Source: Eledone cirrhosa
Lineage: Eukaryota
Assembly: GCA_964016885.1 (NCBI GenBank)
Contig: CAXHJY010000492.1
Coordinates: forward strand, 3,171 to 67,170
Direction of reading: 5' to 3'
DNA length: 64,000 nucleotides
This document shows positions 1 to 64,000 of this stretch, one piece after another; the first letter of the stretch is position 1; every line of letters begins with the position of its first letter. Both the position numbers and the translations under genes were made by a program. Below the pieces are notes generated by a model. That model saw nothing but the letters and a program-made list of their open reading frames with translations. It was not told where the DNA came from and searched no databases.

Positions 1-4310
<4,310 letters not shown>

Positions 4311-4412
4311 GGAGGTGAGTTTTATTGTAGTACAATAAAGCAATGCAATTCTTTTGACGTTAGAATATTCATCCACAATTATTATTTATTCTCTCTCTCT
4401 TCATACATAAAT

Positions 4413-4850
4413 TCCCTTCGTTAATTTTCAAATTCCTTTAATTTATACATTATCTTCCAACGGTTCTCAACCTCTCTATGTAAAACAATATATCTTTCTC
4501 TCAGTTATAAAAACTATCTCTTTCTCTCTATCACCCATCTCTCCCTCTCCACCTTCACTCTCATCTCCTCCCCCTTTTTTTTCATCCTTTCCACCCCACC
4601 CCCCACCCCCAGCCCCTCCCTAAATAAAATACTTTTTCCTCGCACATATCCTCCCTTCGTTAATTTTCAAATTTTTTTAATTTATACATTATCTTCCAAC
4701 GGTTTTCAACCTCTCTATGTAAAACAATATATCTCCTCTCAGTTATAAAAACTATCTCTTTCTCTCTATCACCCATCTCTCCCTCTCATCTCCTCCCCTT
4801 TTTCATCCTTTCCACCCCCCCCCCCCCCTCTCTAAATAAAATATTTTTCC
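4413..4850 (+). repeat. Tandem duplication with a 239-bp offset, directly upstream of a hammerhead motif
   Basis: TCCCTTCGTTAATTTTCAAATT...TAAATAAAATA starts at 4413 and again at 4652. Confidence 0.85.
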
Positions 4851-4944
4851 CATATCACACATCAATCTAAAACCACTTTTCATATGTTGATTTAAAACTG
4901 CACTATCCACAAGTGTTTTTTAGCCTTCATATCATGTTCTCCTG

Positions 4945-5011
4945 TTTTATCTGATGAAAACACAAATATTATTGCATGATGATGTTTGTTTTTGAAATGC
5001 GCATAATAAAA
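4945..5011 (+). ncRNA. Type I hammerhead ribozyme motif (minimal stem III)
   Basis: TTTTAT, CTGATGA (4951), a long stem II, GAAA (4994), TGCGCA, TA (cut after 5005), then ATAAAA. Stem I is TTTTAT/ATAAAA; stem III segment is palindromic. Confidence 0.75.
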
Positions 5012-5130
5012 TACATGGAACTCCTTTAACCATCTTTTGATCTTATATTATATGTATATATATATATAGATATGTATATATATATATATGTATATATATA
5101 GAGAGATATGTATATATATATATGTATATG

Positions 5131-5179
<49 letters not shown>

Positions 5180-5243
5180 ATGTATATATACATATGTGTA
5201 TATATATATGTGTATGTGTATATATATATGTGTATCTATCTAT

Positions 5244-5800
5244 CTAAGGCGGGTAAAATTCCCGAGATCCATGGACGAGTTCTCTCCAGCGGTCTCTGTC
5301 CCTCATTATCGCTGCCATGTTCTGCATCTCCAACAGACCAGTGTCTGTCCTTAGGGCATCAACATACGTTAACATTGGTCTTCCTCTTCTAGTGTGTCCA
5401 TGTAGGGGCTCCCAAAGGAGTACTGAGTGCAATGTCAACTCTGGATGTCGGTGAGCATGTCCAGCTAACCTCAGTCTCCTCTGTGTCACTTTTGAGCTGA
5501 ATTTTGGGATGCTCCCATACAGCTCTGAGTTCTTCATCCTCAGTGTATACTGATTAATGTTCAGAGCCATCCTCAGCATTCTCGTGTAGCACCCATCCAC
5601 CATATGGGTGAGTTTCTTGGTCAGTGTCCAAGTGTCAGACCCATACAGCAGCACAGACTCCACTACAGCAATGAAGAGGCGGATTTTAAGGTCTCTACGA
5701 AGGTCCGACTTCCACACCGATCTCAAGCTGTGGCACGCCGCCCAGGCCTTGCTCTTCCTCTCAACCACATCATCCTCCGTATTCCCAATCTTCGCTCCCA
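5244..5800 (-). mobile_element. 3' fragment of an RTE-like LINE ORF
   Basis: Translation includes VESVLLYGSDTWTL, RRLRLAGH, RRGRPMLTY and RDRDRWRE, a typical RTE C-terminus; flanked by (TA)n. Confidence 0.85.
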
Positions 5801-5889
5801 AATACAAATATATGTGTATATATATATATATATATATAAGTGTATATTTATATATATATATATATATATACAAAAACTGATATATATAT

Positions 5890-5958
5890 TGTATTTTGTC
5901 TGATGAAGGCATACCATAATTTAACTTGGTATCCTTGAAATATGTATAATGAAATATA
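5890..5958 (+). ncRNA. Type I hammerhead ribozyme motif in a roughly 120-bp module between two (TA)n tracts
   Basis: TGTATTTTGT, CTGATGA (5900), AGGCATACCA/TGGTATCCTT, GAAA (5937), TATGTA, TA, ATGAAATATA. Stem I is 10 bp counting G-U pairs. Confidence 0.75.
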
Positions 5959-6011
5959 GTTTTATAAATATAGTTTCCATTTATTAATATCGTATATATA
6001 TATATATATAT

Positions 6012-6132
<121 letters not shown>

Positions 6133-6411
6133 GCGAGAATCGCATTTCGGCGGCTAGAAAAGACGAAACGAAACGCAAAAATCAGAAATAATGCTGGCAA
6201 ACGCTCCGTAGTTAAAAAAAAACAGAGCTAAACAATATGTTAAGACCCCATGCAAAACTGAAATAGTGGTCAAGAAAGCATCAACCACCTAAGCCAAAAA
6301 GCAAATCAAGCTAAACAGGTCAAAACAAAATAAATGATAAAAAAACGATTAAAAAAAACGATAAAAAAAAATAAAATAACGATTTAAAAAATGATTTAAA
6401 AAATGATAAAA

Positions 6412-6515
<104 letters not shown>

Positions 6516-6799
6516 TTCAAGAGTAACCAATCTTAAAGAGAGAGATGGAGATAGTAGAGGAGAAGAGAGATTGGTGAATTAGTTAGAAGCCAAAGCATAA
6601 AGGCATGTGCTCAATGTGCAATATGCAGTTGAAGGCAGCTAGGTGGCTGGGTTCATGCAGAGGTTAGGTGCACAGAGCTGGAAATATTCATTAGTTAATC
6701 AAAACAAGACCACAAATTTCACAAGGAAGACATTATTAAAAGATTTTCAACATATTTTAGTTTGATGTAAGGAATGAAGAGAATAATAATAATAATATT

Positions 6800-9301
6800 A
6801 ATAATAATAATGTCCGTTTACAATTGTTTCGCTACTCCATATAATATTTCTGGATCAAATGATTATAGATCATTATTGATCTGATTCAGTTGAAAATAAT
6901 TAACATAGGTAAAAATAGACCAGCTCATCGGAACTTCAAAAGGAATATAAATTAAAATAAAGAAAGAATGTTACATGAATGTAATTTTCCATATATTGGT
7001 ATTTCACTATGGTGTCCTGGGTATATCTATTGTCTGCCATAGTCGAGCAGTATTCTTCTGTCGAGGCTGCATTGTGTGAGATCTGCCTATGGGTAACAAG
7101 ATGGCCGCCAATGGACATATTTACCTTACTAATTAGAGGGTGGGTTCAGGGGAAGTAACTCCACGAGAGATTAGAAATTGTGGGTAGTTTATAGTTAAGA
7201 AGTGCTAATTTTTTAATTTTTTAATTGAGAGACAATGTAAGGGAGGTAACTTATAATTATCTAAGTTAGCTATAACTATTTAACTTATTAGCTACAAGTA
7301 AAAATGGGGCTAGATGACTATGTTGGGTCAAATATTCTGTTGGCGAAGGAATTAGCCCTTCGATGTTGACAGCTAATAGTTACCTCCGTTCTATCGTTAA
7401 TCGGTAGAGGTCGTGATAAAGTTATGTAATATGCTTCGGTAAGACAGAGGTCACAAGAGTTTCTTCGTCCATTGTTGGGCCCTAGCCAAGATATCCCATG
7501 TTAGTGATTGTTCAATGTTGGTTAATTTAAGGTTTTTAATGAGCCTAGCCAGAGATGTCGAACATCTGTTGTTAAGGTCTCGGAAGGAAAAAGAGTGCGC
7601 GTTATAGCGTACCTTAAAAGGGTTAGAGGTAGAGCGAAGCAGTTTTAACCGTGTACCTATAAACTATATTGGGTGTCAGGCAATGTCCATTTAGTGGGCA
7701 TGCATTAGGGTAACGGCAGTTGCAGTTACTTCTGCGGTTAGTGAGAGTAGGATTGTTTAATCTAAGCGGTTGGTCAGTGCTAGAAGGATTAGATGGAGGA
7801 GGTGTGCTACTGGAGTAAGTATTGGTGTAGTGGCGTGGTGTATTTGATGGGGTGGTGGTACCGCGGTGTGGGAGTTATACTGTCTTAGTTTATGATGGTT
7901 ATTGAATTCGATGTGGCTAGCTAGGTTAGGTGTTGTGGAGAATGAGATTTTAATGTTATTTTTATTAAAGAGTTTGTAATATGTATGGTTGGGGGGGGGG
8001 ATGTTTAGATAGGATAGAGAAGAAGCGTTTAGGGATATTAGTGGCTAGATTGGATGAGAATGGGGGGGTTAAGCCAGGTGATATTTCTAGGCCTATTCCT
8101 TCTATGGGTTCTAGTGGAGTTGGTAGGGGGCTTCAGAGGGTTATTATTACCTGGGCATTTGTTATTTGTCATCCTATTGCTCATTCCCATTCTAGGGTTG
8201 ATTTTTAGTTTGCTACTTGGAGTGGGAAGCAGGCCACTGCTACCATTAAGGTTCCCTGTATAAGTGCTGTTACTGCTAAAATTCCGGCGTATCTGGCTAT
8301 ATGCTAAGGTATTTCTAGTTCTAATGTTAAGTTTATTATGGTTGTGGTGAAGTGCTGTGTTATGGCATTTAGGTATGTAGTAAATGGACTGTACATAACC
8401 AGATTCAGAAAGAGCCTTATTATAATATGCCGCATGGTTTATAAATATCTCCTCATTTGCTGATAGCATGGAGATCCTATACGAGATAGATTTGATTACT
8501 GCTCTGATGACTGCCGGTGGGTGGTTAGAGTGTGGCTAATATATGTAAGTATTTCACCTGGTTTATAATAAGGGTAATAGAGGTTATTGTTAATATCTAG
8601 GGTAACGTCTAGGAAGTTTACTATTTATGGTTCGGCTGGATGGTGATAGAGAGACCGTTATTTTTAAATAATCTATGTAACTGTTTTTTGAGCAAGTCAA
8701 TGCCTCGATTAGTGAAATTGTGGAATGCAAATAGGGCGTCGTCCCTATATATTCCGCCTTGCAAGGGTTAGATTTCAGCTCTGATGTTATGTAATAGGTA
8801 AATTCCAACTAAATCGGTGATTTGCGCAGAGTCACTTGAGCCCATCGTGATGTCAAAGTTGTCTGTTCTGTCTTTTCTAGTCCAGACTGCTCCGTTGAAT
8901 TCAATGATGGTCTGCCTAGCCATAAGTATGATGTCAATCTCATTATTGGTTATGTCAGAGTTGGTGCTGGCTAGGGTTAATGCTTTGTTGAGCAGTGTCG
9001 GGGTTATTGAAGCGTAATAGCTGTCAATGTCAAATTGGAGGAACCTCATAGATTCCTTGGACCTTAGATCTGAGAACCATCTAATGACTTGGCCGGTGTT
9101 GGACCACAGCTTGTAGGTCATATCATCTCGTAGCCCAGGGATGATCCTATCAAGGATGTTCTTACTGATACGACCCAAGTCGGGTGTGGTTGGGCTTATA
9201 AGTCTAATAGATGGGTTCTCTATAAAGTTTGGCTTGTGATCCTTGAGAGAAAACCTTGGGGTTGTAGGTACATAAGGGTGGGTAAATCTATCCAGATGCA
9301 A
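6800..9301 (-). mobile_element. Decayed, 5'-truncated Penelope-like element (RT, Cys-rich linker, GIY-YIG endonuclease remnant) with a terminal hammerhead
   Basis: Minus-strand peptides across frameshifts: KDHKPNF..IRLISP, FLQFDIDSYYASI, FDITMGSSDSAQITDLVG, GIYRDDAL (about 8735-8758), HSNHPP, RNITWLNPP, CNCRYPNACPLNGHCL, FKVRYNAH. Confidence 0.88.
6816..6934 (-). ncRNA. Hammerhead motif with a CCGAUGA core at the 3' end of the Penelope-like element
   Basis: Minus strand: GTT, CCGATGA, GCT..(about 88 nt)..AGC, GAAA, CAATTG, TA, AAC. Stem I is only 3 bp. Confidence 0.55.
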
Positions 9302-9394
9302 GTCAAACTAAAATATGTTGACAATCTTTTAATAATGTCTTCCTTGTAAAATTTGTGGTCTTGTTTTTCTTAACTAATGAATATATATATATAT

Positions 9395-9705
9395 ATAGAA
9401 TGGAAAACGAAAAATCAGTGATGCATCGGAACTCAATTTATTGTGTTACAATTGTTTCCCCGGCGAACAGCTCGAGGTGCGATCTGTGTGTGGATCGACC
9501 TGACTCTGTATTCGCAGGTTCCTCAGACGCGTCTATAGATTTCGTAGCATATCCTCTTTCAATAGACGTGTCTGCGGAACCTGCGAATCCAGAGTCAGGT
9601 CGATCGACACAAAGATCGCACCTCGAGCTGTTCGCCGGGGAAACAATTGTAACACACAATAAATTGAGTTCCGATGCATCACTGATTTTTCGTTTTCCAT
9701 TCTAT
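9395..9705. repeat. Long near-perfect inverted repeat (arms about 142 bp, 25-nt spacer)
   Basis: ATAGAATGGAAAACGAAAAATCAGTG at the left end and CACTGATTTTTCGTTTTCCATTCTAT at the right end; few mismatches between arms. Confidence 0.93.
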
Positions 9706-9777
9706 CATACTCTGCTCCGTAGGAGCATAGAGTGCTCAACCGGCATACCGCCTATGGAAGCATCTTAGATGCCATTA

Positions 9778-9852
<75 letters not shown>

Positions 9853-9859
9853 TTGGTTG

Positions 9860-10190
9860 TCCATCGTAAATGATAATGACATCTTTATTTTAGTTCCCGT
9901 CTGCCATGGGCACGAAGGTGGCTGTGGAGGCCGATCCTTGACTTGTAGGTCCGGGGACAGTGGGGGGCAGGGGAAGAGACCGGCGTCGCTTGGGGCAGCT
10001 GTTGATGCCTTTTTCCTCCTTTCAAAAAGCCTCAGCCACCACTGCCCGTCTCTTCTCTTCAAAAGAGTCTTTGGCGCGTCTGGTAAGGGCTTGCCACTCA
10101 GTCCTGTCCTGAGCATGGGACTCGAGTTGTTTTGGCGCGATTCCAGTGTTGTTGATAGTGGACTTCACGCAGTCTTTGAACCTCTTGAGA
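9860..10190 (-). mobile_element. 3' end of an RTE-like LINE with a C-terminal C2H2 finger (frameshifted)
   Basis: DGQWWLRLFERRKK followed by FPCP and, in another frame, RTCRSRIGLHSH-like sequence; short tail into (TA)n. Confidence 0.65.
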
Positions 10191-10381
10191 CTCCACTAGG
10201 AGTTATGGGATCTTTATCCTTATAGATTTGGCAATAAATGTTTGAATTTGAGAAAAATTACAAAAGACACCAGCGTGTAAACGAATTATTCAATAAGAAA
10301 TATTTTTGCGCAGTTCTAATTCTATATCTTTGTATTGTTTTCTATATCTTTGTATTGTTTTCTATATCTTCTGTTTTACAG

Positions 10382-10492
10382 GTTATCTACTTTACTGCTA
10401 CATTTCCATATGTCGTCCTCGTAATATTTTTCTTCCGAGGTGTTACATTGCAAAACTTTTATGTCGGTCTTAAACACTTCTTTGTACCAAAA
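10382..10492 (+). CDS. SLC6 Na+-dependent transporter (SLC6A15-20/B0AT-like nutrient amino acid clade); first visible exon, 5' exons lie upstream of the window
   Basis: cag|VIYFTATFPYVVLVIFFFRGVTL...FVPK|gtaagc; 111 nt, phase 0/0. Confidence 0.93.
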
Positions 10493-12111
10493 GTAAGCTT
10501 ATCGTTTCTATCTAAATGTTGTTCATGTTCTCAATATTGGTATAGCTACTATAAGGACAAGAGAAACATACGATAAATCACATTCAGTGTAATTTAAATT
10601 TTTCAAGGTTTGGACAGTCAGCTATGATGGGAAGATACATAAGTTACGTTATCCTAACTGACAAATATATATACTATATATATAGTTCCTACTTTTTATT
10701 GAGGTTAACTTTGCCTTTCATCCTTATGGGGTCGATAAAATAAAGTACCAGTAATACACTGGGATAATTGCTGGCCTTGTGCCAAAAGTAGAAACAATTA
10801 TATATGTGTGTGTGTGTGTGTCATTTGGTTAATTTACAAAGCATTGGGTGAAAGCGTTTGCTTTTGGAGGGAAGCCGCGAAAATGCAGATAAGTATAAAT
10901 AATATGTAATTCAGTCGGCTTCCCATAAGCGCAACCATGTTTTCAAACACACACACAAATATATATATTCTTATATTTATATAATATTCTTCGACCAACA
11001 ATTGTTGATTTAATACCGAGAAATATTCTTGTGCCAAAACATGACTTTATAATGTAACATTAATCATTTTTACGTCTGCAAGTGTAACTTCTCATATTTT
11101 CAAAGGTTGGGGAAAAGATTGTGAACATCATACTAAACCATCATGTAAGACACTTGTGTGGAAATGAAATAATTACATATAGAACACAAATATAATAGAA
11201 ATAATATACTATAGTATAAATATCACAGTCGTGTTCCTCTGGATTGATTAAAGGTTGTTGTAAGTCATTTGAAAAAAAATGAAATGTATGATATGATAGC
11301 AGTAGCCCGTCTGAGGAAAGAGCCCCACGAGGTGGGGTGGCTGTTGCAGCGAGTGTCGCTGGCCATTGTCCGCGGGAATGCTTTTGCAGTCTTGTCAGCG
11401 GGGCGTAGCCCCATTACCACCGCGCCCTAGACCCAGAGCTCATCGCCCTCCCCTCCCCCATTCTTCTGTGACTCTAGAGCCCTTGCTTTTTCCATTTTTA
11501 TATTTTCCATTTTTATTTTTTTTCCATTTTTATATTTTCTTATTTTACATTCTATTCTTTCTTCTCGATCTATTTTTTCCTTTTTCTATTAAATTGTTTT
11601 TACTTAACAGTATTGGTAGAACGTCATGCACCATGCTTTTCAGCATAGAGTTAAGGCCCTTTATGTTCTGAGTTCAAATCCCGCCGAGGTTAACTTTGCC
11701 TTTCATCCTTAAGGGGTCGACAAAATAAAGAACCAGTAATACACTGGGGTAATTGCTGGCCTTGTGCCAAAAGTAGAAAAAAAACTTTTATAAACATCAA
11801 TAAAATTAAATTGTTATAGAATACCACATTGCAAAGGGTTGAGAAAAAGCAGGCAAGTTTACGCACTTATCCTCAAATATCTCTATTAGCAAAGTTAAAC
11901 TTAGAATCTGCTAATTAGTAAATTCCTTTAGACAACTAATACTAATACTTGTTTCTACTTTAGGCACAAGACCAGCAATTATCCAGTACATTACTGGTAC
12001 TTTATTTATCGACCCCGTAAGGATGAAAGGCAAAGTCAACCTCGGCCTAATACTAATAAATAATATCAATACAGTCCTAATACTAATAAATTGTTTTTCA
12101 TTGCTTTGCAG

Positions 12112-12313
12112 TTTGAAAAATTAGGAAATCCACAAGTGTGGCTTGACGCGGCAACACAGATTTTTTATTCATTAAGTCTTGGTTTTGGTGGTTTGATGGC
12201 AATGTCATCCTATAATCCCATCAGAAATAATTGTTATAAAGACACATTCATTGTTGTTTTTGTTAACTGTGGAACATCTATTTTTGCCGGTGTTGTCATT
12301 TTCTCTATATTAG
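12112..12313 (+). CDS. SLC6 transporter exon (TM6-7)
   Basis: cag|FEKLGNPQVWLDAATQIFYSLSLGFGGLMAMSSYN...VIFSIL-G|gtaagc; 202 nt. Confidence 0.95.
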
Positions 12314-12516
12314 GTAAGCCATACATATGTGTTTATGTTTACATGTCAACATATTAAACATTTGCGTATTTAGATACACATTGGCGCAGTCTTTGTTACC
12401 CACCTTGTATACATACATAACTTTATAAATATACATATAATTAGCTGTTACTTATGACTCACCCTGTGTATATATATATATACATATGTGAGTGTATGTG
12501 TGTGTGTGTGTGTTGG

Positions 12517-12558
<42 letters not shown>

Positions 12559-14391
12559 GTGTGTGAGAAAGAGAGAGAGAAGATGGGGCTGTCCGTTTTT
12601 CCGTTGCTTTTTCATTGTCTTTGTCTTGTGTGCTCCTATTTTGAACATATATATGTGTGTGTGTGTATGGACATTTGTTCGAAGAAACTCGGCACGATGA
12701 TGATGATGATGATGATATTGTATTATATTATATTGTGTTATTTTGTTGGATGATGTATGTGTCTGTATCTACCGTGTGTTTGGTGTTGTGTATTTCAGTG
12801 TTAAACGGTTATAATGTGGAGTATATACTGTGTGGGTTGGTGATATAAATGGGTGTCAACTGTGTACAGATGAGTTGTGTTGGTTGTTATTAAAATGCTG
12901 GATATAATTAAAGTAAGAATATGCTATGCTATTTTATAGGATGATGATTGTGTAAGGTATGTGTTATGTTATATTATTTGGTTGTGATTCAATAGAGTAC
13001 GAGATATATTGTGTGTTTTTTTATTGAGTAGTTATTTCATTGATGTGTTGCGGTAGTTTTGTTATTTTATTCTTCTTCTTCTTGCTCTTGCTCGGCGAGG
13101 CTGGAGTTATCCTAAGCCAGTGATCTCAAAGCATCGTTGTACGTAGAACCGGAGTTTTATTAGGTAATAATTTATAGAGCGTGTGTTGTGTGTAAAGAGT
13201 GTACTGCTTTAGTTATCCTGTTGAATTCAAGGTCCTTTGCGTAAGATTTGAGATGTACCTAGTAGAGCTCTCTATTGGACTATGTGTAACTTTGTGAACC
13301 TTAGCATAGTTTTATGATTTTATTGATATTTTGTTTTATCATACTTAGTTCTCCAACAGTGCACTTTTCTCTTTCATAACCCACATTATTATTTTAATGC
13401 TTGTTTTAATTTTAAAATCCTTGTATTTTGATAGTTCCTCCACTTTTCTAGTGCAGCTAAAATTAAGCCGTCTATTTCTGCTTTTGCTCAGATTATAAGA
13501 GGTATTTTACAAAGTTAAACTTCCTCATTGCTACAGCATTCTTTGTGATAACTATTTCCGTCTCAATCACTACAACAAGCAAGTTTCCTCTTCCTCTCGG
13601 ATTTCATTTTGTTCTTATATACTCCGTTTTTGTATTGTTTTTGTTGATCAATTGCCTACCTTTTACTGGAGCTTTGGAAGCGGTATGTTCACCTTCAGTC
13701 GAACATTAATTATCTCTTAAACACCAATTATTTCCCAGAACATCAATTACTATTATTACTGAAACTGTTCTGTACGCATTCGTTTCGTGTCAGGGCTTTG
13801 CTGACTTGTAAAATTATGACAAAGAGTTGTTGCCGAGTGTAGGAATGATCCGGTTATCAGCCGCGTCCATCATGAGGATTCCTCCACTAACTTTCTTAGA
13901 TCGAGAAAGGCCAGTAGTTTTCCCGTCCCTGGTAGCTATGGGGAATGGGATGTATGGTGAACAAGATTGAAAGGACTGTAGACGAACACTTTCCTCTTCG
14001 GTCAAATCTTCATCAACTTCAAATTTCATTGGTGAGAAAAGTGAGAGGGAAAAGTGAATTTGCTGGATGAAAGCGGCAAGAATGGCCTATATAAATAGGA
14101 AAATGAGGATATCCCTTCTACTAATGTTTTGAAATGAGCCTACTCTAACTATGGGGTTGTAGACAGGTGGCAAGGGCTCGGAGAAGACATTTGTTTCTGT
14201 GTGTATTGTGTATTAGAGTAATCCAAAGATTTGTTAGGGAGGTGACCTGAATCAAACTGATCGTAATAACATCTTGATCACGTGACCTCATTAATTTGGA
14301 TTTTAACCCAAAAATACTGTTCCCAGTAAGATAAAATGTGTTATGGTGATAAAGCAGGTTTAGTCTTTTACTATGTCACATACATACACAC

Positions 14392-14440
14392 GTGTGTGTA
14401 TGTGTGTGTCTGCGTGTGTGTGCGTGTGTGCGTGCGCGTG

Positions 14441-14533
<93 letters not shown>

Positions 14534-14544
14534 GTGTGTGTGTG

Positions 14545-14577
<33 letters not shown>

Positions 14578-14580
14578 ATG
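14392..14580. repeat. (TG)n microsatellite
   Basis: Direct inspection. Confidence 0.95.
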
Positions 14581-15314
14581 TAAAAAAGATATTCTTTGTT
14601 AATGTGTATGTATATATATATATATATGTAAATACTGAAGATATGACTATACATATAGTTGTGTATGTTAAACAGGCTAGCAGAATTATATATTAATTAA
14701 ACTTTTAATTACATCTTATCTTTTTTTTTTTAAATTAATGTAGTGAGCCCCCTTCATCATATTTGTCAGTATTGATATGTGTTCATGTGCAACAGAACGT
14801 AAAGAGTTTTACAACTTTTTTTAATTTCTTTGAACCACATACGAGAAAACTTTCTATTATATTCAGCTCTGGCTCTGATCAAAGTCTTTGTGTCTGATTG
14901 CAAGTATACAATTGCTTGTCCTTCGTGAAAACCATTATACACAGGTATCTTCCAACAAATGGATATCTTTATTGTTTATCAGTAACTGACCTACGATGTT
15001 AATTAATTCTGGAAAATATTAAAACTACCATCAAAAATTCTCTGCTTTCACATATTTGAACCAATAATACGATACTACTCTGTAGCGGTGATATTCAACG
15101 TTAGTTTAAATCACCATTCAGTCAATTTAAGTTTTTAACAGTCAATATAACTTCTCTCTAATTTGTGGAAGGAAACATTCGTAAAATGAACATTTTTATC
15201 GCTTACTAAAATTACTACAACGCCTACCAATGTATTAGTCAACCGAAAGCGGGAGGCTAATAATTAATCATTTGTACTTATATAATAATAGTGGTATATT
15301 TCTGTTTCTTGTAG

Positions 15315-15427
15315 GTTTTAAGGCTTTCAAAAATTTTGAAGCATGTCAGAGTAAATATACGGCAGCAACCATGAACATGACAACAAAAATACCTTCCATT
15401 TGTGATTTGGATAAAGAGTTAGAAAAT
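15315..15427 (+). CDS. SLC6 transporter exon (extracellular loop 4); absent from the ORF track
   Basis: tag|GFKAFKNFEACQSKYTAATMNMTTKIPSICDLDKELEN|gtaagt; 113 nt, phases fit both neighbours. Confidence 0.9.
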
Positions 15428-16652
15428 GTAAGTAGAAATAACTAGTTGACCTTTTTTCATGTTTCAGTATGTATTGTCTTTTAAATGGAGTAAGCGACAG
15501 TCCTTCATCTAGAGCTATGATTCTCTCTTTACTGTTTAACCTGAGAGAGAAAGGCAATGTCCTTGATTTTTAAGGGCCTCCGAGACTGGTGGAAAGAATA
15601 AATGTAACTTCAAAACGGAGACTTAGTTACGATGCTAGACAGGAACTGTATTTTTATCGATGTCCCTTACGATTCCATCAGGAGGTAACGTTTCTTTACC
15701 TACCTACTTACCTAAGCAAGTAAAATTAATTAAACCTAGAATTGTGTCTTCTTCAACATTCATGCGTTCGCTTTAAAATACTAGGATAGCTTTACTCCGT
15801 GCATTATAAATTTAGAGACGTAACTAGTGGACTGTTTTAAATATCCATACAGATCATGTGTCGCCGCGTTGAAACACAAAAGAATCCAGTAGCCACTAAT
15901 GGTAAAGCTAGTAATGACTTACAATAACTGAGTTATCAAACCTCGAATATAAGTTTATTTTGGGTAGAATTAACTATTAAAATCTGGTACAGTTAACTAT
16001 TAAAATCTCAATACAAAAATGTTTTACTGATTGTAGAAAGACATTTCAAAGACGAATAAATTTCAATAATTATTCCAAGAAGATTATATTTACCATTCCA
16101 TTCAGTGATTAGTCAAATCACATCATCACTTGATATATGTGTGAATATTATCAGAACTCAGTTATAACAAATATTATTTTATCATATGGTAACTATAAAA
16201 AAAGACTAGGCACTTCCATGACATTATTTTTTTAATGTAGAGAAATTGCCAGCCCCAAGAATGTTTCAATTATCAACGAAAATAAGATGGATTGCTTTGA
16301 GGATAAGGACTCAAATAAAAATTTCTACTCATTCACCACAGAAGAGGCAGCCTAGTTACTTCTATAGTAAGTGTATAACTTACTTCGATTTTTTTAAACT
16401 TACTCTGGTCGGAAATTAAACAGAAAATGAGAAGCCATAAACCGAATTATGAAAGTGATACCGATGAAATTAAATACCAGTAAGGCACTGGGGTCGATTT
16501 AATCGTCTTTCCCCTCATCCCCAAAATGGTTGGCCTTGTGTCTAAATCAGACACTATTATAAGATACGTTAGTGTTTTGTTTAATATTACATCTGTAATC
16601 TTACTATAAAACGAAATTGCGCTACCTGACAATTTTATTGCCTATTTTATAG

Positions 16653-16860
16653 ACTGCTGGAGGACCGGGTTTAGCGTTTATTGTGTTCACTGAAGCAATA
16701 AACCAGTTTCCAGCTCCACCGATTTGGGCTATACTTTTCTTCTTGATGTTGCTAACCCTCGGGTTAGATTCGATGTTTGGCACTCTTGAATGCATTAGTT
16801 CAGCTATCACAGATTCTGGCAAATATAATTTCCTCCGAAAGAAACAATTTTTTACACCAG
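16653..16860 (+). CDS. SLC6 transporter exon (TM8)
   Basis: tag|[46 protein letters not shown]...FTP|gtatgc; 208 nt. Confidence 0.95.
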
Positions 16861-17839
16861 GTATGCTTTTGCATTTCTTTAAATATCATTTTATGTTGAT
16901 TGTGATTATGTTAAAATTACACGCCATACATTGTAATTCATTTCTCATATAAAACGTTGGATCATATGCCTCAGTATATTGACGAAATAACGAGGAAGCC
17001 TCAACAGGAATGCTCTTCTTCTTCTTCACCCCCTTATTCCTGGGAGAGTCTAGAAGCTGTAGAGTCCTCAAATATACCTTCCAGCGGGATCTGTCAGAAG
17101 CAACCGTCTCCAATTGATCTGATTAAATTCCCAAGTGAGACCAGTCGTGAATATTGAAATATATCTACTAAAATGATACACATAATTTTTGTGCATGTTA
17201 CTTGTGTGTGGGGTCGAAACGTTTTGTCTAGAGAAAGTGGCTTGACCAATGGGCTTCGTAGGCTCCTCTGAAGTGGTGAAATCGAAGTACTTGATATCAT
17301 TTCTTAAACAGTTGATGTCTGATGGAAAAACGTAAGCAGGATAGAGATTCCAAAGGCACCAACTTTCTGTGGAGTATGAACTGGGACAAGTGGTTAATAT
17401 GAGGTCTGAGGTGTGAACACATTATAAATGATGAAAGACAGAGACGGTGGGGGGTGCTAAGTTAAGATGGCACACGAGATCAGCCAGGTCCCAGGAGCAG
17501 AGACCACTATAGTAACTGTAAAACTACCCAAGAGGTGAGAGACTGAAATGCATTTGTGAACGTCAGGTGGCCTTTAATGCGTTTTATGATTTTTGATATT
17601 TAATAGCAGCTCTGTACCAGATGTGAGAACAATATTCTACTGTGGGTATCATATGAATTCTGCATAGGAGCATACCAGTCACCGAAGTTGGCCAAGGGAA
17701 AGACAAAGGCCGATACAGCTTGGTACCAAGTGACATCGCAATTCATTTTTTCCAACTGGAGAACTGAAGCAACGTAAAATAAAGTGTCTTACGGGAATCA
17801 AACTCACAATAACACCAACGTGCCTTCATACATACAAAG

Positions 17840-30041: not shown

Positions 30042-33000
30042 ATGGATGTGTTAAGAGTAGGATGTTTGAATGCACGTGGCCTGGGCTCAACTTGGAAGCA
30101 AGCAAAGCTTCTAAATGACCTCAGGTCATGTAGTATAAATGTAATGGTTATCTGTGAGACTCGAATCAGCGTCGTGCGGCAGCTGGCCCCCACCTTCGAT
30201 GACTTTGAGGTGCATGCATCTCTCTGTCAACCTGGAGGTGGGGGTGGGGTTGTCGTACTGCTGCAAAAACACCTGGGTCTTGCCGTACAGGTTGTGCACT
30301 CGGACCCGGAGGGTCGTTTGTTGGTGCTAGACGTTGGCAGTAGTGAAAGTGCGGCCTTGAGACTGGTCGCCGTCTACTCCCCTTTCGGAGCTGAACGGCC
30401 CGACTTCTTCCAGCGTTTGGAGACTTTTCTGGGAACGTCGCGTTCCCTGCTTCTAGCGGGGGATTGGAATGACATCCTGGATGCACGTTGGGACTATGCA
30501 GGAGCATGTCCTAATAGAGGAGGGTGTAACAGCCTCAAGGGGTTACTCGACCGTTTTAACTTGGTCGATAGATATCGACTAGATTTTCCAACTGTGCCTA
30601 CCTGGACTTGGAGAAACCACAGTGGTCAATCTAGATCGTACTTAGATAGATTCTTAGTTAGAAGTAAGGATAGGGACATATTAAGCTGTTCAGAAATGCG
30701 CACGGTTGGCTACACGGATCACAAATTAGTGACCTGCGTTGTCAATCTCGAGAAAACACATAGACAGGGTCCCGGTTACTGGAAACTTAATTTGTCTTTA
30801 CCGGCAAAAGAGACTTACAGAAACCGGATTAGCAGATTAGTTAAGGAGAGGTTGACGGGTGCAATCGTCAACAACCGATGGTGGGCATCTCTCAAAAGAG
30901 AGATTAGAACAGAATCAATAAGTTATAGCAAGATGTTAGCTGCCGATAGGAATAGAAACGAGAAAGAATTAACAGGTAAATTAGAAGAGGCAATCAAGAG
31001 CGAAGATGTGGCCAGAGTGCTGGCATCGAGGACGGCCTTGAACCAGTTTTTCGATGCAAAGCACGAAGGCTGCGTCATTCGAAGTAAAATACGTGCTCTA
31101 GGTAATGAGGGGGCCAAAGCCGTTGGATGGGCCCGCGTGACAGAAGCTAAGAGTGGAAATCGATCCACCATCCGGTCGTTGCAAGACGAAGATGGACGGG
31201 TGATCCGGGAGCCTAAGCAGATGTGCGAGGCCTTTCAAAGGCACTTTGCCCGATTGTTCGGGGGAGGCGAGGGTCCAGGCGGGGGCGTGGATTTCGGTCC
31301 ATACCTCGACGGCCTGCCGCGTCTCTCGAACGAAGAGGCAGAGTCCTGCGAGGGACCAATCTCGGCTGATGAGATCGGAGATGCGCTGAGCCAATGCAGC
31401 AGACGCAAATCTCCAGGTCTCGATGGTATACCTTACGAACTTTATTTAGCAATGCCGGTCTTCTTCTCCGAACTCCTCGAAGCGGTCTACTGCAATTGGC
31501 AGCAGAACGGGAGAATTCCTTGTTCTGTAGCCAAGGGCGTAGTCACGCTGGTGAGGAAGGACGAGAACAAGGGGGATAATATAAATAATTTTCGGCCCAT
31601 AACCCTGCTAAACACAGAGTTAAAGATTTTGGCCAAGGTGTTAGCAAAGAGGTTGGCGCTTGTCGTGGGAGGCCTGGTGGGAGATGCGCAGACATGTGCT
31701 ATCCCATCCAGGTCCATTCACGATAACCTCCACCTCATGCGATACATCATAGAGAGGGTTGGCAACAAACCCGGCTTCGGTGGGGCCCTGATCAACTTAG
31801 ATCAGTCTAAGGCCTTCGATAGGGTCGACCATGGTTACCTGGATTCGGTGCTAGCGGCGGCTGGGTTCGGTCCTGTTTTCAGAGGCTGGATCACTGCCTT
31901 ACATAGCAACCACATCTGTTCTAGGATCAAGGTGAACGGCTACCTTTCGAAGCCGTTCGAAATCACACGATCCATTCGACAGGGGTTCCCTCTCTCCTCC
32001 CTTCTGTACGTATTGACTCTCGAGCCTTTACTGAGGAAGTTGGAGTTGTTGCAGGGTATCCCCCTGTAACCAGGATTGAGCAAAGCGGTGTCGGCCTACG
32101 CCGATGACGTAACAGTAATGGTATCGACCGACTCGGAGATCGAGGCGATCGGTACCTTACTGGAGGAGTACGAAAAGTTGTCAGGAGCGAAACTGAACCG
32201 GGAAAAATCCATCGGGCTGCAACTCGGAACGTGGAGAGGCAGACCGATGCCTCCTGACGGTGTCGTCGGACACTGGACGGAGGGCCCGGTAAAGTTGCTT
32301 GGGGTCTGGTTTGGACCGGACCTCCAGGTGGAAAAGAACTGGAACGAGGTTACGAACAAGGTGTTTGCACTAACCCAGAAATGGGCCAAGTGTAAGCTGT
32401 CCCTAAAAGGCCGGGCGGAGGTGGCGAACATTTACATAGCGTCTGTCACTTACTACCGCCTGACTGTCGTGCCTTGCCCTAAGGAAACACTCACCACCAT
32501 GGAACGCATGCTCTTCCAATTTCTTTGGAAGAAGCGTCCTCCTATGGTGAGAAGATCCATCTGCTGCCAACAACCTTCGAAAGGAGGGCTGGGGATGCCG
32601 TGGTTGATGATGCGTAGGCACGCATTAAGGCTACGGCACCTACAGGTATTCCTCACTGGTCAACCGGTGTGGGCTCCGTTCGTGAAACGAGCCTTTCCGA
32701 GACTCGTCTCGCTCACCGAGCTACAGTCCTGGGTCAAGCAAAGATCCGGAAAACTGGGAGACTGGCACACTGAGTGTGCTCAGGCGCTCAGAGCTCTCTG
32801 GCAAGCGGGCCAGGCCATCGGTGGAGAATCCACCTCAGCATTCTATAGAGGGCTGGTGGCTAGCAGGGGCGATGACACCCTTGGAGAGTCGCTGGACATG
32901 GAAGAGGACGAACTGGCCAGCCTGTTCGGTAGGACTTTCGGCCCAGGACCAATGGACAACTTCCAGAAGTCACTGGCCTGGCAGTGCTACCGGGGGGCTC

Positions 33001-33479
33001 TACCCGTTCGAGAGAGGCTCTACAGACACGGGCGCCCGGGCAGGGATCCCTCAAAAAAGATTTGCCCTAGATGCGTGCGTCACGAAGAAACCGTTGCGCA
33101 CGCATTGGTGCAATGTCCGGGCGTGGCTGATCTGTGGGGCTACGCCGAACAACTGCTGTCGCGGGTGGCGCCGATTAAATTGACCGCCGAGTCCGTGATG
33201 ACAATCAAACCGCCTCCCCTCTTCACAAAGGAAGCAAAGGCGGTTTTTCTGTGCGTAATAGCCATGTTGAAAGAGGTTGTTTGGTGGACACGATTGAAAG
33301 GTCTGAGGTCAGGCAACTTCCTCTCTGGCCATAGTCTGGTCTACTTCTTCCGATATCACTTCGGAAGAAGGATAAGAATGGAGAGAGAGGTGCTTGGCCA
33401 CAGGCAGTTTTATGAAAGGTGGGTGATAGTGGCGAGAATGGCTCGTGTAAATGGGCCTTCTCTGTATACCATCCTGTAG
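30042..33479 (+). pseudogene. LINE ORF2 (APE endonuclease, RT, CCHC) broken by one in-frame TAA at 32067-32069
   Basis: LNARGL, ICET, AGDWN, SYLDRF, TDHKLV, SPGLDG, NFRPITLLN, DQSKAFDRV, RQGFPLS, AYADD, CPRC-X8-H-X4-C. The two track ORFs are in the same frame. Confidence 0.93.
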
Positions 33480-33694
33480 GTAAAGAAGTAAAGGAGAGGG
33501 GAGCACCTTCTCCATGTGCTCCCCGGGCAAAGGATTGCACACTTTTTCGGGGGGGTGTGCAACCCCCATCACGTCCCCTCCCTTTTGAGGTTATTTTCGA
33601 TTATTTTCATGTTACACCCTTTTTACTCGATTATATGTAAACTCCCCCTTTGTATTTGTCCCTTCTTTTTATGCCTTTATGGTAAATAAAGAAA

Positions 33695-33744
<50 letters not shown>

Positions 33745-33782
33745 AGACACACCACAACAGAAACACAAACCATCCATCTCAC

Positions 33783-33829
33783 TTTTACTCTTTTGATAAT
33801 CATAAGAACTGTGAAACCGGTAAAGTAAA
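33783..33829 (+). ncRNA. Minimal hammerhead motif with a U3:A8 core in a roughly 135-bp module between (TA)n tracts
   Basis: TTTACTCTT, TTGATAA (33793), TCATAAGAACTGT, GAAA (33813), CCGG, TA, AAGTAAA. Stem II is weak. Confidence 0.55.
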
Positions 33830-33875
33830 TAAATATTCTTAAAAGACTCCAGTTGCATTTTCAAATTCTTTTCCT

Positions 33876-33906
<31 letters not shown>

Positions 33907-34040
33907 CGTCCTTGCCTCTATCTTTACTACGGCCCTTGATAAACCTGTTCTACATCATCCACTCTCATCCCAGGAACAGTCTTTGATAGCGCTAGTTTGT
34001 GATTTAAATTCAGGAATTTTATATTCTTTGAGTGTAAAGA

Positions 34041-34124
34041 ACCTTCTGACGAGAATCTCTCTTTGCAACGAGGGCCGTATGGCCTACGTTTTATTTTTGG
34101 GATTCGAAACCGATCGGTAAAGGT
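34041..34124 (+). ncRNA. Canonical type I hammerhead ribozyme, copy 1
   Basis: ACCTT, CTGACGA (34046), GAATCTC..GGGATTC, GAAA (34106), CCGATCGG, TA (cut after 34119), AAGGT. Confidence 0.88.
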
Positions 34125-34523
34125 AACTATAGTAGGTAAAGTCAATTTTTTAAAATTTATTTTGAAACTTTTTCATTATTTACTAAACCTTGTTTATATT
34201 TGTTCTGGCTCGTTAATTTATTAACCCGCCATTGAACCACACTGGCACTTGGTTGGACAATACATGCGTACCTTGGCGCCTTGTGCGTGAAAGGACGTAT
34301 TTCATATTACTACTACCTCCACAAACGTTGAGAACAAACCGGGTCATTCCGACTGCTGCTGATAACAGCGGTGGCTAGTTTGACCTACCTCCTTTTGCCT
34401 CTATCTTTACTACGGCCCTTGATAAACCTGTTCTACATCATCCACTCTCATCCCAGGAACAGTCTTTGATAGCGCTAGTTTGTGATTTAAATTCAGGAAT
34501 TTTATATTCTTTGAGTGTAAAGA

Positions 34524-34607
34524 ACCTTCTGACGAGAATCTCTCTTTGCAACGAGGGCCGTATGGCCTACGTTTTATTTTTGGGATTCGAAACCGATCGG
34601 TAAAGGT
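34524..34607 (+). ncRNA. Canonical type I hammerhead ribozyme, copy 2
   Basis: Identical to copy 1; predicted cut after 34602. Confidence 0.88.
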
Positions 34608-34703
34608 AACTATAGTAGGTAAAGTCAATTTTTTAAAATTTATTTTGAAACTTTTTCATTATTTACTAAACCTTGTTTATATATATATATATATATATAT
34701 ATA

Positions 34704-35433
34704 CAGGGTGTCCCAAAAGATGTGTACATACTTTGATTACCTGTACAGGCAATATTTATTAGAATGCACAGCCATTCCCAAAAATAAAATTATCTACGAA
34801 CATAATTCAATTGTATGTAAACACCCAAAAATGTTTACATGATTTAAATAATTGTTTCTAGTTTTGGCACAAGGCCAGCAATACCCCCAGTGCATTACTG
34901 GTACTTTGTTTTATCGACCCCGTAAGAATGAAAGGCAAAGCTAACCCCGGCGGGATTTGAACTCAGGCCGTAAAGGGCCATAACTCTATGCTGCAAAGCA
35001 TAGCATCCAACCCTCTACTGATACTGCCAATCCACCGCCCTTAATTTAAATAATTGTTTCTACTTTTGGCACAAGGCCAGCAATTACCGAGTACATTACT
35101 GGTACTTTATTTTATCGACCCCGTAAGGATGAAAGGCAGAGTCAACCTAGGTGGGATTTGAACTCAGATCGTAAAGGGACGTAACTACGCTGGAAAGCAA
35201 TAATTGTTTCTACTATTGGCACAAGGCCAGAAATTACCCAGTACATTACTGGTACTTTATTTTATCGACCCCGTAAGGATGAAAGGCAAAGTTAACCTCG
35301 GCGGGATTTGAACTCAGAATGGCAAGGGCCGTAACTCTATGCGTCAAAGCATGGCGTCATGCATATAAAACAGAATCTATTTTAATGCATTTTTTTGCTG
35401 TTGAAGTGTGTATACATTTTTTGGGATACCCTG
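34704..35433. mobile_element. Tc1/mariner-type MITE containing three nested SINEs
   Basis: ta|CAGGGTGTCCCAAAA at the left end and TTTTGGGATACCCTG|ta at the right end. Confidence 0.8.
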
Positions 35434-36169
35434 TATATATATTTGTTTGGTTACTTTTCTGTTGAACAATTGTTCACTATAGTTCCACATTACGGGGTCG
35501 ATAAAATAAAGTACCAGTAATGCACTGGGTAATTGCTGGCCTTGTGCCAAAAGTAGAAACAATTATTATTACTACTTTGGAAAGCGGGGTGGACTGGAAG
35601 AATCGGTAGTGTCGGACAAAATGCTTTAATGTTTTTAGTGACGATTTTCTACGTTCTGAGTTCAAATCCCACCGAGGTCAACTTTGCCTGCTATCCTTCA
35701 GAGATCGACAAAATAAAGTACCAGCTATGTACTGGAGTCGATATTATCGAATTTCCTCCCAATTACTGGCCTTGTGCCTAAATTAAAAGCTATTATTGCT
35801 ACTTTGGTTCTTTTAGTTTCACGGCCTCAGTGTGAGTGTGTCTGTGAAACATATACATATACACCAGGTCCGAACACAAAGGAACCAAACTCCCACTGTC
35901 ACTGCCTCCGTCTCTCCTCATCTCTCACTATTATGAGCAAATGGGGGGGGGCACGCGCTGGCCACGGCGCACAGAATAGAGAAGGCGTTTCCCCAGAGAA
36001 GGATAACGAGGGAGACGCGCTGGAAGAGCCATTCCAGCTCGCGAGACTCACCTGCGGGTGGAAGCCACAGACAGTGTCGTGCCTGTCAGAATGTTGAGTA
36101 TCTCTGACTTACTGAGAACGCTGATAAGCACCTCACTCTCTGTTGTAAGAACAATCGTTTTATATGATA

Positions 36170-36400
36170 TCCTTGGCCCTAGGGCTACCTCCCTACTTAC
36201 CACCATAGGCGCTGAGCTGGCTAGCCGGCGTGAGCCTTATGAGATGGAATGGTTCTTCCAGCGCATCTCCCTTACCATCCTCCGGGGAAACGCCTTCTCC
36301 ATTCTGTCCGCCGGGGCTGTGGGGTGACCAGCACGTGAGACCCCATTTCCTCATAATACAGAGAGATGGGGAGGGCGAGAGAGATAGGGGTGATGACTGT
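36170..36400 (+). mobile_element. 3' tip of an RLE-type (CRE-like) non-LTR retrotransposon; related inverted fragment at about 35900-36060
   Basis: LGPRATSLL...WFFQRISLTILRGNAFSIL motif. Confidence 0.65.
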
Positions 36401-36529
36401 GGGAGTTCGGCTCTTCCGTATTCGGACACATTTATCAATTCTATGTTGCTGTTGATACTTAAATAATTTTTTAAAAAAAACAACATCCTTGAAACTGTGT
36501 TAAGAATGTTCTTTTAGTTTGTACAACCC

Positions 36530-37990
36530 AAATACGTCTGTGTGTGAGAGTATATGTGTGTGTATGTTTGACAGTGTGAAATACGTCTGTGTGTGAGAGT
36601 ATATGTGTGTGTATGTTTGACAGTGTGAAATACGTCTGTGTGTGTATGTTTGACAGTGTGAAATACGTCTGTGTGTGAGAGTATATGTGTGTGTATGTTT
36701 GACAGTGTGAAATACGTCTGTGTGTGTATGTTTGACAGTGTGAAATACGTCTGTGTGTGAGAGTATATGTGTGTGTATGTTTGACAGTGTGAAATACGTC
36801 TGTGTGTGTATGTTTGACAGTGTGAAATACGTCTGTGTGTGAGAGTATATGTGTGTGTATGTTTGACAGTGTGAAATACGTCTGTGTGTGAGAGTATATG
36901 TGTGTGTATGTTTGACAGTGTGAAATACGTCTGTGTGTGAGAGTATATGTGTGTGTACGTTTGACAGTGTGAAATACGTCTGTGTGTGAGAGTATATGTG
37001 TGTGTATGTTTGACAGTGTGAAATACGTCTGTGTGTGAGAGTATATGTGTGTGTATGTTTGACAGTGTGAAATACGTCTGTGTGTGAGAGTATATGTGTG
37101 TGTATGTTTGACAGTGTGAAATACGTCTGTGTGTGTATGTTTGACAGTGTGAAATACGTCTGTGTGTGAGAGTATATGTGTGTGTATGTTTGACAGTGTG
37201 AAATACGTCTGTGTGTGTATGTTTGACAGTGTGAAATACGTCTGTGTGTGAGAGTATATGTGTGTGTATGTTTGACAGTGTGAAATACGTCTGTGTGTGT
37301 ATGTTTGACAGTGTGAAATACGTCTGTGTGTGAGAGTATATGTGTGTGTATGTTTGACAGTGTGAAATACGTCTGTGTGTGTATGTTTGACAGTGTGAAA
37401 TACGTCTGTGTGTGAGAGTATATGTGTGTGTATGTTTGACAGTGTGAAATACGTCTGTGTGTGAGAGTATATGTGTGTGTATGTTTGACAGTGTGAAATA
37501 CGTCTGTGTGTGAGAGTATATGTGTGTGTATGTTTGACAGTGTGAAATACGTCTGTGTGTGAGAGTATATGTGTGTGTATGTTTGACAGTGTGAAATACG
37601 TCTGTGTGTGAGAGTATATGTGTGTGTATGTTTGACAGTGTGAAATACGTCTGTGTGTGAGAGTATATGTGTGTGTATGTTTGACAGTGTGAAATACGTC
37701 TGTGTGTGAGAGTATATGTGTGTGTATGTTTGACAGTGTGAAATACGTCTGTGTGTGAGAGTATATGTGTGTGTGTTTGACAGTGTGAAATACGTCTGTG
37801 TGTGAGAGTATATGTGTGTGTATGTTTGACAGTGTGAAATACGTCTGTGTGTGAGAGTATATGTGTGTGTATGTTTGACAGTGTGAAATACGTCTGTGTG
37901 TGAGAGTATATGTGTGTGTACGTTTGACAGTGTGAAATACGTCTGTGTGTGAGAGTATATGTGTGTGTATGTTTGACAGTGAGAAACGTC
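36530..37990. repeat. Minisatellite of 49-bp units mixed with 33-bp deletion variants
   Basis: Unit AATACGTCTGTGTGTG[AGAGTATATGTGTGTG]TATGTTTGACAGTGTGA, roughly 30 copies. Confidence 0.95.
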
Positions 37991-38303
37991 AGCATTTAGA
38001 TTTGTAATAATAGGAATTCAAAATATCTCATCCGATTCACCGGATTCATTACATGTGGGTGGTAAGGGTTCTTGCATCGAACACAGAATGTAAAATAAAT
38101 CCAGTCAATCAGGCGAGATATTTTCATTTTCTTCATTCGAAATCTATTGTTAATGAACGATACCCAATATATATATATATAAATTTTTTTTTTTTCAGTA
38201 TATGCTGGTTGTTTACTGACACGTCAGTGTGCAGATTGAAGCATTCGACGAAGTACGCAGGTTGGTTTGTATACTTCGGAGTAATGTAAAATAAGTAAGT
38301 CAA

Positions 38304-38786
38304 ATATGTAAAATTTGGCTTCGTTTATTATAAATTTACTGCTATATATATATTTCGGTGACAGCCATCATTGGCTGTGACCTCTTCAGGCAGTCCGAAT
38401 ATTTTGACACACAGGTTTTTTGTATTTTACACTCCACTTTTACCTCATTTGTTTTTAAAACGCACCCACCTTTTGTTAGACTGCGTGGACGTAAATAGGT
38501 AAATAGATGAATGCACCGAGCCTGTCTTTATACGTATGCACGCACAACGGTGCGAGCTGACAGACAATCACACGTACGTACTCTATGATAAAATAAGAAT
38601 TGTAATTCTTTACACTTCTCGATACTGACACACAGGTTTTCTATTTCGGTTTATATTTTTCAAAATTTTTTATATTGGTTGTAACACACGCATTCATTAT
38701 TTGACTGCCTGGAGAGGTCACAGTCACCGAAATATATATAGCAGTAAATTTATAATTTATAATAAACGAAGCCAAATTTTACATAT
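38304..38786. mobile_element. Element with inverted termini, each containing an outward-facing hammerhead
   Basis: ATATGTAAAATTTGGCTTCGTTTATTATAAATTTACTGC at the left end is mirrored by GCAGTAAATTTATAA..TAAACGAAGCCAAATTTTACATAT at the right end. Confidence 0.8.
38338..38394 (-). ncRNA. Canonical type I hammerhead ribozyme
   Basis: Minus strand: ACTGC, CTGAAGA, GGTCACAGCCA/TGGCTGTCACC, GAAA, TATATATA, TA, GCAGT. Confidence 0.85.
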
Positions 38787-38792
38787 ATATAT

Positions 38793-38918
38793 ATTGTTTC
38801 CGAAGAATACGGTCTGATCGAACCTATATATGAAATCTGATAATATACAGTTATATAACTGTTATAGATTAGTCAATATGTCAATATGATCAACCCTCCG
38901 AAACGATCGTAAAACAAT
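38793..38918 (+). ncRNA. Hammerhead motif with a CCGAAGA core and a 93-nt stem II domain
   Basis: ATTGTTT, CCGAAGA (38800), 93-nt insert, GAAA (38900), CGATCG, TA, AAACAAT. Stem I is a perfect 7 bp; the base of stem II is irregular. Confidence 0.6.
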
Positions 38919-40627
38919 GATATGAATAGGTAAAATAACTTGACTGTTATTATTATTTTCATTGTTAAATTAATATCATATATACATATATGTATATATT
39001 TATATATATATATATATATACATATATATTAGAAATTGAACAACACAAAATATAACTACACCATTACCAAAGGTTTCTGGATGACAGACGATAATAATAT
39101 TCGTCTGGATCGGTCGTCAGAGTTGCTATGTTTCCTTCGGAATTACCTAAACACATATATATATATGCACGTGTGTGCGTTGTTCAGGGCTACGGTCTTA
39201 GATTTGACTTAACTGACACTCTTTCACACCACCGTATCTTTTCAAATTTGCTCAAAACATAGTTCACGCTTAATACTTTCGGAAAGTTTCATGGGACATA
39301 ACTCTTAAAGGAAACGTTAATGAGTTATCTCCACTATATTTTAAAATTTATATATTTATACTTTATTAAAGCTAAGTGATGAGTCTTGTTACTCTGGAGT
39401 CCCACCTTGTATTCACTGGATCATCAGACAAGACAAGCGCCATGTCTGATAATCCTGTGATTTTTTTTTTCTCAAATTCACGCCTTATTCACAGCTGTAT
39501 AAATAACATAACGAATTATAATTCTTACAGAATGAAAATACACACACAAATAAAAAAAAAAATACAATACTTAATTACATAAATATTTCACATAAAAATA
39601 TAAATATAAAATCAAAGTGAAAGAAAATGTTAATTTAACACTAAATCATGTGTATCAGATGGACACGGATGCTTCAGACAGGACCCACTGGAGGGAGTGT
39701 CTCAGGATTAAGTGGGCAAAGAAGAAGAAGAAGAAGACAAAATAGAATTAAAGTAAACATTAATGTTCCTTTAAAAAACATTTACTTTGTCAGGTTAGCT
39801 TTGTCTTTCATCCTTACAGAGTCGATATGATAAAGTACCAGTAATGCACTGAGGTTGATTTAATCAGCATACTAATTCTCTTCAAATTGCTGGCCTTGTG
39901 CTAAATGTAGAAACAATTATTGTTGAAGTTATTATTGTTGTTTAGGTCAGCCTTTACTGAGAAAATCAGTTATGGGTGAAAAGCATCTAGACATGGCTAT
40001 CTCATTTCTTCCTATTAAATAAGAGGCATTCCCTATTATTTTAAAATATATTTTCAGAACTGTATTGAAAAGAAACAGAACAATTTCTCATAACAGATAA
40101 TATTCACAAATCTCCTACTTCATATTAAAATATATTGTAAAAAAATGTTTCCTTTACATTTAACCTTTTAGCATTTACATTATTCTATATTTACTACTGT
40201 ATTTTCACGGTAAACAATTAATTTCACATAATTACATCACATAATATCAAATCTATGAGATTTTGAAATTATTTATTTTGAGAACAATACCTTAACATAA
40301 GTATGAGTGGCCGGTTACAGCTGATTTGAACGGAAAGAGGTGAGAGAATTCTGGCAGGATGCAGCCAGTTTAAATGCTAAACATTGAAAGATTAACCCCA
40401 AACTGGTACTCATCTTTATCCAACTTCTTATGACACAAATGAAATAAATTTGGTTTACAATACTATTCAGTAGCCAACAATGAAATAAAGTGAAACAGAA
40501 AGATCCAAGAAAACTAGTGATTATCTGTAAATTAAGTATATAAAGTTTGTAAAGTATATTATTTTGCCATGAGAAAGAGACATTTCACATTTCAGGCAGA
40601 ACACTTTGTCAAAGACCCTCCCTACCT

Positions 40628-40841
40628 TAACCCTTTAGCATTTACATTACTCTGCTAACATATTTTCATGGTAAAGACTTTATTTCACATAATATGGGAT
40701 CTATGAGATTTTGATGATGTTATTATTTGTCATGAGAACAATACCTTAATGTCAGTATGAGTGGCTAGTTATGGCCGGTTTGAACAGAAAGAGTTGAGAG
40801 AATTCTGGCCAGATATAGCCATTTAAATGCTAAAGGATTAA
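40628..40841. mobile_element. piggyBac-type MITE (further copies at about 40160-40382 and 61334-61542)
   Basis: ttaa|CCCTTTAGCATTTA at the left end and TAAATGCTAAAGGA|ttaa at the right end. Confidence 0.8.
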
Positions 40842-40900
40842 ACATTAGACGTTTTTTTCTATGGCAAAATAGAAAAATAATTAAGTTACATTAACTAAAT

Positions 40901-41283
40901 GGAGGCATATGGCTTAGTGGGTAGAGCATTGGCCTTGCAATCGAAAGGTTGTGAGTTCAATTCTCAGACCGGGTGATGTGTTGTTTCCTTGAGCAAGACA
41001 CTTTATTTCACATTGCTCCAGTTTACTCAGCTGTAGAAATGAAATGATAGGGACTGGGGTCCATATCATTCCACTGTAGAGTGGTTGTGGAGGTGCCACG
41101 GCAAAAAAGCACCCAGCCCACACTGTAAAGTGAACGTGTAGGCGCCACGGAAAAAAAGCACCCAGCACTCACTGTAAATGAGGTTGGTGTTAAGAAGGGC
41201 ATCCAGCTGTAGAAATCAAGCCAGAATCAGTTCCTGTCCCACCCTTGCAAGCAGGGAAAAGCGGGCGTAAAATGAAATGATGA
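40901..41283 (+). mobile_element. tRNA-derived SINE with an RTE-derived 3' tail
   Basis: tRNA-like head; tail CACTGTAAATGAGGTTGGTGTTAAGAAGGGCATCCAGCTGTAGAAA matches the RTE 3' UTR at 47970-48016. Confidence 0.85.
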
Positions 41284-41833
41284 AACCAATCTTAGAATGA
41301 ATATCTATCAAAATAATTCACTAAATAAAAAATAAAATGGTAAATTCTTTTATCATTCATCGTTTTTTTATGCTTTTCTGTGGTTGTTTGGGTTAGATGA
41401 GTTCACTCCAATAGAGCTTCTGTCCATTTTTCCATATCCTGTGTCATCTCCTTTCTGAGTTTTAGCATCCTGGTTGGCTTTCATTTCTGCCCTTGTCTTC
41501 CTTTGTCTTTCTCATCAGCAGCTGCCTTCCACTTGAAACATCTGGAACTTCTTCACTCAATGATCATCATCCATATGCAAAATATATCCATACCAGTGCA
41601 GCCTTCTCTTCTACACACATCTCATTCCTCATATACCCAGTTTTTCTTTCAGTTCATCCATGCTTCATCATTAATGCACACTGACATTACACATACAAAA
41701 GAACATGCTTCGTTTGTTTTTCTTCATATCATTCACAATTTTGAAGTACCATTTTTGTATTTTAAGGAGAATCATCATTTCAAAAATAAGATATTTAACT
41801 AAAGAAAGCTTCTTTTGCAAATACTTTATTCGA

Positions 41834-42043
41834 TCATCTTGACTGGTTTGTGGTGACAGACTTTCGAAAGATATTAAAATGTTCAAGATATTGTTGTACT
41901 GTGTCTGATGGACTATATTCTGATGTTAACTTGTTCTTTAAAGTTGCTGGAGGATTGTCTAAAATATTACCCATTACACTTTGGATAAGTTCTTTCATTA
42001 AATTCCAACAATCATTTATTACAGCACATGGGTAGTATTCCAC
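41834..42043 (-). CDS. MED20: Mediator subunit 20, exon 4 (terminal)
   Basis: cag|VEYYPCAVINDCWNLMKELIQS...DTVQQYLEHFNIFRK..*; AATAAA on the minus strand at 41825-41830. Confidence 0.93.
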   Translation of the reverse strand: MEYYPCAVINDCWNLMKELIQSVMGNILDNPPATLKNKLTSEYSPSDTVQQYLEHFNIFRKSVTTNQSR

Positions 42044-42226
42044 CTGATCAAAAAAAAAGCAAATAATATTAATAACAATGAAAAGGGAAGTCGCTATAAA
42101 AACTGTAATTTATGTTAGAGTATTAGAAATATAAAAGTGTCAAACTGATAAAAAGTTTACTTATCCTCAAATAATAATACACACAATATGAAATACTGTG
42201 AACAACTTTAGTAATGACAGCATATA

Positions 42227-42391
42227 CCGTATTTCCCGGCATCAAAGATGCTACTTTTTTCCTAAGATAAATCTCAAAAATCTACCATGCGTCCTGGAGG
42301 CCGAAGGTTGTTTATTTTTTTTCAAATTTTTGGTTGTTGAAATTAGGGTGCGTCCTCGAGGATGAAGAGCCTTTGGCGCTGGGAAACACGG
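42227..42391. mobile_element. Tc1/pogo-type MITE
   Basis: ta|CCGTATTTCCCGGC at the left end and GCTGGGAAACACGG|ta at the right end. Confidence 0.75.
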
Positions 42392-44299
42392 TAAATTAAT
42401 TGGTCATACATATCCAGGTTACAACAACATCCAACACTCTATTGATAATAATATAGAAAGTTTAAAACCTTTCCATAACTATATTTTTAGAGGGAGTTGG
42501 GAAGATGCTTGGGGAAATTGGGGATGTAAGTATAGGGGTGGGATGATTACAGCAAGGGAGGTGTATGGGAGGTGAGATGGTCGGGGAAGGTGTTGCCTAC
42601 TAGTTATATGCCTCAGCTCAAGCATATGGGAGGATGGGTTTTCTGTAATACTTCATAGCGCCAGAGATCATGGTCCTGTGTCATCGCTGTGTGAGGTGTA
42701 ATTGTGTAAAGTCAGCTTTGATGATGATGATGAGAACTGCCTATGATTTCCAAATAATTTTGAAAATCCTTAAGAATTTGGATGGGTTTAGTAAAATAAC
42801 TTTTCCATTAGTCTTGTCTTTGGAAGATAACTTAAGAAAGGTTTTTACATAAAATTAAAATGGAAGATTTTAAGATAAATAGAAACATTTTAAAACAAAC
42901 AGTTTTGTATTGTAGAACCAGGGTTGATTTCAGTCAGTTTAGTAAGAAAAAAGTTAAAACTAGAACAAAAAAAGCTAGCAAATAATCCATCTAACTGCTG
43001 GTTATCTTGAAAACTCCTCTAAAATATTGGATAACAGACTATTGGGAAAACATGTCTACTAAAATCCCAAGAGAGAATTTCTTATCAACAAGATGATACT
43101 AGACGATGTTTAAGTATGAAGGAAGAATGTATCATATACTTGAACTGATTTTTAAAAGGTTGTTAACTCAATCTTGTATTTACAAAACTGCAAAAATTTG
43201 ATGACATCATATAAAACCTCTCCAAAATAATCACTAATTGCCAGAAAAAAATACAATGTAATTAGAATTCCCAAGAATTTCGTTCAAATCATATATCATT
43301 GGCAGTATCGGTAGAGGGTCGGACGCCATGTTTTGACGTATAGAGTTACGGCCCTTGCCATTCTGAGTTCAAATCCCACCGAGGTTAACTTTGCCTTTCA
43401 TCCTTACGGGGTCGATAAAATAAAGTACCAGTAATGCACTGGGTAATTGCTGGCCATGTGCAAAAAGTAGAAACAATTATATTAATGAAACATTGAATAA
43501 ATTCTGAATTTTAAATGTATGTTAGCTTTAGAGAAGCTGCTTCAACACAGGCTTTTTTAACGATGAAAAATAGTCAAACAAGAGACAGTAAAAGTGAACA
43601 GAGGCAATACTGCCTACTTTTTCCCTCACAAGGGGCGTATGTGCTCAATTTGTTTCAATATTTTTCATAATACTTCTACTGAAAGAGTTCAGATCAGGTC
43701 TCTCTATTTTGAGGATAGTTCCACCCGTCTTGAAGACCGTGGAAAACGTTATGAGCTCTGCCCTTCCCTCCCAGGCTAAAACAATTTTTTTTAATCTGAA
43801 CAACAATTATCATCATTTAATGTCCACTTCCTATGCTAGCATGGGTAAGACGGGCTGTCCCTTTGTGAGAGACCTGGTCAGAGGACCGTGTTTCGCTCAG
43901 GGCTGATTTTGGCTTGGATTCTATGGCTGGATGCCCTTCTTAATGCTAACCACATTTACAGTGTGTACTGGGTGCTTTTTGTTGCGACACCTACACAACC
44001 ACTTTATAGCATGGACTGGGCACATTTTGTTGTGTTGCCAAACTGTTATTAATACATTTTCAGTACAATACGGCTGGAATCTGATAACATGAAACATAAT
44101 AAATTGTAATACAAACTGTTAAAATTCAAATCAGTTTCAACAGCTGTACATCTCAAGAAGAGAAACTAACAAGAAACTACTCAGTATCCAAAGGCAACAG
44201 CAATATATATTTTAAAGCTACTTTTCCCTGCTATAGCAGGGTTAGCCTTGTGGGTCTGATAAAAGGCTTCATGTTCATCATGGGGTACATTTTAAAGCA

Positions 44300-44795
44300 G
44301 TGTTTTATGAGATAGTGTACCTCTTCTAAACCAAATACAAAAGGACGACTGTATGATGCTGTGCAATGCAGCATGGCAGTGAAATGTGGGCTGTGACTGC
44401 AGAGGACATGCGCAGACTGGAGAGAAATAAAGAAACCCAGCTTTGTTGGATGTGCAATGTAAATATGAAGGAAAGGCAGAGCTTGGATGAACTGAGAGTT
44501 TAAGAGGAATACGAAGTGGTGTGCTGGAGAGAAGACTGCGTTGATATGGACATATGATGTGCATGGAAGATGATCGCTGTGTGAAGTGCCAGGAAATCAG
44601 TGGAAGGAAATTACAGAAAAGGTAGACCAAAAAAGACCTGGGCAGAGTTGGTGAGAGCTGACTTCAAACTGCTGAGACTCACAGACGAGATAACGAAGGA
44701 ATATGGTAAGCGGAGAGATATTGTGCTGAAAAAGATCTGTCCAACCCATGCAAGTGTGGAAAAGTGGACGTAAAAACGATGATGATGATGATGAT
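44300..44795 (+). mobile_element. Old RTE LINE 3' fragment
   Basis: Degenerate match to the 47300-47744 region; ends GTGGACGTAAAACGA(TGA)n. Confidence 0.7.
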
Positions 44796-45069
44796 ACACA
44801 CCACTTTTAGTATCACATAGCAATTAAGAGTTTCTTATTGAAAAAAGTTTGCATAATCTATGGATAATACATTACCTCCTTAGACATAATGGTGAAAAAG
44901 GGATAATATTTTGTTTATTGATTAATAAAACAGTGATGATGATCCAAAGACAATTACTTAATGTGACTCTGTTTGAAATTTTATCATAAAGAAAAATGTT
45001 TAATTTGTTTGAAACAAAACATATCAATTAAAAGTTCAATATTTCTACAATAGCTTATCTATTTAGTAA

Positions 45070-48000
45070 CACATTCTACGAGACACTGATGCTCGCTACC
45101 TCCCAAATAACCGACAGTGACTATATAGTTATTGCAGGCGACCTAAATGGTCACGTTGGACAACATTGTGACGGCTATGACGGAATCCATGGAGGCTATG
45201 GGTTCGGTACTAGAAATGAGGAAGGCTCCAGAATCCTGCGACGCAAATAACTTAACTATCTGTAACACTAACTTCAAAAAACGAGACAATCACTTGATCA
45301 CCTATAGATCGGGGGAACACACAAGCCAGGTAGATTATATCCTTATCAGAAGACGTGACAGAGTGTCTGTTGTTAACACTAAATCCCTCCCCCATGAAGA
45401 ATTCACCTCCCAACATAGACTGATAATTAGCGACCTCATAGTCAGGACGAGACGTACTAGACAGCGGAAGAGGACTATCCTCAGGAGAAAAATATGGAAG
45501 CTAAAGGACCCCATAGCCAGAAATAAATTTCAAAGCATATTACTTGACGCTTTCGACAGTAAGGAAAAGCAACTAGAGTCGTATAATATAGAGGAACAGT
45601 GGGAATTCCTGAGAGCAAACCTGCTGACGGCGGCAGACGAAGTCTGTGGCTGGAGCAGGCCTGTAGGTAGGAGGAAAGTAACATGGTGGTGGAACAGTAA
45701 GGTGGAGGAGTCAATTAAGGCCAAAAAGCAGGCTTGGAAAGCATGGCGGGATGGGGGAAGTAGAGAAGACTATCAAGTGGCCAGGAGGGAAGCTAGGAGA
45801 CAAGTGTACTTCGCAAGAAGAGAAGCAGAGGAAAGAAAGTTCAAGCATGTTCTACAACGTGAGGACCAAAAACGTGAGGTGTTCAGGATTGCCAGGCAAT
45901 GTGTCAAGGAAAACCGTGATATTGTCGGGGAGAAGTGTGTACTTAACGATGATGGCATACTTGCCATCACCGACGCTGATAAGAAGGTAGCTTGGAAGTG
46001 TCACTACGAAAGGCTTCTAAATGAGGAGAACAAATGGGAGAAAGACAGTCTCCCCCACATCGACCCAATAGAGGGACCAGCAGTGTTAGTCCAGGGTAGT
46101 ACAATAAGCAAGGCAATCAAAGATATGAAGACGGGTAAGGCGGCTGGTCCTTCGGAAATAGTTGCTGAGATGCTGAAGGCATCTGGTTCGGTGGGACACA
46201 CCATGGTCACCCGGATAGTTAACCAAGTCGTACAGAATGGGGTTGTTCTGAAGGACTGGCGTAGCAGCATCATCGTTAACTGCTATAAGGGAAAAGGAGA
46301 TGCCCTAGATAGGAGTAACTATAGAGGCATTAAATTAATCGACCAGGTCATGAAGGTCACGGAAAAAGTAATAGCGCAACTAATCAGAGAGAGAATTGAT
46401 CTAGATGAAATGCAGTTCGGGTTTGTGTCAGGCAAAAGTACCACAGACGCTCTTTTCATTGTACGACAACTACAGGAGAAGTACCTAGCTAAAAGTAAAC
46501 CCCTATACTTAGCTTTCGTCGACTTGGAGAAAGCCTTCGACAGAGTCCCCCGTTCCATTATCTGGTGGTCTCTTAGAAAACTAGGTGTTGACGAATGGCT
46601 TGTGAGAGCTATACAAGCCATGTATAAAGAAACAGTCAGTAAGGTTAGAATTAACAACGAATATAGTGAAGAGTTTAGCGTAAAAGTTGGTGTCCATCAG
46701 GGCTCTGTTCTTAGCCCCCTACTATTTATTATTGCCCTTCAGGCTATAACAGAGGAGTTCAAGACCAGCTGCCCATGGGAACTCCTATACGCAGATGATC
46801 TAACGCTCATAGCTGAATCAATGACCGAACTAGAGAAGAAATTCCAAACATGGAAGCACGGCCTAGAATCAAAAGGCCTTAAAATTAACCTGGCTAAGAC
46901 TAAAGTTCTAGTTTGTAGGAAAGAAAATAAGGCGGCAGTCCCATCTGGGAAATGGCCATGCTCAGTGTGTAGGAAAGGCGTAGGTAGAAACTCCATTTTA
47001 TGTCCCAAATGCAAAGTATGGGTGCATAAAAGATGTAGTGGGATCACAGGTAAGCTAACTAAGAACATAGATTTTACATGTGGCCGGTGCTCTGGTGCAA
47101 TAAGTAGCAGCAAGTGCCCACAAAATACTAGCTCCTTCAACTGCGCAGAGGGTTCTATAGAAATAGTGGACAGCTTCCGTTACCTGGGTGACAAAATCAG
47201 CAGTGGGGGAGGGTGCTCTGAAAGTACAGTAGCTAGAGTCAGAACTGGATGGAAAAAGTTCAGAGAGCTTATACCACTATTAGCCGCTAGAGGGTTCTCC
47301 CTAAAAATGAAAGGCAGGTTATACGATGCCTGCATACGAACAGCAATGCTGCATGGCAGTGAGACCTGGGCATTGTGTGCAGAGGATATACGCAGACTAG
47401 AGAGGAACGAAGCTTGCATACTCCGCTGGATGTGCAATAGTAATATACGTGAACGGCAAAGCATAAACGAACTAAGGAAAAAATTAGAAATAAGAGGGAT
47501 CAGATGTTGTTTACTCGAGAGAAGGCTACGTTGGTACGGTCACGTGATGCGCATGAAAGACAACAGCTGTATAACAAAGTGCAGGGCAATAAAGATAGAC
47601 GGTAGCCACGGAGTAGGCAGACCCAGAAAAACATGGGACGAGCTGATAAATTCCGACCTCACACGCTTACACCTCTCCAAGACAATGTCACTGGACCGAG
47701 ACCTTTGGCGGTACTCAGTAATAGAGAAGACCCGCCTTACCTAAATACAAAGTAAAAACCTACTACAGTCAGTAGGCATCTCTATCAAAACACCCCCCGT
47801 CCCACCAACTCCACCCCATCCACACCGCCCCTTTCAATGTAAAGTTATGTTGGTCCCACAACATCCAGGCCGAAACAAATGAGATCGTGTAGGTGTCACG
47901 ACAAAAAAACACACAGTCCACGCTGTAAATGTGGCCGTGTAGGCAACACGGTAAAAACCTCCCAGCCCCACACTGTAAATGTGGTTGGTGTTAGGAAGGG

Positions 48001-48365
48001 CATCCAGCTGTAGAAAACCCGCCAGACAGTCCACGCTGTAATGTGGCCGTGTAGGCAACACGGTAAAAACCTCCCAGCCCCACACTGTAAATGTGGTTGG
48101 TGTTAGGAAGGGCATCCAGCTGTAGAAAACCCGCCAGACAGTCCACGCTGTAATGTGGCCGTGTAGGCAACACGGTAAAAACCTCCCAGCCCCACACTGT
48201 AAATGTGGTTGGTGTTAGGAAGGGCATCCAACTGTAGAAAACCCGCCAGACAGTCCTATGCGAGCAAGACAACCACTCTTGCCTCAAGTGGGAAAACCCC
48301 CGTCCAAACCCATGCAAGCGTGGAACACGGACGCTAAAGCTGATGATGATGATGATGATGATGAT
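45070..48365 (+). mobile_element. RTE-clade LINE, 5'-truncated within the endonuclease, antisense in MED20 intron 3
   Basis: IAGDLNGHVG..GFGTRNEEG lies in another frame before about 45238. Then QVDYIL, SQHRL, NYRGIKL, FVDLEKAFDRV, GVHQGSVLSP, LLYADD, HGSETW, GRPRKTW; (TGA)n tail. Confidence 0.95.
47914..48250 (+). repeat. Three tandem 112-113-bp units in the RTE 3' UTR
   Basis: CAGTCCACGCTGTAA starts at 47914, 48027 and 48139. Confidence 0.92.
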
Positions 48366-48591
48366 TTGTTGACATAAATTAATGATAAAACAATAAACCA
48401 AGCTAGAAACAGTTCTGTATAAGCAAGACACGGTCACTGGATCTGACTTGTCTCACAATGGGACAACTTCACTAACCCATGCTAGCATGGAAAATGAATG
48501 ATGATGATCAATTACCTGAACAAGGATAGATTAATGATAAAATAATCGATTGCCTCAACAAGGAAAGATTAATGAGAAAATGATCAATTAC

Positions 48592-48842
48592 CTCAACAAG
48601 GATACCTTTAACACTTGACGCCATTAGTACAGTCCCAATCTTGATGAGAAAATCTCCATATTCATATCTTTGGCCTTTAGATTCAATTTTAGATCCTTTC
48701 TTTAGTTGATAGAATCCTTTCAATCGTTGCATGAGCACATCAAACTGACTGTCAGCCACTAAACAATTGCCTGTGTCTAGAACGGCAAAACAAGTGGCGG
48801 GTTGTTCACTGTTATGTAATATATGAATCAAACGCTGAGTAG
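48592..48842 (-). CDS. MED20: Mediator subunit 20, exon 3
   Basis: cag|TTQRLIHILHNSEQPATCFAVLD...KIESKGQRYEYGDFLIKIGTV...GILVE|gtaatt; 251 nt. Confidence 0.95.
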
Positions 48843-50751
48843 CTGGAAAACAGAATTAATAATGTAATGAGAGTGTAAGATCAGGTCAATAAAGTTTATA
48901 TAAAAGCTTCAAGCATGTTCTTAAAAAATACAATCAACTGGACAAATCTGTTTATTACTGTTCTGCCTTTTCTATATCTATGCTAATATAGAAATGAAAA
49001 ATTATCATTCACATATTTACTGTAGAACCTCACAGTATGAGAAATTTGCTGTACGAGCCAAGGCTTGTGCGGATTTTTGTCTTGTAGTATGAGTGGAAAT
49101 CTGCAGTACAAGTGAGTTTCATACAATTAATAAAACCAGTTTATATATTTCTTTTCCATTCTCTTTTATTATGTTTTTATACATGTCATTTTCCTTTTAA
49201 CTGCAGCTTTTCTGTTTTAAAACACATAAAAAATGATTTTGTGGTGGTTTGGGGGGGGGGGGGGGGGGGGCTGGAATGGAATGTTTATATTTTAATTAAT
49301 TTCAATGAGAAAATCGTAAAACGGGCTCAGTCATGGAATGAATTAAACTCGTACTGCAAGGTATCACTGTAATTGAAAAGTCTCAAATGTTACTTAACAT
49401 GCTTTCAACTGTTTCGTTCATCTTATCATAAAAATATTTTGGGGTTTTGTCAACATTCAGACTAAAGAAAATAAACCATTACACTGGCAATATTTAATTT
49501 TTTTTTCTTTTTATTATTGCAGGTCTCTAAGATAATTGAAATTTATGTGGTTAATGGTAAATTTGAATTTCTATGGGTTGATGCATGTAAGAAAAACATG
49601 GTCAGTTATGTGAAGAAAAAATTAAATAATTTTTTCAGGGTAAGACACAATAAAGTTGAAGAGAAACAGGTACATTAGGTGTGCTAGGTGAAGAGGTGAG
49701 TCTGTGCTTATAGTGTGTTGGTGAGTTAATCTTTACAAATCAAATGAATAGTTTCCTTCGATATGGTTTTAAGATATTTGTGTGTGTAGCCAAAATTCTT
49801 TTAAAGTAGCAAGTAAATTAAATAAATGTGTATGTATGTGTGTAAGATCAGTTGTAATTTACTTAGTTGATGATTTAATATAATATTCAATAGGTTTCTT
49901 ACCTATAAAAATTAAAATGTTAAAATAACAAATAGCATAAATTTTTTTTAAATAGCATTATGAACTCCTAAAACGTAGTGTAATCTGCTATAAATAGCAT
50001 TCTGGCAACCCTATTTAACCTACCTTCTAACCTACTTTAGCCTATATCCTAAATTTATCACTCTAACCTGATATTCAGATTGACCAAGAGTTACCTATCT
50101 TTACACAACAAATTTCGAAAAAGAATAATCAAAATTAAACACTGTAGAGAACAGCTGGGAGTGTACAAGCAAGAGTTAGCCTTGTGGACCTCATGACAAA
50201 CTTCTCTACTCTTCCTTATCGTCCCTCACCAACTCCCTGGCTCTCATTTCCCCCTCTATTATTTTTAACCATGCCTTTCTTGGTATTCCTCTTCCTCTAC
50301 TTCCTTCCACATTCATTTCTAACACTTCTCTCACCAAGTCAGTTTCATCCTTTATCAACAACCTTTCATAACATTGCTGATTAGCTACACCAAACTAAAA
50401 CACTACTTTTCAAATACCAACCCATACTTTCCTTCACCATCAGCTAAAATCTTTCTCATAAACAACTGAAATTTAAAGAGACAAAGGTTAAGCCTTTACA
50501 TAGTTGTTCGACCTACTAGAAATAGCTGCTGTATCTCCCTCAAATCACATCATGGTGTCTTAAAATAGAAAGGATAAATTTGTATCCATAATAATACACT
50601 CCTGGACACATTATACATTTAAGCAATAGCAGGATGATTATGACTTAAATGCACATGATCATACATCTGCTCAATCAACAAACTATTTCACATAACTTTC
50701 CTACAATATAAAGATACTGAATTGATGAAATAATGCAATAATGTAACTTAC

Positions 50752-50897
50752 TTGTATTAGGAATATTGGACTGATATGTTTCACAATCAACATAGAAGTT
50801 GCCAGCTTTAACAGCACCCAACAACTCTACCTGCTTTTGTAGACTATCAACTATTTGTTGAGCACTCTTGCCTTCAGGGACAGGATAGGAAAATACA
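50752..50897 (-). CDS. MED20: Mediator subunit 20, exon 2
   Basis: tag|[48 protein letters not shown]|gtaagt; 146 nt. Confidence 0.95.
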
Positions 50898-51069
50898 CTA
50901 AAAATAATAATAGAATTGAGTTTCACTTTAGTTTTATTATTAGTTAGGTAACTAATCCATTCCTTGGTTGGATTAGTAACTGAATATTTATTTAATTATC
51001 ATATTTGTCAAACTCTTTCATCACACATTCTGTTACCTTCTCTGAATGTGTGAAAAAAGGGCTTTGACA

Positions 51070-53220
51070 ATCAAATCATCATTGTCACCATTTTACGTTC
51101 ATTTTGCCAAGCTTGCATGGATTGGACAGGTCATTTTCAGTAAAGCATCCCTCCACTCGTCAGATTCCTTCATCTCCTCTGTGGGCTTCAGCAATTTGAG
51201 ATCACAACACACCACCTCCCCCCAGGTTTTCTTTTACTGCAGTTTCCTTCCACAAGTATTTCTTAGCACTTCTTTACCCAGAGATCATCATCCATATGCA
51301 TCACACACCAGCACAGTCTTCTTTCTTGCACACTACATCTGAATCCTCTTATACCTAGTTTTTCTCTCAGTTCATCCAAGCTTTGTCATTCATGCATATT
51401 AACATTGTCTTCACATATCCTCTACTTTGACTTCCTATGTCTCTCATCACACACAGGTGTCATACAAGAGCCTTTTGTTGTCAACAGGGGTAGTAGCTCC
51501 CTGAACCTTTTCCATCCTGTTCTTATTCTAGCTAATGTGCACTCAGAGCAACCTTCTGTAGTTAATTAGATCACAATAGGTAGCAGAAGCTCTCAACTAC
51601 TTCTATGGATCCTTCCTGGGATTGGAAAAGATTTATTTTGCTGTACAACTAGTAAATACAAAGTCTTCCTTTTCTGTAGTACTCTTCTCTGGCACAAAAC
51701 CAAGCTGTATCTTATCTAATTTTACTCTTTTCCTATATAGTTGTGCTAGAATTCTTTCTGTCACTTTCATAACTTGGTCTATCAGTTTTATGCCTCTGTA
51801 GTTGCTCCTTTATAGAGTACTAGCAGTAAAGCCCGGCGTTGCTCGGGGTCCCTCAGTAGCTGTGTTAAAGTTACAATGTTAAGTTTCTTTCTTGGCTTAA
51901 AAACTGTAGTGTCTACTGTGCAGACTTGCATGTGATGTTTTTGATTAATATTCCCTCAACCAACAATATGCCTTATGAAGTTAAGAAAACATAACGATAA
52001 CCCGAATGTTATAACAAAAGTGGATGCTGGGGATAGAAACTGCACTGGTTATTTATTAACAAAGATCGAAAATGTAAACACTGCAACGCAGAGAAAAACA
52101 TTAGCGTAACCAAATTATCAGTTATGTCTGTCTGCACGCCTATATCACCTCTCTGCACGACTGTCTGTCTGCACGCCTATATCACCTCTCTGCACGACTG
52201 TCTGTCTGCACGCCTATATCACCTCTCTGCACGAATGTCTGTCTGCACGACTGTCTGTCTGCACGCCTAACGACGAAATATTTGCTTGTTTTACGTAGTC
52301 TTTAAATAGACTTGTTTTCAAGTAAAAATATTGTTTTAAAATGCTTTTAAATGGAAATGAAGCAAAACGGAAGCTTAGTGTTCGAACTGATGAATTTTGC
52401 AGGTCAATATTTTGCTGGCTCGACAACTGTTAAAGCCAGCGTAATTTTTTACGTAAGACACTCAATGTAAACAGAACAAAGGGAAATAACTGATAACTTA
52501 CGCTCAAAAATCGATACATTATATTCGATTTCGTCACATAGGGTGGGTCAATTTGAAATTTTTTTTTTTCCGATGTCTTCGCTAGGGCTCAATGTACAAG
52601 TATAGCAATTTCGGTGCAATTCCGTGAGAGATTCTAAGAGGAGATGTGTGCCAAAAATCGATAGACAGACAGACAACCACAGTTTTATATATATAGATTA
52701 CCTTGTAGCAATTATTGAGTATACAGCTGCACCAGTCATTTGATATGACTCCATCCTGTATTACCTGATTGACTAGTTCGGTTCCTACTTCCCCAGACAA
52801 TTTTAGCATCTCAGCAACTGTTTTGAAAGTTCAGCGACTTTCCCATTTTTTATCTCTTTGATTACTTCTTTAATTCTATAACTACTAATTTAGATAGCTG
52901 GTCTCTCTCTTGGGTTGGCTAGGGATAGTTTCCCTTCCTCCTATTCATCAGCCTCTCATAGTAACATTTCCAGTCCTCTTTCATTTGAACATCAGTGATG
53001 CTAAGTACAATGGTGTCATTTTGAACACACTTTTCTCCAACAACCTGTTTCACAATGACACATTGCTATGTGATGCGGAAGATCCCACGTATTTTATCCT
53101 CATTTTACAGAACATAGGTAAACCTGTTTTCAACCTCTTCATCTATCTTCTCTTTTAGTTACCTAGTATTCATCTTTGCTACCCCCATTTTTCCCATCTT
53201 TCCACATATCTCTTGGCTTT
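51070..53220 (-). mobile_element. Old, deleted RTE LINE interrupted by a Helitron
   Basis: Minus-strand remnants (EMLKLSGEVG, NNCYK, NYRGIKLIDQVMKVTE) continue across the 51820-52697 insertion. Confidence 0.75.
51820..52697 (-). mobile_element. Non-autonomous Helitron
   Basis: Minus strand reads A|TCTATATATATAAAA...CCCGAGCAACGCCGGG (hairpin)-CTTTACTG-CTAG|T: TC/CTAG ends, an AT target, no TSD. Internal tandem repeat of about 37 bp at 52125-52268. Confidence 0.88.
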
Positions 53221-53907
53221 AACAGCTTTGTCCTCAGTAGCTTTCGAATCATTTATGCTTTCAGTGTTCTACTTCATTACACTGAAGTAAAGCAATAAGC
53301 TATAGCTAATTATAATTGCAGTAACGAGTAAGAAAACGTCACTGATGATTGATAAAAAAAATCCTGAAACACTAGTGTCCGTCATTCTCATATAGCTACT
53401 GAGATAACTGTGAAATTATCACAGATTAAAATAGTCATAGCGAGACGCATGTTTTTTTTATATACATAAACTATCATATACACCTTTATTATGAATCACG
53501 CTGTTAGTGCTGCTGCTTGTGTATAAATGTGTGTGTACAACGACTAAACAGCAAAAATAAATTACTTCCGGCATAGAAACTGCCGAAATCATTGTTTACA
53601 TGATGTAGACCTAAGACGAAGGCTCACCCCCATCAATTTCTTCAATGTGATTTAACTTCATTATGCGAACCATTGTGAAACAATTAAAATAATATTAACT
53701 TTATTTCGATATTGTTTGTAAACAAAAATAAAAAAAATGCACGTGCAGACAAACAAATGAACAATGCGTACTACTAACTAAACAGAATATGTATTTTGCA
53801 CGAGTTTGATTCGTAAAATATTCAGGATCCAAGATCAAAATATAATAAAATGCCTTATATAAATTTTAGCAATTAAAATTAAAACTTAGAGAATAGATAC
53901 CACTTAC

Positions 53908-53921
53908 CAAACAACTCCCAT
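53908..53921 (-). CDS. MED20: Mediator subunit 20, exon 1 (14 coding nt)
   Basis: ATG GGA GTT GTT TG|gtaagt gives MGVVC, like human MGVTC; the phase fits exon 2; total CDS 621 nt. Confidence 0.88.
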
Positions 53922-54558
53922 AATTCGTATATCTTGTTTAAAAACGTGTAAAATAGTCAGTTCAAACTTTGAAGATCATTAAAATATTTTCGATGAAATG
54001 TAATTTTAGATAATGTTTACATCAATATTCGATCAATTAGATTAGATCGATACGAAGATAAACATTTAAATATGTACAACAGTTTAAAATAAAAGTGCTA
54101 CTTCAAACATATTTTGTTATTTTACATGAGTTATATTTTCCTTGGTTTTAAATTTAAATTAGAAAAAATTGAGACCGCATCTAAAAACTAATCTTACTCC
54201 TATACTAGTACCAAAACATTTAATAACCTTCAAACATTAACGTTTTAAGATAAAATTGTTTTTTTACTGCTACACATGTTTATTGTCAATGTAAATTCAG
54301 CATAAAATATACCCAAATTATTATTTTTATTTTTGTTGAAGAATAGTAATTAGATACAAATTTGTTTTTAAATTATTCATCATATAATATTAAGAATAAT
54401 ATTGAGAAAATTTCTTCTTAAATTTACTAAATTAATTTTAAAAGTCTCCGGCAGAAAATACCCTATATAATGCGCATGTACAATTCTTGTAGTGACGGCG
54501 TGCATTTCACTGACTGTAAATTTCCTGTATAATTTTTATCCATATATAAAAATAAACC
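53922..54558. promoter_or_regulatory. Probable bidirectional promoter shared by MED20 and SNRPF
   Basis: Divergent ATGs separated by 637 bp; no recognisable repeats; NRF1-like TGCGCATGTACA at 54471; YY1-like CCATGGCGGC over the SNRPF start. Confidence 0.7.
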
Positions 54559-54567
54559 ATGGCGGCT
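54559..54567 (+). CDS. SNRPF: SmF exon 1 (MAA)
   Basis: ACC ATG GCG GCT|gtaagt; good Kozak context; phase 0 fits exon 2. Confidence 0.75.
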
Positions 54568-55379
54568 GTAAGTAAATGTTTTTATATAATTTTAAAAATT
54601 GATCTTTAAAGCTGCTACTTTGTAGCAAGTTTTATGTATCTTAAATAATGAAGCATTTGTTTTTGTCGGTTAATTCAAGCCTTCCTCGGAAGGCATTCTT
54701 TGTTCATCTTATTGCTTAAACATTGTTTTTGTCGTAATGTATCATTTTTATAGTTGATATTAATTATATTCACAATATTTGGCGCGTGTTCGTTTTTACC
54801 CCGCATTTCAAATTGAAATAAATGTTACCTTAACGCAACTCTAACCAGCTTATTACAGGTACAACATAGATTTTCCGGTAACTGGTGGTCCGGCACCTCG
54901 TTTTATCCGGATATAATTATGAGAAGACACTTAAATTTCCCGCGACCTACTACACTTTAAATTCATGTTAGGGGGTTACCGCATGGCATTAGATTTAATT
55001 TTTATATATATGCGTCATTATATTATAGTTGAGGAAATCCCGCCGAGGTTAACTTTGCCTTTCATCCTTACGGGGTCGATAAAATAAAGTACCATTAATA
55101 CACTGAATAATTGCTGGCCTTGTGCCAAAAGTAGAAACAATTATTTACTTAGGGCGGGGATTGGCAGTATCGGTGGAGCGCCTGACAACATGTAGAAACA
55201 ATTGTGCAAAAAGTAGAAACAATTATATTATAGTTGAGGAATAAAGGATTGTATTTCCGTTTTCATAATATGTTTCTAGTAAAAAAAAAAAAAAATGGAG
55301 GGAAGAAAAACCAAAAGCGAAAACGGTCATCAATTCACCACCAAGTGCGATAATCGGCACATCACAAGGGTCAACTAAA

Positions 55380-55800
55380 TATTTTGAGGCAAGCCAAAAC
55401 TCTCGCAGCATCACCGCGGGTGATCGCGAGGCTAAGGCGCTGAAACAACCAAGCACCCTCACTGGCATCATCTGATACCTCAGTAAGGCGAATGTCAAGC
55501 ACTTCGATGTCAGAGGCCCAACTCCACCAAACGTGTCTAACGCCACAGGCTGGAAAAAATAAATATTAGATAAATTCAGGTATTTCCGAATTTTATTCCG
55601 TTCGGCAACGGAAGCAGTGATCCCCACATTTACTGTAGCATCCATGATGTGGAAGGAAGCAAAAGAGTCACTGACTGTGGTGTCCCTGATGAGACACCTA
55701 CCTCTTACCCAGGGACAAAGGGTAATTCCCATCATTTCTGGATAATCCAGCCGGCTCCAAAATTGAGAGGATATTTACCCAAACTAGGACCCGTTTAATG
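55380..55800 (-). mobile_element. RLE-type (CRE-like) non-LTR retrotransposon 3' fragment
   Basis: GITLCPWVRGRCLIRDTTVSDSFA, AERNKIRKY, FQPVALDTFGGVGP. Confidence 0.7.
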
Positions 55801-55990
55801 ATCAGATTTAGCTAATGAATTATACAGTCCGTCAAAACATAATCTAGCATGAGTCTGGAACCAAGGGTGTCGGGAAATCGGTGTTGTACTTCAATTAGTT
55901 TCCGTAGCTAAAAGAAAAGTGAAAGCAAAAGACCGGGTGTGACCGATATATAGTAAGAAAGAAGTGAAAGTAAATGCAACACATGTATAT

Positions 55991-56052
55991 AATTTCTGAA
56001 CAAGTATTCCTCCAATAAATTAATTTATTGGAGGAATACTTGTTCAGAAATT
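55991..56052. repeat. Perfect 62-bp palindrome
   Basis: AATTTCTGAACAAGTATTCCTCCAATAAATT is followed directly by its exact reverse complement. Confidence 0.95.
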
Positions 56053-56166
56053 TTAAACTTATTTATCCACATACATTTTTCGGTTGTCTCCAAATGCTGT
56101 TCTGGCATCTTGTCTTCCTGGTTACATCGTATGATCACTCATGTCTGAAATATGGAATCTCCTACA

Positions 56167-57901
56167 CATTAAATTAATTGACCAGGTCATGAAGGTCACA
56201 AAAAAAGTAATAGCGCAACTAATCAGAGAGTGAATTGATCTGGATGAAATGCAGTTCGGGTTTGTGTCAGGTAAAAGTACCACAGATGCTCTTTTCATTG
56301 AACGACAACTACAGAAGTACCTAGCTAAAAGTAAACCCCTATACTTAGCTTTTGTCGACTTGGAGAAAGCCTTTGACAGAGTCCCACGCCCCATTATCTG
56401 GTGGGCTCTCAGAAAACTAGGTGTTGATGAATGGCTTGTGAGAGCTATACAAGCCATGTATAAGGAAACAGTCAGGTTAGAATTAACAACGAATATAGTG
56501 AAGAGTTTAGCGTAAAAGTTGGTGTTCATCAGGACTCCGTTCTTAGCCCCCTCCTATTTATTATTGCCCTTCAGGCTGTAATAGAGGAGTTCAAGACCGG
56601 CTGCCCATGGGAACTCCTATACGCTGATGATCTAACGCTTATAGCTGAATCAATGGCTGAACTAGAGAAGAAATTCCAAACATGGAAGCATGGCCTAGAA
56701 TCAAAAGGCCTTAAAATTAACCTGTCTAAGACTAAAGTTCTAGTATGTAGGATGGGAAATGGCCATGCTCAGTGTGTAGGAAAGGAGTAGGCAGAAACTC
56801 CATTTTATGTCCCAAATGCAAAGTATGGGTGCATAAAAGATGTAGTGGGATCACAGGTAAGCTAAGAATATAGATTTTATATATGGCCGGTGCTCAGGTG
56901 CAATAAGTAGCAGCAAGTGCCCACAGAATACTAGCTCATTCCATTGCACAGATGGTTCTATAGAAATAGTGGACACCTTCCGTTACCTGGGTGACAAAAT
57001 CAGCAGTGGTGGAGGGTGCTCTGAAAGTACAGTAGCTAGAGTCAGAACGGGATGAAAAAAGTTCAGAGAGCTTATACCGCTGTTGGGCCACAAAAGGTTT
57101 CTCTCTAAAAATGAAAGGCAGGCTGTATCATGCCTGCATACGAACAGCAATGTTACATGGCAGTGAGACTTGGGCATTGTGTGCAGAGGATCTACGCAGA
57201 CTGGAGAGGAACAAAGCTTGCATGCTCCGTTGGATGTGCAATAGTAATAGACGTGAACGGCAAAGCATAAATGAACTGAGAAATTAGGAATAAGAGGGAT
57301 CAGATGCTGTTTACTCGAGAGAAGACTACGTTGGTATGGTCACGTGATGCGCATGAAAGACAGCTGTATAAAAAAGTGCAGGGCGATCAAAATAGACAGT
57401 AGCCACGGAGTAGGCAGACCCAGAAAAACCTGGGACGACTTGATAAATTCCGACCTCACACACTTACACCTCTCCAAGACAATGTCACTGGACCGAGATC
57501 TTTGGCGCTACGCAGTAATACAGAAGACCCGCCTTGCCTAAGTGCAAAGCGAAACCTACAGTCAGTGGGCACCTCTTACCAAAATACACCCATCCACACC
57601 ACCCCCCTTCGATGTAAAGATATGTTGGTACCACAACATCCAGTCTTAAATAAATGAGATCGTGTAGGTGTCACAACAAAAATACACACAGTCCACGCTG
57701 TAATGTGGCCATGTAGGTAACACGGTAAAAACCTCCCAGTCCACACTGTAAACGTGGTTGGTGTTAGGAAGGGCATCCAGCCATAGAAAACCCACCAGGC
57801 AGTCCTATACGAGCAAGACAACCAATCTTGCCTCAAGTGGGAAAATTCCCGTCCAAACCCATGCTAGCGTGGAAGATGGACGTTAAACAATGATGATGAT
57901 G
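56167..57901 (+). mobile_element. Second, more decayed copy of the same RTE family, in SNRPF intron 1
   Basis: Collinear with 46328-48365, with stops and frameshifts; a single 3' UTR unit; (TGA)n tail. Confidence 0.93.
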
Positions 57902-59312
57902 AACACTGGAATGCTGCAGTCTCAATTTCTTCAAGAATTATGATTGGCTCTGTTGGAATATCAGTTTCATAGATATTATAGCTAAATTATTCACTATCGT
58001 TTTACTACAAAGACTTCAATGCACTCAACCAATTCAGTTTGGTTTTCATCAGGCCCAATGCTGCACAAAACAAACGTACACCTTAAAAGGGTTCTAGAAT
58101 AACATAGAGCAGCAAACCATCACTTGTTCTGTGGACTTTGTGGCTGGCATTTATTCTGAAACATGATTACAGATGGACAGCCTATGAAGCCATTTTAAGC
58201 ACACTACAGTTCTACATGAGCAAAGATTCACTGTATTATTGAAGTTCATGCAGGTATCCAGCTGGGCTGTTCTAACTTTCCTATTCTTTAATTATGCCAT
58301 CAACTAGATTGTGAAGCATCCCCTGAGATAATTTCCCAGCTGATACTGTAGGGCAAGACTTCAGTGTCCCTGAATTACATTGATATTCAATAAGCCGTTG
58401 AATGCCTCACTTTGTACATATTGCATGTTAATAAGGAGATCAATGCAACCTAGACAAAAATAGTTTCTGATACCATCTGAAATGGCATAACTTTACTAGA
58501 AGTCAATCAATTCAAATCTCTTGACACTACCTTCACTGATGGCCATATTAACCATGCATGCACTGCATTCCATTATCTTTAAAGAAAACTGTTCTAGGTT
58601 GGACATCCATCTGGCCACAAAAATTCACATTTACCAAGCATTTGTTTGCACCATATAGCTGTGAGAAGTGAGCAAGGAGATTGATAAACTTATACAAGCT
58701 GAAAGTATTTTATCACTGTTGCTGTTTCCCTGTTTTCACATTGCATTTCATGTCAGATTCTGAAATTCGTCATTGCCAGTTCTTATTCAAATGACACCTC
58801 CATTGGTTTGGTCACACCCTCAGCCATGCACAAAGTAAACTCATCTACAATCTGTCATACCAGGCACCCTTTGCAGCATGGTGTAAACAGTGAGGTAGGA
58901 AGCTGAAAATGTGGATTAGTATGATCGAGTTGGATCTTGAGTTAATATATGGTATCTACCATATGTAATCACTGAGCATGGGTGGCTTCTGTTTCTAAAT
59001 CTGTGGGTAAACACTGACACAAGTACAATATATATATATCATCATCATCCTGTAACATCTATTTTCCATGCTTGCATGGGTTAGACGAGGCTTGGTTTCT
59101 ACTGCTGGATATCCTCCCTAACCTCAACCAAGTGTGTATTTGGAGCATTAAAAGAAATGATTATCAATGTATTTTAACTCGTAAGTCTTTGCTTTTACTG
59201 ATTATATTTATGTCCTTGAGTAGATCTTCCAGTCAATTACTGGACCAATATTTACAAATCATTATTTTAAATCTTGCTCTCAGTTGTAACTTAATTCCCA
59301 TTTTCTTTTCAG

Positions 59313-59438
59313 ACTATGCCAATTAACCCCAAACCATTTTTAAATGGCTTAACGGGGAAACCAGTCATTATAAAATTGAAATGGGGAATGGAATATAAAG
59401 GCTATCTTGTATCTATAGATGGCTACATGAACTTACAG
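59313..59438 (+). CDS. SNRPF: SmF exon 2
   Basis: cag|[42 protein letters not shown]|gtaaga (Sm1 motif). Confidence 0.96.
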
Positions 59439-61236
59439 GTAAGATCATTTTTCCAATTTTTGCAGCATAATACTGTTAATTCACCAATTTAATTTTAAAA
59501 GTCAAATATGGTACAAATCATGGTCTATAAAGAATGCAACATTCTGTACAAATTAATTCCAAATAAGAGGAATCCTTATTTGAATGGTTTATTAATATCA
59601 ATTCCATTTGACATAATGGTAATCAGCTTAGTTATTGTTGTTTAGCTTTAGATCAACTCTGATAGTGCAAACCTATGATCAAGAACATTTTAGTCATGCC
59701 CATCTCCTCTATCTCAGATATTATTCATAAAATGACTACAATTTCCAGTGTCTTTTTCTCTTCAAGACTACCATGAACAATTTGAAGGCAATCTGGCTGC
59801 AATTTTTTGCATCATATTTCAAGTTAACCACACTCACTTTAATTACCATTGCTCTTGTTTAAAGCAGTGTGCTATATCTACAATTGAGCTGAATAAACTT
59901 TAACTATAGGTCAAGTAGACCTATATATAAGCATTACAGTTTTGACCACTCCTACTTTTTGAGGGAAACTAAGACTATTGTCTAAAATGTCCTTTCCTTA
60001 TTTCAGACAATTGTGTAATTTGAGGGTGGTTTGGCTCACTTCTGCACATCAAGTGACCACATGGTGGCTCCCCAAAGAAGTTCACTTGGCAAACATATGG
60101 TTTCGGGTTTAATCCTACTGCATAGCACCTTAGTCAAATGTTTATTGCTATAGCCCCAGACCAACTAATGATTTATGAGTGAATTTGGTGGAAAGTAAAC
60201 AGTAGGGAAACCCATCATGTGTATGTCTGTCTCTGCATGTGTCTTCATCCCAAATGTTGCCATTTATGTCTCACAGTTTAACAGTTCAGTGAAGATTAGT
60301 GGAATTAAATACCATACTTAGAAGTAAAGTATGGATTGGCATCAGAAAGGGCATCCAGTCATAAAATACTGCATGTAAAAGTGGACATGAAAACATGATG
60401 GATGTATGTTATAGACAGATCTAAACACATTACTTTTATATACCATCATCATCATCATTTTACGTCCGCTTTTCTCTGCTTTTCCATTCATCATGCTCCT
60501 TTGTCATCTCCTCCGTGAGCTTCAGCGGTCTGAAGCCTGCTCTCACTACCTCTGCCCATGTTTTTCATGGTCTTCCTCGGCTGCGTCTTCCTTCTACTGG
60601 GATTTCTTGGCATTTCTTTACCCATCGCTCATCCTCCATGCACACTACAGCCTATCCCTCTTATACATAATTTCTCTCTCAACTCCTCTATGCTTGGTCA
60701 GAAAATAGGTATCTGCTGTCCTATGTTCAATTCTGTTTTGAGATTTCATTAACAGCCAAATGGGTGTAATGGTAACACTTTGGCCTGGTATCCACAGAAA
60801 TACTGTTTGTAAATTAGTTTCACTGATTTGCATATTTAATGCATTTTTAGCAGCTAGTTCAATTAATAAATTATTGGTATATTGTTTTGTTTCAATACTC
60901 TGCTGTACTGCAGAATATAGCTAGGAATATATTATATATGCAAATCAGTTCATCTGATTTACCTTAGCCCTTGCTCACAGTCTATTAGCAGTGTCTCATG
61001 GACAATTCAAAAGGATACTCAGTCATTGTATGATATACTCACAGAATTTTTCCGTGAACAAAGCTTTTGTATATGAATACAAAATATTTAGATCTGTCTA
61101 TTATGTAATGTTGGCTAAAGTTTATAGGTTTATTCTGTAGTATAGCTGAAACAAAACTAATAAAAAAATATAGTGTTTTAAATTTTGTTGCATTTGTATA
61201 AAATATTACTAAAGAAGAATTGTTTAATGTTTACAG

Positions 61237-61301
61237 TTGGCCAACACTGAAGAATACATTGATGGTGCATTAGCTGGAAATTTAGGAGAAGTGTTTTTGA
61301 G
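61237..61301 (+). CDS. SNRPF: SmF exon 3 (GC donor)
   Basis: cag|[22 protein letters not shown]|gcaagt; 65 nt. Confidence 0.93.
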
Positions 61302-61333
61302 GCAAGTCACATTATATTGAATTTTTCCTTTAA

Positions 61334-61542
61334 CCCTTTAGCATTTACATTACTCTATATATATACTATTGTATTTTCGCAGTAAAGGCATTACCTTACA
61401 TAATTATCTTGGATAAATCAAATCTATAAGATTTTGATATTATTTATTTTGAGAATACATTAACATCAGTATGAGTGGCCAGTTTGAACAGAAAGAGGTG
61501 AGAGAATTCTGGACGGATACAGCCGGTTTAAATGCTAAAGGG
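61334..61542. mobile_element. piggyBac-type MITE
   Basis: Perfect 14-bp TIRs CCCTTTAGCATTTA/TAAATGCTAAAGGG with TTAA on both sides. Confidence 0.88.
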
Positions 61543-63367
61543 TTAAACTAATTTTCAAATAACTGAAGTATTGTTGCTGTCATAAACCCCAAAATGTTAG
61601 CCATCTGGAACTCCTTTACATCTCTTTCCCAGAGGAATGAACCTTTTACTATTTAAACTGAACATCAATGACATTAATCTTTCTGGGGCCTGTGAAAACC
61701 ATAGGTACTGTCCCTCCACCAGACCTACCAAATAAAAGAAACCTCAGCTGCTGCCCAAGCTTCATTCTATATACTAATGTTGCTGTAAGGGTTGATGTCT
61801 ACATATATGTAGAATCCACTCATATCTGGATGTTGCATTTGTGCTTCATAGCTATGTTTTTATGTGGAACTCATACTATCAGAACCTGTTAACATTTATT
61901 TCTCAGATTATTGTATTTTATACTTGAAATAAAGTACAGGTTTTGTCCACTGCTCAATTTAAGTTTGTATTACCAGGTGACCTAATTAGTGCTGTAGAAA
62001 ATGTAGAAGAAATATCATCTCTATTGGCACAAAGGGTCCCTTCTCTATCAACAATAAGTAGATTGTATGGAATGAGTTAAGTATGAGCCATTGTATGTGT
62101 AACATTAACTTGAAGTGTGTTTTAGCCATCAAAGCCAAGGCCATACTGAAGTGCTTGTTCTGGTATTAGCATGATGCAAATAGGTAATCAGTGTTAGGTA
62201 AAAATTTGTCGTGTGTTGGTTGAGAAGAAAATGGGAATGTATGATCTGGATGTTGGCCTTCATGAACCAGATAGCAAAAGATAATAGTGGCAACATGATA
62301 TATGGTACAAACTTTCAGGTTGTGGCAACATTTCAAAACAGATGTTAACTCTTATCCTTCTGTAAGGATTTTGCAGAAAATATCAAAGTATGAGATTGCT
62401 AATTCAAATGTTTATGGTATCTCTGCTGGTGGATGTATCATGAAAACTTTGATTTTTGATGTGATGCAGCCATGGTATTGTTTTCTAATGGTTAAACACT
62501 GTATTTGAAATAGATATTGAAGAATTTGGAGGATTTACTATGACAAAAGCACCCAGTCCACACTGTAAATGTGGTTGGCATTAGAAAAGGCATCCAGTTG
62601 TAGACACCAAGCCAGAAACGGTTCAGTGTGAGCATGACACGGTCTCAGAAGATCTGACTTGTCTCAGAACACGACAACCCTTCATGCTAGCATGAAAAAT
62701 GGACATTATATGGTGTTGATGCTTATTAAGATGGTGTTTGTGACATAACTTAGCAAAAGTAAAATTATGTTGGAAGGTTTTAATTTAATTAGAAACCCTT
62801 TAAAATGTGTGGTTCTATTTCATAGAACCAGAGATGGTTTTGGAAGGGTTGGTATCAAAAGGTTTTAAAAAGTGCATACAAAGATGTAAGTTTGACCCTT
62901 TTGATATGAAACTACCCCTGATTCTATAATAGAAAACTTTTTTTAAATATTTATCATCACTACCACTTTGCCTATTTTCCATACTTGCATGGGATAAATA
63001 GATTGTCATGGTCTGAGAGCAGACATGTCAGATGTGCTTTGCATTTTTAACATTGTTTCTGTTAGAAATCCCAATTTAATAAGAAGAAATTTAGTTATAC
63101 TACTAAATCACTGCACATTCTTAATTATTTTCCAAAAGATTTGAAAATCATAGTGTCATTCATTAAAAATCTAACAAGGAAAGGTTTAAAATTTTGTAGT
63201 ATTTCCATCAATCCAAATTGAAACCAACCACAAAATAGAAAATGATAATCAAAAAGCAATTGATAATTAGTTTAAAGCCATACTCTGAAATGTTATTTAT
63301 AAGCTGTTGTTTTCTTTTGTTATTGTACAAGTAAAATTAATATGCTTCTTTTTTTTTTTTGTTTCAG

Positions 63368-63434
63368 ATGTAACAATGTTTTATACATAAGAGGAGTGGA
63401 AGAAGAAGATGAAGAGGGGGAGATGAAAGATTGA
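63368..63434 (+). CDS. SNRPF: SmF exon 4 (terminal)
   Basis: cag|[21 protein letters not shown]; total CDS 267 nt; AATAAA at 63602. Confidence 0.95.
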
Positions 63435-63801
63435 AAGAACGCTGTATTTTTGTCCATAAACTCATTTTTTTATTTCACCTTTATATGACTTTTTATTTAT
63501 TCTATTTTTGCATTTTGCAAGAAAGGATTGCATTACACTCCCATAAGGTCAGTTGGTTTTACTTGGGGATCCTGTTGGATCATTTGGAGGCGATTGCTTC
63601 TAATAAAGTCTCCAGGAAGGCATGTCTACGGATGCTGCCCCACAATCTTCTCAGGAATGTTTTCATATATATATATATATTTATTAAAATAACAGATTAA
63701 AGTTTAAGCAAAGAATCGCTGCTTTCACCCTTAATTATATTTGATATATGTTTATCCTTATCGAGCCCTCTTTGGATTTTAGTCTTCAAATTTATTATTA
63801 T

Positions 63802-63840
<39 letters not shown>

Positions 63841-64000
63841 AGCTGAGCGTCGTATGTATGTATCCTACACACCTCCCTATAGTTTCTTAGCTTTACTCTG
63901 TCTCTCTTCCTTCTCTCTATAATAGATCATTCCCCCTCTCTATAATTTAACTGCTTTACTCTCTCTGTCGCTCTTCACTCTATATGACAACACTGTTTTA

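Follow-up and report, generated by a model that had tools for sequence, protein, structure and literature searches.

A probable hammerhead retrozyme family of 483-nt units in Eledone cirrhosa with Penelope-like two-arm insertions

Near the middle of a 64,000-nt stretch of the Eledone cirrhosa genome (hereafter the window), two direct repeats of 288 bp each hold a full type I hammerhead ribozyme. What kind of element is this, and how is it copied? Seen alone, the window copy is two direct repeats flanking a 195-bp spacer on an unplaced 67-kb contig. An earlier note on this DNA had called the repeats apparently identical, and they are identical over all 288 bp (33912-34199 and 34395-34682, spacing 483). 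The cuts it predicted after 34119 and 34602 also hold, 483 nt apart, as do the (TA)n on either side (33876-33900 and 34678-34703) and the lack of a credible reading frame: the circularised unit offers ATG-started ORFs of at most 13 aa (+) or 44 aa (-), and the RT and GIY-YIG ORF of an autonomous Penelope-like element is absent from it. The most informative feature was missing from that note, namely two inverted arms with two fixed start sites. The reading of the 288-bp repeats as terminal repeats was rejected, as they arise because a tandem array of 1.6 units overlaps itself and is accompanied by a 17-bp inverted arm. The window copy is laid out as follows.

33897-34682, no strand: whole insertion within (TA)n, a short inverted arm plus a 1.6-unit main arm (from locus comparison)
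33897-33913, minus strand: inverted 17-bp arm, ending at site B (unit 172-188); reverse complement of 34291-34307
33912-34682, plus strand: main arm, starting at unit position 276 and running 1.6 turns to site A (position 80) (from locus L070)
34041-34124, plus strand: type I hammerhead 1, predicted cut after 34119 (from motif scan and variant alignment)
34524-34607, plus strand: type I hammerhead 2, predicted cut after 34602 (from motif scan)
34120-34602, plus strand: 483-nt cut-to-cut monomer, the predicted circle (from the predicted cuts)
34130-34191, plus strand: hairpin predicted to pair unit 11-20 with 57-66, followed by a second ACCTT (68-72) immediately 5' of site A (from fold prediction)
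34195-34199, plus strand: site A, TATAT, unit 76-80, the putative reverse-transcription start (from arm ends across loci)
34200-34307, plus strand: 108-nt tail between sites A and B (from arm ends and fold prediction)
34304-34315, plus strand: site B, unit 185-196, with arm ends at 188-196, a putative second reverse-transcription start (from arm ends across loci)
33876-33896, no strand: left (TA)n target tract (from repeat scan)
34683-34703, no strand: right (TA)n target tract (from repeat scan)

The inverted arm (33897-33913) meets the main arm through a 2-nt overlap; B-type arms of this kind reach 3,381 nt at other loci. At its other end the window copy uses site A, at 34682. The tail holds a conserved predicted hairpin (34202-34237) and a second one at about 34264-34305, immediately 5' of site B. 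Folded as a circle, the 483-nt monomer has a predicted minimum free energy of -114.9 compared with -97.2 +/- 5.9 in shuffles, 0 of 40 of which were equally low.

A search of the 3.0-Gb genome gave 1,638 candidates, 40 of them scored, and 196 matches, with 97-100% identity among the 150 matches listed. Exact matches numbered 1,252 for the 3' half of the ribozyme, 1,801 for a tail motif, 616 for a sister-subfamily motif, 162 for loop II of the youngest subfamily and 467 for the hairpin of a second family (described below), with 0 in each reversed-pattern control. Copy number, which the earlier note had proposed to check, exceeds 1,000 related units. Its suggestion of a young family applies at the tip, where arrays at 40 loci are 97-100% identical, and the assembly artefact that it had considered is ruled out by near-identical arrays on many chromosomes and by the presence of the unit in public-run contigs, one of which continues head to tail across the unit junction. 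Units occur as short tandem repeats, from dimers to multimers, dispersed through the genome, and are non-coding, low in GC and free of true LTRs. The 72 distinct cut-to-cut monomers compared measured 477-487 nt and were between 60% and ~100% identical to the window unit. Unit length is constant at 477-487 nt despite 25-40% sequence divergence. A far more abundant family sharing the post-cut region, proposed from summed contig depth, was rejected, since the signal came from older subfamilies of the same retrozyme.

The 483-nt family shows all the DNA-level features of non-LTR retrozymes, a class already known from mussel, coral and axolotl (PMC7229834). Like these metazoan elements it is tandem, low in GC and non-coding, with one type I hammerhead per unit and thousands of units per genome, and it shares a weak palindromic helix III with the axolotl retrozyme (PMC7229834). 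It differs from them in unit length (477-487 nt compared with ~170-400 nt), in a long loop II insertion and in strict (TA)n targeting, and circles have been demonstrated for them whereas here the circle is a prediction (PMC7229834). The family is new, and its mechanistic footprint is unusually clear.

Each window hammerhead consists of stem I (ACCTT/AAGGT), the core CTGACGA, a 7-bp stem II closing a 39-nt loop, GAAA, a GTA site and a palindromic helix III, CCGATCGG, in the context GAAA-CCGATCGG-TA. A relaxed scan of the window returned five hammerhead matches, compared with a mean of 0.05 (maximum 1) in 60 shuffles, and stem II is longest in these two (34041-34124 and 34524-34607). The window ribozyme is undetected by Rfam at the gathering threshold and at E<=10, probably because of its long stem II loop. 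In an alignment of 18 hand-picked distinct variants, 95% of cells are paired and 10 of 22 tested pairs carry compensatory changes, a level reached by 0 of 500 shuffles in a test that relatedness among the variants inflates; slid registers gave 22-56% paired cells and at most 2 compensatory pairs. The core is invariant among the 18, a set gathered by core pattern. Covariation of this kind supports the predicted ribozyme fold.

The earlier note had pointed out that the short palindromic stem III of known type I hammerheads can pair between tandem copies. In some subfamilies the palindrome changes as a palindrome (AT to CG or TA), and a self-dimer duplex is predicted at -16.6 kcal/mol compared with -1.9 for the hairpin. 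Dimeric cleavage through the palindrome is plausible. Older subfamilies, however, have a non-palindromic helix III (CCG-ATT-CGG, CCG-ACT-CGG or CCGTTCGG), and cleavage of this type is therefore not obligatory family-wide. Among Xenopus retrozyme dimers, 1 of 9 was cleaved in vitro (preprint 10.64898/2026.07.22.740005). Folding models disfavour an active ribozyme in context. In short contexts the models give stems I and II a probability of 0.73-0.99, with helix III at only 0.03-0.13 once they form; when 90 nt of upstream sequence are included, or in the circle, stems I and II drop to 0.01-0.02 and all three helices vanish. For activity, the RNA would have to fold during transcription, form dimers or be assisted by protein. 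The alignment fold also pairs the first bases after the cut with the second ACCTT just 5' of site A, a sequence predicted to be able to pair with the 3' stem I strand of the ribozyme. Such pairing, weak in single-sequence models (probability 0.01-0.36), could block re-cleavage.

How the units are inserted is best seen in the youngest subfamily, for which 40 loci were picked for full-unit identity alone. At 29 of these, two inverted arms point their RNA-sense 3' ends outward into (TA)n. Counted from the cut, the outer arm ends fall at 80 nt for site A and at about 188 nt for site B (range 188-196), and 28 of the 29 two-arm insertions combine one A end with one B end, where independent site choice would give half (p=5e-8). 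The other 11 of the 40 loci have a single detectable arm, among them the window copy, which was scored as one-armed because its 17-bp B arm lies below the BLAST limit. In a motif sample of 95 elements from all subfamilies, 57 have one detectable arm and 37 have two (33 A/B, 1 A/A and 3 with one end elsewhere), and a further 54 elements contributed 20 two-arm insertions (16 A/B and 4 with one end elsewhere); both samples were chosen partly by tail motifs, which favours B arms. Across all 86 two-arm insertions there are 77 A/B, 2 A/A, 0 B/B and 7 other.

A second retrozyme family (L021/L036, L331-L360 and L412-L420), with units of 477-486 nt, is ~60% identical to the first and has the same helix III and A/B anatomy, with arrays of up to 7.4 units at 99-100% identity. 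It gave 10 of 11 A/B, its B site being read at 197-203. Another hammerhead recurs at 466-nt spacing in L284:168-1140, likely a third, unrelated retrozyme family.

Neither arm is consistently the longer (the A arm is so in 15 of the 28 young A/B insertions), and in 9 of the 28 both are more than one unit long. Arm junctions vary from 16-nt overlaps to 9-nt gaps. Arrays span 0.1 to 10 units, with 5' ends scattered round the unit, and in the young sample they always end at A or B, in phase; one insertion has arms of 10.1 and 1.9 units, and another arm reaches 8.8 units. Both flanks are TA-rich at 36 of the 40 loci. Sites A and B each end in a TA-type word and each is preceded by a predicted hairpin. 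A third TATAT, at unit 384, does not recur as an arm end in any of the three locus samples, and TA pairing alone therefore does not set the sites. A search for target-site duplications found a few flank matches of 34-38 nt, in periodically interrupted TA tracts. The two arms of one insertion diverge by 3.5% compared with 10.2% between insertions, and an arm's own partner is closest or tied in 18 of 31; this similarity fits one RNA or one source and is not proof of one molecule.

The anatomy reads as the Penelope signature of an inverted copy plus tail, here with a tail of 108 nt. Penelope-like elements carry an inverted 5'-truncated copy and a 30-40-bp tail at one end, and members of the Hydra clade, marked by DKT and CxCX5C, insert into (TA)n and bear hammerheads; how the inverted, tailed insertions form is stated as open (10.1101/2021.04.23.441226). 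The retrozyme shares with the Hydra clade partial tandems, the inverted 5'-truncated copy, a tail at one end, the (TA)n target and a hammerhead, but it has no ORF, a tail of 108 nt in place of 30-40 bp and a unit small enough for about ten repeats in one arm (10.1101/2021.04.23.441226). The mobilisation by Penelope-type machinery that the earlier note had suggested is supported by this insertion anatomy, with the driver assigned by clade, and we hold with high confidence that the retrozyme is moved in this way.

The Poseidon protein, an anole Penelope enzyme with a predicted dimeric form, nicks both strands of its target, extends each of them, and starts at two internal RNA sites that bound the tail (PMC11167929). 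The retrozyme resembles this system in having two putative internal starts downstream of the hammerhead, an AT-rich target and, presumably, extension of both strands (PMC11167929). The anole start sites are without homology to the cut DNA, whereas both sites here end in TA-type words that match the target, and the available text of the anole paper assigns no site-per-strand rule (PMC11167929). Taken with the anole and Hydra results, the genomic A/B rule suggests that one strand would prime at A and the other at B, and two-site priming on both target strands is rated as quite probable.

Which Penelope could supply the protein? Four Penelope families were sampled in this genome; three aligned ORFs have CxCX5C before the nuclease and two have DKT, and among the 8,000 scored at least 1,198 database relatives reached E<=1e-50, with a best identity of 39-54%; the one hit with a named source is a bivalve protein at 39%. 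Frames of 758 and 821 aa are each present as near-identical copies, which makes active Penelope elements in the genome probable. The (TA)n target is common to the retrozyme and the resident Hydra-type elements. One Penelope family has two end sites ~45 and ~135 nt after its own cut, ~90 nt apart, which account for 17 and 15 of 43 ends; at least one Hydra-type Penelope family has the same two-site design as the retrozyme.

The earlier note had also proposed to look for an autonomous Penelope sharing the repeat, and none was found in the four sampled families: nhmmer gave no match between them and the retrozyme beyond neighbouring retrozyme insertions. No coding copies were found among the motif-sampled retrozyme loci, and neither the degenerate-ribozyme repeat at 33742-33876 nor the ribozyme variants led to a coding element sharing retrozyme sequence. 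The driver is likely a Hydra-clade Penelope RT, assigned by clade. Vertebrate retrozymes have been linked to Penelope terminal repeats, and like the present family they co-occur with Penelope-like elements and form dimers and multimers (preprint 10.64898/2026.07.22.740005). That link is one of terminal-repeat similarity, whereas here it is one of insertion anatomy and no similar terminal repeat was found in the four families sampled; the available text of the preprint contains no mollusc, tail or priming analysis (10.64898/2026.07.22.740005).

If a Penelope enzyme copies the retrozyme, is the template a circle or a line? Most arms cross the cut (100 of 122 in a first sample and 55 of 69 in a second), and their templates were therefore uncut or re-ligated. 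At the 40 young loci, 29 variants occur in every unit of their locus that covers the position. Of these, 14 are private to a single locus, 8 being shared by at least 3 units and 3 by both arms. Diversity is 0.24% within these loci compared with 1.3% between them, and of 102 variants segregating within arrays 7 recur at a second locus, 6 of these in T/A runs. Because private variants are fixed in all units of single arrays, each array was likely copied from one unit, likely a circle. Some variants occupy part of an array (e.g., 2 of 7 units in L043); exchange after insertion therefore occurs and could also homogenise arrays.

The foremost alternative keeps the element and the two-site priming, and makes the template a linear, mostly uncut read-through array transcript, with a ribozyme that trims 5' ends or acts late. 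Uncut RNA is the main template of the anole element, for which cleavage is unnecessary for insertion (PMC11167929), and the folding models described above likewise leave little active ribozyme in context. Also in its favour, 10 of 122 arm 5' ends in the first sample fell within -2 to +4 of the cut (p=1e-5; one was a BLAST break), some of them after crossing an earlier cut. This pile-up was not replicated in the second sample (2 of 69, p=0.32, one a BLAST break) and was dropped as evidence of cleavage, and several of the cut-proximal ends overshoot the cut by 1-4 nt, consistent with a pause at helix III on intact RNA. Whole-array private variants and the rarity of shared mosaics need a one-unit bottleneck. 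Furthermore, linear copying with truncation only shortens arrays and therefore cannot regenerate long ones, yet arms of 8.8 and 10.1 units exist. We regard a linear template as unlikely and lean towards a circular one.

Could the arrays instead have grown in place, a Penelope terminal fragment having inserted as a monomer and then expanded by unequal crossover in the manner of a minisatellite? This route is discussed in the preprint (10.64898/2026.07.22.740005), and the variants common to a subset of units in an array would suit it. It is nonetheless improbable, as 9 of 28 young A/B insertions have more than one unit in each arm, array ends are always in phase at A or B, the unit stays at 477-487 nt across 25-40% divergence and the ribozyme stems covary. 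Scarcely credible is a small LTR retrozyme or TRIM with the 288-bp repeats as true LTRs, or an assembly artefact, either of which the window copy with its two direct repeats, 195-bp spacer and unplaced 67-kb contig might suggest on its own, but which is already refuted by the genome-wide copies and disagrees with 5' ends spread round the unit, arrays of 0.1 to 10 units, a public-run contig that runs head to tail over the unit junction and a ribozyme of type I where LTR retrozymes carry type III (10.64898/2026.07.22.740005).

The best explanation, which we consider probable, is thus a retrozyme of 483-nt units whose circle is copied by a Hydra-clade Penelope RT from both target strands. Arrays would first be transcribed, the hammerheads would free 483-nt monomers and a host ligase would close them. 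The Penelope protein would then nick both strands of a TA tract. On a single RNA, one 3' end would start cDNA at A while the other did so at B, each aided by a few bases of TA pairing. Both enzymes would next travel round the circle for a variable distance. The outcome is seen in DNA: A-arm/B-arm insertions of up to ~12 units in which the two products lie back to back and overlap slightly where they meet.

A further-reaching form of this scheme, put forward tentatively as a real possibility, is that Penelope-type elements in general integrate by programmed twin priming, in which a protein dimer would hold one RNA at two structure-defined sites, one for each nicked strand; in the present family the RNA would be the ribozyme-made 483-nt circle, with two RTs rolling on it at once. 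Whether retrozyme circles are templates for a Penelope RT has been stated as an open question (PMC7229834). Were programmed twin priming true, the genome would directly record animal retrozyme circles as transposition templates, and the puzzle of the Penelope inverted repeat plus tail would come down to one rule. The 483-nt family supplies counts on the two open questions (77 A/B, 2 A/A and 0 B/B, plus the one-unit bottleneck), and a direct in vitro test is possible, given its 483-nt substrate, on which two start sites are mapped, and the young Hydra-type ORFs alongside it.

Inverted two-arm insertions with fixed A/B ends set this family apart from the metazoan retrozymes of PMC7229834, the main text of which does not contain the word "inverted", and inverted arms or paired start sites for retrozymes are undescribed in the available text of that paper, of the preprint (10.64898/2026.07.22.740005) and of a review (PMC7761336). 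A squid genome paper merely counted hammerhead matches (PMC6962438). In the literature on cephalopod retrozymes and hammerheads and on Penelope twin priming or circular templates (the last from 2020 onward), in a coverage lying mostly outside subscription papers, repeat databases and supplements, no description of the 483-nt family or of the A/B rule was found.

The surroundings of the insertion are rich in other mobile sequences. Just upstream, a near-complete LINE (28056-33695, +) has an ORF1 of 650 aa and an endonuclease-RT ORF2 with one stop at 32067-32069, and it ends in (TA)n. We take it to be Tx1/L1-like. It was rejected as the driver, the TA target being the sole common feature and the retrozyme anatomy being of Penelope type. 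Between the two lies a piece (33742-33875) of an older non-coding family for which there are 1,843 candidates, with a hammerhead-like motif that is degenerate and a pair of TA-linked ends ~45 nt apart. On the other side, 34704-35434 is an element with 39-nt terminal inverted repeats in TA, presumably of the mariner-type MITE kind, which holds several copies of a very abundant 150-bp SINE-like repeat.

Further off, the window contains a Hydra-type Penelope copy (approximately 6512-9380, -), 5'-truncated and frameshifted, with a mutated hammerhead, (TA)n ends, an inverted 5' arm and a tail of 174 nt; its family gave 26,312 first-look candidates. Hammerhead motifs of other families lie at 4951 (+), 5900 (+) and ~38389 (-), the one at 4951 giving a match to the terminal repeat of the Penelope family with the 821-aa frame. 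An 865-aa open frame at 45147-47744 (+) encodes another LINE-type reverse transcriptase, and 36530-37986 is a minisatellite of 49-bp units with 33-bp variants.
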